64,000 nt of DNA from the IMG/VR virus record IMGVR_UViG_3300022866_000322, positions 62,001-126,000 of that record; one strand, 5' to 3'. The translations under genes and the position numbers were made by a program. Each line of letters opens with the position of its first letter. Position 1 is the stretch's first letter. Below, piece by piece: positions 1 to 64,000 of the stretch. A model generated the notes under the pieces. It did no database searches. It worked only from the letters and a program-made list of their open reading frames with translations, and had not been told where the DNA came from.

Positions 1-456
1 CTACAGTTTGATCAACTTTTAATAGTGGACAATGGTAGTCCAGAGCTTCCAGGCTGGGGCGATAACAGAATAATTTACAATCTTGATCGACCTTGGTTTG
101 CAAACAAGGATATCATAATATATCGTTACGAAGATACGATAGATACTGATGACCACCTAATCAGATCTGCACAAGTTGCTAAAGAATATACCACACTGTA
201 TGGTTTTGACAAATTGCTACACATGGAATCTGATGTGTACATTTTAAGCAAACGATTGGCTAAATTTATTAATGAACAAGACTTGGTAACTTTCCCTGGT
301 GAACTATGTGCAGATTACATAGGAGACAACTACGGCCAGACTCATGACGTACTACCAAACAATATAGATTATGCTACTGGAATTGGTGAAGATTGGGACG
401 ATGTACACCAAAAACATCTTGACAAGAAGCGTAATTACACATATAATAGAACTTAA
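1..456 (+). CDS. 5'-truncated ORF, glycosyltransferase (GT-A)-like
   Basis: Frame is open from base 1 (LQFDQLLIVDNGS...). IVDNGS resembles the GT2 N-terminal motif and LHMESDVYIL resembles the acidic metal-binding strand. Confidence 0.45.
   Translation, partial: LQFDQLLIVDNGSPELPGWGDNRIIYNLDRPWFANKDIIIYRYEDTIDTDDHLIRSAQVAKEYTTLYGFDKLLHMESDVYILSKRLAKFINEQDLVTFPGELCADYIGDNYGQTHDVLPNNIDYATGIGEDWDDVHQKHLDKKRNYTYNRT
419..447 (+). promoter_or_regulatory. Consensus sigma70 promoter upstream of the tRNA cluster
   Basis: TTGACA (419-424), 17 nt spacer, TATAAT (442-447). Confidence 0.85.
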
Positions 457-482
457 GAAATTAGGAAAGTTGTAGTAGTAAC

Positions 483-572
483 GGAAGTGTGGCCGAGTGG
501 CTTAAGGCGGGAGATTACTAATCTCTTGTACGTGCAAACGTACCGTGGGTTCGAATCCTACCACTTCCGCCA
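483..572 (+). tRNA. tRNA-Ser, anticodon ACU (unusual A34), long variable arm, encoded CCA
   Basis: Acceptor GGAAGTG/CACTTCC with G73 and CCA; anticodon arm GGAGA-TTACTAA-TCTCT (ACT at 517-519); variable arm GTACG...CGTAC; T loop TTCGAAT. Confidence 0.9.
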
Positions 573-602
573 AATGTTTTAACAAGATACAATGGAGATA
601 GT

Positions 603-758
603 ATGACAGTTAATAAGAAGAACAGCCCATTAACATATGAATCAGGCAAGCTAAGACTCGGTCCATTAAGCACAGGAAAACTAGAAGAAATGTTGAAAAC
701 TTGTAGACCAAGACACAAGAACAAAATTATTAACGAGATAGCAAAGAGAAGTAAATAA
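603..758 (+). CDS. Small basic hypothetical protein (51 aa) between tRNAs
   Basis: GGAGA Shine-Dalgarno at 594-598; MTVNKKNSPLTYESGKLRLGPLSTGKLEEMLKTCRPRHKNKIINEIAKRSK; below the ORF-track cutoff. Confidence 0.6.
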   Translation: MTVNKKNSPLTYESGKLRLGPLSTGKLEEMLKTCRPRHKNKIINEIAKRSK

Positions 759-764
759 ACGCAT

Positions 765-841
765 GCTGGTGTAGCTCAGTTGGTAGTAGCGCCTGCTTTG
801 TAAGCAGGATGTCGGGAGTTCGAGTCTCTCCTCCAGCACCA
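765..841 (+). tRNA. tRNA-Thr(UGU), encoded CCA
   Basis: GCTGGTG...CTCCAGC-A-CCA; anticodon arm CCTGC-TTTGTAA-GCAGG; T arm GGGAG-TTCGAGT-CTCTC. Confidence 0.9.
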
Positions 842-846
842 ACCTT

Positions 847-921
847 GTCCGGTTCGTCTATCGGTTAGGACTCGGGATTTTCATTCCCGCAAGAGGGGTT
901 CGACTCCCCTACCGGATGCCA
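847..921 (+). tRNA. tRNA-Glu(UUC), encoded CCA
   Basis: GTCCGGT...ACCGGAT-G-CCA; anticodon arm CGGGA-TTTTCAT-TCCCG; T arm AGGGG-TTCGACT-CCCCT. Confidence 0.9.
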
Positions 922-938
922 AGTATAAGGAAACACTA

Positions 939-1163
939 ATGAAAAATGGATTGCGTTGGTTCGGCTTCATACTAGCAATGGTTAGTGCTTTCCTTTTAAG
1001 CGGAGGTAATCCTGATGTGCAATGGATGGGCTGGGCAGTTGGTACAGTTAGTTCTGCAATGTGGGTTTACTTTGGTTTTAAGGATAGTGATACTCCTAGA
1101 GCATTAATGGAAGTAATGTATTTGTTACTTGCGATGAGAGGAATATATAATTGGGTAATCTAA
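939..1163 (+). CDS. Small membrane protein (about 3 TM)
   Basis: AAGGA SD; three hydrophobic segments in 74 aa. Confidence 0.7.
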   Translation: MKNGLRWFGFILAMVSAFLLSGGNPDVQWMGWAVGTVSSAMWVYFGFKDSDTPRALMEVMYLLLAMRGIYNWVI

Positions 1164-1166
1164 ATA
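1160..1166 (+). promoter_or_regulatory. T4-like late promoter motif (CTAAATA) before clpP
   Basis: Same NTAAATA motif that recurs just upstream of many genes in the window. Confidence 0.55.
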
Positions 1167-1179
1167 ATAAAGGAACAGT

Positions 1180-1770
1180 ATGTCACTAGTACCAATGGTA
1201 ATTGAAACAACGTCAAAAGGCGAACGTGCTTATGATATCTACAGTAGATTACTCAAAGAGCGTATTATTATGCTGAATGGTCCTGTGGAAGATAACATGA
1301 GTAATTTAATTGTTAGCCAACTGCTGTTCCTAGAATCAGAAGACCCAGACAAGGATATTAATTTATTTGTTAACAGTCCAGGTGGTGTTATTACAGCAGG
1401 CATGGCTATATACGATACCATGCAGTTTATCAAATGTGATGTAGCAACCTATGTGATTGGACAAGCATGTTCAATGGGGTCATTCCTAGCACAAGCAGGA
1501 GCGCCAGGCAAGCGTCACATGTTGCCCTATGCTAGACACATGATTCATCAGCCCAGTGGCGGCACACGCGGTATGCAGAGTGATATAGAAATACAGTACA
1601 AAGAAATTACCAAGATGAAAGAAATACTCACAGAGTTGTATGTTAAACACAACACAGCAGGCAAGACATATGACGACTTTGAGATTGACATGGACCGTGA
1701 TACATTCATGAGTTCAGAAGAATCATTGGAATACGGATTAATAGACAAAATTATTGACAAAAGGCCATAA
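1180..1770 (+). CDS. clpP: ATP-dependent Clp protease proteolytic subunit
   Basis: [31 protein letters not shown] (catalytic Ser), MIHQPSGG (catalytic His). Confidence 0.97.
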
Positions 1771-1791
1771 TAAACCCGGATTATTAGCTGA

Positions 1792-2490
1792 ATGGCAACT
1801 CAAGAGCAAAAAGAAAAACTGGTAGAAATACTCAAATTCACTTCATGTACATATACGATCAGTATCTCAGGATACGGCAGGGAGCACGTGGTTGGATGTA
1901 TTCCCAATCAGTCTAGTATCAAGTACCTAAAGGACAACAACATTCAGTGGGAGCATGCACTGTTTATGGATCTTGATGAGTGGGTAGACGATGGGCATAA
2001 ACTACCAGACCATCCGTTAATCGACGATGATGGTGTGTATGCACGTGACTGGAGTGAGCTGGATGACATTTGCCGTTGCTGGGGTGCTGAGCGAGGTGTT
2101 TACACCTATATATCAATTGACGATGAGAATGGCGATCCTGTAATTGAGTTCAGCACAGACTACGAAACATTAACCAATTTGGGTGTGAGTTACGAGTCGG
2201 AATCTGAGGTAGATATAGATAATGTAGAGAAGGCACAACAGTATAGAAAAAAAGGACGCTGGATTGCAGAAGTCTGCAATTTCGAAGAAGGAACGTTTTT
2301 TGTGGGTGATATAGAACTAACACAACCGTTTGACATCACAAAACTATTAGTGTATGCTTCAACTATAAACGAATCACCAGACATTATTAATGGTGTTAGT
2401 TACGATAATAATCCAATTGACTACCTTGACAATAACATTATTAACAATAGTATCGAAAGCAATCTTATTGATTTAGATGAATGGACATGA
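1792..2490 (+). CDS. Acidic hypothetical protein
   Basis: Long ORF in operon-like context; no recognised motif. Confidence 0.65.
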   Translation: MATQEQKEKLVEILKFTSCTYTISISGYGREHVVGCIPNQSSIKYLKDNNIQWEHALFMDLDEWVDDGHKLPDHPLIDDDGVYARDWSELDDICRCWGAERGVYTYISIDDENGDPVIEFSTDYETLTNLGVSYESESEVDIDNVEKAQQYRKKGRWIAEVCNFEEGTFFVGDIELTQPFDITKLLVYASTINESPDIINGVSYDNNPIDYLDNNIINNSIESNLIDLDEWT

Positions 2491-2491
2491 A

Positions 2492-2926
2492 ATGCAAACA
2501 CTTAAAGTAGGATTCACCTGCAGTACGTTTGATTTACTTCATGCCGGGCATGTGACCATGTTAGAAGATGCGAGAAGTCAATGTGACTATTTGATATGTG
2601 GATTACAGGTTGACCCTACCCTGGATCGTCCAGAAAAGAACTCACCTATACAGTCTGTGGTGGAACGATATACACAGCTCAAAGCATTATCTTGTGTAGA
2701 TGAAATAGTTCCGTATGCTTACGAACGTGACTTAGAAGATATACTCAGCATGTACAATATTGATGTGCGTATACTAGGTGATGAGTATGCTACCAAAGAC
2801 TTCACAGGTAAAGACATCTGTAAACAGCGTGGCATACAGCTATACTTTAACAAGCGTGAACACAGATTCAGTTCAAGCGAACTGCGTCAACGAGTAGCGG
2901 CTAAAGAGAAGTCTTCTTCTTCTTAG
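2492..2926 (+). CDS. Cytidylyltransferase (glycerol-3-phosphate cytidylyltransferase/TagD-like)
   Basis: GFTCSTFDLLHAGH (HxGH motif), ILGDEY, REHRFSSSELR. Start moved to ATG 2492. Confidence 0.9.
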   Translation: MQTLKVGFTCSTFDLLHAGHVTMLEDARSQCDYLICGLQVDPTLDRPEKNSPIQSVVERYTQLKALSCVDEIVPYAYERDLEDILSMYNIDVRILGDEYATKDFTGKDICKQRGIQLYFNKREHRFSSSELRQRVAAKEKSSSS

Positions 2927-3074
2927 TGGTTGACTTGGCTTTAGTTGGTTTGTACACATCAGTTATTTCAGTTGATTCCATTGGTATTGCTTTTGCCTTT
3001 TGTTTTTCTTTCGCTTCTCTTTTGGCTTGCATTTCTGCTGGAGTTATTGTGTTGCCTTTAACTTTAAAAACCAT
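2901..3074 (-). CDS. Small Lys-rich hypothetical protein, probably late
   Basis: On the minus strand, TATAAATA (3110-3103) and an AAAGGA SD precede MVFKVKGNTIT...KKKKTSL. Confidence 0.65.
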   Translation of the reverse strand: MVFKVKGNTITPAEMQAKREAKEKQKAKAIPMESTEITDVYKPTKAKSTTKKKKTSL

Positions 3075-3102
3075 GATCGACATTTCCTTTAATTGTTATA
3101 AG

Positions 3103-3110
3103 TATTTATA
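3103..3110 (-). promoter_or_regulatory. Exact T4 late promoter consensus TATAAATA
   Basis: Forward strand reads TATTTATA at 3103-3110. Confidence 0.65.
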
Positions 3111-3349
3111 TGCTGGTCGATCATTATCATCCCTTCAGGTTCCATGCAACAGTGCCATGGCCTGGACAACCAGACAATCCACAAGTGGATTGGGTATGGG
3201 GTATTGGGCAAATTGAAGACTGGTTGCAACAGTGCATTGGTTCTAGGCATCAACTATGGGCATACGATGATTGCCCTGCAACGTATCAATTAGGAGTAGC
3301 ATTCAAGTGGGACAAGGATCGAACACTTTTTGTATTAACTTGGTCATAA
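3110..3349 (+). CDS. Hypothetical protein (Trp-rich)
   Basis: 79 aa ORF abutting the next gene. Confidence 0.6.
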   Translation: MLVDHYHPFRFHATVPWPGQPDNPQVDWVWGIGQIEDWLQQCIGSRHQLWAYDDCPATYQLGVAFKWDKDRTLFVLTWS

Positions 3350-3353
3350 ACTA

Positions 3354-4511
3354 ATGGCAGAGCTCAACAAAGAGTTCTTCTGCCCAGCTCCCTTTGCAGG
3401 AGGTTATGTTGACGTAAAGAAGATAGCATATCCTTGCTGTAAAATACGTGTAACAGAATTTGAAAATGATCCAGGTTGCGACTTAACTAAAAACAACCTA
3501 TCAACAGCATATCATAGTAAATCTTTTAAAGATCTGAGGGAACAGTTCGAAAACAATGAGAAACCTGATCAATGTCAGGAATGTTGGCGTGCCGAAGACG
3601 CAGGTTGTGAGAGTGAAAGAAATCACCTAACTAAGTTAATCACTACTGATACAAACAGTTTGAATTCGGCTAACGTAGGACTTAAAAAGTTACAAATAGT
3701 GCCGAGTATCACCTGCAATTTCAAATGTAGAATTTGCGACAGTAATTTTAGTTCAGCTATTGCTATGGAAGAAATAAAATTTGCAGAGGCCGCAAATAAA
3801 GAAAAACTTTTATTAAATTTGCAAAATCGCAGTCTAATAGACATAGAATACACTAAAAGAATATTGCAAGACAGTTTATCTGGTTTGACAATGTTACAAG
3901 TATTGGGTGGCGAGCCGACACTGATGAAAAACTTGCCAGAGCTACTAGAGTATATAATTGCACAAGGAGATCACAAACACATAGACCTTGCAATTAACAC
4001 CAATGGCAGTATTTGGTCTGACCGTTTAACGGAAATACTACAAAAATTTAAAAGTTGTAAAATGCTAATTAGCATAGATGCTTTTGGTAAAAGATTTGAA
4101 GATCAACGTGGGGGTTGTTGGCAAGATATTGAAGATAATTTCGACAGATGGTTGACTGTTCCAAACGTTTCTGTAATAATAACAGCAACAGTCAGCATAC
4201 AAAATGTATTATATGTAGATGAAATTGTAGACTTTGTAAAAAGTAAAGGAGTTTTTGTAGGTTGGAATTATGTAGATGACCCTAGTGAATTATCCATAGA
4301 TAACTTAACACAGACGGCAAAAGACTTGGTATACTTGAAGTACATAAATCACGAATCTAACGAGTTGCATGGTATTGCTACTCGGGTAATGCAAACTCCA
4401 GCAGTGTCTGGACAGAAATTTATTAGCCTAATGGACCTTTACGATTTACGTAGAGGTACTAACTTTAAACAATCACATGGAGAGATATATGATGCAATGT
4501 CAGCTAAGTAG
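3354..4511 (+). CDS. Radical SAM protein with N-terminal twitch/SPASM-like Cys cluster
   Basis: CNFKCRIC (CX3CX2C), LGGEPTL, NTNG; N-terminal CPAPF...YPCC...QCQECW. Confidence 0.85.
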   Translation: MAELNKEFFCPAPFAGGYVDVKKIAYPCCKIRVTEFENDPGCDLTKNNLSTAYHSKSFKDLREQFENNEKPDQCQECWRAEDAGCESERNHLTKLITTDTNSLNSANVGLKKLQIVPSITCNFKCRICDSNFSSAIAMEEIKFAEAANKEKLLLNLQNRSLIDIEYTKRILQDSLSGLTMLQVLGGEPTLMKNLPELLEYIIAQGDHKHIDLAINTNGSIWSDRLTEILQKFKSCKMLISIDAFGKRFEDQRGGCWQDIEDNFDRWLTVPNVSVIITATVSIQNVLYVDEIVDFVKSKGVFVGWNYVDDPSELSIDNLTQTAKDLVYLKYINHESNELHGIATRVMQTPAVSGQKFISLMDLYDLRRGTNFKQSHGEIYDAMSAK

Positions 4512-4530
4512 TTTTATAGGAGACGCAATA

Positions 4531-4917
4531 GTGAACTGGAAAGAACGACTTGTAGGAGCAGTGGGTAGTTTAATAGCAATATGTTTATTGATGTGGTTGA
4601 TCATTGCAACCATTCCTGCACATGCAGGAGTAACAGGAACAGCCGCACCAGGATCAGGTGCTAACGTAAAGCCAGCAGGTGAACTGGTAATTAAGAACAA
4701 CTACTGTGTAGCATGCCACAATGTAAATGTTAAAATGGTAGGTCCGGCATTTAAAGACATAGCCGCAAAGTACACAGAAGCTGACAGAGAGTATTTGGTT
4801 GAAAAGATACTCAAAGGCAGTATGGGTGTATGGGGTCAGATTCCTATGCCACCAAATGCTGTAGACCAACAGCAAGCAAATCAAGCAATTACTTGGATCC
4901 TAAGCCTTGAAAAATAG
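4531..4917 (+). CDS. Secreted class I cytochrome c (c551/c552-like)
   Basis: AGGAG SD and GTG start; signal peptide ending PAHA; CVACH heme motif (4705-4719); VGPAFKDIAAKY; GVWGQIPMPPN (axial Met). Confidence 0.9.
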   Translation: MNWKERLVGAVGSLIAICLLMWLIIATIPAHAGVTGTAAPGSGANVKPAGELVIKNNYCVACHNVNVKMVGPAFKDIAAKYTEADREYLVEKILKGSMGVWGQIPMPPNAVDQQQANQAITWILSLEK

Positions 4918-4918
4918 G

Positions 4919-4947
4919 TTGACTTTGCTACCAAAAGAGTCTATAAT
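4919..4947 (+). promoter_or_regulatory. sigma70 promoter
   Basis: TTGACT, 17 nt, TATAAT. Confidence 0.8.
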
Positions 4948-4979
4948 ATACGTATATTATAAACACAAACAATAAAACT

Positions 4980-5321
4980 ATGACATTCTTAGACCTTATA
5001 TTTTTTATCATGCTTGGTTATCTAATCTGGAATCTATTTGCCAGTTATGTGCTAAAGCAAAAGCTATCAGCGTATGTTGCTGGCATGGAGCAAGCACGGG
5101 TTGGTGTTAAGGCACTGGAAGAAAAAGTAATGATAGTTAAAACAGAAATAATACAGTTCGAACAAGATAAAGAACTTGTGTTATTATATGATCGCAACAA
5201 CAGTTTCCTAGGACAAGGACCAACTGAAGATGAAGCCATTGATAGCATTCGCAAGGAGTACCCTACTGAAACTTTTGTTTTAGTAGATGCTGATACTAAA
5301 CTAAGCGAGCCTGCAGTATGA
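4980..5321 (+). CDS. Hypothetical protein with N-terminal membrane anchor
   Basis: Hydrophobic N-terminus; directly downstream of a promoter. Confidence 0.7.
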   Translation: MTFLDLIFFIMLGYLIWNLFASYVLKQKLSAYVAGMEQARVGVKALEEKVMIVKTEIIQFEQDKELVLLYDRNNSFLGQGPTEDEAIDSIRKEYPTETFVLVDADTKLSEPAV

Positions 5322-5701
5322 CCATGCACTTAGAAGGCCCGTGGCTCAGTACCACAGGCAAAAGCAAGCGTAAACACAAGTACCGTACAGCAGAGGCCGC
5401 ACAACAAGCAAGAAAAAATTCAGAAAATTGGAAGCAGTTGCTGGACAAGCATAACGTGCCGGAACCTGCTAAACGTGTACCCAAGCGTTTGGAAAAAAGT
5501 GTTTACGTTGAGACAAAGGGGTATCGCAGGGAGACACCGCACATACCGAGTCTGAGTACGGGTGTTGGCACAGCAGTGAAAGCGCCTGACAAGGTATACA
5601 CAGGCAACAAAATTATAGGCATAGGCACACTGCACAAATCAAATGCAGTTCCTGTGTTTAGTAATGAAGATGCAATAGCCATCAGCAAAATGAGGAGATA
5701 G
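5318..5701 (+). CDS. Basic hypothetical phage protein
   Basis: ATGA overlap with upstream gene; [23 protein letters not shown] resembles a motif I recall from large myoviruses. Confidence 0.75.
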
Positions 5702-5702
5702 A

Positions 5703-5921
5703 TTGGCAAAGGAAGAACTACTAACATTCGAAGGTGAAATAACAGACCTTCTACCAAACGCAAGTTTTCGTGTTAAGTTAGAAAACGATCACGAAATTAT
5801 AGCCACACTTGCTGGCAAACTAAGACGATTTAACATTAGAGTAGCACTTGGTGACAAGGTTGATATTGAAATGAGTCCATATGATTTAAACCGCGGACGC
5901 ATAGTATATCGCACTAAATAG
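5703..5921 (+). CDS. infA: Translation initiation factor IF-1
   Basis: [28 protein letters not shown]...[33 protein letters not shown]; TTG start. Confidence 0.95.
5914..5920 (+). promoter_or_regulatory. Late promoter motif CTAAATA, 5 nt before the SOD start codon
   Basis: CTAAATA-gtagt-ATG with no SD. Confidence 0.55.
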
Positions 5922-5925
5922 TAGT

Positions 5926-6507
5926 ATGCTTACTACAGAACTTATACCCAATCAGACGTACACTTCAGAGGATACTACTTGTCCTCGAACTAAAGCGGCG
6001 GCTTGCCAATGTGAGTCTGTTAATGCAATCTCAGAGGATCAAGATTTTACACAAGCAGTATGTGAACTAGACCACAGTGACAAAGTCAAAGGTACTATTC
6101 TTTTAGTTAGCAAACCTGGAAAAGGCACACTGATCCGAGGACAAATAACGGGCCTTGAACCCGGAGAGCACGGGTTTCACATACACGAGTATGGTGATCT
6201 AAGCAACGGATGCGAAAGTGCTGGGGCTCATTACAATCCAGACGGTGTAGACCACGGTGACATCAGCAAAGGACATGTAGGCGATCTAGGTAATGTTATT
6301 GCTAATGACAAAGGTGTTGCTAACTTTATGATAAAGGCACCCCGAGTGGATCTAACAGGAGATCGGAGTGTTGTAGGTAGAGCAATAGTAATACATAGCA
6401 AACAAGATGACCTTGGAAAAGGCGGAGACGAAGAATCATTGAAGACTGGGAATGCTGGTGATCGACTGGCATGTGGAGTTATAGTCTTACGTGGTTCTGA
6501 TGATTAG
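5926..6507 (+). CDS. sodC: Cu/Zn superoxide dismutase with N-terminal extension
   Basis: GFHIHEYGD, GAHYNP, HG...HVGDLGN, VIHSKQDDLG, GNAGDRLACGVI. Confidence 0.95.
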   Translation: MLTTELIPNQTYTSEDTTCPRTKAAACQCESVNAISEDQDFTQAVCELDHSDKVKGTILLVSKPGKGTLIRGQITGLEPGEHGFHIHEYGDLSNGCESAGAHYNPDGVDHGDISKGHVGDLGNVIANDKGVANFMIKAPRVDLTGDRSVVGRAIVIHSKQDDLGKGGDEESLKTGNAGDRLACGVIVLRGSDD

Positions 6508-6552
6508 TGATGTCTACCTAATGGTTAATGGTACTTTTGTATTGGAGAATTT

Positions 6553-6702
6553 ATGAATACTAAAGGAATATGCAGAGCATGCTTGCATGCCGCACACTGT
6601 GGACACAGTTGTGTAGATGAACACTGCGACTACTGCACAGAATGTTATTGTGAAAAATGCAACCCTATAAAGGAAGAACATTATGGAAATATTAACAGTT
6701 GA
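6553..6702 (+). CDS. Cys/His-rich 49-aa peptide, metallothionein-like
   Basis: GGAG SD; [49 protein letters not shown] (9 Cys, 5 His); missed by the ORF track. Confidence 0.7.
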
Positions 6703-7015
6703 ACAAAGCGCAACAAGTAAACTAAAAGAACTTATCGCAGAAGAAGACAACCCAAACCTTAAACTGCGTATATTTGTGCAAGGTGGCGGCTGTAGTGGCT
6801 TCCAATATGGGTTTACATTCGACGAAGACACTGCTGATGATGATTACAGCATAGATGCCGGTGACGGAGTTGGTATTCTAATAGATCATATGAGTGCAGA
6901 ATACCTTAAAGGTTCCACAATCAAGTTCACAAAGGATTTGATGAGCCAAAGTTTTGCTATTGTCAACCCTAATGCTACAGCAACTTGCGGATGTGGAAGC
7001 AGTTTTAACGCATAA
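6683..7015 (+). CDS. erpA: A-type Fe-S carrier (ErpA/IscA/HesB family)
   Basis: [20 protein letters not shown] and [14 protein letters not shown]. Confidence 0.92.
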
Positions 7016-7045
7016 CCCCCCAAAACCTTAAACTTTATAACTGCC

Positions 7046-7052
7046 ATAAATA
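7046..7052 (+). promoter_or_regulatory. Late promoter motif ATAAATA before the structural block
   Basis: Directly upstream of GAGG SD and the 1745-aa fibre gene. Confidence 0.6.
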
Positions 7053-7071
7053 CTCTGTATGAGGATGATTT

Positions 7072-10000
7072 ATGGCACAACAAATAATTGATATCGGAAC
7101 GTCCGCAGGTGACGGGACCGGTGACGAACTTCGAATAGCGTTTGATAAAGCAAATGATAACTTTACTGAACTATACTCTACCGCCGAAAACAGTGGACTA
7201 ACTTATTCGAATGTATCTACCATCACAAGTGGATCAGGTACAGACGCTAGATTTACAGTCAATCGTTACGCTAACACCTATACTGTTGATATTATTAACA
7301 GTGCTGGTAACAACTATGCTGTATCAGATACACTAACGATATTTGGTAACGCACTAGGTGGCACGTCGGGCGTAAATGATGTAACTCTTACAGTCCTCAC
7401 ACTAGGAAACGCAACAGTAGGAAACATTGCTACCATAAGCAATGTTGGTGCTCCTGCTAATCCAGTTCTCACTGTCAACGGGCAGACTGGAGATGTAACA
7501 CTAGACGTAAACGATATTGCAAATGCCGCAAGCAAAGGTTATGTAACCAATGCTATAAACGGTAACATTGCAACCTTAAGCTCAAGCTTCAACAGTGTTA
7601 ACGCCAACGTTACCGCGGCAAACAGTGCCATATCAACTCATACAAGTCAGATACAAACACTAGACGCCAACGTTGGTACACTATGGGGCAACGTAGGAGG
7701 ATTGGCCGCTACTAGAGCAACCATAAGTTATGTCGACACCAGCATCAACAACGCACTAAGCTCAAATGCTATTCTTGCCAACGTTACTAGTATCAATGCT
7801 AATGTTACTGCCGCAAATGTAAACATTGAAAACAACAGAGCCAATTTGGTAATATTCCGTGCTAACTTAGGTGTGCAGGATCTGCTGTTGGATGCGCTTG
7901 ATGCTAATGTAGGCACAATTGTTGGCAATACCAGTACTACATTCTACACACTGGTGGCCAATGCCGCTACACAAAGTGTTGCAATTACCAACAATCTTAA
8001 TCAGATAAACAACTTATTCAGCAATGCTGGGGTACAAGCAGACTCAATTAACAATCTAACTGCTAATGCCGCTACACAAGGTGCCAAGCTCGATTCGATC
8101 GATGCAAACTTGGGTGTGGCAACAACCAATATCTCAGCATTACAAAGCAACACTGGTGTTACAACAAACGAAGTTAACCTACTTCGTGCAAACATCACAG
8201 CCGCCAATGCAACTATTGGAAGCAACGATGCAGACATACTAGCAATTAATGCTAACTTGGGTTTGAGATCAACTGAGATTATTTCGTTAGATGCCAACCT
8301 TGGCACAGCAACAACCAATATCACAAGCCTTACCAGTAATGCCGCTACGCAGGCCACTAGCATTAACACACTTACTAGTAATGCCGCTACACAAGCAACT
8401 AGTATTGACACCTTAACTGCTAACGCAGGCACACAGGCTACTAGTATTGTTACACTCACATCAAACGCCGCGGCACAAAGTGTTGCACTTGTTGACCTGC
8501 AAAACAATGCAGGCGTACAAGGCGATAGTATTCGCACAATTGATGCCAATCTTGGCACGGTTGTTGGTACAACTATCCCTGCTATTGATGCTAACTTAGG
8601 AGCGTATCAAACAACTATTAACGCTAACCTGGGCACAAGAACAACTGAAATACAAACACTAGATGCTAACGTAGGTTACATCAGAACAAACTATGCAAAC
8701 ACTGCAACCAGCGCAACATTCACAGGCAATGTGGGTGCTTCCTATCTACTAGCAACTGCCAATGTTAAAATTGACGGTGTACTTGAAGTTGGATTAGCAC
8801 CAAGTTTATCTTGGCCCAACGAAGGTGCTGTGTTTACAGGTAACATAAATGCTGGTTACGAAATAGTTACACAGAACAAGAGTACTGGTACGAGCGCAAC
8901 ATCAAATTATGTTGCATACGCTAATGATGCTATACTTGGTAGTGGAGCTACCAAATACGTAGCTGTTGGCATAAACAACAGCACATTTACAGGAAACTTT
9001 ATACCTGCAGGGGTTGACAGCAAGATAGTACAATATGCACACGACGGATATTTCCAAACCGTTGGAGGCAATGCCCAGGTACAATCAGACACAGGCGTAG
9101 TTTTACAAGCAAACACAGCTTTGGCAAAACTAAACAAAGACGGCAACTTCCAACTTGTTACTGGTAACTTAACGTTTGCTGACAGTACTATACAGTCAAG
9201 TGCATTTACTGGAGGAACCTGGGCAGCCGTAGATGCTAATATCGGTGGCATAAGTGACGGAGTTACCGTTAACAGCAACGCTATATTTGCAATTAGAGCA
9301 AACACTGGATCATTCCAGACTTATGCTAACTTAAATATCAGCCAAATTAATGCAAACATGGCGGCTGCTAATGCTGTTATTGCAACCGTTGATACTGCGG
9401 CAATAGCGGCAATTAATGCAAATGTAACCGCGGCAAATGTAAACATTGCAACACTTGATGCCAATATTGGTGTAGTAGTTGGTACAACTATACCAGGCAT
9501 AAATGCCAACTTAGGTACTGTAGTTGGTACAACTATCCCAGCTATTGATGCTAATTTAGGAACAGCAACTACAAATATTACAACTGTGAATGCTAACGTA
9601 ACTGCCGCAAACTTAGCAATTACCACTGTGAATAATAATGTAACTGCCGCAAACTTAGCAATTACAACAATTGATGCTAATGTAGGTACAATTGTAGGCA
9701 CAACTATTCCTGCTATTGATGCAAACATTGGTACTACTGTTGGTACAACTATCCCAGCAATTGATGCTAATGTAGGTACAATTGTAGGCACAACTATTCC
9801 TGCTATTGATGCTAATGTAGGTACAATTGTAGGCACAACCATACCGTCACTTGCAACTTTGTCAAGTTTCAATACACTTGATGCCAATGTTGGTGTGGTA
9901 GTTGGTACAACTATACCAGGTATAAATGCTAACTTGGGAATTGTAGTTGGCACCACTATACCAGCTATTGATGCTAACTTGGGCACAACTGTTGGCACAA

Positions 10001-12309
10001 CTATCCCAGCAATTGATGCTAACTTAGGCACAGCAACAACTAATATAACAACACTTGATGCTAACGTAGGCACAACTGTTGGCACAACCCTACCAACACT
10101 AAATGCAAATATTGGAGCATACCAAACTTACGCTAATGCTAATTTTAGTGGTAGCACCTATGGTGATGCTAATGTAGCCGCTTATAACGGTAACATGAAC
10201 AACCTGGGCACAGTTACTACAGGAACAATAAACGCAACTACTGGTAATATTACAAACCTTGGTGCCACACTGACTACAGTCGCGCAACCAAATATCACAA
10301 GTGTAGGGCAGTTGACCTCACTGAATGTGTTTGGCAACGCCATTGTTAACGGTAACTTAACGGTTGCAAACCTAAACAGTATTGCAAGTCACACAATTAA
10401 CGTACAAGACCCATTGTTGTACTTGACTGCAAATACAGTATATCCATACAACTACGACATTGGTACGTTTAGTCAATTCGTTGGTGGGTCCGCTAATGTT
10501 TATCAACACACAGGTGTTGTGCGTGATTACACCGACAGCACTTGGAAAGTATTCAGTAATGTTGATGCAGAACCTGGTGCAACAATAAACTGGGCAGACA
10601 CAGACATAATATGGGATAGATTAAGAGTTGGTAACTTAACAATTGCCAACACCACAGCATCAACAACCTCCACAACTGGAGCATTGATACTTGCAGGTGG
10701 TGCTGGCGTAGCAGGAGCAATTAATTCCGCAGGAAACGTTGGAGCTCCGCATGTAAATGCTACAACCTCAATACAAGCACCCACTATCAATGCCGCTACA
10801 AGTTTAACAGCAGTAGCCGCAACAATCAGTGCTAATGCAAGTGTAAATCATCTTAATGCTACAACATCAATACAAGCACCCACTATCAATGCCGCTACTG
10901 CACTTACAGCAGTAGCCGCAACAATCAGTGCAAATGCAAGTGTAAACCATCTTAATGCTACAACCTCAATACAAGCACCCACTATCAATGCCGCTACTGC
11001 ACTTACAGCAGTAGCCGCTACAATTAGTGCTAACGTAGGTGCAAGTCATGTAAACGTAACAAACTCATTGCAAGCTACTACTGTTAACGGTGATACAGTA
11101 AATGCTGGCACATTACAAATTGGTGCCGGTAGTATTACTGCTACAGCGGCAGAGCTTAACGTTCTTGATAATGCTGTAGCAGATACCGTAGTAAGTAGTA
11201 AGGGTGTAATTTACAGTTCAGCAGGTAATATCAGAGCAAATGCATTTAACACAACTGGAAGTTTACAAGCAGTTACAGTAAACGCTACTGGAAACGTAGG
11301 CGGAGTACACTTGAATGCAACCACAAGTGTACAAGCACCAACTATTAATGCCGCTACAAGTTTAACAGCCGTGGCTGCAACGATTAGTGCTAACGCCGCT
11401 GTAAATCACTTGAATGCAACTACAAGCGTACAAGCACCAACTATCAACGCCGCTACAAGTTTAACAGCAGTGGCTGCAACAATCAGTGCAAATGCAAGTG
11501 TAAATCACTTGAATGCAACCACAAGTGTACAAGCACCAACTATTAATGCCGCTACAGCACTTACAGCAGTGGCCGCAACAATCAGTGCTAACTTAGCCGC
11601 AAGTCATGTAAATGTAACCAACACAGTACAAGCTGCCACAGTAAACGGAACCACAGCAGTAACGGGAGCCGCAGGTACGTTCAGTGCTAATGTAGGTGCC
11701 AATCATGTCATTGCCTCAACAAGCATGCAGGCACCAACTATTAATGCCGCTACAGCACTTACAGCAGTGGCCGCAACAATCAGTGCAAATGCAAGTGTAA
11801 ATCACTTGAATGCAACCACAAGTGTACAAGCACCAACTATTAATGCCGCTGGAAACGTAAGCGCGATACACGGAAACTTCAGTGGCAACGTTTCAGCGAC
11901 ATACTTTGCAGGTACTGCTACTGGAGCTCTATATGCTGACTTGGCAGAGAATTATCAGGCAGATACTACATACGATCCAGGTACTGTATTGGTATTTGGC
12001 GGTGAACAGGAAGTTACAGTTACAACTGTATCACATGATGAAAGAGTAGCAGGTATTGTTAGTACAAATCCAGCCTACTTGATGAACACAGGCGGCGGAA
12101 GTGTTGCAGTTGGACTTACAGGACGTTTACCGTGTATGGTTCAAGGACCAGTTAACAAAGGTACACTGCTAGTAACAAGCGCGACGCCAGGTGTTGCTGT
12201 AGCATTGGACAGGACACAGTATCAGCCGGGATGTGTTATTGGTAAGAGCTTAGAAATAATTGAAGACAACTCTGTTGCACTAATTGAAGTAGCAGTAGGT
12301 AGATACTAA
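7072..12309 (+). CDS. Long tail fibre/adhesin-like structural protein with C-terminal chaperone-like domain
   Basis: N-terminal IDIGTSAGDGTGDELRIAFDKANDNFTELY (T4 gp9/gp10-type baseplate-attachment motif); A/T/N/G-rich repeats; C-terminal YADLAENY...STNPAYLMN...GRLPC domain typical of fibre intramolecular chaperones. Confidence 0.85.
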   Translation: MAQQIIDIGTSAGDGTGDELRIAFDKANDNFTELYSTAENSGLTYSNVSTITSGSGTDARFTVNRYANTYTVDIINSAGNNYAVSDTLTIFGNALGGTSGVNDVTLTVLTLGNATVGNIATISNVGAPANPVLTVNGQTGDVTLDVNDIANAASKGYVTNAINGNIATLSSSFNSVNANVTAANSAISTHTSQIQTLDANVGTLWGNVGGLAATRATISYVDTSINNALSSNAILANVTSINANVTAANVNIENNRANLVIFRANLGVQDLLLDALDANVGTIVGNTSTTFYTLVANAATQSVAITNNLNQINNLFSNAGVQADSINNLTANAATQGAKLDSIDANLGVATTNISALQSNTGVTTNEVNLLRANITAANATIGSNDADILAINANLGLRSTEIISLDANLGTATTNITSLTSNAATQATSINTLTSNAATQATSIDTLTANAGTQATSIVTLTSNAAAQSVALVDLQNNAGVQGDSIRTIDANLGTVVGTTIPAIDANLGAYQTTINANLGTRTTEIQTLDANVGYIRTNYANTATSATFTGNVGASYLLATANVKIDGVLEVGLAPSLSWPNEGAVFTGNINAGYEIVTQNKSTGTSATSNYVAYANDAILGSGATKYVAVGINNSTFTGNFIPAGVDSKIVQYAHDGYFQTVGGNAQVQSDTGVVLQANTALAKLNKDGNFQLVTGNLTFADSTIQSSAFTGGTWAAVDANIGGISDGVTVNSNAIFAIRANTGSFQTYANLNISQINANMAAANAVIATVDTAAIAAINANVTAANVNIATLDANIGVVVGTTIPGINANLGTVVGTTIPAIDANLGTATTNITTVNANVTAANLAITTVNNNVTAANLAITTIDANVGTIVGTTIPAIDANIGTTVGTTIPAIDANVGTIVGTTIPAIDANVGTIVGTTIPSLATLSSFNTLDANVGVVVGTTIPGINANLGIVVGTTIPAIDANLGTTVGTTIPAIDANLGTATTNITTLDANVGTTVGTTLPTLNANIGAYQTYANANFSGSTYGDANVAAYNGNMNNLGTVTTGTINATTGNITNLGATLTTVAQPNITSVGQLTSLNVFGNAIVNGNLTVANLNSIASHTINVQDPLLYLTANTVYPYNYDIGTFSQFVGGSANVYQHTGVVRDYTDSTWKVFSNVDAEPGATINWADTDIIWDRLRVGNLTIANTTASTTSTTGALILAGGAGVAGAINSAGNVGAPHVNATTSIQAPTINAATSLTAVAATISANASVNHLNATTSIQAPTINAATALTAVAATISANASVNHLNATTSIQAPTINAATALTAVAATISANVGASHVNVTNSLQATTVNGDTVNAGTLQIGAGSITATAAELNVLDNAVADTVVSSKGVIYSSAGNIRANAFNTTGSLQAVTVNATGNVGGVHLNATTSVQAPTINAATSLTAVAATISANAAVNHLNATTSVQAPTINAATSLTAVAATISANASVNHLNATTSVQAPTINAATALTAVAATISANLAASHVNVTNTVQAATVNGTTAVTGAAGTFSANVGANHVIASTSMQAPTINAATALTAVAATISANASVNHLNATTSVQAPTINAAGNVSAIHGNFSGNVSATYFAGTATGALYADLAENYQADTTYDPGTVLVFGGEQEVTVTTVSHDERVAGIVSTNPAYLMNTGGGSVAVGLTGRLPCMVQGPVNKGTLLVTSATPGVAVALDRTQYQPGCVIGKSLEIIEDNSVALIEVAVGRY
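8329..8490 (+). repeat. In-frame 14-aa (42 nt) tandem repeats, coiled-coil type
   Basis: LTSNAATQATSINT / LTSNAATQATSIDT / LTANAGTQATSIVT. Confidence 0.8.
9451..10100 (+). repeat. In-frame 15-aa (45 nt) tandem repeats
   Basis: IDANVGTIVGTTIPA-type units; near-identical DNA copies at about 9671 and 9761. Confidence 0.85.
10750..11850 (+). repeat. In-frame 33-aa (99 nt) repeats in blocks
   Basis: HLNATTSIQAPTINAATALTAVAATISANASVN-type units, about 9-10 copies including degenerate ones. Confidence 0.85.
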
Positions 12310-12337
12310 ACAAGTAAATATTAAAAACGGATAAAAA

Positions 12338-14302
12338 ATGGCGTACATTAACATTAACACAGGAGCAGTAGCAAACGACGGAACCGGTGATACTATACGG
12401 TCTGCGTTTGGAACTGTTAATGACAATTTTCAAACATTTAACGAAGGGCTATTTGCAGGCACAAGACAAAGCATAATCAGTGCCGCAAGTGTAACTGGTG
12501 GGTACATTGTATCCAACACCTATGTCCTTGCTTCATCTTATGTTAATGCAGACAGTATTGTGGGCAACACAGTTACCAGTTATGGTAATTTGTTTGTTAG
12601 CCAGGACGGTGCAACCATTGTAGGTAATGTTACTATTGTGGGTAACTTGAGTGTTAGTGGCTCACAATCCAGCAGTGCAAGTCAAAACACAAGTGCTCCT
12701 ATTTTGGACCTACACTTTGATGGTGGTGGACTCAGCAGTGACGACGGCAAAGATATTGGTATTGCCGCACAATACTATGATGTTGCTGAAAAGAAATTCT
12801 TCCTTGGATGGCAGAACACTTCAGAAAGTTTAGTCTACTTAGACAACACAACTGTTGCGTCAAATGTTGTTACAGCAGGCACACCAGGTAATGTACAGTT
12901 TGGTCAATTGATGTTGAGCAACACACTGTCATCAACTTCGAGCACAACAGGTGCATTAATAGTTAAAGGTGGCACAGGTGTTGCTGGTAATGTACACATT
13001 GCTGGAAACTTAGTAACTGCCAACACAGGTACAGTCAGTACAGGCAATATTACCGTTAGAGGCTTCCATGTTGGAAACATGAACTTTAGTGGTGCAGACA
13101 CGATTTATATTAACGGTAGTCCAGTTGTAACTTCAGCTGGTGCGTTCAATGGTGGTACTGTTGGACTAGCGACTACATTCCAATCAGCAACAGCTTCAAC
13201 CAGTAAAACAACTGGTGCTGTGATTATTACAGGTGGATTGGGTGTGTCGGGTAATACCTTTGTAAGTGACATACACGCTGTTGGCACCAATGCGGCATTC
13301 CGTGGAAACCTATTAGGTACACTGAAAACAAATGCACAACCAAGTGTTACCAGTTTAGGTACACTAACAAGTTTAGTAACTTCAGGAATCTTTACTTCTG
13401 GTGGTAACGTAATGCCAAGTGTTACTAATACACATTGGTTGGGCGACAAGAACACAGCCAGATGGGCACAAGTACATGCAGGTACATTAGATGTAACCAC
13501 TATTGCAAGTGCTCCGCAATTTAGTGGTATTCCTAATTTTACAGCAAATGCTGTATATACTAGTGGAACAGCATCTAGTAGTAAAACTAGCGGTGCTATC
13601 GTAGTCACTGGATCAGGTGGTGTTGGCGTTGGCGGAGATGTGCGATCAGCCAAGTTATACGTTGATGCTGGCGTTTTTTGGTCAGGCAACAGTGCTCCAT
13701 TTGCTAGTGTAGGCGGAGCAGATACACAGGTACAGTTTAACGATAACGGTACTCTTGGTGGTGACGCAGGATTAATTTTTAATAAAACAACAAACGATTT
13801 AACTAGCACAGGAAACATAGCCGCAAATCATGTAAATGTAACTAACACAGTGCAAGGTAATATAGTTAATGCAGTGACTGCTATAACAAGTAATACAGGT
13901 GTGTTTACTGGTAATGTATCTGCAAGCTACTTAATAGGTACATCAACACAAGCTCTATATGCTGACTTGGCTGAGAAATATACCACGGACCAAGTCTATG
14001 CACCAGGTACAGTTGTTGTAGTTGGTGGCACAGCAGAAGTAACAGCAAGTTCAGAAGGTCAACGAGCAATTGGTGTTATATCTACAGCACCAGCGTTCTT
14101 AATGAACAAAGATGGAGATGGACAAGCAGTTGCACTAAAAGGGCGTGTACCATGTCGTGTAGTAGGTGCAGTTGCCAAAGGTGACGAGCTAGTACCGGCA
14201 GACAACGGATGTGCAAAAGTAGGCGACAGTAGAGTATTTGGTGTTGCACTAGACACCAGCGCAGAAACTGTAGAAAGAGTTATTGAAATAGTGGTGTTAT
14301 AA
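12338..14302 (+). CDS. Second tail fibre-like protein, paralogue of 7072-12309
   Basis: Same N-terminal GAVANDGTGDTIRSAF motif and C-terminal YADLAEKY...STAPAFLMN...GRVPCRV domain; GTAAATA motif at 12314-12320 upstream. Confidence 0.85.
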   Translation: MAYININTGAVANDGTGDTIRSAFGTVNDNFQTFNEGLFAGTRQSIISAASVTGGYIVSNTYVLASSYVNADSIVGNTVTSYGNLFVSQDGATIVGNVTIVGNLSVSGSQSSSASQNTSAPILDLHFDGGGLSSDDGKDIGIAAQYYDVAEKKFFLGWQNTSESLVYLDNTTVASNVVTAGTPGNVQFGQLMLSNTLSSTSSTTGALIVKGGTGVAGNVHIAGNLVTANTGTVSTGNITVRGFHVGNMNFSGADTIYINGSPVVTSAGAFNGGTVGLATTFQSATASTSKTTGAVIITGGLGVSGNTFVSDIHAVGTNAAFRGNLLGTLKTNAQPSVTSLGTLTSLVTSGIFTSGGNVMPSVTNTHWLGDKNTARWAQVHAGTLDVTTIASAPQFSGIPNFTANAVYTSGTASSSKTSGAIVVTGSGGVGVGGDVRSAKLYVDAGVFWSGNSAPFASVGGADTQVQFNDNGTLGGDAGLIFNKTTNDLTSTGNIAANHVNVTNTVQGNIVNAVTAITSNTGVFTGNVSASYLIGTSTQALYADLAEKYTTDQVYAPGTVVVVGGTAEVTASSEGQRAIGVISTAPAFLMNKDGDGQAVALKGRVPCRVVGAVAKGDELVPADNGCAKVGDSRVFGVALDTSAETVERVIEIVVL

Positions 14303-17300
14303 ATGAGCACAATTACATGGGTAACCGCTAAAGGTGATTTGGGAACAATACCTGAATCCCAGTACTTTAAGTTACAATTATCAGCAACAGACAGCGACAG
14401 TCAACCATTAACTTATAGTTTAATTGCAGGTGAGCTTCCAGGTGGAATGTACATAACACGTGCAGGTGAATTCCGCGGTGCTCCGACGATTCTTAGTGCA
14501 GTTAACCAAAGCAAAGCATATAGTTTTACTGCCAGAGCCTCCAATGACGACGGTGACGTCGCAGATAGATCCTTTACACTAACAGTCAGCAATGCAGTTG
14601 GCCCACAAATTTTCCCACGTCCGGACTTGATTGGTGCATTCTTTGATGGCGAATTTTTAAGTTATCAATTTGTAACTATAAATGACAACCCTAGTGCCAC
14701 AGCAACTTACAAAGTGGTCCAAGGTGACCTACCTCCAGGCACAACACTAAGTTCAACAGGATTACTATCTGGCTATGTTGATATCATTGCCGCTAATATT
14801 GATGATCTAGGATACGAAGCGGCTGCATACGAAACAATTATTTTTGATGCATTACCTGAAAGCACAGACAAATACTTTAATTTTAGAGTAGAAGTTACTG
14901 ATGGTGGAAAATTTGATACAGTAGATGTTAGAACATTAATTGTAAGCAAGTCAAACTTTACTGCTGATAACGATATCACCGTTGTCAATAATACATTTAT
15001 TACAATTGATCATGATAACCGTTATCGTCCAATCATACTTAACGCTCCGGATAGCCTTCCTGCACGTGTAGCCGGGGACACACTTGCTTACAAATTCCTT
15101 GCATACGACCCAGAGGCAAAAGACGTACAATGGGAAGTTGCAGAACTTGCTTTTAGTGGATTAGATCAACTTGATACCCCTGTAATACAAACACTTAATG
15201 GTGACGGTAGTACTGGACCTTACACACTAGACACCGCGGCTGCCGCAGTTGACATCAGTGTAAGAATAAACGATACGATATATCTTCCCACTATAGACTA
15301 TACCACGTCAGGGACAAACTTAACGTTTACAAGTCTAACACCTAGTGCCAGTGATGTAATCACTGTTCTATATATTGCGCCAGGTACTGGTTTTGATTCA
15401 TTGCTGTTTGATCAAGGTGCTGAAGGACTACCGATCGGGTTAACAATTAACCGAGACACAGGTTGGCTGTTTGGTACCTTGCCTACCCAGACTGAAGAAA
15501 CTAAAACATACAATGTATCTGTCAGAGCATTCAGAGAACTAGATCCAGGGGTAAAGAGTGACCCTGTTGTATTCAGCATAACAGTACAACGTACTCTGAA
15601 CGAACAAATTATATGGAACACTAATGAAAATTTAGGCATAATGGATAACGGTGCTGTAAGTAAACTATCTATTAGCGCATACAATACATTAGGTAAAGAA
15701 TTAGAATACAGTACAGTTTACCAGCCTTATCGTAGAATCCCACAAGGTTTAAAAGTACTGAGTACCGGAAACTTAGTAGGGCGTGTTTCTTTTAGATACT
15801 TTAGTTTAGATGCGGCAGTAGGATATCTGCCAGTGACCAGCACAACAGATTTAGAAGTAGGAATGAGTGTGCAAGGCATAGGCGTAGCGGCAGGGTGTAA
15901 GATAACTGCAATAGTAGATAGTAAAACTGTAGAGGTGCAACCAGCAATTTATGTTGTGCAAGGAACGCTGTTAACATTCAGTAACGACACTACAACCAAA
16001 GTAAGATCTACAACAAGTAATGCAATTACCACAGCTATAGACAGTGGTACAACGACGTTTGATCAGAATTGTAGGTTTACTGTAAAAGCAACAACACGAG
16101 ATGGTACAAGCAGTGCTACTAAGAGCTTTAGGGTGTTTATCAAGTCTAGAAACTTAGCACCTTACGAAAATCTATATCTAAAAGCATTGCCAGATAATAC
16201 AGAAAGAAGATCATATGTTAATACTGTGACAAATCCTTCTTTTGTTCCGCCTGCAAATGTGTATAGACCAGATGATGCTTACTTTGGAATACAAAAAAAT
16301 ATTAAATTCTTATTCTCAGCTGGTTTAAGTGTTGCACAAGCATCTGAAATGGTGTCGACTATAGCACTTAATCATTATACAAAAAGTATTAACTTCGGTG
16401 CAATTAAAACAGCTAGAGCATTGGACTCAAGCGGAAATGTAGAATACGAAGTGGTATATGCAGACATTATTGACAATCAAATGTTTGCAGGAAATAGTCC
16501 ACCGCTTAGTACTACACTCACAAACACTAACCCATACATTCAAAACGGTGTTGAGTATGGTAATACCATTTATACCAATAGCTTTACTAACATGCAAAAG
16601 CGATTAGAAACAGGTTTAGGTTATACCAACAGCGGTGCTTTGCCCCGTTGGATGACCAGTGTACAAACCAATGGTAAGGTATTGGGGCTTATTAGAGCAG
16701 TGCCATTGGTTTACACAAACCCAGGTGCATCCGAACTAATAGCGTATAGACTAAGGAATAGTGGGTTTACTTTAAATACTATCCCATTCACGGTGGACAG
16801 ATATCAATGGGATAACTCACTAAGTAAGTTCTTTGACACTACGACTAATAAGTTCTTACCTAGCAGAGACACAACGTTTGATAAGTTAGTAGATCTTAAT
16901 GCAGGAACGGATGTAATCACAACATCAGTTGTAGGCTCAGTTACTAATGCAAATGCTATTGTTGTTTCGGATAACCTAAAAATTGGTTATGGCTGGACGT
17001 TATCAAGTGTAGATACGTTATCGTCTGGTATAGACGATAATGTGTTTATAACCAACGTACAAGAAAACGTGGGCTCACAAAACTTAACATTAAGTGCAAA
17101 TATTACTGCATCAGCAGGCGCAGGGATCAAATTCAATGGTACCGCTTCAGTTGACTATGCAGTTAGCAAATCGTTTAATAGCATAGACAGTGAGTTACTA
17201 AGTAGAGTAAAATTGCTAGGACTTATAGACGGTGTTACTAACATTCAACCATTTGAAAAAATAATCTTTGCTAAACAATTTGGGTTTGACACTGAAGCAG

Positions 17301-17824
17301 TCAACGACGGTTGGGTCCGCGGTGATGGTACAACATTCATATATGGATATTTAGAAAAACAGTCAGGATTAAGTTCTGTAAACCAGCGGGGCGGAGTGTG
17401 GCAAATAACATACGAAACAATACCAGATGAAGGTTTTGACGAATCGATAGGGTTTGATGAAACTATACCTGGTTTTGAACATTCAAGACTGGATGCAGGT
17501 AGTGACCAAGAAATAAGATTAGAGTTTATAAGCGAAATATTTGTAAATCAAACAGTAAAAGTTCGCGGCGGTCGAACATACCCATCGTCTACATTACAAT
17601 ATACATTTGATGGAGGAGAGGCTACACCAACTTTCTTAGTGTTTTCAGAGGCGCAAGGAACTGAAACAACATTTGATGGTGGCAGTATGACTAGCAAAGA
17701 AGGAGATCCTACTGTAGGAGGTGTTCGTGGGGGCACAGCTTTCAGTAATAATAGAGACAAATATATGGAACCTGAAACAGAGGATAAATATATCAAGTTC
17801 CCACAGAATGGAGTATTTGTATAA
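14303..17824 (+). CDS. Large baseplate/tail structural protein with Ig-like repeats
   Basis: Four GxLPxG...G.L.G repeats (GELPGG, GDLPPG, GLPIG, RIPQG); starts immediately after the upstream stop (TAA-ATG). Confidence 0.7.
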   Translation: MSTITWVTAKGDLGTIPESQYFKLQLSATDSDSQPLTYSLIAGELPGGMYITRAGEFRGAPTILSAVNQSKAYSFTARASNDDGDVADRSFTLTVSNAVGPQIFPRPDLIGAFFDGEFLSYQFVTINDNPSATATYKVVQGDLPPGTTLSSTGLLSGYVDIIAANIDDLGYEAAAYETIIFDALPESTDKYFNFRVEVTDGGKFDTVDVRTLIVSKSNFTADNDITVVNNTFITIDHDNRYRPIILNAPDSLPARVAGDTLAYKFLAYDPEAKDVQWEVAELAFSGLDQLDTPVIQTLNGDGSTGPYTLDTAAAAVDISVRINDTIYLPTIDYTTSGTNLTFTSLTPSASDVITVLYIAPGTGFDSLLFDQGAEGLPIGLTINRDTGWLFGTLPTQTEETKTYNVSVRAFRELDPGVKSDPVVFSITVQRTLNEQIIWNTNENLGIMDNGAVSKLSISAYNTLGKELEYSTVYQPYRRIPQGLKVLSTGNLVGRVSFRYFSLDAAVGYLPVTSTTDLEVGMSVQGIGVAAGCKITAIVDSKTVEVQPAIYVVQGTLLTFSNDTTTKVRSTTSNAITTAIDSGTTTFDQNCRFTVKATTRDGTSSATKSFRVFIKSRNLAPYENLYLKALPDNTERRSYVNTVTNPSFVPPANVYRPDDAYFGIQKNIKFLFSAGLSVAQASEMVSTIALNHYTKSINFGAIKTARALDSSGNVEYEVVYADIIDNQMFAGNSPPLSTTLTNTNPYIQNGVEYGNTIYTNSFTNMQKRLETGLGYTNSGALPRWMTSVQTNGKVLGLIRAVPLVYTNPGASELIAYRLRNSGFTLNTIPFTVDRYQWDNSLSKFFDTTTNKFLPSRDTTFDKLVDLNAGTDVITTSVVGSVTNANAIVVSDNLKIGYGWTLSSVDTLSSGIDDNVFITNVQENVGSQNLTLSANITASAGAGIKFNGTASVDYAVSKSFNSIDSELLSRVKLLGLIDGVTNIQPFEKIIFAKQFGFDTEAVNDGWVRGDGTTFIYGYLEKQSGLSSVNQRGGVWQITYETIPDEGFDESIGFDETIPGFEHSRLDAGSDQEIRLEFISEIFVNQTVKVRGGRTYPSSTLQYTFDGGEATPTFLVFSEAQGTETTFDGGSMTSKEGDPTVGGVRGGTAFSNNRDKYMEPETEDKYIKFPQNGVFV

Positions 17825-18793
17825 ATGACAAGCCAAGTAAACCCAAATAATGTCGACGGTACATATCCGGTCGCTGGTCAAGATAATGACAGCCAAGGTT
17901 TCCGCGATAATTTCACAAACATACGTAACAATCTTACTTTTGCTAAAGCTGAGTTAGAAGACTTACAAAACAAAGCAGTACTAAAGTCTGCTTTAACCAA
18001 TACCACGCTCAGTAATGATCTGGCTGGTAATGTTATAACCAACGCCTCATTGACTAGTTGGAGAGAAACATACAATAATGTTGGTTCAGTAAGTGGTGCT
18101 ACTACTATTGATTTTGCTAACGGCAACTATCAAAAGATTACCTTAGGTGGTGCTACAACACTAGCATTTACTTTCCCGTCAAACAGTTCCGGGCAAAAAG
18201 CCAAAATTGCAGTTTGGGTCAATGTAAGCAATATCGCTCATACACTTACACTGCCAGCGGCAGTTTCGTTAGGTGACAAAGATACCGTTGCCGGTATTAG
18301 TGGTAGTGTTATAACATTTAATGCTGACGAGATAGCAAATTCAAATGATTACTTGTTTGAGTTTAGCACAGTTGATGCCGGTACTACAATTGAAATACAA
18401 GATCTAACCAGAAACAGAAACGCAGTAAACAGTGGACTAACCGTAAAAGGTAACCTAACTACCCAAGATGGTACAATTAGTCCAAACTATGCTTACCATA
18501 CAGTTGCAAATGGTGCAAACTTATTTGTTAACAACGAAGTAAGAACCTATCATATTGATACAGCAAATTCCGCAACTATTGCCAATCTTTATGTTACTGT
18601 TCCAACCGTTGCGTTAGACGGTCAAGAACTTACATTGTCTTTCCACTCGAACATTACTACATTAACTGTTCAAAACTTTGCTGGCAACACTGCTGGCGCT
18701 GTTAAGTGGGTAGGAACTGGTACAGCCTTAACTGGCAATGTTGCTGTTAACTTACAATACAGCACTGGTGTAACAGCTTGGTTAAGAACATAA
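17825..18793 (+). CDS. Tail/baseplate structural protein
   Basis: PVAGQDNDSQGFRDNFTNIRNN N-terminus; N/T-rich; last gene of the structural block. Confidence 0.7.
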   Translation: MTSQVNPNNVDGTYPVAGQDNDSQGFRDNFTNIRNNLTFAKAELEDLQNKAVLKSALTNTTLSNDLAGNVITNASLTSWRETYNNVGSVSGATTIDFANGNYQKITLGGATTLAFTFPSNSSGQKAKIAVWVNVSNIAHTLTLPAAVSLGDKDTVAGISGSVITFNADEIANSNDYLFEFSTVDAGTTIEIQDLTRNRNAVNSGLTVKGNLTTQDGTISPNYAYHTVANGANLFVNNEVRTYHIDTANSATIANLYVTVPTVALDGQELTLSFHSNITTLTVQNFAGNTAGAVKWVGTGTALTGNVAVNLQYSTGVTAWLRT

Positions 18794-18812
18794 GTTAATT
18801 TACACAAATCAG

Positions 18813-18842
18813 TTGACTCCTAGTGGTGTTTTAGTATATACT
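18813..18842 (+). promoter_or_regulatory. sigma70 promoter
   Basis: TTGACT, 18 nt, TATACT, at the boundary after the structural block. Confidence 0.65.
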
Positions 18843-18867
18843 ATTGCATAACTAGGAGTTTTCTTTT

Positions 18868-19275
18868 ATGCAAATTGATTTGAACAAGTATCAAGACTTT
18901 GTTCGTGAAGTAACTTCAGCAGAGTCAAACTATCCAGACAAGTTAGTAGAACGGCTGACTGACATTAATACCAATACAACAGTTAATCCAAGTTTGTTGT
19001 TAACAGCCGCAATGGGGTTGGCCGCAGAGTGTGGCGAATTTACAGAAATACCCAAAAAGATTGTGTTCCAGGGCAAACCAGTAAACGAAGAAAACATCTT
19101 TCACATGAAACGTGAACTAGGTGATATCATGTGGTATTGGATTAATGCTTGCAGAGCGTTGAACTTAGATCCAAATGATGTGATTGCAGAAAATGTAAAT
19201 AAATTAAAAGCACGTTACCCCGGTGGTGAGTTTGATGCATTTCATTCTGAAAACCGTAAACAAGGTGACTTGTAA
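18868..19275 (+). CDS. MazG-like nucleotide pyrophosphohydrolase
   Basis: GLAAECGEFTEIPKK and KRELGDIMWY all-alpha NTP-PPase motifs; AGGAG SD. Confidence 0.88.
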   Translation: MQIDLNKYQDFVREVTSAESNYPDKLVERLTDINTNTTVNPSLLLTAAMGLAAECGEFTEIPKKIVFQGKPVNEENIFHMKRELGDIMWYWINACRALNLDPNDVIAENVNKLKARYPGGEFDAFHSENRKQGDL

Positions 19276-19289
19276 ACTGGAGATGTATA

Positions 19290-19535
19290 ATGCATCCGCT
19301 GATAGATAAATTAGACGGCCTAAGCGACGAAGAAGTACAGAAAAAACACAGTGATATTATGCAGAGGTTAAACCAAGCATACAGCATGGGCAATCAACAG
19401 ATGATTAACCAATTGAACATGATTATGGAATCATACCAAGATGAGCTGAATAAGCGCAACAAAAAAATGTTGGATGACTTGGCTGGTAAAGACGACAAGT
19501 TCAAAGACTTAATTGATATTGGTAAGAAAAGATGA
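19290..19535 (+). CDS. Hypothetical helical protein
   Basis: GGAG SD; ATGA-coupled to the next gene. Confidence 0.7.
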   Translation: MHPLIDKLDGLSDEEVQKKHSDIMQRLNQAYSMGNQQMINQLNMIMESYQDELNKRNKKMLDDLAGKDDKFKDLIDIGKKR

Positions 19536-20158
19536 ACATATGGCCGAATATTACTTCAGCCAACGACATTCCTGGTTGGACTACGGATGTCCAACATGAA
19601 CTTTATAAAGATGTAGCTAATCTTTTGCCCCAAGTTCCTAATGTATTAGAAATAGGATGTGGGTGGGGCAGAAGTACTTGGGCCTGGCTAAATGTTTTGC
19701 CATCCGACACTAAGTTCTTCATTCTTGACACTTTTGGGTTGACCAACGAGTACTTATTTTTTGCATCGAAATTAATTGATAACAAAGAAGAATTTTATCA
19801 ATATGCTCGATATGTAGAAAAAGAAAATATCCAACATCGTGACATATTTGATAAAATTATTCAACAACACCCAAAGTTTTATTTGATTGAAAAAATCTGG
19901 CAAGAAAATACCATAGACTGGTTTGGCGGCAAAGATGTTATAACAGATTGGGATTTAGTTTATTACGATGGAGACCATGATTATCAGGCAGTCAAGGATA
20001 TGCTTAGATTATTTGAACATGTTCCAGTAGTGTGTGGAGATGATTATGCTCCTGATTTTCAAGGCACTATAGACGCCATAACGGAATATGCTAATGAAAA
20101 AACTTGTTCTGTGGAAATATTACCAGGACGTTTTTGGATGATAAAAAATGAAGTATGA
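19532..20158 (+). CDS. Class I SAM-dependent methyltransferase
   Basis: VLEIGCGWGRST, DLVYYDGDHDY, VCGDDY. Confidence 0.85.
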   Translation: MNIWPNITSANDIPGWTTDVQHELYKDVANLLPQVPNVLEIGCGWGRSTWAWLNVLPSDTKFFILDTFGLTNEYLFFASKLIDNKEEFYQYARYVEKENIQHRDIFDKIIQQHPKFYLIEKIWQENTIDWFGGKDVITDWDLVYYDGDHDYQAVKDMLRLFEHVPVVCGDDYAPDFQGTIDAITEYANEKTCSVEILPGRFWMIKNEV

Positions 20159-20660
20159 TAAGTTTGGTGTAGCAGTTGCAGAAGTAGACGAACTATGTGA
20201 CTTGCTATACAAAAATCCACAAGCAAGTATAGAACAAATATTTGTAAATGATCCTGCGCAGTTTAACAGTGCAGTTGATAACTTGTTTGCTGGATTTAAT
20301 AAACTAAAAGAGTACACCAGTACAGATTTAGATGTAGAAGAGTTTGATCGAAAGATGCAAGACAGTTGGGATATGCCTGCAGAGTATCTGAACTTGGATA
20401 TTGCCAAATGGTTAATTGAACAATGTAATACAGATCAAGAAGTAGAACGTGTAGGAAAGGAATTGTTGATGTATCAGGAACGTGGTATGTTTGATTTGTT
20501 AAAACAAATAAAGTATATCATAGACACCTGGAGGAAAAACGATGTTGTTTGGGGAGTGGGCAGAGGTTCAAGTGTAGCCAGTTACGTACTGTATTTGTTA
20601 GGCGCCCACAAGATAAACAGTATAAAGTATAATCTCGACATCCACGAATTCTTACGGTAA
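20148..20660 (+). CDS. Stand-alone fragment homologous to DNA polymerase III alpha (DnaE)
   Basis: ERVGKELLMYQERGMFDLL...WGVGRGSSVASYVLYLLGAHKINSIKYNLDIHEFLR parallels the DnaE GPGRGSAAGSLVAY...FL segment; ORF ends before the catalytic PDxD. Confidence 0.75.
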   Translation: MKYDKFGVAVAEVDELCDLLYKNPQASIEQIFVNDPAQFNSAVDNLFAGFNKLKEYTSTDLDVEEFDRKMQDSWDMPAEYLNLDIAKWLIEQCNTDQEVERVGKELLMYQERGMFDLLKQIKYIIDTWRKNDVVWGVGRGSSVASYVLYLLGAHKINSIKYNLDIHEFLR

Positions 20661-20684
20661 ATATCAGCGCATAAGGAGATAAAA

Positions 20685-21095
20685 ATGCCAAAAGTATACA
20701 GAACAGCAAACGGAAAACAAGTTAACATGGATTCACTGTTGGCTGCAAACGAAAGCGAAATAGCGATAGGCAATATGGGTATCAATGCCAGAGGAGACCA
20801 ACTGGGCCCAGGTGGTGTAATAGAAAAAACCAAAGACAAGGTAATGCAGGACTATTACAAATTAAATACGCCTGTAGCAACGGATAATCCTCCACAACCA
20901 AAAGAACCTGTAAACAATAAAAAAGAACTAGTAGATGATTGGGTAGAACCTGCACCAGACGTAACGCCAGAGGAACCCAAAACCAGACCAATGATTAGAG
21001 GTAGTCTTGCATCAGCAGTTACAGAAACTAAAGCAGATCAAGATCTGGTACCAAAGAAACCAGAGCCACCAAAGAAAAAAGTTAGTCGATTTTAA
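20685..21095 (+). CDS. Hypothetical protein, Pro/Lys-rich C-terminus
   Basis: GTAAATA motif at 20657 and AAGGAG SD. Confidence 0.75.
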   Translation: MPKVYRTANGKQVNMDSLLAANESEIAIGNMGINARGDQLGPGGVIEKTKDKVMQDYYKLNTPVATDNPPQPKEPVNNKKELVDDWVEPAPDVTPEEPKTRPMIRGSLASAVTETKADQDLVPKKPEPPKKKVSRF

Positions 21096-21159
21096 GTGAA
21101 TCTATTACAAACTTACATTAGTTAAATTTATTACAACATAACTCAATAAGGAAATACAC

Positions 21160-21579
21160 ATGGCAGTAGAGAATCCATTCGATCAAAACATTGGATATCA
21201 ATTTCGTCTCGACTTCGAAGGCAAGACAATTAAACCGCTACACAACAATATAATTGTTCGTGATATGAGCTTCGAAGGACGTACACTAGACAGTGGTATT
21301 GTGCTATTAGGTGATGACGGCAAAACAGATGGTATACGTCCACGTTGGGCAAAGGTATATGCTGTGGGCCCAACACAAACAGAGATCACCGTGGGACAGT
21401 GGGTACTATTAGAACACGGACGATGGAGTCGTGGTATTAAGATTGCAAAAGACGGTGAAGAATTTACTATACGTAGAGCTGATCCAGATGCAATCATGAT
21501 GGTCAGTGACGAAGAGCCTAATTCAGAATCAATTGCAAACTCTGTACATGCAGAACGCAAAACTAGAGACTACGCATAG
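21160..21579 (+). CDS. groES: GroES-like co-chaperonin (T4 gp31-like)
   Basis: IKPLHNNIIV, TLDSGIVL mobile loop, AKVYAVGP, VGQWVL. Confidence 0.8.
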   Translation: MAVENPFDQNIGYQFRLDFEGKTIKPLHNNIIVRDMSFEGRTLDSGIVLLGDDGKTDGIRPRWAKVYAVGPTQTEITVGQWVLLEHGRWSRGIKIAKDGEEFTIRRADPDAIMMVSDEEPNSESIANSVHAERKTRDYA

Positions 21580-21592
21580 CGTGAGTGGAGCG

Positions 21593-21841
21593 ATGATTAT
21601 AGATTGGAGTGTAGAAAAGATTACACACGAACTTAGGAAATGCAACCGTGCAATGCACGACAAGTATGCAACAGGATTTGAAACTTGGGGTTGCAAACAA
21701 GACCTATATCGTGTAAAATTTATACTAGATGAAATGCTAGAAGAAGCGTCCACTTATACTGGAGAACAGGAGTGGCTCGACGAAATGGAAAAGGAAAAAG
21801 TATGGCGAACGCTAAAAAAACAAAACACCCAGACCCGGTAA
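21593..21841 (+). CDS. Hypothetical protein
   Basis: GGAG SD before ATG 21593 (MIIDWSVEK...). Confidence 0.65.
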   Translation: MIIDWSVEKITHELRKCNRAMHDKYATGFETWGCKQDLYRVKFILDEMLEEASTYTGEQEWLDEMEKEKVWRTLKKQNTQTR

Positions 21842-21978
21842 AACACAAAAACATCAGTTTTGCTAAAAGCGCAATTAGAATTGTTGCTGGTCTATTCTTG
21901 ATGAGTGGACAAGTTTGGTGGGCAGGTGCAGGATTTGTAGTAGCAGAATTATTGGGCGTATATGAGGAAATGGTATAA
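21802..21978 (+). CDS. Small membrane protein
   Basis: AAGGA SD; hydrophobic C-terminus; TAATG overlap with the next gene. Start uncertain (21772 or 21802). Confidence 0.55.
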   Translation: MANAKKTKHPDPVKHKNISFAKSAIRIVAGLFLMSGQVWWAGAGFVVAELLGVYEEMV

Positions 21979-22778
21979 TGCAGTTGGACTTTGGTCTAAA
22001 GAAGTGTTATCGCCTCAGTCTTGAAGACTATGGCTACCCAGGAGACGTTTGCTACTGGCTACGTATGGATCACTTTAAAGACGGCAGTCCAGAATGGCAA
22101 GTGCTGTTTGAATACTACATGCGACAGCAACATTGGGACAAGTGGATTACTCCTGGCATGACCTGTATTGACATCGGTGGACATAGTGGCGACACTGCTG
22201 TACCAATGGCAGTTCTCAGTCGCGGCACAGTGTTGAGCAGTGAGCCGAATCCAACCATTTATCCATACCTGGAAATGAACTGTAGAATGAATGATCACTT
22301 GGCAACTATGATACCAGTTATGGATGCAGTGTCTAGTAGTAATGAGGCCATGGTTACTTTTGGTGACCATCAAAACATGATGTGCAATGGAGGAATTGTC
22401 AAGCAGGCTGATCTAGGAACACAGCAGAACATAGATAAGAAAACAGGTGACACAATTCAGGTCAGTACCATGACACTGGAAACAATGCTTAATCAGCATC
22501 TAACCAAAGAACAACAAGACGCAATTGGATTTATCAAAACAGATACAGAGGGACATGATATCGAAATCATTGCAAGCAGTAGAGATATTCTGTTAAAGTA
22601 TAAACCTGTGCTGTTCACTGAATGGTTTTCGTCATACAGTCCGTGGGCCAGCAAAAAACTGTTTGAAACCATTGAAGATTGTGGATACGTAGCATTCAAC
22701 CCTGAAACCATGGCAGAAGTAGATCCTAGCACACGCACTTGCGAAGACTTGCTCTGCTTACATAAAGATAACTTATGA
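21978..22778 (+). CDS. FkbM-family methyltransferase
   Basis: CIDIGGHSGDT, SEPNP, FIKTDTEGHDIEII, LFTEW. Confidence 0.88.
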   Translation: MQLDFGLKKCYRLSLEDYGYPGDVCYWLRMDHFKDGSPEWQVLFEYYMRQQHWDKWITPGMTCIDIGGHSGDTAVPMAVLSRGTVLSSEPNPTIYPYLEMNCRMNDHLATMIPVMDAVSSSNEAMVTFGDHQNMMCNGGIVKQADLGTQQNIDKKTGDTIQVSTMTLETMLNQHLTKEQQDAIGFIKTDTEGHDIEIIASSRDILLKYKPVLFTEWFSSYSPWASKKLFETIEDCGYVAFNPETMAEVDPSTRTCEDLLCLHKDNL

Positions 22779-23695
22779 AAGAACTTTGGACTGAAAAATA
22801 TAGACCCAACACACTAGATGGTTATGTGTTTACTGATCCTAACACCAGGGAACAGATTGAATACATGGTTAAAGAAAAATCAATCCCACACTTGTTGTTG
22901 ACTGGTCCTGCTGGTACTGGCAAAACAACACTAGCAAAAATTCTAGTTAACGTGTTGGACATTGATGATTATGACTTCTTACAGGTCAACGCAAGTAGAG
23001 ACAATGGTGTAGACTTTTTGAAGAGCAAGATTGAGGGCTTTGTTAGCACACTGCCGTTTGGCGAATTGAAGATTGTGCTGTTAGATGAGGCAGACTATTT
23101 GTCGCACAATGCACAAGCAATCTTGCGTGGACTTATGGAAACATATCAAAGTCAGGCAAGATTTATACTTACTGCCAACTTGGCACACAAGATCATTACG
23201 CCACTGAAAAGCAGAAGCACACAGATTGTTATAGACAAAACAGACACAACAGAGTTTACAACAAGAGCCGCACAGGTACTGTTAGGCGAAGGCGTTGAGT
23301 TTGACATCGATACGCTGGACAGCTATGTAAAAGCAACATATCCAGACTTGCGAAACTGTTTGAAGATGTTACAAATGAACAGTGTAACTGGTAAACTGAT
23401 TATTAACAACAGCAAGGACAGTGGCACCGGTGATTACAAACTGGAAGTTGTTGAACTGTTCAAAGCAGGTAAGATTAGAGAAGGCAGGCAGAAACTGTGT
23501 GCTAGTGCCAGTGCAGATGAAATGGAAGAACTGTTTACTTGGATGTATCAGAACTTGGAACTGTGGAGTGCTACTCCAGAAGGACAAGATGAAGCTATAC
23601 TGGCAATACGCAAGGGTGCAGTGAATCACAGTCTGGTTGCAGACTTTGAAATCAATTTAAGTGCAACACTAACGGAATTAGGTCAAATATCATGA
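22775..23695 (+). CDS. Clamp loader small subunit (RFC/T4 gp44-like)
   Basis: LWTEKYRP, GPAGTGKT, NASRD, LDEADYL, PLKSRS. Confidence 0.92.
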   Translation: MKELWTEKYRPNTLDGYVFTDPNTREQIEYMVKEKSIPHLLLTGPAGTGKTTLAKILVNVLDIDDYDFLQVNASRDNGVDFLKSKIEGFVSTLPFGELKIVLLDEADYLSHNAQAILRGLMETYQSQARFILTANLAHKIITPLKSRSTQIVIDKTDTTEFTTRAAQVLLGEGVEFDIDTLDSYVKATYPDLRNCLKMLQMNSVTGKLIINNSKDSGTGDYKLEVVELFKAGKIREGRQKLCASASADEMEELFTWMYQNLELWSATPEGQDEAILAIRKGAVNHSLVADFEINLSATLTELGQIS

Positions 23696-24039
23696 AAGGC
23701 ATATTTTTAATAGCAAAGTACACACAAAGACCAAAGAATCCTAATATGACACACCTCAAAGGTTATATGCAGGACCCAGGCAACTGGCAATGGGACGAGC
23801 AAGTGCAGGTTGCTAACAAGGTTAGAACCAAAGACCTAATAGGGTCGCAGGTTGTTCTTAATCTAATAGACGGAGAAGTTGTGCGCAACAGTTTAAGCAC
23901 TACCAAAGACTTTCCGTCCTTGTTCCAACATTACTATAAAGACTACACGCAGTACATACACGATGCAGTCAAGTCGATCAATCCTAACTTAGAACTAGTA
24001 GTACCGGAAGCCCAAGATGAAAAAGTTGCAACTGAGTGA
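23692..24039 (+). CDS. Hypothetical protein
   Basis: ATGA-coupled ORF. Confidence 0.7.
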   Translation: MKGIFLIAKYTQRPKNPNMTHLKGYMQDPGNWQWDEQVQVANKVRTKDLIGSQVVLNLIDGEVVRNSLSTTKDFPSLFQHYYKDYTQYIHDAVKSINPNLELVVPEAQDEKVATE

Positions 24040-24340
24040 TGCTGGTGACAGAGGATGGTTTATTGGGGACTTCGAAAAAGCACTAGTTCGTACAAAGGAC
24101 TTTGAAGCATGCTGGCAAGAGAATCCTGCAGGCAAAGTGGACACTCCGCACAAGCACAAAATAATAACAGAACTACAATTGGTCACTGAAGGACTAATGA
24201 TAATTAACGATGTAGCGTTCGGTCCTGGCGATGTTTATCTAAGCGAACCTGGAGAAGAATACAGAGCTTACTACATTAAAGATACCAAAGTAGTAGCAAT
24301 TAAGTTCCCTAGTATACCCGACGATAAATATCTTATATGA
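24017..24340 (+). CDS. Cupin-fold protein (possible sugar epimerase/isomerase)
   Basis: RGWFIGDF...HKHKIITE...GDVYLSEPGE cupin-like pattern. Confidence 0.65.
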   Translation: MKKLQLSDAGDRGWFIGDFEKALVRTKDFEACWQENPAGKVDTPHKHKIITELQLVTEGLMIINDVAFGPGDVYLSEPGEEYRAYYIKDTKVVAIKFPSIPDDKYLI

Positions 24341-24573
24341 GCGACATGTTTAAAGTTATGCGAGCAAAGAAAAAGCGTCCCGTGGACCCTAATGCTCCGC
24401 CTCGTCCTAATCTACTAAGTCAAGATAAAAAACTTAGAGAGCAGGAACAAACAGTGCAACATCTACATTCAGAAGTTTCGTATCTAAAAGATAAACTCAG
24501 TAGTTTGGAAATAAAACTACGAACTCAAGACAATCTAGTTTCACAAATGCTTTCAAGATTAATGAAGAAATGA
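24337..24573 (+). CDS. Hypothetical coiled-coil protein
   Basis: Heptad pattern; ATAAATA 6 nt before the ATG. Confidence 0.7.
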   Translation: MSDMFKVMRAKKKRPVDPNAPPRPNLLSQDKKLREQEQTVQHLHSEVSYLKDKLSSLEIKLRTQDNLVSQMLSRLMKK

Positions 24574-25091
24574 ATTCACTTTATATCGATATGGACGGTG
24601 TGGTCGCAGACTTTGACCGTTATGCACATCAAAAACTAGGAATTGGACCTAGTGAAGGGAAATACCCACAAAACGTGTGGAAAGTACTGATAGAGAACCC
24701 TAGACTATATAGGGATTTAAAACCCACTCCTTATGCTACAGAATTATACGATTTGTGCCACAAAACAGCAAAAAAACTAGACTATAGGGTCGCTTTTTTA
24801 ACTGCTATACCCAGGAAGAATGATGTACAGTACGCTATGTATGATAAGGTAAACTGGGTCCAAAAGAATTTTCCAGACACTCCTGTGTTCTTTGGACCTT
24901 ATAGTAGAGACAAACAGAATCATTGTCGTACTGGTGACATCTTAATTGACGATAGATCAGATAACATTCAAGAATGGAAAGACGCGGGTGGTGTTGGGAT
25001 ACTGCACAAGGACTACGACGTCACTGTTAAAAAACTAAAAGGTTTTGTGGACTTTCATGCACATTTGCCACAAGTCTCGTTGCAACTGTAG
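24570..25091 (+). CDS. HAD-family 5'(3')-deoxyribonucleotidase-like
   Basis: YIDMDGVVADF, FLTA, ILIDDR, AGGVGILH. Confidence 0.88.
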   Translation: MNSLYIDMDGVVADFDRYAHQKLGIGPSEGKYPQNVWKVLIENPRLYRDLKPTPYATELYDLCHKTAKKLDYRVAFLTAIPRKNDVQYAMYDKVNWVQKNFPDTPVFFGPYSRDKQNHCRTGDILIDDRSDNIQEWKDAGGVGILHKDYDVTVKKLKGFVDFHAHLPQVSLQL

Positions 25092-26050
25092 ATCCTACCT
25101 TCTTTAATAGAGTCTATCTTCCAGGACTCTTCAATTTTTATAAACCAGTTAATTGCATTTTCTATGCCAATCTCATTAGCATTATTATTTTCTAATATTT
25201 TTCTTAACTGAACGTTACTAGGATTGCCTGTGTTGTTACGTGGATAAAACCCTAACCAACAACATGGGTATACTTCCCCGGTTGCTGTTATGTATATTTC
25301 GTTATTATTTTTTGCATGACAGTCAATTATAGGTTTTGTAACTGTTTCGGTTAGTGTAATCTCTGGCAGATCGGTATAGTAAACATGTTGTGCATACAAT
25401 TCGTCGAAGTCTGTCGAATCACGATAATCACCAAGCACATGACTTAATTTACCTTCTCTGTTGAATACTGGTCCTACATTGCGGCCAGCATCAGCCACCC
25501 AAAAATGTGCAAAGCCCATATCGTTTGCTAAGGTTTCAGCTAACTCACGTTGATGGACATTATGATCAAATGGGATCCACGCCCACACAGCACGGCCACC
25601 TGCTGATATAAACTTTTTGGCGTTTTCTAATATCAAGTTAAAGTCTGTATATTGTCTGTACAAGTGATGTGTGTCAGCCAACCCATCAATTCTAAAATCA
25701 ACAGTAACACCCAGTTCACCCAATCGAGTCCACCAATTTGGACGACCACTGGCATTGGTACTGATTTCTATTCTCAGTTTTGGATTTGTTTCTTTAAAGT
25801 ATTCAACAATAGCAAGTCCATCACGTGCGGTTATGAAGTCACCATAGTTGCCGTTGATTAACACATTATCTATTTGTTGTAGAAATTGCGGGGTGAAGAT
25901 TGTTTTGGCTTGTACCAAAGTCATATCTGTCACAGGGTAGGTATCTATTATGTCAACCCCGTGAAAGTTACGGGGGCATTCTGGGCAAGCGGCGTTGCAC
26001 CTGGTTGATATTTCCAGGTGCAAACTCCGTATATCTTTATATTCAATCAT
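25055..26050 (-). CDS. Radical SAM protein with C-terminal SPASM/twitch-like domain
   Basis: CNAACPEC, NGNYGD, STNAS, IDG; C-terminal GEVYPCCW...CNETCG; ATAAATA 6 nt upstream on the minus strand. Confidence 0.85.
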   Translation of the reverse strand: MIEYKDIRSLHLEISTRCNAACPECPRNFHGVDIIDTYPVTDMTLVQAKTIFTPQFLQQIDNVLINGNYGDFITARDGLAIVEYFKETNPKLRIEISTNASGRPNWWTRLGELGVTVDFRIDGLADTHHLYRQYTDFNLILENAKKFISAGGRAVWAWIPFDHNVHQRELAETLANDMGFAHFWVADAGRNVGPVFNREGKLSHVLGDYRDSTDFDELYAQHVYYTDLPEITLTETVTKPIIDCHAKNNNEIYITATGEVYPCCWLGFYPRNNTGNPSNVQLRKILENNNANEIGIENAINWFIKIEESWKIDSIKEGRIYSCNETCGKCA

Positions 26051-26070
26051 TCATGATATTTATGATGTAG

Positions 26071-26802
26071 TTACTCCTCTCCGTATAATCTAAGAACTTC
26101 AGCCACAGCAGGATGTCTACGTACATCCGTTACTGCAAACTCTACACCAGCAATATATCGACTTTTAAAGTTTGTCATTAAACTTTGAAAATCCAATAAT
26201 CCGTTGTCCTTGGCCCTACGGTCGGCCTGCTGTGTGTCACCTGTTACAACCATCTTAGAGTTCTCACCTAAACGAGTCAACAGCATCTTCATCTGACTTG
26301 GTGTCGCGTTTTGCATTTCGTCTGCAATAATCCACGAGTTTTTAAATGTCCGTCCTCGCATGTATGCTAGTGGAGCAATCTCTATATACTTTTCTTCTAG
26401 CAAACGGGCTACCTCTTGTGGTCTGTAATACTCTTCTATAATATCAAAAATTGGCCTTGTCCACGGCTCCATTTTTTGGTCCAGTGTGCCTGGTAAGAAT
26501 CCATGTTGCTCATCATCAACACCAACTGCTGGTCTTGTTATAAGAATTTTGGAACACTCACCTGCTCTGAATGCTTTTAGTGCGGCCAATACTGCTAACA
26601 TGGTTTTGCCTGTACCAGCAGGGCCTGACGCAAATACTATTAGACGTTGGTCGTTTTCTAATAGATCTACATATTTTTCTTGGTTAAGTGATTTGGGGAC
26701 TAACTGTATAGGACTTTTTCTTTTTTGATATGACTTGTAATCATTACTTTTGGTATTTGTTACTACCTCTAATTGTACTGCCTTGCGACGTTGTTTACTC
26801 AA
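26071..26802 (-). CDS. phoH: PhoH-family ATPase
   Basis: GPAGTGKT, ITRPAV, GFLPG, PLAYMRGRTF, DEMQN, GDTQQAD, VRRHP; AAGGAGG SD. Confidence 0.95.
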   Translation of the reverse strand: MSKQRRKAVQLEVVTNTKSNDYKSYQKRKSPIQLVPKSLNQEKYVDLLENDQRLIVFASGPAGTGKTMLAVLAALKAFRAGECSKILITRPAVGVDDEQHGFLPGTLDQKMEPWTRPIFDIIEEYYRPQEVARLLEEKYIEIAPLAYMRGRTFKNSWIIADEMQNATPSQMKMLLTRLGENSKMVVTGDTQQADRRAKDNGLLDFQSLMTNFKSRYIAGVEFAVTDVRRHPAVAEVLRLYGEE

Positions 26803-26923
26803 TCTAACCTCCTTGTTGCTTGAAATGTATGGGTTACGGTGTCCGGCCCATAAAAATATTTAACAGTTAGATTTTTTTATTTAATACTACTACATAATAA
26901 TTTAATTCCTGTATAAGTAACGA

Positions 26924-27448
26924 TCACTCACTTGTCCAGACTGCATAGATTCTATTCTTATATCCACTGTCTCGTTTACACACTTCTACACGATAGCCCC
27001 ATTGCGGCGCCATTAGATAGTGATCTACTTCACGCCAAGGATAAAACTGTATCTGGTATTGCATTTGGTTATTGTGGTCGTAGTTGCCAGGATTACACCG
27101 CCAGTATATTCTGGACTTGGGTTTCATTAGCCGCATGATTCTGCCAATCTGATATTCTACCACAGTTTTATCGCCAAAGTTTAAACTGCCCAAACAGAAT
27201 GCAACATCAAAGCGTTGATCTGTATCAAAGAATTCTATTTGTTCTTTGTGGTCTGCGGCATCATTTGCAGGGTCAATACCCACTATGTTTTTAATTAGGT
27301 CTTTGTATGGATGATATCCGCAACCTACGTCAAGTACCCATTCATCGGCTTGTATTTCATTTGCCAAGTTAAAACCTGTTTCACCAAAGCCTGATGTGCT
27401 GGGTTTCCAAACTGACGCAAAATATTCGTTAAGTAATTTTTGATTCAT
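26924..27448 (-). CDS. Class I SAM-dependent methyltransferase
   Basis: VLDVGCG, VGIDP, FDVAFCLGSL. Start probably ATG 27448 (track gives 27454). Confidence 0.8.
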   Translation of the reverse strand: MNQKLLNEYFASVWKPSTSGFGETGFNLANEIQADEWVLDVGCGYHPYKDLIKNIVGIDPANDAADHKEQIEFFDTDQRFDVAFCLGSLNFGDKTVVEYQIGRIMRLMKPKSRIYWRCNPGNYDHNNQMQYQIQFYPWREVDHYLMAPQWGYRVEVCKRDSGYKNRIYAVWTSE

Positions 27449-27476
27449 TGACAATCCTTGATAATTACAGTATACT
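27448..27476 (+). promoter_or_regulatory. sigma70 promoter, probably giving a leaderless mRNA
   Basis: TTGACA, 17 nt, TATACT; ATG 27483 lies 7 nt after the -10 element. Confidence 0.75.
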
Positions 27477-27482
27477 TATATT

Positions 27483-28067
27483 ATGATAATACCTGAACAC
27501 ATATTCTTTACTGGTGTACCCGGATCCCGTTGGAGTGGTATAGCACAAACTATTGAAACCATACCTGGATTTAATACCAGTGACCGTACCCCAGAACGAT
27601 CATACGACCATCATGCTTACAGTGGGCACAAAGGTGCATACTTTGGCAAGGGCATGGAGTTTGACGCTAATCTTAATAGAGGTATAGACTACATAAACCA
27701 AGCGTGGCCAGAACCCGGAGGCCACAAGTTAGTTAAGAGTCATAACTGGGCGTATTTTGCAAGATGGCTTAAAATTAACCATCCGCACAGTTGGGTAATG
27801 CTGGTATATAGATCAGACTTAGCCAGTTACACTTGGTGGCACGAAGCAGGTGGCTTCCAGATAAAGTACCCTTGCTACGATTGGTACGAAAACAGTGCTA
27901 AGATGATGATGGAAATACAGAAACAAAATACAGGTATCTTAGAATATGCATACGAAGCAGGTGCAACATGGGAATACTTTACTCCAGACTGGATTGAACG
28001 TGAGTTTGGACATGCTGTTGACGTTCCTACTATACACAAAGACATATTGGTAACTATAATAAAATGA
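27483..28067 (+). CDS. Hypothetical protein, P-loop/sulfotransferase-like
   Basis: FFTGVPGSRWSGIA N-terminus; LVKSH; VMLVYR. Confidence 0.55.
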   Translation: MIIPEHIFFTGVPGSRWSGIAQTIETIPGFNTSDRTPERSYDHHAYSGHKGAYFGKGMEFDANLNRGIDYINQAWPEPGGHKLVKSHNWAYFARWLKINHPHSWVMLVYRSDLASYTWWHEAGGFQIKYPCYDWYENSAKMMMEIQKQNTGILEYAYEAGATWEYFTPDWIEREFGHAVDVPTIHKDILVTIIK

Positions 28068-28600
28068 TTTTTAAAACAAGTAAGGAACTTATTGTTAATC
28101 CAACACAAGGGTTGTATAAATGGGCAAAGATCTTCAACAGGTTACAAAGAAGATTCTTTGAAGGGCAATACGATCAATTGCGTAGAGAAAGGCAAATACA
28201 CGACTTTCTGTACCTAAACGAATACACGAAACCTCATTACATAACGGATACTGATGTATTTGTAAATGACCCCAAGTACGACATAGATGAAGCAGACATT
28301 ATTGTAATTACAGATCAGAAGTTCAGCAGATCTCCATGTCCTGCTATTGTGGACAATGTTAAAAATCTATTAGATCGGTGTCCGCTGTACTTGTGTCTTA
28401 ATAGATGCTATGTGAACATTGACGACAGTTACCACGACACTACACTAGACTCTAACTTTACGTTGGCAATAACACAGTGGTTAAAGAAATCGCTTGATGC
28501 AGACATCACGGATTTAAGTTTAAACTATGTGGATTACGGAAATGCCTTTACTTGGGCTGTTCCTGACAGACACTATTTTATAAGAAAGCGCAATGCCTAA
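28064..28600 (+). CDS. Hypothetical protein
   Basis: ATGA-coupled ORF in operon. Confidence 0.7.
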   Translation: MIFKTSKELIVNPTQGLYKWAKIFNRLQRRFFEGQYDQLRRERQIHDFLYLNEYTKPHYITDTDVFVNDPKYDIDEADIIVITDQKFSRSPCPAIVDNVKNLLDRCPLYLCLNRCYVNIDDSYHDTTLDSNFTLAITQWLKKSLDADITDLSLNYVDYGNAFTWAVPDRHYFIRKRNA

Positions 28601-29282
28601 ATTACTAGAGTTCTTTGAAGAACAACCAATAAAGTCAGATTGGCGTACACAGTATATTAGATATAGACTGGGGCGTCTGAAACATCAGTATTGGCTATGG
28701 AATCGAAAGAATCCAAGCAAGGCATTGATCGACGAGTATGATTATGCTATACTAGAAAACTGTCAGCCGGGCACTACAGTGTTTTTTGCGAGTTCTGGAT
28801 ACTACTTGAAAGACATATACCCAGAGATCGAAGTTGTAGAAATGCACCCAGTAGTAAAAACATTTTATCCGTCTGTGCATATCTGCAGTGATAGAGACAA
28901 TTTAGAAAATTTATCTATACGTGCAGATAACTTTGCTGTAGTGAACAACCGAGGCGATATATGGACAGAAGCGCACAACATAGCAAAGTATTGTAAGCAG
29001 TACACAAAGATAATGAATCCTGGCTGTAGATTTTTTTACAGTTTTAGAGACACACAAGTATCGGATATCAACAGGTTAACAATTAACTTAGAAGATTACT
29101 TTCTTGATTGGGCACAGAATGTCGCAAAAGATAACGATATGCAATTAGTTTGGCACAATATTGATTTTAGAAAGAAACAAGCTCAACCTGACGGCAGTTA
29201 TGATGCTTTAGAAAATCCAGATACCACAAACGGAAATTTAAAGTTTTGGTTTGTGTATAAAGGGGAACCATGGAAAATGTAA
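28593..29282 (+). CDS. Hypothetical protein (possible degenerate methyltransferase fold)
   Basis: Coupled ORF; IMNPGCRFFYSF resembles the LkPGG motif of methyltransferases. Confidence 0.55.
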   Translation: MPKLLEFFEEQPIKSDWRTQYIRYRLGRLKHQYWLWNRKNPSKALIDEYDYAILENCQPGTTVFFASSGYYLKDIYPEIEVVEMHPVVKTFYPSVHICSDRDNLENLSIRADNFAVVNNRGDIWTEAHNIAKYCKQYTKIMNPGCRFFYSFRDTQVSDINRLTINLEDYFLDWAQNVAKDNDMQLVWHNIDFRKKQAQPDGSYDALENPDTTNGNLKFWFVYKGEPWKM

Positions 29283-29815
29283 CAACCTATTTTATTGTAG
29301 CATACGCTGGCGGCACTGCTGGCGATTTGATCACAGCATTACTGAATCCTACGGATGTGCAGTTAGATGGTGCCAGGGTGATAGTCCCAGATCATAGAAT
29401 AAAATTAAAAAAGCCAGGTAGATTTCAAGATGACGTAGCCAAAGATAAGTATATACAAGAGTTTAAGAACACAGTTAGTTTATCAAGTCACGATCTAGAA
29501 TACCATATCAGAAATCATCACCCATTCATTGGCATAACTGTCAGGTATAAATTAGCATACTGGGCTGCCAACCGATTTAAAGAATTGCATAGCGATCGTA
29601 TATGGGAACAGTTAGGAAACGGTACAGTAGAAGACTATGCCGAAGATTTGCTTGATATCAGTAAATCGTTGATTACAAAAAATGCAAGTCATGTTTTACA
29701 GTTGGAAGATATCGCGAATGGCTTAGCCATCGAAAAACTAAGAGAGTTTTCTACAATACCAAAACAGTCAGAAGAATTTTATGATTCCTGGTTGCAAGCG
29801 AACGGATTCAAATGA
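29270..29815 (+). CDS. Hypothetical protein, P-loop/sulfotransferase-like
   Basis: IVAYAGGTAGDLITALL N-terminus; LSSHD. Confidence 0.55.
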   Translation: MENVTTYFIVAYAGGTAGDLITALLNPTDVQLDGARVIVPDHRIKLKKPGRFQDDVAKDKYIQEFKNTVSLSSHDLEYHIRNHHPFIGITVRYKLAYWAANRFKELHSDRIWEQLGNGTVEDYAEDLLDISKSLITKNASHVLQLEDIANGLAIEKLREFSTIPKQSEEFYDSWLQANGFK

Positions 29816-30045
29816 AAAGAGATCACATTTGGTACATTAAATACGCTAGTGCAATTGTAATACTAATTGCAATGGTTTTCCATGTTAACGGTTGGACACC
29901 CTGGAACAGTTTTTTACAACTGGTGGGTGCGTGTGGGTGGATGTACGTTGGGTACCGTTGGCGGGAGTGGTCAATGTTATTGAACTTTATACCACAAATT
30001 TTTATAATAATTCCAATATTAACATACACGTACTACTTTAAGTAA
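29812..30045 (+). CDS. Small membrane protein (about 3 TM)
   Basis: Hydrophobic, Trp-rich; similar in type to 939-1163. Confidence 0.7.
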   Translation: MKRDHIWYIKYASAIVILIAMVFHVNGWTPWNSFLQLVGACGWMYVGYRWREWSMLLNFIPQIFIIIPILTYTYYFK

Positions 30046-30054
30046 GGATTTGCA

Positions 30055-30729
30055 ATGGCTGCAATGCTACACGTTAAAAATGAATTTGTTACACAAGACC
30101 GTTGGCCGTTAAAGCTAACTAAATTAGAACCCAATGAACAGCGTAGTTTTCCTGCAACCGACGGAACATACTATGTGCTACTACGTAATGCCACGTACCT
30201 AAGTAACGATGCAGTCTTTTATCACGTTATGGGAGCGTTTGGAGTTAACAACGAATTTACCATCGAGTGCAATCAAGATAGTCACGCCGTGGTAATAGAG
30301 TACAAAGGCATACACTTATTAGAAAATCGTTACTACCTGCAAAATGATCTCGGTGTTGGAAATTTAAGTTACATGGATGGTGGTACAAATACTACAGCAG
30401 TTAACCCTAGTAGGCTAGGAGATCCTGTAGTTAACTACGTGCATTTCCCAAACAAAATGTATCAAACACTGCATACACATCCTAGTCATCGTATCGGACT
30501 GATACTGCGTGGCAGTGGTCATATTGAGTTAGATAATGACGAAATATTTGATATCGAAACAGGAGATGTTTTTTGGATGCCACGCAATACACTGCACAAC
30601 TTCTGCTGTCAAAAAGGTGAGCATGTTGAGTTATTTGTATTTGCACCCGATTCAGGCACAGGCCCAACAGACGAAGTTAATCCATTAAAAATTAGGACCT
30701 ACGTTGGACAGCAACGCTATGCAAAATAA
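30055..30729 (+). CDS. Cupin-domain protein
   Basis: QTLHTHPSHRIGLILRGSG and GDVFWMPRNTLHNF metal-binding cupin motifs. Confidence 0.8.
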   Translation: MAAMLHVKNEFVTQDRWPLKLTKLEPNEQRSFPATDGTYYVLLRNATYLSNDAVFYHVMGAFGVNNEFTIECNQDSHAVVIEYKGIHLLENRYYLQNDLGVGNLSYMDGGTNTTAVNPSRLGDPVVNYVHFPNKMYQTLHTHPSHRIGLILRGSGHIELDNDEIFDIETGDVFWMPRNTLHNFCCQKGEHVELFVFAPDSGTGPTDEVNPLKIRTYVGQQRYAK

Positions 30730-31423
30730 AAAATTATTAATAACCACGGGCCCGCAAGGGTCAGGCAACCACTTGTTTGGCAGACTGTTGAGTCTACATC
30801 CTGATGTCGAAGGGTGGGAAGAACTGGTAGACAAGTACTGGGTACCAAGTGACTTAGAGCCGTTTGCTGAATACTGGGTCTACCCAGAAAGACTTACAGC
30901 AGAAAAGTTTACAGGCAAGAACTATTTCCTTGCTAATGTTAGTTGCCCGTTTATGTATGATGGTGTACGCTATGTGCCTAAAATATTAGAAGTTGCTGAC
31001 CGTAGCCGTGAACTAGGTGTAGATGTTGAAATTGCTATTATTGTGCGTGATCAAAACATAAATGCTGAACAGCAAAAACGTGTGCGTGGAGAAGTAACAA
31101 CACCTATAGCACAGGACTACTACTACAACACGCTACTTGCAAGTGACCACAGTGTGCATTTTTTAGACCACGAAGCATTTTTCCTGCACAAACAGCATTA
31201 CTTGAAGTGGATCAGTAAAATTTTAAACTTCCCTGTCGAAGTTAATCAAAATAAGATAAATAAATTTATAGATACAGATGCAAACCACAAGTACGTGAAG
31301 TATGTACAAGAATATTGGTTAGATCAAGAAGTATGGTCAGGCATCCAATCTAAATCTTCCCGTGGCTTAAACCAAAAAAACATAAATAATATTGTATCGA
31401 TACAGAGGAGTATACAAAAATGA
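30719..31423 (+). CDS. P-loop/sulfotransferase-like protein
   Basis: LITTGPQGSGNHLFGRLLSLHP; IIVRD. Start moved to ATG 30719. Confidence 0.6.
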   Translation: MQNKKLLITTGPQGSGNHLFGRLLSLHPDVEGWEELVDKYWVPSDLEPFAEYWVYPERLTAEKFTGKNYFLANVSCPFMYDGVRYVPKILEVADRSRELGVDVEIAIIVRDQNINAEQQKRVRGEVTTPIAQDYYYNTLLASDHSVHFLDHEAFFLHKQHYLKWISKILNFPVEVNQNKINKFIDTDANHKYVKYVQEYWLDQEVWSGIQSKSSRGLNQKNINNIVSIQRSIQK

Positions 31424-32115
31424 ACGCAAAGAAATTCGTAGAAGACATTGTTGCTGACAACCAAGCACTTTTCCGTGCTAGTCAACTCAACGTTAAGTCC
31501 TACTTTGACAGCAAGCCAGATCAGTCTGAATTAGTAGAACATTTCATCGGTCGTATGGTTAACGAGCGTATGAACATGGTAGAAATTGCTCAACAGGTTG
31601 CTAACATGCCTGCTGATGCAGATGCAGAAGAACTACAACTTTTAACAAAACAAGCTCACGATGAAGCTGTACACTTTAAACTAGTTAAAGATGTTATTGA
31701 GCACATCACAGGCGAAGAGTTAGACGTTAACGCCGCTATTGCCGCTGAACAAGCAAAGCCAACTGCTAAAGGTGCAAGCCTTTTAGCTAAGTATGGTGCT
31801 GACACAGATCCAGCCGCTCTTGCTGCCTATCAGTTAGTAGCTGAAGGTCGTGCAGAAGCAGTTTGGGACCAAATGGCAGATTCAATTGAAGACGAATTCA
31901 TCTCAAGTGCATACGCAAAAATTGCACGTGACGAAGGATTCCACGCAACAATTGGAGCACGTAAGTTGGCGTCATTGGCTGGTAGCGATGACGAGCAAGC
32001 ACGTATTTTAGGCTTAGTTGCTGAAATGCGTAAAGACCTTTATCAAGTAAGTTGCTTAAACACAACTCCTACAGAAGAAGGTCGTCAACTTGTAGCAGAC
32101 GCTTACGGTTGGTAA
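31420..32115 (+). CDS. Ferritin-like di-iron protein
   Basis: Two ExxH motifs (DEAVH, DEGFH) plus upstream Glu helices (ERMNMVE, EGRA); ATAAATA at 31382 and strong GAGGAG SD. Confidence 0.8.
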   Translation: MNAKKFVEDIVADNQALFRASQLNVKSYFDSKPDQSELVEHFIGRMVNERMNMVEIAQQVANMPADADAEELQLLTKQAHDEAVHFKLVKDVIEHITGEELDVNAAIAAEQAKPTAKGASLLAKYGADTDPAALAAYQLVAEGRAEAVWDQMADSIEDEFISSAYAKIARDEGFHATIGARKLASLAGSDDEQARILGLVAEMRKDLYQVSCLNTTPTEEGRQLVADAYGW

Positions 32116-32116
32116 T

Positions 32117-32674
32117 ATGCGTATAGGACTTAGTCAAAGAGTCCTGTTGCACAAAAATAGAGCGTATGATTCACTAGATCAAGGTTGGTACCGATATCTA
32201 AAGGATCATACGCTCTTTGCTGTCCCAAATAATCCAGATCAATTAGACTTTGGGAAACTTTCAAAAGAACTAGATGCTTTTATTATCACAGGCGGTGATG
32301 ATAGCACAGTTCGTAGAGTGACAGAGACCAGATTAGCCACACACATGTTAGCCAAACATAAACCTATAATAGGTATATGCCATGGAGCCTTCTTGCTAAC
32401 AGAATTAATGGGCGGAAAGTTAATGGAAGTAGAGCAACATACAGACACAGAGCATGTTGTTAACTACTTTGGTGACTTAAAAACAGTAAACAGTTTCCAC
32501 TCTTGGGGAATAGTAGAACCGCACAACACAGCGACCACATTAGTAACAGACTTGAATGGCAATTGCGAAGCATGGATAGACAACAGAGCACCATTAGCTG
32601 GAATAGTATGGCACCCAGAGCGTATGCAAGATCCTTGGATTCCAGACGAGATATCTACATTTTTTAATATATGA
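32117..32674 (+). CDS. Class I glutamine amidotransferase-like hydrolase (peptidase C26; Cj1417-like)
   Basis: IGLSQRV, ITGGDD, IGICHGA (Cys nucleophile), VNSFH, WHPER. Confidence 0.85.
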   Translation: MRIGLSQRVLLHKNRAYDSLDQGWYRYLKDHTLFAVPNNPDQLDFGKLSKELDAFIITGGDDSTVRRVTETRLATHMLAKHKPIIGICHGAFLLTELMGGKLMEVEQHTDTEHVVNYFGDLKTVNSFHSWGIVEPHNTATTLVTDLNGNCEAWIDNRAPLAGIVWHPERMQDPWIPDEISTFFNI

Positions 32675-33669
32675 ATATAGAAATAGATTTTATTGGGGGG
32701 ACCCATGGCCATTATCTATCATTTTTAATTAATAAATTATTGTTGGGTGATAAAATACCAATGGATCATCCTTTTACTGATTTAGGAACAGCACACAGTT
32801 TCAGCGATCTAAATATGCTTGTCGCATGCGGCCATTGGAGTGCGCCTAATTTAAACAAAAAGCAATGGTGGGTTGAAGGCAAACCACTCACCTTAAGTGA
32901 CAATATTATTAGAATAACAGTTGAGGAAGAGGATCAACTGCCTATTATTCAACTTCAGTTTCACAGAGGTGGTGATAGGGGGTGCGACCCAGCTTTCTTA
33001 CAAACCAATACCTATCATAAATTAAAAGGGAGAAAAATAGGGTTAGGTGATACTATGCTCGCAGATATTAATATAATGTATAACAACGTTGATTATAATA
33101 ACGCCGACACTGTTTTTTCTGCTGACTGCTGGGAGGATGCGCTAACGCAAGAGGGTAAATTATTTTGTCTAGACAAACAAAACCCTGATTGCCCTAAGAA
33201 CATATTAAGGGATTATTTTAAAAACATGTTTAATCAAATAACACCCACAAATCATAATAATGGGTTTCAAAAATGCTTAAGAATATACAACCCTGCCTGG
33301 CCCAATTTGGCTGGCAAAAATATATATCATCTACCATATCAAAGTTTCTATGATCAAACTAAGTTTATAGCAGAAATTAACAAGATTAAAGAATACTTTA
33401 ATTTAAATTTTAAAAGTTTTAATATAGAAAACTTACACACTACTTTTCTTAATAAACAACCGTATAAGGATAGCAAGGAAAAGGTTGCAATAATAATAAG
33501 CAACATACTACAAAACAAAGACTACAAGATACATGAGTTAGATGTTATTCATGAAGGCTATATTAACAGCCAAATTGAAAAATTAATTAAGATAAAATTG
33601 CCCATAGGCCCTGTTAATTTCCCCACAACTGTTAACAACCTAGTAAAACAATACAGGCTAAATAAGTAG
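32671..33669 (+). CDS. Hypothetical protein, P-loop/sulfotransferase-like N-terminus
   Basis: IDFIGGTHGHYLSFLINKLL. Confidence 0.55.
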   Translation: MNIEIDFIGGTHGHYLSFLINKLLLGDKIPMDHPFTDLGTAHSFSDLNMLVACGHWSAPNLNKKQWWVEGKPLTLSDNIIRITVEEEDQLPIIQLQFHRGGDRGCDPAFLQTNTYHKLKGRKIGLGDTMLADINIMYNNVDYNNADTVFSADCWEDALTQEGKLFCLDKQNPDCPKNILRDYFKNMFNQITPTNHNNGFQKCLRIYNPAWPNLAGKNIYHLPYQSFYDQTKFIAEINKIKEYFNLNFKSFNIENLHTTFLNKQPYKDSKEKVAIIISNILQNKDYKIHELDVIHEGYINSQIEKLIKIKLPIGPVNFPTTVNNLVKQYRLNK

Positions 33670-33684
33670 TACTGGAATACATTT

Positions 33685-34260
33685 ATGGAAAAAAAGAATT
33701 TACATATTAAAGATGCTATAGAAAATACTAAAGCTCTTCAAATGACTGATAGTTCAGTTGCAACACTGTTAGACTTTGAACGTGTAATTGACGAACTTGA
33801 CTGTTATGCGTTTGCTAATTGGAAAAACGGAGAACTGGTAGAAGGTCCGAAGTACGAGCGTTACTTTGTTACCTGCACCTTTATGTGGCCTTATAAGGCA
33901 ATGCCTGACCCACGTGCCGGCGAGCGTCTACTAGATTACGGTTGTAAAGTTAAATATCGTAAAGACGTATTTGAATATCCAATAAAAGTAAAAAGTCCAG
34001 ATGACTTTACACCTGGCACCAAGATGCCTAAATTATCCAAGACACCAATTTGGCTAGTTGAAATTGTTATGCCTAAACAACTTATGCAAGAGATTAATCA
34101 AGGCAGTGTTGAACTTATTAGTGGTAGCGTTGACGCAGAGGACATTGAAGCAAGTTACGAAGAAGGCTTAGACGACAACATGTACAAAACAGACGGCCAG
34201 GCACAAGGAACTGCTAGTAGTGGTGCAGATGACAACCCAGACGGACAGATGAATGACTAA
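33685..34260 (+). CDS. Hypothetical phage protein, probably late
   Basis: CTAAATA at 33658-33664; Trp/Pro-rich core. Confidence 0.75.
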   Translation: MEKKNLHIKDAIENTKALQMTDSSVATLLDFERVIDELDCYAFANWKNGELVEGPKYERYFVTCTFMWPYKAMPDPRAGERLLDYGCKVKYRKDVFEYPIKVKSPDDFTPGTKMPKLSKTPIWLVEIVMPKQLMQEINQGSVELISGSVDAEDIEASYEEGLDDNMYKTDGQAQGTASSGADDNPDGQMND

Positions 34261-34801
34261 ACTATTTGAAGGCTTAGAGCAAAACGACCTAGCACGATTA
34301 GTTGCACCGTCTTTACATTTTGACGAGTACGAAAGCAAAATGGGCAAGGATGAAGATGTTTGTGTTGTAAGTTATAAAGTAACTGGGAAGTTACCTGCAC
34401 AGGATCTTGTTAACTTTATAGAAAAAGGTTACGAGTGGTGTATTGATGCTGACATTAGTGCTGGTGAATTAGAAGATGGCGATTACTTGGTATTCGTTGA
34501 AATAGAACGCACAAAAGATTTACCTGATCAGGTTATGCAAATGGTCAATGACGTCCTTAATCTCACAGGACAAAAAATTGGTGAGTGGAAGATGCGTATT
34601 CGTTCAGATAAAACAGACCATGAGTTGACTGAAGAAAACATTGCGCAGATGGTCCCATTAAGTAAACAGGATTATCGTGCAAGATATGGCACAGATAAAA
34701 AACTCGACGAAATGCGTACTGCCGCTGGCGTTACAGTAAACACCAAAGCTGAAAAGAACGACCGCACACAAAAATTACGAGCCCAGGCCGGAATCCTTTA
34801 A
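34253..34801 (+). CDS. Hypothetical protein
   Basis: Coupled ORF; N-terminal MTKLFE resembles the L-x-E head-protein motif. Confidence 0.7.
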   Translation: MTKLFEGLEQNDLARLVAPSLHFDEYESKMGKDEDVCVVSYKVTGKLPAQDLVNFIEKGYEWCIDADISAGELEDGDYLVFVEIERTKDLPDQVMQMVNDVLNLTGQKIGEWKMRIRSDKTDHELTEENIAQMVPLSKQDYRARYGTDKKLDEMRTAAGVTVNTKAEKNDRTQKLRAQAGIL

Positions 34802-34809
34802 ATAACTGC

Positions 34810-35691
34810 ATGATTGATTTAGTCACGGTGGTCTATCGACTTGAGATATCTCTCCTTGAGTTACAAGCCAAATCCATTGACACATACTTCGAAGATAACT
34901 TCATAAACAGTATAACTGTTGTTGTGAACGACAACGACAGTGTTTGTGATCTAATAGACAAGTCGTGGTGGGGGAAGTATAAACACATAGTAACAATAGT
35001 TCCTTATTCTGTTTACGGATACACATGTAGGATAAACGGATGGGAGAATCAACAGTTGTGTAAACTATTATCTGTTTCACGTTGCTTGATGCCGTGGGTT
35101 ATAATATTAGATGCTAAGACACTGTTTGTTAAGCCTTGCACATCTCAGCTTATGTTTACTGGCGATAAATGTAATTCACGTCTAATAAACATATTTCCTC
35201 AATTTGTAGAAGCACAACAATCTTTAGAAAAGATGTTTGATATATCTTTTACAAAAGCAATCGGACCTGGTGGTGTTCCGTTTGTAATGCACACCGATAC
35301 TGTTAGAAGTATGATCGCATACATAGAGTCAAATTTTGAAACAACATTTGATGACTTTTTCCAAACCAAATGCAGATACCCGGACTTAATTACTGAATTT
35401 TATCTTTATTCAGCTTATGTACAATATCGATACGGAAATAGTACTTTGCTTTATTCTAACACACAAGACTGGGATTGCGTAAATTTGGCAGACTGGCAGG
35501 TCGACGAATTTGATAGAATATATCACGAAATGAGTTTGCCTACAACATTAACGGTATCAGTACATGCACAAGCATGGAATCTATTATCACAGCAACAAAA
35601 GTTCCTATACCTCGAACTACTAGAATCTAAAAAAATAATAAATGACCCCAAACACACCCTTGATAAACTAAATACAGTTGTTATCAATTAA
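34810..35691 (+). CDS. GT-A glycosyltransferase-like protein
   Basis: DLVTVVY...WENQQLCKL...IILDAKTLFV (DxD-like position), TEFYLYSAY. Confidence 0.6.
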   Translation: MIDLVTVVYRLEISLLELQAKSIDTYFEDNFINSITVVVNDNDSVCDLIDKSWWGKYKHIVTIVPYSVYGYTCRINGWENQQLCKLLSVSRCLMPWVIILDAKTLFVKPCTSQLMFTGDKCNSRLINIFPQFVEAQQSLEKMFDISFTKAIGPGGVPFVMHTDTVRSMIAYIESNFETTFDDFFQTKCRYPDLITEFYLYSAYVQYRYGNSTLLYSNTQDWDCVNLADWQVDEFDRIYHEMSLPTTLTVSVHAQAWNLLSQQQKFLYLELLESKKIINDPKHTLDKLNTVVIN

Positions 35692-35702
35692 AGGGTGAGA
35701 AA

Positions 35703-36077
35703 ATGCGATTATTAGTAACCATGTTGCTCACAGCAACATTGTTGGGTTGCTCTACAGTAGACAAAGCACAAACACAATTTTATACATGGATGCCCAAAGA
35801 TCATGACGTGATGATGTTTGACCGTCTTGTGAGTATAGACTTGGCGATTGAGCGTATCAACTGTGATGCACCAGACTGGTTTTATATACAAGGTATGGTT
35901 GATCATTTAGAACGTTATGCACAATATCGTTATGATCAACAACTGGAAAACTTACAAGGATTAAGTGCGCACATAACCAAACTGTCCACAAACACAAATC
36001 CTGTATTTTGTAAAATAGGTAAGAAAACAGCCAACAGCAGAATTGATGCTGTTGCAAAAGCATGGAGGAATAGATAA
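35703..36077 (+). CDS. Putative lipoprotein
   Basis: MRLLVTMLLTATLLGC signal with lipobox. Confidence 0.7.
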   Translation: MRLLVTMLLTATLLGCSTVDKAQTQFYTWMPKDHDVMMFDRLVSIDLAIERINCDAPDWFYIQGMVDHLERYAQYRYDQQLENLQGLSAHITKLSTNTNPVFCKIGKKTANSRIDAVAKAWRNR

Positions 36078-36271
36078 TGGCCAAGCATGAACTAGAAGAA
36101 ACAATAGAACAGATATCAGAAGAATACAAAGCAGGTAACCTCAACAAGGACGAACGTGATTACTTGCTAACAGAAATACGAGATGTACAGGCAGCAGAGA
36201 GTTGCGCAGGAAACGAAAATCTATTACGTAACATTGTAAAGAGTTGCAATGTTGCTATGTCAATTTTATAG
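36077..36271 (+). CDS. Small hypothetical protein
   Basis: TAATG-coupled ORF. Confidence 0.65.
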   Translation: MAKHELEETIEQISEEYKAGNLNKDERDYLLTEIRDVQAAESCAGNENLLRNIVKSCNVAMSIL

Positions 36272-36279
36272 GATAACAA

Positions 36280-36744
36280 ATGAAACTATCAAAGAACTTT
36301 TCACTTCAAGAATTTACAAAATCACAAACAGCACTAAGACAAGGCATTGACAATACACCCAATGACGAACATTTAAAAGCCGCCCAGGGACTATTTGAAA
36401 ACGTGGTACAAAAAGTTAGAGATAACTTTGGTCCTACTGTTATCAACAGTGGCTATCGTGGCCAAGCCTTAAATGAAGCAGTAGGTGGAAGCAGTCGTTC
36501 ACAGCATTGCAAAGGTGAAGCGGTGGATATCGAAGTTCCTGGTGTGCCAAACGCAGAAGTTGCACAATGGATCGTGGACAACACAGACTTTGACCAAGTG
36601 ATCCTGGAGTTTTACACACCAGGTATTCCTGATTCAGGTTGGGTACATGTAAGTTATAACTCAAAGACTTTTCAACGTAAAAGCATTCTCACAGCACTAA
36701 AAGAAGATGGTAAAACTGTGTACAAGCAAGGGTTAGTTACGTAA
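36280..36744 (+). CDS. Peptidase M15A endolysin candidate
   Basis: LSKNFSLQEFTKS, INSGYR, SQHCKGEAVD, WVHVS zinc-peptidase motifs. Confidence 0.88.
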   Translation: MKLSKNFSLQEFTKSQTALRQGIDNTPNDEHLKAAQGLFENVVQKVRDNFGPTVINSGYRGQALNEAVGGSSRSQHCKGEAVDIEVPGVPNAEVAQWIVDNTDFDQVILEFYTPGIPDSGWVHVSYNSKTFQRKSILTALKEDGKTVYKQGLVT

Positions 36745-36745
36745 C

Positions 36746-37432
36746 ATGAATACTGTTATAGTAGAACCTAACGCATATACAGGTTCTTACCTGGTGCAAA
36801 CCATTGCCTTAAACTTAACACAACCGGATTTATCAATGAAGTCTGTCAGTGAGGAACTTGAAGATATATTTGATAACTCGAGTAGACATTTTGTTAACAA
36901 CATGATAAGTCTACACATAGAAGAAAGATGGTTAAATCGTGTTCTTGTATCAGTTGACAATTTATCTATTTTGCGCACAAGACTCTTAACCAAACTTACC
37001 GAAGAAAATTTTAAAGTTTTATACATCACATACGAAAAAGATGATATAATTGCGCTGAGAAAAAAAAGGCACACAGTAGAAAAATTAGATGATTTTGATA
37101 TAGAGAAACATCTGTCAGCGATGTCAGAAAAGATGTATAATTTTTGTAGGGCAGATAGTCATCCAACCTGGGAAGAATTCAAGGCCGGAGATATTCATCC
37201 AGAATTTTTATGTAACCCCAATGACGTTGATATAGTCAACGATCCGTTAAGTGATTGGGTGTATGATGTACCAAGTAAGAACGAGCTTTGTCACGAAATT
37301 AAATTTAATAGCATTTTAAATGGTTATGATATCGTTAATGACATAGCAAATTTTTTAAAAGTAAAAAACATAACAGATCAAAAATCTCTATTAGACGAAT
37401 ATAGAGAAAAATTTTTCGAAGTAGACTATTAG
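36746..37432 (+). CDS. Hypothetical protein
   Basis: EPNAYTGSYLVQTI N-terminus resembles the P-loop-like family at 27-33 kb. Confidence 0.6.
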   Translation: MNTVIVEPNAYTGSYLVQTIALNLTQPDLSMKSVSEELEDIFDNSSRHFVNNMISLHIEERWLNRVLVSVDNLSILRTRLLTKLTEENFKVLYITYEKDDIIALRKKRHTVEKLDDFDIEKHLSAMSEKMYNFCRADSHPTWEEFKAGDIHPEFLCNPNDVDIVNDPLSDWVYDVPSKNELCHEIKFNSILNGYDIVNDIANFLKVKNITDQKSLLDEYREKFFEVDY

Positions 37433-37441
37433 GATAAAATT

Positions 37442-37948
37442 ATGTTAGGAACAGCAAAGTCAGTAGGATTTATCATTAAGTTAGTTCTTATACTACTCAT
37501 CCTGGGTGGTATTGGGTACGGCTTGTGGTATGTAACAGGACTGCGAGCTAATCTTGCTGTAAGCCAAGAAAACGGCCGCAAGATGGAACAGGCAATGCAG
37601 GAACAGCAAGAAGCAATAGCACAGATGCAACGTGAAGCAGAACAAATAAAAGAAATTAACAAAGATCTTGATACTAAGATCAAAGCACAACAAGCAGACT
37701 ATAAAACACTAGAAAATAAGTTTGAAACAACAAAGAGTGGCAAGAAGCGTGACTTTGGCGGAACAGCAGTTAAAAAGCCAGGGCTTGTTGAAAGGGCCAT
37801 CAACAACGGATCACTGGATGCTATGAGATGTTTAGAAATAGCGTCAGGTGGTACATTAACAGAAGCGGAGAAAAATGCTACAAAGAAAAGCAAATCAAAC
37901 AGTATTTGCCCGAGTTTGGCAAATCCCAACTATACTCCTCCTCGTTAG
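37442..37948 (+). CDS. Inner-membrane spanin (Rz-like) candidate
   Basis: N-terminal TM, long coiled coil, two C-terminal Cys. Confidence 0.65.
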   Translation: MLGTAKSVGFIIKLVLILLILGGIGYGLWYVTGLRANLAVSQENGRKMEQAMQEQQEAIAQMQREAEQIKEINKDLDTKIKAQQADYKTLENKFETTKSGKKRDFGGTAVKKPGLVERAINNGSLDAMRCLEIASGGTLTEAEKNATKKSKSNSICPSLANPNYTPPR

Positions 37949-38306
37949 TAGTATAGCAGGGTGTGCTACATTTAGTCTCTTTGACAAAGAGCCTGATGTA
38001 AAGCCAATTGAGGTAGTAACCAAGCCGGTAGAAAAAACACCGCTGGATTTACCTATGCCTGACCCATTAAAATTAGAATCAGTGAAATGGCGTATTGTAA
38101 CACCAGAAAACATTGACAAAGTATGGGAAGAGCTTGGCGCAGAAGGCGGCAATGTTGTGCTGTTTGCATTATCAGAAAACGGGTATAAAACACTTAGTCT
38201 AAACTTTGCGCAGATACGTAACTTTATCTTAACGCAGAATGAAATGCTGATAAAATACAAATTGTATTATGAACCACCGAAGAAAGCAGAAGAAGTAGAA
38301 AAATAA
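37875..38306 (+). CDS. Outer-membrane lipoprotein spanin (Rz1-like) candidate
   Basis: Overlaps the 3' end of the upstream gene in another frame; LLLVSSIAGC lipobox; Pro-rich mature region. Confidence 0.65.
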   Translation: MLQRKANQTVFARVWQIPTILLLVSSIAGCATFSLFDKEPDVKPIEVVTKPVEKTPLDLPMPDPLKLESVKWRIVTPENIDKVWEELGAEGGNVVLFALSENGYKTLSLNFAQIRNFILTQNEMLIKYKLYYEPPKKAEEVEK

Positions 38307-38330
38307 AAATATGAAAAGGAGCTTAACACA

Positions 38331-39107
38331 ATGGCCACCAAACCATTACTACAGGAAACGATACCACAGCGTTCGTTAATATTTGCACAACTAGCACAAA
38401 TCGCCTACGACGAGCTTGCAGATGCAAAGAAAAAAGCCAGGAAACTGGGCTTTACCACAGTAGAATTTTACGACTTTGACGGTGCGCAGGCTTATCGTTT
38501 TCAAAACAAACACGACTTAGTTATTGCTTGTCGCGGCACACAGCCAACAGAATTTAACGACATCAAAGCAGACCTACGTGCGTTGCCTATCATGGCAGAG
38601 ACCATTGGGCGTGTACACAAAGGCTTTAAGAAAGAAGTAGACGAGCTTTGGCCAATGATACTAGAAGATATCAGTCGCACAGTTAACACAAACAATACAC
38701 TGTGGTTTTGTGGACATAGCCTAGGAGCCGCAATGGCAACCATCATGGCGTCAAGGTGTTTTTATGAGCGTAACATACAAAACCCATACGAGTTATACAC
38801 ATATGGTTCACCACGGGTAGGATGGCGCAAGTATGTTAAAACACTAGGAGTAAAACACATACGTTGGCAAAACAACAACGATATTGTTACTCGTGTGCCA
38901 CTATGGTGTATGGGATATGTACACCACGGTGAAAGACACTACATGAACGCATACGGCCAAGTACGCAATCCGTCAGGATGGCAACTTGTAAAAGATCGCT
39001 TCCGCGGCATGTGGATGGGACTTAAACAAGGCAAAATAGACAACTTTGGAGATCATTCAATGGTTGAGTATGTTGCCAACTTAGAAAACTATAACAAGAA
39101 CATATAA
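38331..39107 (+). CDS. Lipase, class 3 (alpha/beta hydrolase)
   Basis: IACRGT, GRVHKGF, GHSLGAA (GxSxG), TYGSPRVG, NDIVTRVP, DHSM. Confidence 0.9.
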   Translation: MATKPLLQETIPQRSLIFAQLAQIAYDELADAKKKARKLGFTTVEFYDFDGAQAYRFQNKHDLVIACRGTQPTEFNDIKADLRALPIMAETIGRVHKGFKKEVDELWPMILEDISRTVNTNNTLWFCGHSLGAAMATIMASRCFYERNIQNPYELYTYGSPRVGWRKYVKTLGVKHIRWQNNNDIVTRVPLWCMGYVHHGERHYMNAYGQVRNPSGWQLVKDRFRGMWMGLKQGKIDNFGDHSMVEYVANLENYNKNI

Positions 39108-39120
39108 AGGAGATAAGTAA

Positions 39121-39465
39121 ATGGCAGATAAGAAAACAGTTACAATCGATTCAGATCTAGCGACTAAATTGGACGCTAACGGAGACGGACACATCTCCGC
39201 AGAAGAAATGGCAATGGATCTTGAATTTAAACGCAAGCGTTTAGAAGATGCAGATGCAATGCGTGACGCACAACGTAACATGGCATGGTTTGCACTATTT
39301 GGAATGTTGTTGTATCCATTCTCAGTAGTCATTGCTGAATTGATTGGTCTTGGCAAGGCCAGCGGAGTGTTGGGCGATATGGCTCCAACATACTTTGTTT
39401 CAGTTGCCGCTATTGTTGCTGCCTTTTATGGCAAGAGTGCGTTTGAGAGCAAAAACACAAAATAG
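39121..39465 (+). CDS. EF-hand plus 2-TM membrane protein (holin-like candidate)
   Basis: Canonical EF-hand DANGDGHISAEE followed by two hydrophobic helices; AAGGAG SD. Confidence 0.65.
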   Translation: MADKKTVTIDSDLATKLDANGDGHISAEEMAMDLEFKRKRLEDADAMRDAQRNMAWFALFGMLLYPFSVVIAELIGLGKASGVLGDMAPTYFVSVAAIVAAFYGKSAFESKNTK

Positions 39466-39474
39466 GAGGCCTAA

Positions 39475-39660
39475 ATGGCAGGACGTAAGGACATTGTATA
39501 TCTAATACCAGAAGGTGAAACTCGAAGTAGTCACACGTATCACTATACTTTACAAAAGACTAAGAACTTAAAAAGTCAAAAAGTAAAGTTTCGCAAGTAT
39601 AACCCTGTTAAGCGCAAGCATGAAATGTTTGTGGAAGTAAAGGCACCGGGACACAACTAG
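39475..39660 (+). CDS. rpmG: Ribosomal protein bL33 homologue (Cys-free type)
   Basis: IVYLI...HTYHYTLQK...KVKFRKYNPVKRKHEMFVEVK matches the L33 pattern (K/R)K(Y/F)DPxxRxHxx(F/Y)xExK; GGAGG SD. Confidence 0.75.
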   Translation: MAGRKDIVYLIPEGETRSSHTYHYTLQKTKNLKSQKVKFRKYNPVKRKHEMFVEVKAPGHN

Positions 39661-39670
39661 TAACACAACA

Positions 39671-39702
39671 GGGCAAGTCTTAGTTGACTATGCCCTGTTT
39701 TT
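39671..39702 (+). terminator. Probable intrinsic terminator overlapping a promoter
   Basis: GGGCA-AGTC...GACT-A-TGCCC hairpin followed by TGTTTTT. Confidence 0.6.
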
Positions 39703-39712
39703 ATAATATAAT
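39684..39712 (+). promoter_or_regulatory. sigma70 promoter
   Basis: TTGACT, 17 nt, TATAAT. Confidence 0.8.
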
Positions 39713-39721
39713 AGTATCTTA

Positions 39722-39826
39722 ATGAAAATGCAGACACAAATAAAACTCCTGTTATGGCTAGTAATAGCCTTTATGTCGCTAGGATTAAGTTTTATACTCT
39801 GGTTATTATATAAGATACTTTCATGA
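39722..39826 (+). CDS. 34-aa single-TM peptide
   Basis: MKMQTQIKLLLWLVIAFMSLGLSFILWLLYKILS; stop overlaps the next start (ATGA). Confidence 0.55.
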   Translation: MKMQTQIKLLLWLVIAFMSLGLSFILWLLYKILS

Positions 39827-40662
39827 CCCATTATCAAACACTAGGCGTAGCAGAAAATACCTCCCAAGATGATATCAAAAAAGCATATCGCAAACTCGCG
39901 ATGCAACATCATCCTGACCGCAATAATGGTGACGATACAAAATTCAAAGAAATACAAATTGCATACGATGCTGTAGGTGACGAACAAAAACGTCAGCAGT
40001 ATGACATGCAAAGACAAAATCCAGGTGGCATTAGGTTTAACATCAATAATGGACAACATCCAGACATTGATGAGATGTTGCGTAACTTTGGCTTTGGGTT
40101 TGCAAGAGGGCAAGATCCTTTTAGTGGTTTTAAGCAACCTAGAAAGAATAAAGACCTACGAGTAGAATTAGTAGTGCCGTTAAGTAGTACACTAGACGCA
40201 CAAACTAAGACAATAAGTGTGCAAACAACCAATGGCCAAAGGCAAACGGTTAATGTAAAACTTCCTAGAGGAATAGTACCCGGAAGCACTATTAAATACC
40301 CACAACTAGGCGATAGTTTTTTTGAACAGTTGCCACAAGGTGATTTATACATCCAAGTGCAAGTGCAAAACGACACAGACTTTGCTGTCAATGGGTTAGA
40401 CTTGTACAACGCCATTGACATAAATGCAATAGATGCTATAATAGGTACTAAGATAAGTGTTACAAGTATAAGTGGCAAAACATTTGAAATGAACATCCCT
40501 GCAGGTACACAGCATGGCAAGAAGTTTAAGATTCCCAGCAACGGGCTGTATACAATGAATCAATCTAGTAGGGGAAGTTTGATAATAGTTATTAACATAG
40601 TTATTCCGACAGATTTAACTGGTGAGCAACTGCAAACTTTACGCACAATCAATAACCTTTAG
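39823..40662 (+). CDS. J-domain chaperone (DnaJ/CbpA-like, no zinc finger)
   Basis: HYQTLGV...IKKAYRKLAMQHHPDRN (HPD motif); C-terminal GDLYI, GTQHG, GSLII. Confidence 0.92.
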   Translation: MTHYQTLGVAENTSQDDIKKAYRKLAMQHHPDRNNGDDTKFKEIQIAYDAVGDEQKRQQYDMQRQNPGGIRFNINNGQHPDIDEMLRNFGFGFARGQDPFSGFKQPRKNKDLRVELVVPLSSTLDAQTKTISVQTTNGQRQTVNVKLPRGIVPGSTIKYPQLGDSFFEQLPQGDLYIQVQVQNDTDFAVNGLDLYNAIDINAIDAIIGTKISVTSISGKTFEMNIPAGTQHGKKFKIPSNGLYTMNQSSRGSLIIVINIVIPTDLTGEQLQTLRTINNL

Positions 40663-40676
40663 CACTAAATATTTTT

Positions 40677-42944
40677 ATGTTACAAACAAATCCTGAAATA
40701 GACTATGTAGTACAAGAAGCAACAAAACTAGCAAAGAGCTACGAGCATGAATACATCACAGTAGAACATGTAATGTTAGCCATGATTAGATACGAGCCGC
40801 TATGCGTTCTGTTTGAAAAATCTCAAATCGATGTAAAAACAATAGATGCAGATTTAAGCCTTTATATTTCTGAACAAGAAGATTTAGTGGTCCAAGGTTG
40901 TGAACCAAGAAAAACACATGCGCTCGAAAGAGTATTTAACAGAGCTTTGACTCAACTATTGTTTAGCGGGCGCACACAGCTACAGTTAATGGACTTGCTG
41001 TTAAGTATACAATCAGAAACAAATAGTTTTGCACAGTACTTTGCTGTAAAGCACGGGCTGACACGTGAAAAAATGTTAGAACTGTTTGCACTTGTTAATG
41101 CAGATGGCGAAAATAAGAAAGTAGTTAATGCAAGCAAAGCAGAAAGAATTTTAGAACACTATTGTGACAACCTTAACAAAAAGGTAGCAGAAGGAAAGAT
41201 AGACCCTGTCATTGGCAGAGAATTTGAGACAAACGAGATCATAGAAGTTATGGCTCGTAAGAATAAAAATAATGTGTTACTAATTGGAGATCCGGGTGTA
41301 GGCAAGACTGCAATTGCAGAAGGGCTTGCACTAGCAATCGAAGCAAATACTGTTCCGGAGTTCTTACAAGGTTACGTTGTTTACAATCTTGACATAGGCT
41401 CGTTGCTTGCTGGTAGCAGGTACAGAGGAGACTTTGAAGAAAAAGTACAAGAAGTTATTAAAGCCTTAACTGTTAAAGGGAAGGCAATACTGTTCATTGA
41501 TGAAGCACACCAAATGAAAGGTGCAGGCTCTACAGGGGCAAACGCAAGTGTAGATTTCAGTAACATGATAAAGCCTGCGATCGGCAAAGGCAAGATCAAA
41601 GTAATGGCTTCTACAACGTGGGAAGAGTATTCAAATAGTTTCGAAAAGGATCGTGCATTGATGCGCAGATTCCAGCGTATTACTGTTGATGAGCCTACAG
41701 CAGAAGTAGCAAAAGAAATACTTACAGGGCTGAAAAGTGTATTTGAAAAGTTCCATGGTGGTACAGTAACAAATGCTTCAATTGATGCGGCCGTTGATCT
41801 TAGTGTCAGATACCAAACAGATAAAAAACTGCCAGACAAGGCAATTGATTTAATCGACAGCACATGTGCCAGGTTAAAACTTAGCACTGCTATTTGGACA
41901 GTTACTAGAGCTGATATTATTGACAGCATTGCTAAGATGACTAAGATTCCTGCTGACCAAATTGGAAACCAGAAAGCAATTGTCAACTTCGAAGCGATTA
42001 TAAAAGAAAAACTGTACGGACAGGATCAAGCAGTTGACACTGTATTGGAAAAAATATATGTAAGTAGAGCTGGCTTGAAAGCAATTAACAAGCCCGTTGG
42101 TAGTTTCTTGTTTACAGGACCAACAGGCACAGGCAAAACAGAACTTGCTAAACTGTTAGCAGAAAACCTAGGCATGAAGTTATTACGTTACGACATGAGC
42201 GAATACCAAGAACGTCACACTGTAGCAAAGTTAGTTGGCGCACCTCCAGGGTACGTAGGCTACGATGACGGAAACTTAGGTGGTGGTATGCTTATTAGTG
42301 ATATCGAAAAGAATCCAAACAGTGTTATATTAATGGATGAGATAGAAAAAGCACATCCAGACGTTACTAATGTGCTATTGCAGATGATGGATGAAGGAAT
42401 GATTACCTCAAGCAACGGTAAGAAAGCAAATTGTCGTAACACAGTTATTATCCTTACCAGTAACCTGGGTGCCGCAGACAACGAAAATAACACAATAGGC
42501 TTTGGTGACGAACTACAAAAAACAGGCGAGGATGACAAAGCAGTTAAGAAGTACTTTGCTCCTGAATTTAGGAATAGACTAGACGGGACTGTGAAGTTCA
42601 AGAAACTTGACGAACTAAGCATGCGTAAGATCGTAACAAAGTATCTAGTAGAAATTAATGATTTACTACTAGATAAAAATCTAAAGGTTAAACTTACAGA
42701 ACCAGCAATAGGTGAACTTGTTGAACAAGGATTTGATCCCAAGATGGGAGCAAGGCCATTGCAACGCAAAATGAACGAAGAAATAAAAGTTCCATTGAGT
42801 AAAAAAATGTTGTTTGAGCCCATTGTGCCCGGTAGCATTATAACTGTAGACTTTCGAGATGATAAATTTACCTTTATTGTAGACTCACCAGAAAACACAA
42901 CACACAAAGTAGACGATGATGGATTTATTATACTGGAAGAATAG
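40677..42944 (+). CDS. clpA: ATP-dependent Clp protease ATP-binding subunit ClpA
   Basis: N-domain HEYITVEH; GDPGVGKT and GPTGTGKT Walker A motifs; IGF loop (NTIGFG); GARPLQR. Confidence 0.92.
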   Translation: MLQTNPEIDYVVQEATKLAKSYEHEYITVEHVMLAMIRYEPLCVLFEKSQIDVKTIDADLSLYISEQEDLVVQGCEPRKTHALERVFNRALTQLLFSGRTQLQLMDLLLSIQSETNSFAQYFAVKHGLTREKMLELFALVNADGENKKVVNASKAERILEHYCDNLNKKVAEGKIDPVIGREFETNEIIEVMARKNKNNVLLIGDPGVGKTAIAEGLALAIEANTVPEFLQGYVVYNLDIGSLLAGSRYRGDFEEKVQEVIKALTVKGKAILFIDEAHQMKGAGSTGANASVDFSNMIKPAIGKGKIKVMASTTWEEYSNSFEKDRALMRRFQRITVDEPTAEVAKEILTGLKSVFEKFHGGTVTNASIDAAVDLSVRYQTDKKLPDKAIDLIDSTCARLKLSTAIWTVTRADIIDSIAKMTKIPADQIGNQKAIVNFEAIIKEKLYGQDQAVDTVLEKIYVSRAGLKAINKPVGSFLFTGPTGTGKTELAKLLAENLGMKLLRYDMSEYQERHTVAKLVGAPPGYVGYDDGNLGGGMLISDIEKNPNSVILMDEIEKAHPDVTNVLLQMMDEGMITSSNGKKANCRNTVIILTSNLGAADNENNTIGFGDELQKTGEDDKAVKKYFAPEFRNRLDGTVKFKKLDELSMRKIVTKYLVEINDLLLDKNLKVKLTEPAIGELVEQGFDPKMGARPLQRKMNEEIKVPLSKKMLFEPIVPGSIITVDFRDDKFTFIVDSPENTTHKVDDDGFIILEE

Positions 42945-43644
42945 AGCTAGTCAGACAGAAATTCTGTCTACACACAAGAAGTTTTACAAGGCGTTCTTGT
43001 ACAAAATGACTGTGTTTGCTCCTGGATGTCGTAGTATACTATGTCCGGACATTGCAGGAAGTTTAAAAAGCAGAAAAGAACTGGTAATAGGTCACTACAA
43101 CTACGGTGGTAGTTGGTACAGTCCAAAAGTGCAAGAATGGGTTAGTCAAGCAGATATAACTCAGTTAAAAACGCTACAAGAAATGAGGATGCGCAGTCAC
43201 TCACACAATATTAAAGTGCGTGTCGAGGAACCATACGTGGACATTTATGCATGCACTGAGGAAAAGTTAAAAGAGCTGTGTGAACTGCTGGATAACCCCA
43301 GTTCAGTTAAAAGCGTTAGTGGTCCACAGAGCAAACAAGCAGAAACGCTACTTGTTGACAACAAGATCTTACGAAAACGTAAGCCCAAGTGGCGTTACAA
43401 AATTGCCCTCAAGGATAAAAAATTCAGCAAAGACATCAAAGAATCTATATGGAATTATCTATTAGGGATCGGTGAGGAAATACACATGCCAAACATGGCA
43501 CAACACCAGTTAACCAAAGATCACGAATGGATTTGGGGTTGTTATTTTTACACTAACGATTCTGGCGTTGTGAATATGTTAAGATTAATTGACCCAGACA
43601 TGGTTAGAGAAGTTTCCGAGATGGTACAAGTAGGTGATAAATAG
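42916..43644 (+). CDS. Hypothetical protein
   Basis: Long coupled ORF. Confidence 0.7.
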   Translation: MMDLLYWKNRASQTEILSTHKKFYKAFLYKMTVFAPGCRSILCPDIAGSLKSRKELVIGHYNYGGSWYSPKVQEWVSQADITQLKTLQEMRMRSHSHNIKVRVEEPYVDIYACTEEKLKELCELLDNPSSVKSVSGPQSKQAETLLVDNKILRKRKPKWRYKIALKDKKFSKDIKESIWNYLLGIGEEIHMPNMAQHQLTKDHEWIWGCYFYTNDSGVVNMLRLIDPDMVREVSEMVQVGDK

Positions 43645-43664
43645 TTAAAATTAAGGAAACAACA

Positions 43665-43829
43665 ATGGCTAAAGTACATGAAGAAGTTTTAGTTATCACC
43701 GTAAGCAAACTAGTAAAAGATGACACGACCCCTGAATCAGTTGTAAGTGCAGACATACAAACACAATTAGCAGAAGTTGCAGAACAGTTACTAGGCGAAG
43801 GTGTAATAGTTGAAGTAAGCAAAGCATAA
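43665..43829 (+). CDS. Small hypothetical protein (54 aa)
   Basis: ATAAATA at 43637, AAGGA SD; MAKVHEEVLVITVSKLVKDD...VEVSKA; missed by the ORF track. Confidence 0.7.
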   Translation: MAKVHEEVLVITVSKLVKDDTTPESVVSADIQTQLAEVAEQLLGEGVIVEVSKA

Positions 43830-43858
43830 ATTTAATACAATCAAATAGAAAGAGTTCA

Positions 43859-44815
43859 ATGGCAAAAAAGAAACCAGGAAAGTCCTCACAGGCTAGTGCG
43901 GTTGCGGCAATCAAAGCGGCAGCCGAGAAGCCAGCAACATCCTCCCCACAGGCTAATGCAGTAGACATGATCAAAGCGGCAGCCGCTAAACGTCAAGAAG
44001 AACAACAGCAACAACAAGTTAACAGTGCAGTTCCACAAGGACAGCAGTTTGACTTTTCGAAATGTCATCTGCACATTGGTATTCCCTGTTATGGTGGAAT
44101 GGTAAGTGAACCCACTATGACAAGTTTGTTAAGATTTATTCTACTTGCACAACAGGCAGGACTTAACTGGTCTCTAGATACCATGGTTAACGAGTCATTA
44201 GTAACACGAGCACGTAACAACTTGATGGCCAAAATGATGACCAACAAGAGTGCTACACACTTTATGTTTATCGATGCTGATATTAGATTCCAGCCAGAGT
44301 CCATTCTACAAATGATGGCTTGCAACAAAGAAGTTATTGGCGGACTGTATCCTAAGAAAGCATTGCCGGTAAACTATGTAATTAACCTTAAGCCTGAAAC
44401 CAAAGTACAAGGCGATGTCTTTACTGTGGACACAATGGGCACTGGTTTCTTATTATTCAAGAAAGAAGTATACCAGAAGTTATGTGATGCGCATCCAGAA
44501 TGCAAGTACGTTGATGACGTTGGATTAGGTAAGCAATTTGAACCTACCATGTACAGTATCTTTGACTGTAAAATTGACGAAAAAGGACACTACCTCAGTG
44601 AGGACTGGTTGTTCTGTAGACGTTGGTCAGCAATTGGTGGTGAGATTTGGGCACACGGTAAAGTGTTGCTTAACCATATTGGACACTATGAATTTACAGG
44701 TGATCTCAGCAAGATGCCAGACTTTGCTAGGAATGAACACGTGCCAGGTGGTGGAGTGTTAAACGATGCTATCGATATGGCCAGCAGGGGTCAAAAGGCA
44801 ACAATTAACGGATAA
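43859..44815 (+). CDS. GT-A glycosyltransferase-like protein
   Basis: IGIPCYGG, NESLVTRARN, FMFIDADI (DxD), LSEDWLFC; low-complexity A/Q-rich N-terminus. Confidence 0.75.
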   Translation: MAKKKPGKSSQASAVAAIKAAAEKPATSSPQANAVDMIKAAAAKRQEEQQQQQVNSAVPQGQQFDFSKCHLHIGIPCYGGMVSEPTMTSLLRFILLAQQAGLNWSLDTMVNESLVTRARNNLMAKMMTNKSATHFMFIDADIRFQPESILQMMACNKEVIGGLYPKKALPVNYVINLKPETKVQGDVFTVDTMGTGFLLFKKEVYQKLCDAHPECKYVDDVGLGKQFEPTMYSIFDCKIDEKGHYLSEDWLFCRRWSAIGGEIWAHGKVLLNHIGHYEFTGDLSKMPDFARNEHVPGGGVLNDAIDMASRGQKATING

Positions 44816-44823
44816 GGGCTATA

Positions 44824-45309
44824 ATGGCTGAAACAGAAAAGCTAAAATTTAGAATTGGTTTAAGTGGAACTAACCCAGACAAACAGCCGCAATATCGAAT
44901 CGGTATAAATGGCAAAGGCAAAGTGTTTGGTGTACTTAGTACTGGTGTTAGCGAGACAGAGTATGTAGAGTTCGAATCATCAGTAACAGAAGGCCCACAA
45001 TGTTTGGAAATAGAACTGCTTAACAAAGGTTATGGCGATACTGTAACAGACGAAAACGGAGAAATAATTAGCGATTTTCTCCTTAATATAGATAGTATTG
45101 AGATAGATGAAATTGATTTAGGTACACTCAAATGGACCCTAAGTGAATATTATCCGATTTATCCGCGTGATTATGTAAATCATGTTTTAGCAGAAACAGG
45201 CAACAAGCCAGACGAAGTTGTTAAAAGTTGTGTAAACATGGGATGGAACGGCAAATGGACACTGCCGTTCGAAAGCCCATTTTACATTTGGCTACTAGAG
45301 AACTTGTAA
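44824..45309 (+). CDS. Hypothetical beta-rich protein
   Basis: PQYRIGING motif resembles PVYRIFVDG in 46757-47086. Confidence 0.7.
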   Translation: MAETEKLKFRIGLSGTNPDKQPQYRIGINGKGKVFGVLSTGVSETEYVEFESSVTEGPQCLEIELLNKGYGDTVTDENGEIISDFLLNIDSIEIDEIDLGTLKWTLSEYYPIYPRDYVNHVLAETGNKPDEVVKSCVNMGWNGKWTLPFESPFYIWLLENL

Positions 45310-45338
45310 GCTAAATATAGCAATAGAGCGGAAGATCA

Positions 45339-46241
45339 ATGTTTATTGCTAATTTATTTGAAAACTATGTAAAAGAGAACAACGGCCCGGAAGTGGTAGT
45401 GGTATATCCAGGCCGTTTTCAACCTTTTCACTTAGGACACAAAGAAGTGTTTAACTCACTCCAAAACAAATTTGGACGTGATAATGTTTATATTGCAACC
45501 AGCAACAAAACAGACGGCGCTAAAAGCCCATTTAACTTTTCCGACAAAACCATATTCATGAATGCGGCTGGTGTACCTAGTGATCGCATTATAGAAGTTT
45601 CAAACCCATACGCTTTACCCCAGCAATTCAACCCAGAAAATACTATCTTTGTTGCAGTAGTAGGTAGTCCCGACAAGAATAGACTCAATCCAGATTCAAC
45701 TAAAAAAGACGGTTCGCCAAGTTATTTCAAGATGTTTGATAGTTTTGAAAAAGCTGAAACCGCAGATCGACATGGCTATGTAATCATTGCAGACGAACGC
45801 AATAAACAGATCACCTTAGGTGACGAAACTGTCGATGTTAGCCACGGCACACAGACTAGAGCCGCTTGGAACGCAGTTAGAAAAGATCCGAAACTGCGTT
45901 CCCAATTTTTAAAACAAATGTATGGCAGAGACGATCCAGAAGTTGGTCGTGTACTGGATAAGATTACCGAAACAGTGAATGAGATGGGTGGTGTAGGTGT
46001 AATTGCAAGCAAAGGGCAAGCAAAAGATCCACGCTATAGTATGAGCTTAACCAAAGACATTAGACCAGGTGAAACCAATAGACAGTTAGCGAAGATGGGA
46101 CTGGGCGCAAAAGTCACCAGTCTCGGCGAAGAGATTGCAACACTTAAAGAAAAGTGGAGTGCAAAGTACAAGAAAAGTATCGACTGTAATAACCCTAAGG
46201 GATTTAGTCAAAAAGCACATTGTGCAGGGAAGAAAAAATGA
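45339..46241 (+). CDS. HxGH nucleotidyltransferase fused to short C-terminal basic modules; probable head-packaged protein
   Basis: YPGRFQPFHLGH, SPFNF; C-terminal EKWSAKYKKSIDCNNPKGFSQKAHC module; CTAAATA at 45311. Confidence 0.75.
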   Translation: MFIANLFENYVKENNGPEVVVVYPGRFQPFHLGHKEVFNSLQNKFGRDNVYIATSNKTDGAKSPFNFSDKTIFMNAAGVPSDRIIEVSNPYALPQQFNPENTIFVAVVGSPDKNRLNPDSTKKDGSPSYFKMFDSFEKAETADRHGYVIIADERNKQITLGDETVDVSHGTQTRAAWNAVRKDPKLRSQFLKQMYGRDDPEVGRVLDKITETVNEMGGVGVIASKGQAKDPRYSMSLTKDIRPGETNRQLAKMGLGAKVTSLGEEIATLKEKWSAKYKKSIDCNNPKGFSQKAHCAGKKK

Positions 46242-46645
46242 GAATATTAGAAATTATAGAAGAAGCAAAATCAAGTTGCCCTATTGCAACACAAGACTTA
46301 GAAGTTAACACTGTTAATAGAGACTTTGCACAAGAAAAGTATAACTACGGTCCACTTAATATTGATGAGCCTGGCAATTATTGGGAAGGTGTTGCAAAAG
46401 AATGGGACACTACTGTAGAAGCCGCTAAAGAATCACTTTGCGGAAACTGTGTAGCATTCGATATAAGTCCACGCATGGAAGACTGCATGCCGGGTCCCGT
46501 GAGCGAAGATGGTGGTAGACTAGGTTACTGTTGGATGCACCAATTCAAATGCCACAGTCTAAGAACATGCCACACATGGGCAAAAGGCGGTCCAATTACT
46601 GACGACGAAGTTAGCTATGACTGGGACAAAAGAAGCAATGACTAA
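46238..46645 (+). CDS. Cys-rich protein with capsid-targeting-like N-terminus
   Basis: MRILEIIEE start; CGNC...C...GYCWMHQFKCHSLRTC. Confidence 0.7.
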   Translation: MRILEIIEEAKSSCPIATQDLEVNTVNRDFAQEKYNYGPLNIDEPGNYWEGVAKEWDTTVEAAKESLCGNCVAFDISPRMEDCMPGPVSEDGGRLGYCWMHQFKCHSLRTCHTWAKGGPITDDEVSYDWDKRSND

Positions 46646-46757
46646 CACTGCAACAGAACAATGGTCATGCAGTGGTGGCAACGAGAGCTGGGATGGGCAC
46701 CCGTTGGTATATATACCAATTGGTAAACCTTGTCCTTATTGCGGAAATAGAGAGTAA
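46638..46757 (+). CDS. 39-aa CHCC-type zinc finger
   Basis: MTNTATEQWSCSGGNESWDGHPLVYIPIGKPCPYCGNRE; overlaps both neighbouring genes; missed by the ORF track. Confidence 0.75.
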   Translation: MTNTATEQWSCSGGNESWDGHPLVYIPIGKPCPYCGNRE

Positions 46758-47086
46758 TGGATACCACACAACATCGAACTATGACGTTTGATGTTAAAGC
46801 GGCCTGGCATGATGAGCCTCCTCCAGTTTATAGAATATTTGTTGATGGTCACTTGATCACCGAACGTACATTTGTATGGGCAGGTCACGAAACATATATA
46901 AAAGAAAATCTTGTGTGTGATTTACCGCCTGGCACACATGTGGTAAAAATTGAAAATGTGTCAACACATGGTGAATTTAAACTAAACAATCTGCTAATAG
47001 ACAACAAAGAACAACCCGAACAGCCAGGAAAAGACGGGTACGATCTCAGGCAGTGGACTTTCGTTTGCGATCTTAAACAGAGCTAA
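46757..47086 (+). CDS. Hypothetical beta-rich protein
   Basis: TAATG-coupled; possible paralogue of 44824-45309. Confidence 0.7.
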   Translation: MDTTQHRTMTFDVKAAWHDEPPPVYRIFVDGHLITERTFVWAGHETYIKENLVCDLPPGTHVVKIENVSTHGEFKLNNLLIDNKEQPEQPGKDGYDLRQWTFVCDLKQS

Positions 47087-47111
47087 ATATAACTATTACA
47101 GGTATTAAACT

Positions 47112-47606
47112 ATGAAAACTAAAGATTTTATTAACGAAGCAGATTGTGCTATAGCCAACGATGCAGAAGTAATGCACCGAGATCACGAAGTACAGATGGC
47201 ACGTGGTCAGTTATATAATGCCGCACAATATGCTATCGAACTTCATCGCATGCTTAAAAACATAAGTGAAAGAGAAGGACTTGAAGGTTGGGTCCAAGCA
47301 AAAATTACCAAAGCAACTGATTATCTAAGTAGTGTTAAGCATCACTTAGAATATGAGCAAGTTAGCCAATCATCAGATGCTATGATGGATTTTGTTCCAG
47401 AAGGTGCAGAATATGCAATGGACAAGATACTAGACGAAACAGCAAGTGCAGGTGCCACAGGTGCAGGCTCTGTTGCTACAGCACCAACTGGTGATGGTGG
47501 TACAGGATTTGAAAAAGCAATTGGTCTTGGTAGAACACCGAACACCTACAAAAACAGTAGCAAGCAGGGCAAAGTTAAATTTGGCAAAGGCGTGTACAAC
47601 AAATGA
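47112..47606 (+). CDS. Modular internal-head-like protein
   Basis: CTAAATA at 47083; MKTKDFINE N-terminus; LEGWVQAKITKATDYL helix module; ETASAGATGAGSVAT module. Confidence 0.7.
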   Translation: MKTKDFINEADCAIANDAEVMHRDHEVQMARGQLYNAAQYAIELHRMLKNISEREGLEGWVQAKITKATDYLSSVKHHLEYEQVSQSSDAMMDFVPEGAEYAMDKILDETASAGATGAGSVATAPTGDGGTGFEKAIGLGRTPNTYKNSSKQGKVKFGKGVYNK

Positions 47607-48160
47607 GCTCGATGAAAGATCTACTGGAAAAAATGGACGACAACTATCCATTTGCTGGCGAAAAGGCAACGCCTAAACAAATACCTGGTGATCAAGTTCG
47701 TGGTACAGACGCAGTTAAGATTGCCAAGCGTACAGTTCCTTACCAAAAGCACCCACTCCAGGGAAAACTTGTAGGTGGTGGTGCCGCTGAAGAGTCTGTA
47801 GAGCAAATCGCAGAACAGTTACGCAAAGAGCTTGAAGAGTATGGTGCTCCTGGATCAGGGATGAGCCGTGGGTCAAGTATGGACCGAACAGAAGTTTCAC
47901 AGTTACGCAGAGATCAAAAAGCACAACAACAGCAAGCTGATTCGCAAGAAGATAATCTTGAAAAACAAATTAAGGGGTTGACACAGCAATCACTGGCAGT
48001 ATCAAAACAACCAGTGGCTCCACCTAATCCAAACGATCCAGCATCTGTTGCACAGTTTGCCGCGGCAAGTAATCAAAAGAGGGCAGAGAAGCAACAACTA
48101 GCACTGCAAAGAAGAGCTCTTAACCAACAGAAGAAACAGTTCACTCAGTATAGCGAGTAA
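47603..48160 (+). CDS. Modular hypothetical protein with Q-rich coiled-coil C-terminus
   Basis: Coupled ORF within the same cluster. Confidence 0.65.
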   Translation: MSSMKDLLEKMDDNYPFAGEKATPKQIPGDQVRGTDAVKIAKRTVPYQKHPLQGKLVGGGAAEESVEQIAEQLRKELEEYGAPGSGMSRGSSMDRTEVSQLRRDQKAQQQQADSQEDNLEKQIKGLTQQSLAVSKQPVAPPNPNDPASVAQFAAASNQKRAEKQQLALQRRALNQQKKQFTQYSE

Positions 48161-48165
48161 TCACA

Positions 48166-48957
48166 GTGTATATTAATAACTTCACAAAAAATAAAAAGCA
48201 AAAGCCAGCACCTATTGTAGATAAGTCTACACAATATCAACTTGATAGAAATGCAAATCTTGCAACTGGCACAATAGGTGATGCATATGGTTCACTTAGT
48301 CAACCAAAAAGCACTACGCCACAAGCATATACTCCCCCAGTTAAGACAGTAACAAAGGGGTCAAAGCAAACAGTAAAACCAGTTAAGTTTAATCCCAGGG
48401 GCGGACCCATAATTGCACGTAATGGATCAAAGCAAACAGCAGGATCAACGCAAACAGTAAAACCAGTTAAGTTTAATCCCAGGGGCGGACCCATAATTGC
48501 ACGTGAAGAAATGGAAGAGTTTATAGAGTTTATTGATTCACACGACAATGAAATTATGACCGAAGCACAGTTTGATGAAGCCGCAGGTGAGAAAGACGCT
48601 TGCTACCATAAGGTCAAGAGTCGTTACAAAGTGTGGCCTAGTGCATACGCAAGTGGTGCATTAGTACAGTGCCGTAAAAAAGGTGCTAAGAACTGGGGCA
48701 ACAGTAAAAAGAAAAGCAACGAAAATGTAGAAATGGATAGCAAATTGGATGTTGACAAGTTGTTAACTAGCCTTAGAAATAGTAAAACCACTAATAGTGA
48801 CAGACTTGCAGATGCAATTGAAATGCGGTTCATGCATAACATGACCTTTAAAGAGATAGGTGAAGAATTAAATGTTGGTCCTAGTAGAGCCGCTACGATT
48901 ATTGAAAAGGCACTACGTTTGCTAAGGTGGCATGCCGCTAGGTCACCTGGGTCGTAA
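48166..48957 (+). CDS. Modular protein: tandem repeat, two-Cys basic module, sigma70 region-4-like HTH
   Basis: KDACYHKVKSRYKVWPSAYASGALVQC module; C-terminal MRFMHNMTFKEIGEELNVGPSRAATIIEKALRLLR. Confidence 0.65.
   Translation: MYINNFTKNKKQKPAPIVDKSTQYQLDRNANLATGTIGDAYGSLSQPKSTTPQAYTPPVKTVTKGSKQTVKPVKFNPRGGPIIARNGSKQTAGSTQTVKPVKFNPRGGPIIAREEMEEFIEFIDSHDNEIMTEAQFDEAAGEKDACYHKVKSRYKVWPSAYASGALVQCRKKGAKNWGNSKKKSNENVEMDSKLDVDKLLTSLRNSKTTNSDRLADAIEMRFMHNMTFKEIGEELNVGPSRAATIIEKALRLLRWHAARSPGS
48366..48504 (+). repeat. Exact 55-nt direct repeat, 84-nt period, in frame
   Basis: GCAAACAGTAAAACC...ATTGCACGT at 48366-48420 and 48450-48504 (QTVKPVKFNPRGGPIIAR twice). Confidence 0.9.
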
Positions 48958-48985
48958 AAAAAACTTAATTAGGCATAGAATAGAA

Positions 48986-49588
48986 ATGAGACTAACAGAC
49001 TTTATCACAGAAAAATGCTGGAAAGGCTACGAAAAGAAGGGCATGAAAACCATGTTCGGCAAACGTGTGCCTAACTGTGTTAAAAATGAATCTGCAGATG
49101 CAGTATCACTAGACGAGCATGGCAACTTGATATTTGAAGATGGTGTTAGTGAAGACCTAAAGAAATGGTTCAAAGAGAAGTGGGTCCGCTTTGGTCCAGA
49201 TGGTAAGATACGTGGCGACTGTGCGAGAGGATCAAGCAAAGAAGGTAAGCCAAAGTGTTTACCACAATCAAAAGCACAAGCACTAGGCAAGAAAGGCCGT
49301 TCAAGCAGTGCGGCTAAAAAGCGTAGAGAAGATCCCAAAAAGAATCGCAAAGGCAAAGCCAAGAACGTTGCTACTAAGACACGTGGTATGAAAGAACAAG
49401 GACCACCTGATTACAGCACTGGTAAGTCAGCTGATCAAAAAGGAATAAGCCCTAGGACAGTTGGTAAAGTAATACTAGACCCAGAAGGTACTGCACGAGA
49501 GGCTGGCGGTAGGGTATTACAAAAAGGCATGAATGCAGTTAAGTGCGCAATTACCCAAGATCCAACCTACTGCAACCTATCCAAATAA
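48986..49588 (+). CDS. Modular basic internal-head-like protein
   Basis: MRLTDFITE start; KCWKGYEKKGMKTMFGKRVPNC module; EDLKKWFKEKW...GDC...KPKC module. Confidence 0.7.
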   Translation: MRLTDFITEKCWKGYEKKGMKTMFGKRVPNCVKNESADAVSLDEHGNLIFEDGVSEDLKKWFKEKWVRFGPDGKIRGDCARGSSKEGKPKCLPQSKAQALGKKGRSSSAAKKRREDPKKNRKGKAKNVATKTRGMKEQGPPDYSTGKSADQKGISPRTVGKVILDPEGTAREAGGRVLQKGMNAVKCAITQDPTYCNLSK

Positions 49589-49601
49589 TATCCTAAACCT
49601 C

Positions 49602-49630
49602 TTGTTTTATTAGTTCAGATACTGTATAAT
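49602..49630 (+). promoter_or_regulatory. sigma70-type promoter for the replication block
   Basis: TTGTTT, 17 nt, TATAAT. Confidence 0.55.
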
Positions 49631-49658
49631 AGTATACTTTACTAACAGGAGATCAGTA

Positions 49659-49919
49659 ATGTCATCAAGAATGTTCAGTTCAGAGCAAAAAGCAAAACTC
49701 ACACAGGTTGTTAACGAAGGTATTGCAGTAATGCAAGAAGTAGAAGATCTCAGCGCAGGTTTGAGTGATACAATCAAAGCAGTTGCAGAAGAAATGGAAA
49801 TTAAACCCAGTATTCTTAAGAAAGCTGTGCGTATTGCATTTAAATCCAAACTCACAGACGAAAACGCTGATCACGAAGATCTAAACACGATTCTCGAAAC
49901 TGTCGGCCGTACCCTTTAA
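49659..49919 (+). CDS. Small dsDNA-binding protein (T4 DsbA/GapR-like)
   Basis: AGGAG SD; IKAVAEEMEIKPSILKKAVRI helical pattern. Confidence 0.6.
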   Translation: MSSRMFSSEQKAKLTQVVNEGIAVMQEVEDLSAGLSDTIKAVAEEMEIKPSILKKAVRIAFKSKLTDENADHEDLNTILETVGRTL

Positions 49920-49928
49920 TTGAAAAAC

Positions 49929-50201
49929 ATGAAGAAGTTTTGGGTCAGCAGTTACACAAGTGATCGCACAGCATTTTATCTCGAGCTGATTAGTTTTATA
50001 ACAACTGTCGGTGCAAGTGCTTTATTGGCCGCAACAGCAGATTCTCCCAACATGCTCTTGGTATACCCTGGTTTCTTTGTAGGGTGTATCACAGGTGCAA
50101 TTGCATATCTACGTAGAAGTTTACCTTTTCCGTTTTTATTGACCAGCTGGTTCGCATGTGTTAACATATTCGGATACGGTGTAGCATCAGGATGGTGGTA
50201 A
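49929..50201 (+). CDS. Small membrane protein
   Basis: Three hydrophobic segments; start 49920 or 49929. Confidence 0.65.
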   Translation: MKKFWVSSYTSDRTAFYLELISFITTVGASALLAATADSPNMLLVYPGFFVGCITGAIAYLRRSLPFPFLLTSWFACVNIFGYGVASGWW

Positions 50202-50202
50202 T

Positions 50203-52866
50203 ATGAGTTACATAGACGCATTATTTGATAGAAAAGCAGATCGCATACATGTCGTGGAGCGTGTCAATGGGGAACGTGTATACAAAGAGTTTCCTGCTAA
50301 CTATGTGTTCTACTATGATGATCCCAAGGGCAAGTTCCGTACAGTGTATGGTAGCCCTGTGAATAGGTTCAGTACACGCAACGGCAAAGAGTTTCAAAAA
50401 GAAATGCGTGTGAACGGCGGAAAGAGATTATGGGAATCGGATATTAATCCAGTGTTCCGCTGTTTAGAAGAAAACTACCTGGGACAACAATCACCTAAAC
50501 TGCAAACATGCTTCTTTGATATTGAGGTCGACTTTGACCCTGAACGTGGATTCAGTCCACCTAGTGATCCGTTCAATGCAGTAACTGCAATTACTGTGTA
50601 CAACGACTGGATGGACAAGTTGATCACACTGGCTATTCCTCCCAAAGGACTTAGCTGGGAAAGTGCAGAAGAACTATGCAAAGACTTCGAAAACTGTTTC
50701 TTATTCGAACGTGAAGAAGAACTGTTGGGCACATTCTTAGATTTAATTGAAGATGCTGACATACTGTCGGGTTGGAACAGTGAAGGTTTTGATATTCCTT
50801 ACTTGGTCATGCGCATAAAGCGTGTACTTAGCAACGATGACAATAGACGTTGGTGCCTATGGGGGCAACTACCCAAGCAACGCACATTTGAACGTTTTGG
50901 TGCAGAGAATCTAACATTTGATTTAATAGGCAGAGTGCATATGGACTATATGCAACTGTATCGCAAATACACATACGAAGAACGTCACAGTTATTCACTA
51001 GATGCAATTGGTGAACACGAACTAGGTGAACGTAAAACACAATACGAAGGCTCACTTGATCAGTTGTATAACAAAGACTTCAAGACCTTTATTGAGTACA
51101 ATCGACAGGATACCGCGTTGCTAGGCAAGATGGACAAGAAGTTACGTTTTTTAGATCTTGCAAACGAACTAGCGCATGATAATACCGTACTGCTACAAAC
51201 AACAATGGGTGCAGTGGCAGTTACAGAGCAGGCTATTATTAATGAGGCACATCAGCGTGGTATGGTTGTACCTAATAGGAAAGGAAAAGAAGAACATGGA
51301 GAAACGCAAGCGGCAGGTGCCTATGTTGCTCATCCCAAAAAAGGGATGCACGACTGGATCGGAGCAATCGACATCAACTCACTCTATCCCAGTGCTATTA
51401 GGGCCCTCAACATGGCGCAAGAAAGCATCATCGGACAACTCAGACCGATAATGACAGACAGGTACATCAAGGAAAAACAGGACGCTGGAAAGAGTTTTGC
51501 TGATAGTTGGGAAAACATGTTCGGTAGCCTTGAGTATCAAGCGGTAATGAATGGAGAGCCTGGCACAGAGATTACTGTAGACTGGGAAGCAGATGGTAGC
51601 AGTGATATAATGAGTGCCGCTGACATTTGGAGACTGATATTTGACAGTAACAAACCTTGGATGATCAGTGCTAACGGTACTATATTCAGTTATGAAAAAA
51701 AGGCTATTGTACCAGGATTGTTAGAACGTTGGTATGCCGAACGTAAAGAACTACAAGCAAAGAAGCGTGACGCTGAGTCCGATGATGATATTGCATTCTG
51801 GGATAAACGACAGTTGGTTAAGAAGATTAACTTGAACAGTTTGTATGGCGCTATTCTTAATCCAGGTTGTAGATTCTTTGACAAACGTATTGGACAAAGT
51901 ACTACACTATCCGGTCGTATCATTGCCAAGCACATGGATGCGTTTGTTAACGAAGCCATAACAGGTGTATATGATCACACTGGTGATGCAGTTGTGTATG
52001 GTGATACTGATTCTTGTTACTTCACTGCATGGCCCGCTATTAAAGATGATGTCGAAAGCGGTAAAATGGAATGGAACAAAGACATTGCTACACAAGTGTA
52101 TGATAGCATCTCAGACCAACTTAATGAAAGTTTTCCATTGTTCATGGAAAAAGCCTGTCACTGCCCACGTGAAAATGGCGCATTGATCAAAGGTGGTAGA
52201 GAGATTACTGCAACTAAAGGCTTGTACATTAAGAAGAAGCGTTATGCGGCACTGATATATGACATGGAAGGTACTAGACTCGACGGCGGCGGCAAACCAG
52301 GCAAAGTTAAAGCCATGGGACTTGACTTGAAGCGAAGTGATACTCCGCCGGTTGTACAGAATTTCCTAAGTGATATACTACTTGGTGTACTAACAGGATC
52401 AACCAAAGAACAGATATATGATAAGGTTCGCGACTTTAAAATTGCATTCCAACAGCGTCCAGCATGGGAAAAAGGTACTCCCAAGCGTGTAAACAATCTA
52501 ACCAAGTACACTGCCGCTGAAAAAGCGCAAGGCAAAGCAAACATGCCTGGCCATGTAAGAGCCGCAATGAACTGGAACTATCTCAAACGCATGCATGGTG
52601 ACAACTACAGTCAAAACATTGTTGATGGTATGAAAACTATTGTGTGCAAACTTAAAGAGAACCCAATGGGTTACAAGAGTGTAGGGTATCCAACAGATGT
52701 TTCACATATCCCACAGTGGTTTAAGGACTTGCCATTTGATGATGCACTAATGGAGGCAACTATTGTGGATCAGAAAGTAGAGAACCTATTAAGTGTACTT
52801 AAATGGGATATTCCTGCACATACCAACATCAAAACAACATTTGACGACTTGTTCAGCTTCGAATAA
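50203..52866 (+). CDS. Family B DNA polymerase (T4 gp43-like)
   Basis: Exo motifs FDIEVD, WNSEGFDIPY, YNRQD; polymerase motifs DINSLYPS, KINLNSLYG, YGDTDS, KKKRY. Confidence 0.96.
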   Translation: MSYIDALFDRKADRIHVVERVNGERVYKEFPANYVFYYDDPKGKFRTVYGSPVNRFSTRNGKEFQKEMRVNGGKRLWESDINPVFRCLEENYLGQQSPKLQTCFFDIEVDFDPERGFSPPSDPFNAVTAITVYNDWMDKLITLAIPPKGLSWESAEELCKDFENCFLFEREEELLGTFLDLIEDADILSGWNSEGFDIPYLVMRIKRVLSNDDNRRWCLWGQLPKQRTFERFGAENLTFDLIGRVHMDYMQLYRKYTYEERHSYSLDAIGEHELGERKTQYEGSLDQLYNKDFKTFIEYNRQDTALLGKMDKKLRFLDLANELAHDNTVLLQTTMGAVAVTEQAIINEAHQRGMVVPNRKGKEEHGETQAAGAYVAHPKKGMHDWIGAIDINSLYPSAIRALNMAQESIIGQLRPIMTDRYIKEKQDAGKSFADSWENMFGSLEYQAVMNGEPGTEITVDWEADGSSDIMSAADIWRLIFDSNKPWMISANGTIFSYEKKAIVPGLLERWYAERKELQAKKRDAESDDDIAFWDKRQLVKKINLNSLYGAILNPGCRFFDKRIGQSTTLSGRIIAKHMDAFVNEAITGVYDHTGDAVVYGDTDSCYFTAWPAIKDDVESGKMEWNKDIATQVYDSISDQLNESFPLFMEKACHCPRENGALIKGGREITATKGLYIKKKRYAALIYDMEGTRLDGGGKPGKVKAMGLDLKRSDTPPVVQNFLSDILLGVLTGSTKEQIYDKVRDFKIAFQQRPAWEKGTPKRVNNLTKYTAAEKAQGKANMPGHVRAAMNWNYLKRMHGDNYSQNIVDGMKTIVCKLKENPMGYKSVGYPTDVSHIPQWFKDLPFDDALMEATIVDQKVENLLSVLKWDIPAHTNIKTTFDDLFSFE

Positions 52867-52897
52867 ATACCTATGTACAATTACATAGTGATATTCA

Positions 52898-53881
52898 ATG
52901 AACCTCGTAGATCTTGTAAACACCAAAAACTCCCTCAGAAGTGGGCCTGACCTAGCTCCATTATCTGCCGAGCTTGATAAAATTACCAAGCACTACCAAG
53001 ATATTATTCTAGGTGTTGATCCTAGATTTACCGGATCTGTAAACATTTCTATAGATCATTATCAAACAATTAAAGATCAATTAGCCTTACACCAACCCAA
53101 GATTGAGCAGACAATTGCGGATATTGATGCAGAAATACTGAAACAAAGTCAAAAGTTTTTTACAGAAAGTTATGCACTTGAGCGTGAGCTAAAGAGTGAC
53201 TTTGATTCTTACGGAATGTTAACGCAAAATCTTAGAACAATGCGACACTGGCGGAATATTAGATTAGACCAAACTGGTAGTCCAGATATGCACATGCTAG
53301 GAGTAATTCGAAAACATGTAGAACATAGATATCCTGTACTAGAGATAGGTTGCCGCGACGGGGACTGGACTAAATTTTTAGTTGCTGGTGATCCATTATA
53401 CATATCTGATTACACAGAAGAGTTTATGCATAATGCAGTGCACCAGTTTACGAAACAGTACATTCCTAGAGTCAGGCAGTACCAAATAAAAGACAACAAC
53501 ATAAACGATCTGCCAGAAAATCAATTTGGTTTTGTTCTTAGTTACAACTTCTTTAATTATCTTGCATTTGATACTATCAAACAATGGATGCGCAAAGCGC
53601 ACACTTGGTTAAGGCCAGGTGGTATTATAATGTTTACCTACAATAATGCAGATCATGGTTACGGTGCAGCCATGGCTGAAAGTAGCGTACAAAGTTATTG
53701 TCCAATGAGCTTACTTGTGCCCATGTGCGAAAGTATTGGTTTACAGTATCACGATCATAGAGATTACGTAAACACACCATTTACTCCAATGAGCTGGATA
53801 CAATTCAAAAAGCCAGGAGAGCTGTCCACAGTAAAAGTAGCACAGGCGTTAGGGCAAATAAAATTATACTCTGAGACTTGA
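52898..53881 (+). CDS. Class I SAM methyltransferase with helical N-terminus
   Basis: VLEIGCRDG, FGFVLSYNFF, LRPGGIIMF. Confidence 0.8.
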   Translation: MNLVDLVNTKNSLRSGPDLAPLSAELDKITKHYQDIILGVDPRFTGSVNISIDHYQTIKDQLALHQPKIEQTIADIDAEILKQSQKFFTESYALERELKSDFDSYGMLTQNLRTMRHWRNIRLDQTGSPDMHMLGVIRKHVEHRYPVLEIGCRDGDWTKFLVAGDPLYISDYTEEFMHNAVHQFTKQYIPRVRQYQIKDNNINDLPENQFGFVLSYNFFNYLAFDTIKQWMRKAHTWLRPGGIIMFTYNNADHGYGAAMAESSVQSYCPMSLLVPMCESIGLQYHDHRDYVNTPFTPMSWIQFKKPGELSTVKVAQALGQIKLYSET

Positions 53882-53906
53882 TTTTCTAAATACAATCTGT
53901 TATAAT
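53878..53906 (+). promoter_or_regulatory. sigma70-type promoter
   Basis: TTGATT, 17 nt, TATAAT; a CTAAATA lies inside the spacer. Confidence 0.6.
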
Positions 53907-53930
53907 TAATCATCTTTAACGGAGGTACAA

Positions 53931-54650
53931 ATGAAAGATTATTTACAAGATATAGTAAAACACACACATGCTCTTGGCTTTATTGAGTTGGTAAAAGTCA
54001 CAGGCACTGCAACAGAAACAAAAGTTGATGCAGTTAGCGAAGACAGAAGTGCTATTGTGCAGGCTCAGTTTCACAATCCGGTTCCAGATTTTGTTGGAAC
54101 ATTTGGTATGCCAAATCTAGGCAAACTAAACACAATTCTTAATATTCCAGAGTACAGCGAAGATGCCAAACTTACAGTAAGCAAAACTGACGCTGGGCCA
54201 GCAGGTGTAAACTTTGAAAATGCCGCAGGTGACTTTAAGAACGATTACAGGTTTATGAGCAGTGAAATTGTAAACGACAAGCTCAAAGCAGTTAAGTTCC
54301 GAGGTGTTAAATGGGGCGTAGAGATTGAGCCAAGTGTAGCCAGTATTCAAAGACTAAAGCACATGGCTAGTGCAAACAGCGAAGAAACTACTTTTATTGC
54401 AAAGACAGAAGACAACAAGTTGAAGTTCTACTTTGGCGATCACAGCACACATGCAGGTGACTTTGTGTTTGCACATGATGTTGAAGGTACACTGAGCAAA
54501 GGTTGGAATTGGCCTGTAGCCGCTGTTATCAGTATACTAAGTCTGTCAGGCGATAAGATGATTAAATTTAGTGATGAGGGAGCCGCACAGATCACTGTTG
54601 ATTCAGGACTAGGTGTTTACAACTATATACTTCCAGCACAACAGAAGTAA
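53931..54650 (+). CDS. Sliding clamp candidate (T4 gp45/PCNA-like)
   Basis: GGAGG SD; about 240 aa alpha/beta protein next to PolB; ends GVYNYILPA like clamp C-termini; clamp loader present at 22775. Confidence 0.65.
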   Translation: MKDYLQDIVKHTHALGFIELVKVTGTATETKVDAVSEDRSAIVQAQFHNPVPDFVGTFGMPNLGKLNTILNIPEYSEDAKLTVSKTDAGPAGVNFENAAGDFKNDYRFMSSEIVNDKLKAVKFRGVKWGVEIEPSVASIQRLKHMASANSEETTFIAKTEDNKLKFYFGDHSTHAGDFVFAHDVEGTLSKGWNWPVAAVISILSLSGDKMIKFSDEGAAQITVDSGLGVYNYILPAQQK

Positions 54651-55327
54651 TGACACAACGGGTACGTGATCGTTATTGGGAACGTAGAGGATATGTAAGT
54701 GGTACCTGTATGTTCCACGATCCCACTAGATTGTGTTACTTAAACATACCAAAGAATGCTAGTACCTTCCTAAAAGAAAACCTTGTTGAGCAGGAATGGG
54801 TCATGTTGCATAACAGTGTCAGGCGTGTTCGTCGTGAGACTGTCGGAACTATAGTTATACTGCGTGACCCTATTGACCGTTGGTTTACAGGAATAGCACA
54901 GCATATCACAACAAACCTATTCTGCAAAGATTTTGGTAGTAGTCATTTTTTAGAACAGACAAACGATCTGGTCAGTAACTTGATTGTAGACCAAGTGGTG
55001 TTCGATGATCATACAGAACAACAAAGTTGGTTCATTGAAGAATTTGGTCAATTTTTAATTAACCCAACTTATTTTTATTGTGATCAACACCTAAACAAAA
55101 ATTTAGATCATTACTTTAACACACATAATTTAAGTTACAGTTTGGCTAATAAACCGTTTAAAAATGTCAGTGTAAACAACTTTGATAACAAAAATCTAAT
55201 TGATTATTTTAAAAATATAGTTTATAATAATACTATGTATGAAATACATCTTGCAGAACATTATCAACAAGATTATGATCTCATTTCAACAGTACAGTTT
55301 TATCGAGCGGGCGAACAAAATAAATAG
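54650..55327 (+). CDS. Sulfotransferase (family 2-like)
   Basis: YLNIPKNASTFLK (5'-PSB loop), ILRDPIDRWFTG (3'-PB), DHTEQQ, YQQDYDL. Confidence 0.8.
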   Translation: MTQRVRDRYWERRGYVSGTCMFHDPTRLCYLNIPKNASTFLKENLVEQEWVMLHNSVRRVRRETVGTIVILRDPIDRWFTGIAQHITTNLFCKDFGSSHFLEQTNDLVSNLIVDQVVFDDHTEQQSWFIEEFGQFLINPTYFYCDQHLNKNLDHYFNTHNLSYSLANKPFKNVSVNNFDNKNLIDYFKNIVYNNTMYEIHLAEHYQQDYDLISTVQFYRAGEQNK

Positions 55328-55329
55328 TT

Positions 55330-56838
55330 ATGTCCAAGGTAAAAACATCAACGAAAGATTGCATGGATCAAGATAACCTAACAGCAAAACAAAACGACTA
55401 CGCAATATTCTTGCCTGCCATTTCTGGCTTCTACGCAACATTTATAGGCAAACAACGTGTTAACAACGATTATGTTGATGTTAACCGCATGCCTGCGGCT
55501 ATTCAAGACATGGAACAAATGAATTGGTTAAATGATCAAAAAGGATTGTTTCCATACAAGTGGAGTTTGTATTCAGGTGGACATGCTAACTTAGATCTAG
55601 CAAAAGACGATCCCAAAGAGAATATGGTACGTGAACGTGATCCAAATACTCTAATGTTAGGTGACTCTGGTGGTTTCCAAATTGGTAAAGGGCTTTGGGA
55701 AGGAGACTGGAAGGCTAACTCTGGCTGTCCTAAAGCACAAAAGAAAAGAGGGCTTGTACTTAATTGGTTAGACAATACTGCTGATTACGGAATGGGGCTC
55801 GATATCCCGACTTGGGTTTTTAAAAATAAAGAGGCTAGTGACGCATGTCAAATAAAAACAATACAACAAGCAGTAGACGCAACCAAATTCAACAACGAGT
55901 ACTTCATCAAGCATCGCAAAGGCGTCAGCAATGGCGGAACCCGCTTCTTAAACGTTCTGCAAGGAAGTGATCACACCAGTGCAGACGAGTGGTATGAAGA
56001 GATGAAAGGATTCTGTGACCCCAATAAGTATCCAGACAGACACTTTGACGGCTGGGGAATGGGTGGACAAAACATGTGTGACGTACACTTGGTGTTAAAG
56101 CGGTTAGTTGCACTGCGTCACGATAACCTATTACAACAAGGTAAACATGATTGGATGCACTTCTTGGGAACAAGCAAACTTGAATGGGCGGTGTTATTAA
56201 CTACCATACAACGTGCAGTTCGCAAATATGTAAACCCGAACTTTACAATAAGTTTCGATTGTGCATCACCTTTTTTAGCAACAGCAAATGGTCAAGTATA
56301 TCATGAGATATCGTTACCACACGACGGCAAGTGGAGTTATAGAATGAGTCCAATAGCTGATGATAGGAAATACTCATCAGACACAAGGCCTTACGGTAGT
56401 GCCGCACTACAAGATGGCCTTATTGGTACTTTCGAAGAAAGCCCTATGAGTTCGCGTACACAAATGAAAGATGTTTGTGTTTACGCACCCGGTGATCTGA
56501 ATAAGATAGGTAAAGAAGGCAAGACCAGTTGGGATAGTTTCAGTTATGCACTGTTAATGGGCCACAATGTTTGGACACATATCGAAAGTGTGCAACGTGC
56601 AAACAGAGAGTTTGATGCAGGTAACTACCCACGTATGATGCGCAACAATACTGGTAGAGTATTGTTTAAAGATGTAGTAGACCGCATATTTGCAACACCT
56701 GACCGTGCTGAAGCAGACGAGATAATCCAAAGCCATAACAAATACTGGATGGAAATTATTGGAACCAGAGGCAACACAGGAAAGAAAACTGTTTCGCCAC
56801 AAGCACAATATGAAAACTTATTTGAGGAAGCCGCATAA
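55330..56838 (+). CDS. dpdA: TGT-fold transglycosylase, DpdA-like (7-deazaguanine insertion into DNA)
   Basis: LGDSGGFQ, LDIP, VLQG, HFLG, SFDCASP (catalytic Asp); no CxCxxC zinc motif of tRNA TGTs; clustered with FolE and a QueD-like gene. Confidence 0.75.
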   Translation: MSKVKTSTKDCMDQDNLTAKQNDYAIFLPAISGFYATFIGKQRVNNDYVDVNRMPAAIQDMEQMNWLNDQKGLFPYKWSLYSGGHANLDLAKDDPKENMVRERDPNTLMLGDSGGFQIGKGLWEGDWKANSGCPKAQKKRGLVLNWLDNTADYGMGLDIPTWVFKNKEASDACQIKTIQQAVDATKFNNEYFIKHRKGVSNGGTRFLNVLQGSDHTSADEWYEEMKGFCDPNKYPDRHFDGWGMGGQNMCDVHLVLKRLVALRHDNLLQQGKHDWMHFLGTSKLEWAVLLTTIQRAVRKYVNPNFTISFDCASPFLATANGQVYHEISLPHDGKWSYRMSPIADDRKYSSDTRPYGSAALQDGLIGTFEESPMSSRTQMKDVCVYAPGDLNKIGKEGKTSWDSFSYALLMGHNVWTHIESVQRANREFDAGNYPRMMRNNTGRVLFKDVVDRIFATPDRAEADEIIQSHNKYWMEIIGTRGNTGKKTVSPQAQYENLFEEAA

Positions 56839-57065
56839 TGTCATACCAGCTTAGACTAAACGATTTAGAAGAAGCGCACGAAACCCTAAACCAACAGGTT
56901 AATAACCTACAAGGGAATGTGCATTGGAATGATTATCAATTAAACCAGCTTAAAAAAGAAAAACTTAGAATCAAAGACGAAATATATCGTATTCAAAAAT
57001 TAGACCAAGGACCAGACCCAGAGGACACAGATTATTATGATAGCACGGAAACAGACGACTACTGA
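56838..57065 (+). CDS. Small coiled-coil protein (DUF465/YdcH-like)
   Basis: LEEAHETL...LKKEKLRIKDEI. Confidence 0.65.
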   Translation: MSYQLRLNDLEEAHETLNQQVNNLQGNVHWNDYQLNQLKKEKLRIKDEIYRIQKLDQGPDPEDTDYYDSTETDDY

Positions 57066-57273
57066 TAACCCAATACTAAAAGATGCATGTGAACTGTTTT
57101 GGATAGTTAAAGGGCACATACCATCATGCATGTACTACGACGATACTGTGGAAGATACATATAATTCTTATTTTGATAGAGTATGGCGCTGGGATCCAAA
57201 TGAAGTATATCTTAGACGTCAAGGTTTTGACCAAGCATACAAACAATTTTTAACAAACTGGCCGGAGGCATAA
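57037..57273 (+). CDS. Hypothetical protein
   Basis: Coupled ORF. Confidence 0.6.
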   Translation: MIARKQTTTDNPILKDACELFWIVKGHIPSCMYYDDTVEDTYNSYFDRVWRWDPNEVYLRRQGFDQAYKQFLTNWPEA

Positions 57274-57788
57274 TGAATCGAGAAGGACACGAACAAGCCA
57301 CAATGTTCCTGGGAACAGAAGTAGAACACTCAGCAACCTATGGAATGAAAACATTATTTGTTGTTGGGCTTGTACCCGCAGAACAGGTATTACGAGAAGC
57401 ACTCAGACATGACGTAGAACATATCTACTTGGGTGCTAATCAAAGTTTTGGAACCTGGGACGGCATATTGTCAGAATGGGACGTTTTAATTACCAGTTGC
57501 ATTGACGAAGGTTATTGGGTAACACTGGACTATGATGTTAACGATCACAACGAGGTAATGTCACTGGATCTCCAGGATTGTAATCGTTTTATTAGTATGA
57601 TAAGTGTTAAACTGCCCAACATACGTAAATTAAATTACAATGCTACATTAAAGATTGACGATAGTGATTACGAAGCAACAAATCCTGGTGTATGGTGCCA
57701 CAGCGTACACAGCTTACAAAAAAGAAAACTATTCACAGATTGGTCTAAATATACCAACGACCAAATAATCGAGGAGGAAGTAAAATGA
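57273..57788 (+). CDS. Hypothetical protein within the deazaguanine locus
   Basis: FLGTEVEH...KTLFVVG...HIYLGANQSF...GVWCH. Confidence 0.75.
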   Translation: MNREGHEQATMFLGTEVEHSATYGMKTLFVVGLVPAEQVLREALRHDVEHIYLGANQSFGTWDGILSEWDVLITSCIDEGYWVTLDYDVNDHNEVMSLDLQDCNRFISMISVKLPNIRKLNYNATLKIDDSDYEATNPGVWCHSVHSLQKRKLFTDWSKYTNDQIIEEEVK

Positions 57789-57991
57789 AAAAGCAAATCA
57801 TTGACAATCTCAGAGCAAAGTACCAAAATCAAATTGCTATTGCAAGGACAAACGTTGAGTTGTTTATAGCAAGCCCACAGGGCGTTGCTGAACACATCGA
57901 CTTTTCCGAAACTGTAGAAAAAGAATTGGAAAAAATTGCACATGCAAATGATATGCTAGAAGCATTAGAGTACGTAAGCTCTGATGTTTGA
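57785..57991 (+). CDS. Small helical hypothetical protein
   Basis: GAGG SD; GVAEHIDF. Confidence 0.7.
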   Translation: MKKQIIDNLRAKYQNQIAIARTNVELFIASPQGVAEHIDFSETVEKELEKIAHANDMLEALEYVSSDV

Positions 57992-58016
57992 CATTTCAAT
58001 TAATTAGTTGTACAAT
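57988..58016 (+). promoter_or_regulatory. sigma70 promoter, probably giving a leaderless mRNA
   Basis: TTGACA, 17 nt, TACAAT; ATG 58023 lies 7 nt after the -10 element. Confidence 0.75.
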
Positions 58017-58022
58017 AACTAT

Positions 58023-58469
58023 ATGAACCAATCACAAAGAAATACCGTAGATCAAATCATGCATCATGCACGTAGGGACATTTGGGTTACTTTCCAGAAA
58101 GAAGGTGTTCACATGTATCCAGGGGCTGACACAGATCCTAAACTTGCAACAGGTGGGTGGGACGATGTTAGTTTCTTGGGCGTGCCACATAGACACATAT
58201 TCCACTTTAGGGTAGGAATTGAAGTGTTCCACAACGACAGAGACATTGAATTTATTCAATTCAAGCGTTGGATGCAACGACTTTATGACGTCGAAGGCGT
58301 ACTTGAATTAAATTATAAGTCTTGCGAAATGATTGCAGATGACTTGTACTTACAGATTGCAGACCGTTACCCGGATCGTGTGGTTACAATTGAAGTAAGC
58401 GAAGATGGTGAGAATGGCTGCCAAATAACTTACAATACATCCCAACAAGCCCAAACAAAAATATATTAA
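58023..58469 (+). CDS. QueD-like T-fold protein (DpdL-type motif)
   Basis: LGVPHRHIF (58176-58202; LxxxHRHxF in place of the QueD CxxxHGH); HNDRDIEF; SCEMIA; EVSEDGENG. Confidence 0.7.
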   Translation: MNQSQRNTVDQIMHHARRDIWVTFQKEGVHMYPGADTDPKLATGGWDDVSFLGVPHRHIFHFRVGIEVFHNDRDIEFIQFKRWMQRLYDVEGVLELNYKSCEMIADDLYLQIADRYPDRVVTIEVSEDGENGCQITYNTSQQAQTKIY

Positions 58470-60035
58470 ATGTTATTAGATCTTCTCCGGAAGGTATATG
58501 ATTTTGATATGACCGTAGCGTTAGAAACCATTGCGACTATGCCTTCTTCTTTTTTATACAAAAAGATAAGTCCATTTATTAAACAACAATATCCTAACAA
58601 CTACAAGTTCATATTTTTGAACAACAGTGATGTCAACCAAGAAGTATTACTGCACGTTATACAAACAATAGAATTGTGTAAGATTCCTAATGCATTTGTA
58701 TTGGTCATTACTAATCAAACCAGAGTGCATGATTTTTTTGCAAGTAATAACATTGAAGTTAAAAAAAATAATATTCCTGACGAACTAGAAACAGGGAATT
58801 ACACACCAACTTTTAATGTCCAAGAGAAACTTTGTCCTTATCCGTGGGCTGGCATTCATGTAGAGCCACAAGGTTACGTTAAGCCGTGCTGTGATTTTTA
58901 TGGTTCATACTTAAAGCATAACGGTACTCTATTGGATGCTAGTAAAGATTCGTTTGAATACATGCAAAATTCAAGCGACATGAAATTGATAAGGGAACAG
59001 TTTAGACAAGGCATAAAGCCAGAAGGATGTAAGAAGAACTGTTTAGATGCGCCAGAGGGCAAATCTACCAGGTTTACGCATTCAAAGTACAAGCTGAACA
59101 ATGTATACGGAGAAATAGACTGGGAAGGCGAAGGTGAGATGAAGTTTCTTAACGGACACTTCAGTAACTTGTGCAACCTCGGTTGTGTGATTTGTGAACC
59201 GCGATCTAGTTCGATACTGTCTGTAGAGGAACTTAAAGATTCACAGTACGCCAACATTAAACAAGATCCACGATATAAAAAGTTACAAATCCATCTAAAC
59301 ACATTAGACGAAAACAGCACTATATGGAAAGAACTGGATAAAAATATTTCAACTATACGTAACTTTGAAATATTGGGTGGCGAACCACTGCTAAATAAAA
59401 ATATCTTACGAGTCATCGAAAGATTAATTGATTCAGGGCATAGTAAACATTGTGTTTTTCAAATTATAACCAATGGTACACAATTCCCTGATATATGCAA
59501 CCAGTTACATCACTTTAAAGAGGTATTCATACACATAAGTGTAGACAACACAAACGAGCGATTTGAATATGAACGCTATTTGGGAAAATGGGATAAGTGG
59601 GTAAGTAACGTAAGCCAATTTGATAATTTAACAAAACAACACAATCATATTAAATTACATTTTGCAATAGCAGTAAGTATTTTAAATGCATTGTACTTGC
59701 CAGAACTGTTATCGCATATTTCAAGATACAACTACCAAACATTTTACTTTGGTGATGTACATAAACCGTCTCAGTTATCGTTGAACAACTTGACATTAGA
59801 AGCAAAAGATGTTCTAATAGAAAGACTATCAATGTTTACTGATCAATATCCAAAACTAAATTTTGTGCTGAACTTACTAAAAAATTCTAAACAAGTTGAT
59901 GGAACAGAATTTTGTAACTTTATACAAAACAAAGATAAATTACGAAATTTAAACTTTATGGATACGCATGAGGAAATAGGAAATCTTATGGGATATTCAT
60001 CTTTTAACATTCAAGGAGAAACAAATGGCCGCTAG
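58470..60035 (+). CDS. Radical SAM protein with N-terminal extension and twitch-like domain
   Basis: CPYPW...VKPCC...GCKKNC, CNLGCVIC, LGGEPLL, ITNGT. Confidence 0.85.
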   Translation: MLLDLLRKVYDFDMTVALETIATMPSSFLYKKISPFIKQQYPNNYKFIFLNNSDVNQEVLLHVIQTIELCKIPNAFVLVITNQTRVHDFFASNNIEVKKNNIPDELETGNYTPTFNVQEKLCPYPWAGIHVEPQGYVKPCCDFYGSYLKHNGTLLDASKDSFEYMQNSSDMKLIREQFRQGIKPEGCKKNCLDAPEGKSTRFTHSKYKLNNVYGEIDWEGEGEMKFLNGHFSNLCNLGCVICEPRSSSILSVEELKDSQYANIKQDPRYKKLQIHLNTLDENSTIWKELDKNISTIRNFEILGGEPLLNKNILRVIERLIDSGHSKHCVFQIITNGTQFPDICNQLHHFKEVFIHISVDNTNERFEYERYLGKWDKWVSNVSQFDNLTKQHNHIKLHFAIAVSILNALYLPELLSHISRYNYQTFYFGDVHKPSQLSLNNLTLEAKDVLIERLSMFTDQYPKLNFVLNLLKNSKQVDGTEFCNFIQNKDKLRNLNFMDTHEEIGNLMGYSSFNIQGETNGR

Positions 60036-60252
60036 TTGGCTAAAAAAATATCTCACAATGAAGCCAGAGGTTAATCAAATTTATGATGACCTTGACGCTT
60101 ACCGTGAGTTCTGTGTTAAGCAAGGATACAACTTTGACGAACGACACCTATATCATGAGAAAACGCCATGGGGAGAATATCAACGTGTGCTAAATGGTAA
60201 ACGACCCAAGGATGCTTGGTACTTTGTAAAGAAACCTTACGTAAGTCGATGA
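60025..60252 (+). CDS. Hypothetical protein
   Basis: AGGAG SD. Confidence 0.7.
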   Translation: MAASWLKKYLTMKPEVNQIYDDLDAYREFCVKQGYNFDERHLYHEKTPWGEYQRVLNGKRPKDAWYFVKKPYVSR

Positions 60253-61325
60253 TATATCTAGTAGACTTAGAAGCAGTAGACACACGTTATACTAAACAGT
60301 GGAAGACTCATGTCCCAGAACTCCTACAAAGAGAACTGGACGAGCCTGTTACTGTTATAAGTGGCGGTGAGACACCACAAGCAACAACGCCAGGTGCGTT
60401 CTTAAACTTTGGTGGCACTAATGTGTACAAGTCTAAACAACTAGAACAAATAGGTGAACTATTTTGTTCTGGCAAAGTTAAAGACGGTGACTACTTCCTT
60501 TATACTGATGCTTGGAACCCTACTGTTATACAGTTAAAGTATATGGCAGAGTTGTTAGGTGTCAACATAAAGATAGGTGGGCTTTGGCATGCTGGTAGTT
60601 ATGATCCAGAAGACTTTTTAGGAAGACTCATTGGTGACAAGCCTTGGGTCAGACACGCTGAAAAAAGCATGTACGAAGTGTTTGATCATAACTTCTTTGC
60701 TAGTGTATTTCATATTAAAATGTTTTACAGTGTACTCCATCATCCTTGGCAAATTACCTGGGCTGATGGAATGTTCAGTGATGGAAAGATAACTCGCACT
60801 GGTTGGCCTATGGAGTATATGGCAGATACTCTTGCGCCACATAACAACATACCCAAGCGGGACTTGATACTTTTCCCACACAGGATTGCTCCAGAAAAAC
60901 AACCTGAGATATTCCGAGACTTAAAGGCATCATTGCCACAGTACGAGTTTGTGATGTGTCAAGAGCAAGAACTTACAAAAAACGAATATCATAATCTGTT
61001 AGGTGAAGCTAAAATTGTTTTTAGTGCTAACTTACAAGAAACACTTGGAATAAGTTGGTACGAAGGAGCATTAGTGGGTGCTATTCCCATGGTGCCTGAC
61101 AGGTTAAGTTATAGTGAGATGGCATTGCCTGAGTTTAAGTATCCAAGTGAATGGACTCAAAACTTTGAAAATTACAGAGAACATAAACAGCAAGTCTGTG
61201 ATACTATTGTAGACTATATAGAAAATTACGACAAGTACACTAACCTAGTTAATAAACAAGCACTTAAACTTAAAGACGAGTACTTTGGTGCTGGTAAATT
61301 AATTTCAACAATCAAGAACAGATGA
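60249..61325 (+). CDS. GT-B glycosyltransferase
   Basis: FPHRIAPEKQP, QETLGISWYEGALVGAIPMVP (ExFG...EA-type motif). Start moved to ATG 60249. Confidence 0.8.
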   Translation: MIYLVDLEAVDTRYTKQWKTHVPELLQRELDEPVTVISGGETPQATTPGAFLNFGGTNVYKSKQLEQIGELFCSGKVKDGDYFLYTDAWNPTVIQLKYMAELLGVNIKIGGLWHAGSYDPEDFLGRLIGDKPWVRHAEKSMYEVFDHNFFASVFHIKMFYSVLHHPWQITWADGMFSDGKITRTGWPMEYMADTLAPHNNIPKRDLILFPHRIAPEKQPEIFRDLKASLPQYEFVMCQEQELTKNEYHNLLGEAKIVFSANLQETLGISWYEGALVGAIPMVPDRLSYSEMALPEFKYPSEWTQNFENYREHKQQVCDTIVDYIENYDKYTNLVNKQALKLKDEYFGAGKLISTIKNR

Positions 61326-62302
61326 AGGTAGTCATTACAGGTGGGTGCGGATACATTGGTAGCCATGTTGCTAGAGCATTTACGCAACATGGCGCCGAAG
61401 TGTTTGTTATTGATAAAGAACGCAGACAACACACACTAAAAGGCATCAAGCACTTTAGACATGATGACTTTGCTAGTCCTGGATCAATAGATCTAATTAA
61501 AGATTACGAACCAGACTACATTGTGCATTGTGCAGGTACCAGTCTGGTTGGTCCAAGTGTTACTGATCCCGGTGAGTACTACGATAACAACATTGCCAAA
61601 ACAATACACATGCTGAATAGTCTACGTGACTTGCCTGTTAAGCCTACCATAATGTTTAGCTCAAGTGCAAGTGTTTATGGCGAGCCCGACACTGTTCCTA
61701 TTCCAGAAACAGCAAGGTTAGATCCAATAAGTCCGTATGGTAATACAAAGTACCTAACAGAAGTTATTCTGAAAGATTATGCTAGAGCGTACGGTATTGC
61801 TAGTATTTGTTTTAGATATTTTAATGCCGCTGGTGCTGAGCCTGACGCATTTGACCTTGGTCAAGAACTAGGTGCTACGCACATCGTTGCTAGGGTGCTA
61901 GAGGCCAGTATGTTGAATCAACAGTTTACACTCAACGGCGATGACTATCCAACACCAGACGGCAGTTGTATTAGGGATTATGTGCATGTACAAGACATTG
62001 CACAAGCACACGTTTGTGGTGCTGAATACTTGGAGACAGCAAGACCAGATCCTGCTTGTCATATTTTTAACCTTGGTACCAATACAGGTATTAGCAATTG
62101 GGAAATTGTAAACTTCGTAAAAGAAAAATACGGTTTACCAAAGTTTACTGTTAGCGAACGAAGAGCCGGAGATCCTGCTCAATTGATTGCTGATGCTACT
62201 CGTGCAAAAGAAATACTTAACTGGGTTCCTGAATACAGTAACTTGGAAGACGTTGTATCTACTGCACATCATTGGTATCTAAACAGCCTTACAAAACACT
62301 AA
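61322..62302 (+). CDS. galE: UDP-glucose 4-epimerase
   Basis: VITGGCGYIGSH, FSSSASVYG, YGNTK, FRYFNAAGA, GSCIRDYVHVQDIA, RRAGDP. Confidence 0.92.
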   Translation: MKVVITGGCGYIGSHVARAFTQHGAEVFVIDKERRQHTLKGIKHFRHDDFASPGSIDLIKDYEPDYIVHCAGTSLVGPSVTDPGEYYDNNIAKTIHMLNSLRDLPVKPTIMFSSSASVYGEPDTVPIPETARLDPISPYGNTKYLTEVILKDYARAYGIASICFRYFNAAGAEPDAFDLGQELGATHIVARVLEASMLNQQFTLNGDDYPTPDGSCIRDYVHVQDIAQAHVCGAEYLETARPDPACHIFNLGTNTGISNWEIVNFVKEKYGLPKFTVSERRAGDPAQLIADATRAKEILNWVPEYSNLEDVVSTAHHWYLNSLTKH

Positions 62303-62880
62303 TGTTTGACAAAATATTTGAATTTGAACAAGCACTTGCAGAATACACAGGTGCTCCGTATGCAGTAATGACCGATTGTTGTACACATGCACTGGAACTT
62401 TGCTTTAGATTAAAACAGGTTAAACGTGTACAGTTTACCTGTTACACATACCTGAGCATACCCATGTTGATGCACAAACTTGGTATCGAATATGAGTTGG
62501 TTCCAGAGAAATGGACAGGCGAGTATCGATTTTATGGCACGGATATTTGGGATAGCGCACGTAAAGTAGAGCGTGGCATGTATCAAGCAGGACAAATGCA
62601 GTGTTTAAGTTTTGGTTACGGAAAGCCTTTACATATAGGACACGGTGGTGCTATACTAGTAGATGATGTAGAAACTTATGATCAGCTATCGCAAATGAGA
62701 TATGACGGTCGGGACTTGAACATTAGTCCATGGGAGCAACAGAGATCATTTAGGGTAGGGTATCATTACAAACCAGCAATTGAAGATGCTGTGCTAGGAT
62801 TAGAAAAATTATCAGTACTGGAAGAACAGTCTAAATATCATCAATATCCAGACCTAAGAGAGATTGAAATACATGATTAG
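62302..62880 (+). CDS. Short DegT/DnrJ-family PLP aminotransferase
   Basis: FEQALAEYTGAPYAV, CCTHALEL, WDSAR, SFGYGKPL (PLP Lys), GHGGAIL; only 192 aa. Confidence 0.8.
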   Translation: MFDKIFEFEQALAEYTGAPYAVMTDCCTHALELCFRLKQVKRVQFTCYTYLSIPMLMHKLGIEYELVPEKWTGEYRFYGTDIWDSARKVERGMYQAGQMQCLSFGYGKPLHIGHGGAILVDDVETYDQLSQMRYDGRDLNISPWEQQRSFRVGYHYKPAIEDAVLGLEKLSVLEEQSKYHQYPDLREIEIHD

Positions 62881-63556
62881 CAAAACTATTAAAGACAGAA
62901 TTGAACAAGCAGGCAAACGCTACTGGGCAGGCGATAACATCAGTGAGCATATTCAAGAAGGAGATCTGGATCAGCTGGTGGATGAACTTACTGGTAAGTT
63001 TTCGGGTGTGTTGGATAGTTTGGTTATTGACCAAGCAAATGATCCCAACAGCAAAGGCACAGCAAAGCGTCTTGCTAAGATGTATATACATGAACTTATG
63101 GCAGGGCGGTATGATCCAATGCCTCCGGCAACAGCATTCCCAAATGATTCAGATGATCGTTATGACGGTATGCTAGTAGTACGTAGCGAACTAAAGAGCA
63201 TGTGTTCACATCACCATCAGCCTGTTACAGGCATAGCCTATATTGGTATTATTGCCGCAGACAAACTTATTGGCCTAAGCAAGTATACCCGTATTGCACA
63301 GTGGTGTGCTAGACGTGGTACGTTGCAAGAAGAACTTGCAAACGACATTGCACGTGAGATTGGTAACGCAACCGACGCAAAGCATTTGGGTGTTTACATC
63401 CAAGCAACACACGGGTGTTGTGAAAATAGAGGCATTATGGCACATAGTAGTCTTACGCAAACTACTGTATTACGTGGATCTTTCAAAGATGATCCGGGCA
63501 CAAAGAAAGAGTTCTTTGACAACATCAAACTGCAACAGGAGTTTTCGCCAAGATAA
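62873..63556 (+). CDS. folE: GTP cyclohydrolase I
   Basis: SMCSHHHQP, IGLSKYTR, QEELA, ATHGCCENRG, TTVLRGSF. Confidence 0.95.
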   Translation: MISKTIKDRIEQAGKRYWAGDNISEHIQEGDLDQLVDELTGKFSGVLDSLVIDQANDPNSKGTAKRLAKMYIHELMAGRYDPMPPATAFPNDSDDRYDGMLVVRSELKSMCSHHHQPVTGIAYIGIIAADKLIGLSKYTRIAQWCARRGTLQEELANDIAREIGNATDAKHLGVYIQATHGCCENRGIMAHSSLTQTTVLRGSFKDDPGTKKEFFDNIKLQQEFSPR

Positions 63557-63561
63557 AATGA

Positions 63562-63590
63562 TTGACAAAATCATTAACTGAGTATATAAT
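63562..63590 (+). promoter_or_regulatory. Consensus sigma70 promoter
   Basis: TTGACA, 17 nt, TATAAT. Confidence 0.85.
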
Positions 63591-63623
63591 AAGTACTTCT
63601 TTTCAACACTTAATGGTGTGATC

Positions 63624-64000
63624 ATGAAGTACTTTTTTGTTTGTGCGTTGTCTTTATCTATTGTAGCCTGTGGTGGCGGAGGCGGGGGCGGAGGTCCAAA
63701 CGTTAGACCCACAATATCCAGCCCAACACTTTCGGCTTCTAGCAACACCAATTTTGTTGCACCAGTAAAAGCAGGCAGTTACAATCTATTTGTTAGTGGT
63801 AGCACAACTGCCCCTGTGCAGGACATATTTGTACAAGACCTAAACAATGACAACAAAGAAGAAATTGTCATTGCTGGACGTATGAGCCAGAGTGATACTA
63901 ACCTTGTAACTGCACCCGATCAAACAGCTAAAAATGCCGCCTGGCAGAACAGTCAAATTAGTGTATTTGGTTGGAACGGTAGCGACCAACTTGAAAACCA
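63624..64000 (+). CDS. 3'-truncated lipoprotein with FG-GAP/VCBS-like repeat
   Basis: MKYFFVCALSLSIVAC-GGGGGGG lipobox and Gly linker; DLNNDNKEEIVIAG; frame open to the window end; absent from the ORF track. Confidence 0.75.
   Translation, partial: MKYFFVCALSLSIVACGGGGGGGGPNVRPTISSPTLSASSNTNFVAPVKAGSYNLFVSGSTTAPVQDIFVQDLNNDNKEEIVIAGRMSQSDTNLVTAPDQTAKNAAWQNSQISVFGWNGSDQLEN

Follow-up and report, generated by a model that had tools for sequence, protein, structure and literature searches.

Previously described DpdL-type systems and 7-deazaguanine glycosylation

The closest described systems are the DpdL-type phage pathways published in 2023 (PMC10516641), which comprise FolE, QueD, QueE, DpdL (motif LxxxHRHxF) and a distant TGT-like DpdA, with no QueC, placed next to the polymerase. 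This pathway stops at 7-carboxy-7-deazaguanine (CDG), which DpdL is proposed to decarboxylate, although this activity has never been shown. The only member with measured DNA is phiST, which carries plain dDG. Expression of dpdL plus dpdA from ACP17 or phiST gave no dDG in E. coli, and the authors suggested that other enzymes may be needed (PMC10516641). The word "glycosyl" does not occur in the main text of that paper.

Glycosylation of related substrates is known from several other systems. T4 alpha/beta-glucosyltransferases and other phage DNA glycosyltransferases acting on 5hmC or 5-hydroxycytosine are GT-B-type enzymes encoded beside a base-modification pathway, and they decorate a modified base in phage DNA to evade nucleases, acting on a hydroxyl of a modified pyrimidine. 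In eukaryotic tRNA, QTMAN and QTGAL produce mannosyl- and galactosyl-queuosine, with the cyclopentenediol of queuosine as the acceptor. In the huimycin/dapiramicin pathways, HuiG glycosylates a 7-deazapurine base from UDP-GlcNAc (bioRxiv 10.64898/2026.04.15.718813), while the tubercidin pathway uses CDG without QueC, plus a phosphoribosyltransferase (PRTase) and a decarboxylase. These last pathways belong to actinomycete secondary-metabolite clusters without any transglycosylase, and the decarboxylase there is UbiD-type, not T-fold.

Gene content of the locus

We examined a window of 64,000 nucleotides from a 221 kb IMG/VR contig of an uncultivated salt-lake phage, in which an earlier note, made from sequence alone, had pointed to a 7-deazaguanine DNA-modification locus interleaved with sugar enzymes. 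The observation itself is confirmed, as all eight genes named are present between 55330 and 63556 on the + strand and mostly overlap. The following features were identified.

55330..56838 (+): DpdA-like transglycosylase (502 aa), predicted TGT fold, of a divergent long clade
56838..57065 (+): DUF465 small coiled-coil protein (PF04325, 47 bits), present in L103, a marine (Tara) relative
57037..57273 (+): small ORF of 78 aa, unknown; a 79-aa gene sits at the same position in L103
57273..57788 (+): orf171, conserved protein of unknown function that travels with DpdA and the glycosyltransferase
57785..57991 (+): small conserved protein (phrog_1811, E 2.7e-17), found in 41 of 80 relatives
57988..58016 (+): promoter-like site (TTGACA-17-TACAAT) in the only gap inside the cluster, 11 of 12 consensus matches
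58008..58469 (+): DpdL (T-fold, QueD-like; proposed CDG decarboxylase), the true start probably being the ATG at 58023
58470..60035 (+): radical-SAM (rSAM) enzyme with an N-terminal twitch/SPASM domain plus a 118-aa unknown N-terminal extension
60025..60252 (+): orf75, small conserved protein, found directly upstream of the glycosyltransferase in 43 of 80 relatives
60249..61325 (+): GT4-like (GT-B, EX7E) glycosyltransferase (GT), a core member of the dpdL module
61322..62302 (+): GalE, UDP-hexose 4-epimerase
62302..62880 (+): short DegT-like PLP protein (about 192-202 aa), lacking the C-terminal domain
62873..63556 (+): FolE, GTP cyclohydrolase I
63562..63590 (+): perfect sigma-70-like promoter-like site marking the end of the unit, 12 of 12 consensus matches, followed by the lipoprotein gene

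The DpdA-like protein returned no Pfam, PHROG, NCBIfam or PDB sequence hit. It nevertheless carries DSGGFQ at residues 112-117, D112, D158 and D310 are invariant in 20 homologues, and the top 50 PDB hits of its AlphaFold model (pLDDT 85.5) are all tRNA-guanine transglycosylases (E about 1e-8, TM 0.40-0.54). Homologues in PA5oct and Vibrio phage 2.275.O sit beside que genes. The protein belongs to a longer clade (about 490-540 aa), which is linked to DpdA3 of ACP17 only through weak profile similarity and one bridging sequence. Since the closest solved folds act on tRNA, the enzyme could in principle carry out a queuosine-type change of the anticodon. We consider this very unlikely, because the gene is embedded in the DNA replication module next to PolB and the clamp, DpdA families in general share the TGT fold, and the DNA of the relative PA5oct resists restriction at G-containing sites. 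No CxCxxC zinc motif is evident in the alignment, although this was judged by eye and is weak evidence.

orf171 is found in 73 of 80 related loci, always between DpdA and DpdL, and has a homologue in ACP17 just upstream of DpdA3; its AlphaFold model (pLDDT 85.8) shows a predicted alpha/beta fold with no PDB match. DpdL carries LGVPHRHIF, which fits LxxxHRHxF, was recovered by HMM search, and is 66% identical to its counterpart in Phosso, 58% to PA5oct, 54% to ACP17 and 33% to phiST. The rSAM enzyme matches NF033640 (250 bits against a cut-off of 170), has a CNLGCVIC motif, and has a 71% identical homologue at the same position in L103. GalE matches TIGR01179 (303 bits against a cut-off of 262) and PF01370 (160 bits), and strain variants in this gene fall at third codon positions. 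The DegT-like protein, a short form of 202 aa, matches PF01041 with 57.7 bits over profile positions 162-242 only, but keeps the PLP lysine, its SFGYGK motif aligning with SFHPRK of aminotransferase 9bgp; homologues of about 200 aa occur in the sequences labelled L007, L008 and L103, and in phage glycan clusters. FolE matches PF01227 (128.8 bits) and is 64% identical to FolE of Phosso.

Start and stop codons overlap or abut from DpdL to FolE, forming one gap-free gene run bounded by the two best promoter-like sites, which rest on consensus matches only. Independent assemblies from four runs support the gene order. The earlier note also stated that no QueC, QueE or canonical QueD is in the window. 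For QueD and QueE this is true only because the window ends there, as both lie 5.2-7.0 kb further on the source contig, where QueD is 53% identical to QueD of ACP17. No QueC, QueF or GAT was found, and this is the exact pattern published for DpdL phages (PMC10516641).

Linkage of the glycosyltransferase to dpdL

In order to determine whether the sugar enzymes are linked to the dpd genes in relatives, which the note had set as a test of its reading, we compared the locus with 80 related viral contigs. The GT lies next to dpdL in 79 of 80, and the module sits in the replication region after PolB and the sliding clamp in 56-65 of 80. The same association is seen in 9 of 11 other lineages, namely PA5oct, Phosso, ACP17, X1 and BCSR5, and 4 of 6 sampled distant relatives of the GT (27-34% identity) with other replication modules; one distant relative, L100, has no DpdL within 7 kb. 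Conversely, DpdL occurs without the GT in phiST, RHph_I1_18, Ahp1 and Bakedbeans. This asymmetry suggests that the transferase probably acts after DpdL.

The closest cultured relatives are the Pseudomonas jumbo phage PA5oct (Wroclawvirus) and the Sinorhizobium phage Phosso (PolB 46-50%, DpdA-like 29-34%, GT 43-48% and DpdL 58-66% identical). They share the order of PolB, clamp, DpdA, GT and DpdL, followed in PA5oct by QueE, but the identity of their modified G has not been reported. They lack this rSAM enzyme, a full GalE and the short DegT, PA5oct having only a 172-aa SDR-like fragment. In ACP17 the GT is found between DpdA3 and DpdL, whereas phiST lacks both the GT and orf171.

The GT has no Pfam hit, but carries an invariant E264-x7-E272 motif, and its Atlas neighbours are GT4/GT-B. 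It has no close solved relative and no specific sequence similarity to any solved GT, so that its acceptor cannot be read from sequence, and there is no detectable sequence similarity to the phage DNA glycosyltransferases acting on modified pyrimidines. A QTMAN-family cluster appears among the structural neighbours of the GT family (TM 0.74-0.77), but the scores are no better than for generic GT4 enzymes such as glycogen synthase, and this should be interpreted as a resemblance only.

GalE, the rSAM enzyme and the short DegT appear to be lineage-specific additions. GalE and this rSAM are absent from all 80 closest GT loci, and the short DegT is present in only 2 of them, although the whole order including these three genes is kept in L103 at about 70% identity. 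Homologues of the short DegT lie in large phage glycan clusters unrelated to dpd, and homologues of the rSAM sit beside Mre11/Rad50-like genes. These observations, together with the plain dDG of phiST, leave possible, though in our view unlikely, that the DNA carries plain dDG (or dCDG) and that the sugar enzymes glycosylate something else, such as a virion protein, the host envelope or a small molecule, merely sharing an early or middle transcription unit with the dpd genes. However, this does not explain why this GT family remains attached to dpdL across lineages with different polymerases and gene orders, nor why the GT almost never appears without dpdL while the reverse is common.

A predicted pathway to a sugar-bearing deazaguanine

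We propose that this is a DpdL-type module that swaps guanine in the phage's own DNA for a 7-deazaguanine, probably to escape restriction. In this view, FolE with QueD and QueE would convert GTP to CDG, DpdL would remove the carboxyl group to give 7-deazaguanine, and the DpdA-like enzyme would exchange this base for G in DNA. The GT would then add a sugar from a nucleotide-sugar to the deazaguanine, either on DNA, as T4 glucosyltransferases do on 5hmC, or on the free base before insertion, as HuiG does. GalE, the short DegT and the rSAM enzyme would probably tailor the sugar donor in this lineage. Relatives carry other sugar-type tailoring genes in the same slots, namely GFO/IDH/MocA, 2OG oxygenase, class-III aminotransferase and HIT. 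What the analysis establishes is the identity of the genes, the predicted fold, the synteny and the co-occurrence; every chemical step, the DNA target, the acceptor atom and the sugar are inferred from assembled contigs, without chemical or read-level evidence on the DNA. Unsubstituted 7-deazaguanine has no obvious hydroxyl to accept a sugar, and phiST makes dDG with DpdL and no GT. We regard the proposal as about as likely as not. The interpretation in the earlier note, of either dDG-type DNA or a deazaguanine further decorated with a sugar or amino-sugar, is partly supported: the DpdL-type locus and the functional tie of the GT to it are supported, but not that any sugar ends up on the base, or that GalE, the short DegT and the rSAM feed this transferase. 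The linkage of the GT is the new element relative to the published pathway, and suggests a sugar-bearing modified guanine that has not been chemically described.

The module also holds a purine-type PRTase in 69 of 80 relatives and a HIT protein in 47, which points to small-molecule or nucleotide chemistry; the PRTase, with the GT and DpdL, parallels the 7-deazapurine natural product pathways. It is conceivable, but we think unlikely, that the GT acts on a soluble intermediate, glycosylating the free 7-deazapurine base, as HuiG does, or a pterin, as pteridine glycosyltransferases do. The glycoside would then be a pathway intermediate, a carrier form or a separate metabolite, and DpdL may have a reaction other than decarboxylation; DpdL has an invariant cysteine (KSCEM) in the family alignment that is not discussed in the literature. 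Although nothing here separates this reading from glycosylation on DNA, a DpdA is always present, and DNA is its known target. A nucleotide-level route is very unlikely, in which the PRTase turns CDG or 7-deazaguanine into a nucleotide, as TubE does for tubercidin, which is reduced, phosphorylated and incorporated by the adjacent PolB, leaving the TGT-like protein a minor or different role. All characterised phage 7-deazaguanine systems are post-replicative through DpdA (PMC10516641), no kinase or reductase partner was seen in the locus, and the PRTase is equally well explained as salvage of the guanine that DpdA releases. Relatives carry other sugar-type tailoring genes in the same slots, namely GFO/IDH/MocA, 2OG oxygenase, class-III aminotransferase and HIT.

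Gene content and order of the deazaguanine locus

The earlier note described a run of 7-deazaguanine genes interleaved with sugar enzymes at window positions 55330-63556, and this observation is confirmed, as the region is an unbroken run of + strand genes in the following order.

55330-56838 (+), 502-aa DpdA-like protein with a predicted TGT fold
56838-57065 (+), DUF465 protein
(+), 78-aa ORF
57273-57788 (+), orf171, a conserved protein
(+), phrog_1811 protein
58008-58469 (+), DpdL
58470-60035 (+), 521-aa radical-SAM (rSAM) enzyme
(+), orf75
60249-61325 (+), GT4-like glycosyltransferase (GT)
61322-62302 (+), GalE
62302-62880 (+), short DegT-like protein
62873-63556 (+), FolE

Start and stop codons overlap or abut throughout, and the only gap, located before DpdL, holds a sigma-70-like site with 11 of 12 consensus matches. 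A second site (TTGACA-17-TATAAT, 12 of 12) directly follows FolE. Although these are consensus matches only, DpdL through FolE looks like one unit. The site after FolE precedes an 812-aa predicted lipoprotein with FG-GAP repeats (window 63562-64000 and L005:914-3352, where L005 is a locus on the source contig), whose signal peptide ends in IVAC and is followed by a Gly run. Upstream of the DpdA-like gene lie PolB (50203-52866), a 327-aa class-I SAM methyltransferase (52898-53881) that is shared only with the nearest relatives (loci L007, L008 and the Tara Oceans relative L103), and a sliding-clamp homologue.

A nucleotide search of the region against GenBank phages returned no match. The stretch is present in at least 18 salt-lake metagenome runs at 98-99% of sampled words, contigs from four of these runs reproduce the gene order, and one of them spans 57600-62104. 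Co-existing strain variants in these runs are concentrated in GalE and the DegT-like gene (61345-61357 and 62373-62544), where the Logan contigs fragment. The variants fall mainly on third codon positions (9 of 11 in one DegT variant block), which argues for coding genes under selection and against an assembly chimera.

The note had also stated that QueE and a canonical QueD are absent from the window, but they are not absent from the genome. On the source contig (IMGVR_UViG_3300022866_000322, 221,342 bp), which was hit by a 42-mer from the window end and with which the overlap is 100% identical, FolE is followed by the FG-GAP lipoprotein, an unknown gene, a purine-type phosphoribosyltransferase (PRTase; L005:4153-4689; best matches are xanthine and hypoxanthine-guanine PRTases), another unknown gene, QueD (L005:5307-5807; 53% identical to ACP17 QueD), a 114-aa cupin (L005:5804-6148, about 5.5 kb past the window end) and QueE (L005:6148-6999). 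No QueC, QueF or amidotransferase (GAT) was found in the 64-kb window or in the 8.7 kb downstream, which are the only parts of the contig that were read. This is the pattern of FolE, QueD, QueE, DpdL and DpdA without QueC that Cui et al. 2023 tie to dDG.

Sequence and predicted fold of the encoded proteins

Searches of Pfam, PHROG, NCBIfam and PDB, by sequence or profile, were mostly empty for the DpdA-like protein, the GT, orf171 and DpdL, and fold prediction was needed for the DpdA-like protein and orf171. The DpdA-like protein had no Pfam, PHROG or NCBIfam hit at E<=0.01-0.1, neither to the TGT family model (PF01702) nor to a DpdA model, and no PDB sequence match even as a 16-sequence profile. 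It does carry GDSGGFQ, and D112 (of DSGGFQ), D158 and D310 are invariant in 20 homologues. Its AlphaFold model (pLDDT 85.5, pTM 0.87) matches only tRNA-guanine transglycosylases among the top 50 PDB hits (E 7e-9 to 1e-7, TM 0.40-0.54). Homologues occur in PA5oct-like Pseudomonas jumbo phages, in Sinorhizobium phage Phosso, and in Vibrio phage 2.275.O, where the neighbors are QueF, a YhhQ-type transporter, QueC, an amidotransferase and FolE. Its relation to the published DpdA3 is weak: hhalign against ACP17 DpdA3 gives a probability of 8.5% (E 0.004) with the motifs in register, a 402-aa protein from locus L091 hits both the window protein (6e-14) and ACP17 DpdA3 (9e-5), and the family HMM does not reach ACP17, X1 or BCSR5. 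We therefore refer to this protein as DpdA-like, of a divergent long clade.

DpdL has LGVPHRHIF, corresponding to the LxxxHRHxF signature that replaces CxxxHGH of QueD, with H61 and H63 invariant and R62 nearly so across 17 members. In tblastn it is 54% identical to the ACP17 DpdL (E 2e-35) and 33% to that of phiST (E 4e-9), and the family HMM gives E 5e-59 and 1e-18, respectively. No PF01242 hit was obtained at E<=0.01 and no PDB profile hit, and the published T-fold assignment rests on HHpred for phiST. As published, DpdL lacks the QueD catalytic cysteine. All 17 aligned members do have an invariant Ser-Cys-Glu in a KSCEM motif and an EDGENG motif further downstream, which we did not find discussed. 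In Vibrio phage Bakedbeans (gp176, L110:5239-6390) the DpdL homologue is the C-terminal third of a 383-aa annotated protein, suggesting a fusion with an unknown N-terminal domain.

The GT has no Pfam hit, but it has an EX7E motif in the C-terminal domain (E264-TLGISWY-E272) that is invariant in 18 sequences. Its neighbors in the ESM Atlas are GT4/GT-B proteins that carry PF00534, a model of a family member, rather than of the window protein, superposes on GT4 enzymes at TM 0.70-0.82, and a relative gave a faint PF00534 hit. The best PDB profile hit is WlaC, at only E 0.09, and the idea of a pterin glycosyltransferase found no specific sequence support in PDB.

For orf171, Foldseek against PDB and BFVD gave no informative match beyond its ACP17 homologue, and Atlas hints at TIM-barrel hydrolases were below the reliable range. 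Protein CGPG_00066 of phiST was rejected as an orf171 homologue (hhalign E 0.5), and a 143-aa protein of phage X1 is only a weak candidate (E 0.17).

The rSAM enzyme passes the cut-off of the N-terminal-twitch family NF033640 (250.3 bits against 170, profile positions 2-396 of 398) and contains CNLGCVIC. It has an N-terminal extension of about 118 aa ahead of the twitch domain (58470-58823) that matches no family. GalE passes the equivalog cut-off of TIGR01179 (303.3 bits against 262.3). The DegT-like protein does not have the full two-domain fold-type-I architecture of DegT/DnrJ/EryC1 sugar aminotransferases (about 360-390 aa), as it has only 202 aa and matches profile positions 162-242 plus a short N-terminal stretch. 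It keeps the PLP lysine (SFGYGK), but the C-terminal domain and about 50 residues of the large domain are absent. Homologues of about 200 aa exist in other phages, so this is a family and not a broken gene.

Association of the glycosyltransferase with DpdL

A search of IMG/VR with a GT alignment confirmed at least 590 loci. An exhaustive protein search found 1173 clusters at 50% identity, 254 of them at E<=1e-30. In the 80 best loci (L007-L086, 65-85% identity), we used tblastn with the window's proteins.

Occurrence of module proteins in the 80 best GT loci
Protein: loci out of 80
DpdL: 79 (the exception starts 164 nt before the GT)
orf171: 73
DpdA-like: 70
PRTase: 69
FolE: 58
QueE: 48

The gene order is constant: PolB, clamp, DpdA, orf171, DpdL, (orf75), GT, PRT, FolE, QueE. 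These loci belong to one phage clade (PolB about 60% identical) and count as little more than one observation. We also examined independent lineages. The T4-like phage ACP17 has the order QueD, FolE, orf171 homologue, DpdA3, GT, DpdL, QueE, and Xanthomonas phage X1 has FolE ... GT, TGT, DpdL, QueE, while further cases are Burkholderia phage BCSR5, PA5oct and Phosso. Of six distant GT clusters (27-34% identity), looked up by exact protein, four have DpdL adjacent, one is on a contig that ends at the GT, and one has no DpdL within 7 kb. Conversely, a GT-family HMM finds nothing within 6-7 kb of DpdL in phiST, RHph_I1_18, Ahp1 or Bakedbeans. The GT thus almost always comes with DpdL, but DpdL does not need the GT, and the simplest reading is that the GT uses something that the DpdL pathway makes.

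The interpretation given in the earlier note, that the DNA is either of dDG type or carries a deazaguanine further decorated with a sugar or amino-sugar, is partly supported. The locus is a member of the known DpdL-type deazaguanine system and the GT link is real at the genomic level, whereas the hypermodified-base reading is plausible and testable but chemically unproven. What our analysis establishes is the gene content, its order and the co-occurrence of the GT with DpdL, while the presence of a modified base in virion DNA and the reactions of DpdL, the DpdA-like enzyme, the GT and the PRTase are inferred. A search for nanopore or raw reads that could show a G-specific signal found only assembled contigs of Illumina-type runs. 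The steps from GTP to CDG (FolE, QueD, QueE) rest on the established enzymology of those families, and the conversion of CDG to 7-deazaguanine by DpdL is a published proposal that has not been validated. The weakly matching cupin between QueD and QueE (oxalate-decarboxylase bicupin family, E 4.5e-5), with homologues in 15 of the 80 relatives at varying positions, could be an alternative candidate for the CDG decarboxylase. Base exchange into DNA by the DpdA-like enzyme is inferred from its predicted fold, its position in the replication module and the restriction-resistant DNA of PA5oct.

Glycosylation is our inference from co-occurrence. Plain 7-deazaguanine has no hydroxyl, so the sugar would have to go on N2 (as in huimycin and dapiramicin), on O6 or on a ring carbon, or alternatively DpdL or a partner makes a different handle. 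For HuiG, the literature we found shows only that it glycosylates the base. The PRTase is a near-core member of the module and may salvage the guanine released by DpdA, recycling it to GMP, or may act on CDG as TubE does in tubercidin synthesis. We found no report of a glycosylated deazaguanine in DNA or of this GT-DpdL link in the open-access and bioRxiv literature searched, which leaves out subscription journals, and the main text of Cui et al. does not contain the word "glycosyl". The link is apparently undescribed.

7-deazaguanine DNA modifications are a major way for phages to evade restriction, and the DpdL branch is their least understood part, since the activity of DpdL is unproven and reconstitution in E. 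coli failed. A virus-specific GT that is a near-constant companion of dpdL gives a concrete candidate for the missing enzyme and predicts a new class of DNA base, a glycosylated deazapurine. Such a base would bear on phage-therapy host range, on defense systems that sense modified G, and on sequencing and enzymology tools. The prediction can readily be tested because cultured phages with the same core exist, one of which (PA5oct) already has an unexplained modified G.

Lineage-specific sugar genes and other variable components

GalE and this rSAM enzyme appear in none of the 80 loci, where the weak SDR and rSAM hits at 22-29% identity are other genes, and short DegT appears in two of them. The Tara Oceans relative L103, however, keeps the full order from DpdA to the cupin, with rSAM (71% identical), GalE and short DegT in place, so that the set is maintained in a sublineage. 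A general association of the rSAM with dpd genes was rejected, as homologues at 36-41% identity sit next to Mre11/Rad50-like genes, and more distant homologues of short DegT also sit in unrelated contexts.

It remains a tentative possibility, and one we consider less likely than not, that most DpdL-bearing phages, including cultured PA5oct, ACP17, Phosso and X1, do not stop at 2'-deoxy-7-deazaguanosine but carry a glycosylated 7-deazaguanine in their DNA, made by this dedicated virus-specific GT4-like transferase, possibly with orf171 as a partner. If so, this would be the first sugar-bearing purine analogue known in any DNA, and in this salt-lake/marine lineage the sugar would be further diversified (epimerised, aminated or radical-SAM-modified) by GalE, short DegT and the twitch rSAM enzyme.

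Other relatives fill the variable slots between DpdA and QueE with different families. Among loci L007-L086 these are a HIT-domain protein (47 loci), two unknown families (50 loci each), a two-domain 2OG-Fe(II) oxygenase (20), a GFO/IDH/MocA oxidoreductase (8), an alcohol dehydrogenase (ADH; 8), an HhH-GPD-like protein (8), and single cases of class-III aminotransferase, SAM synthetase, methyltransferase and Bax1-I. This fits a variable tailoring layer around a fixed core, but it does not prove one. In a distant lineage (L095:935-1966 and L096; GT 34% identical) a conventional rSAM/SPASM enzyme lies between DpdL and the GT, the position that the permuted N-terminal-twitch rSAM occupies in the window. 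We examined whether the L095 enzyme belongs to the same family, and only the twitch domains resemble each other.

The FG-GAP lipoprotein gene also changes position, as in relatives L007 and L008 it sits between DpdA and DpdL. In PA5oct (L001:2605-7831) PolB is split by a Hef-like homing endonuclease gene, whereas PolB in the window is a single 887-aa ORF.
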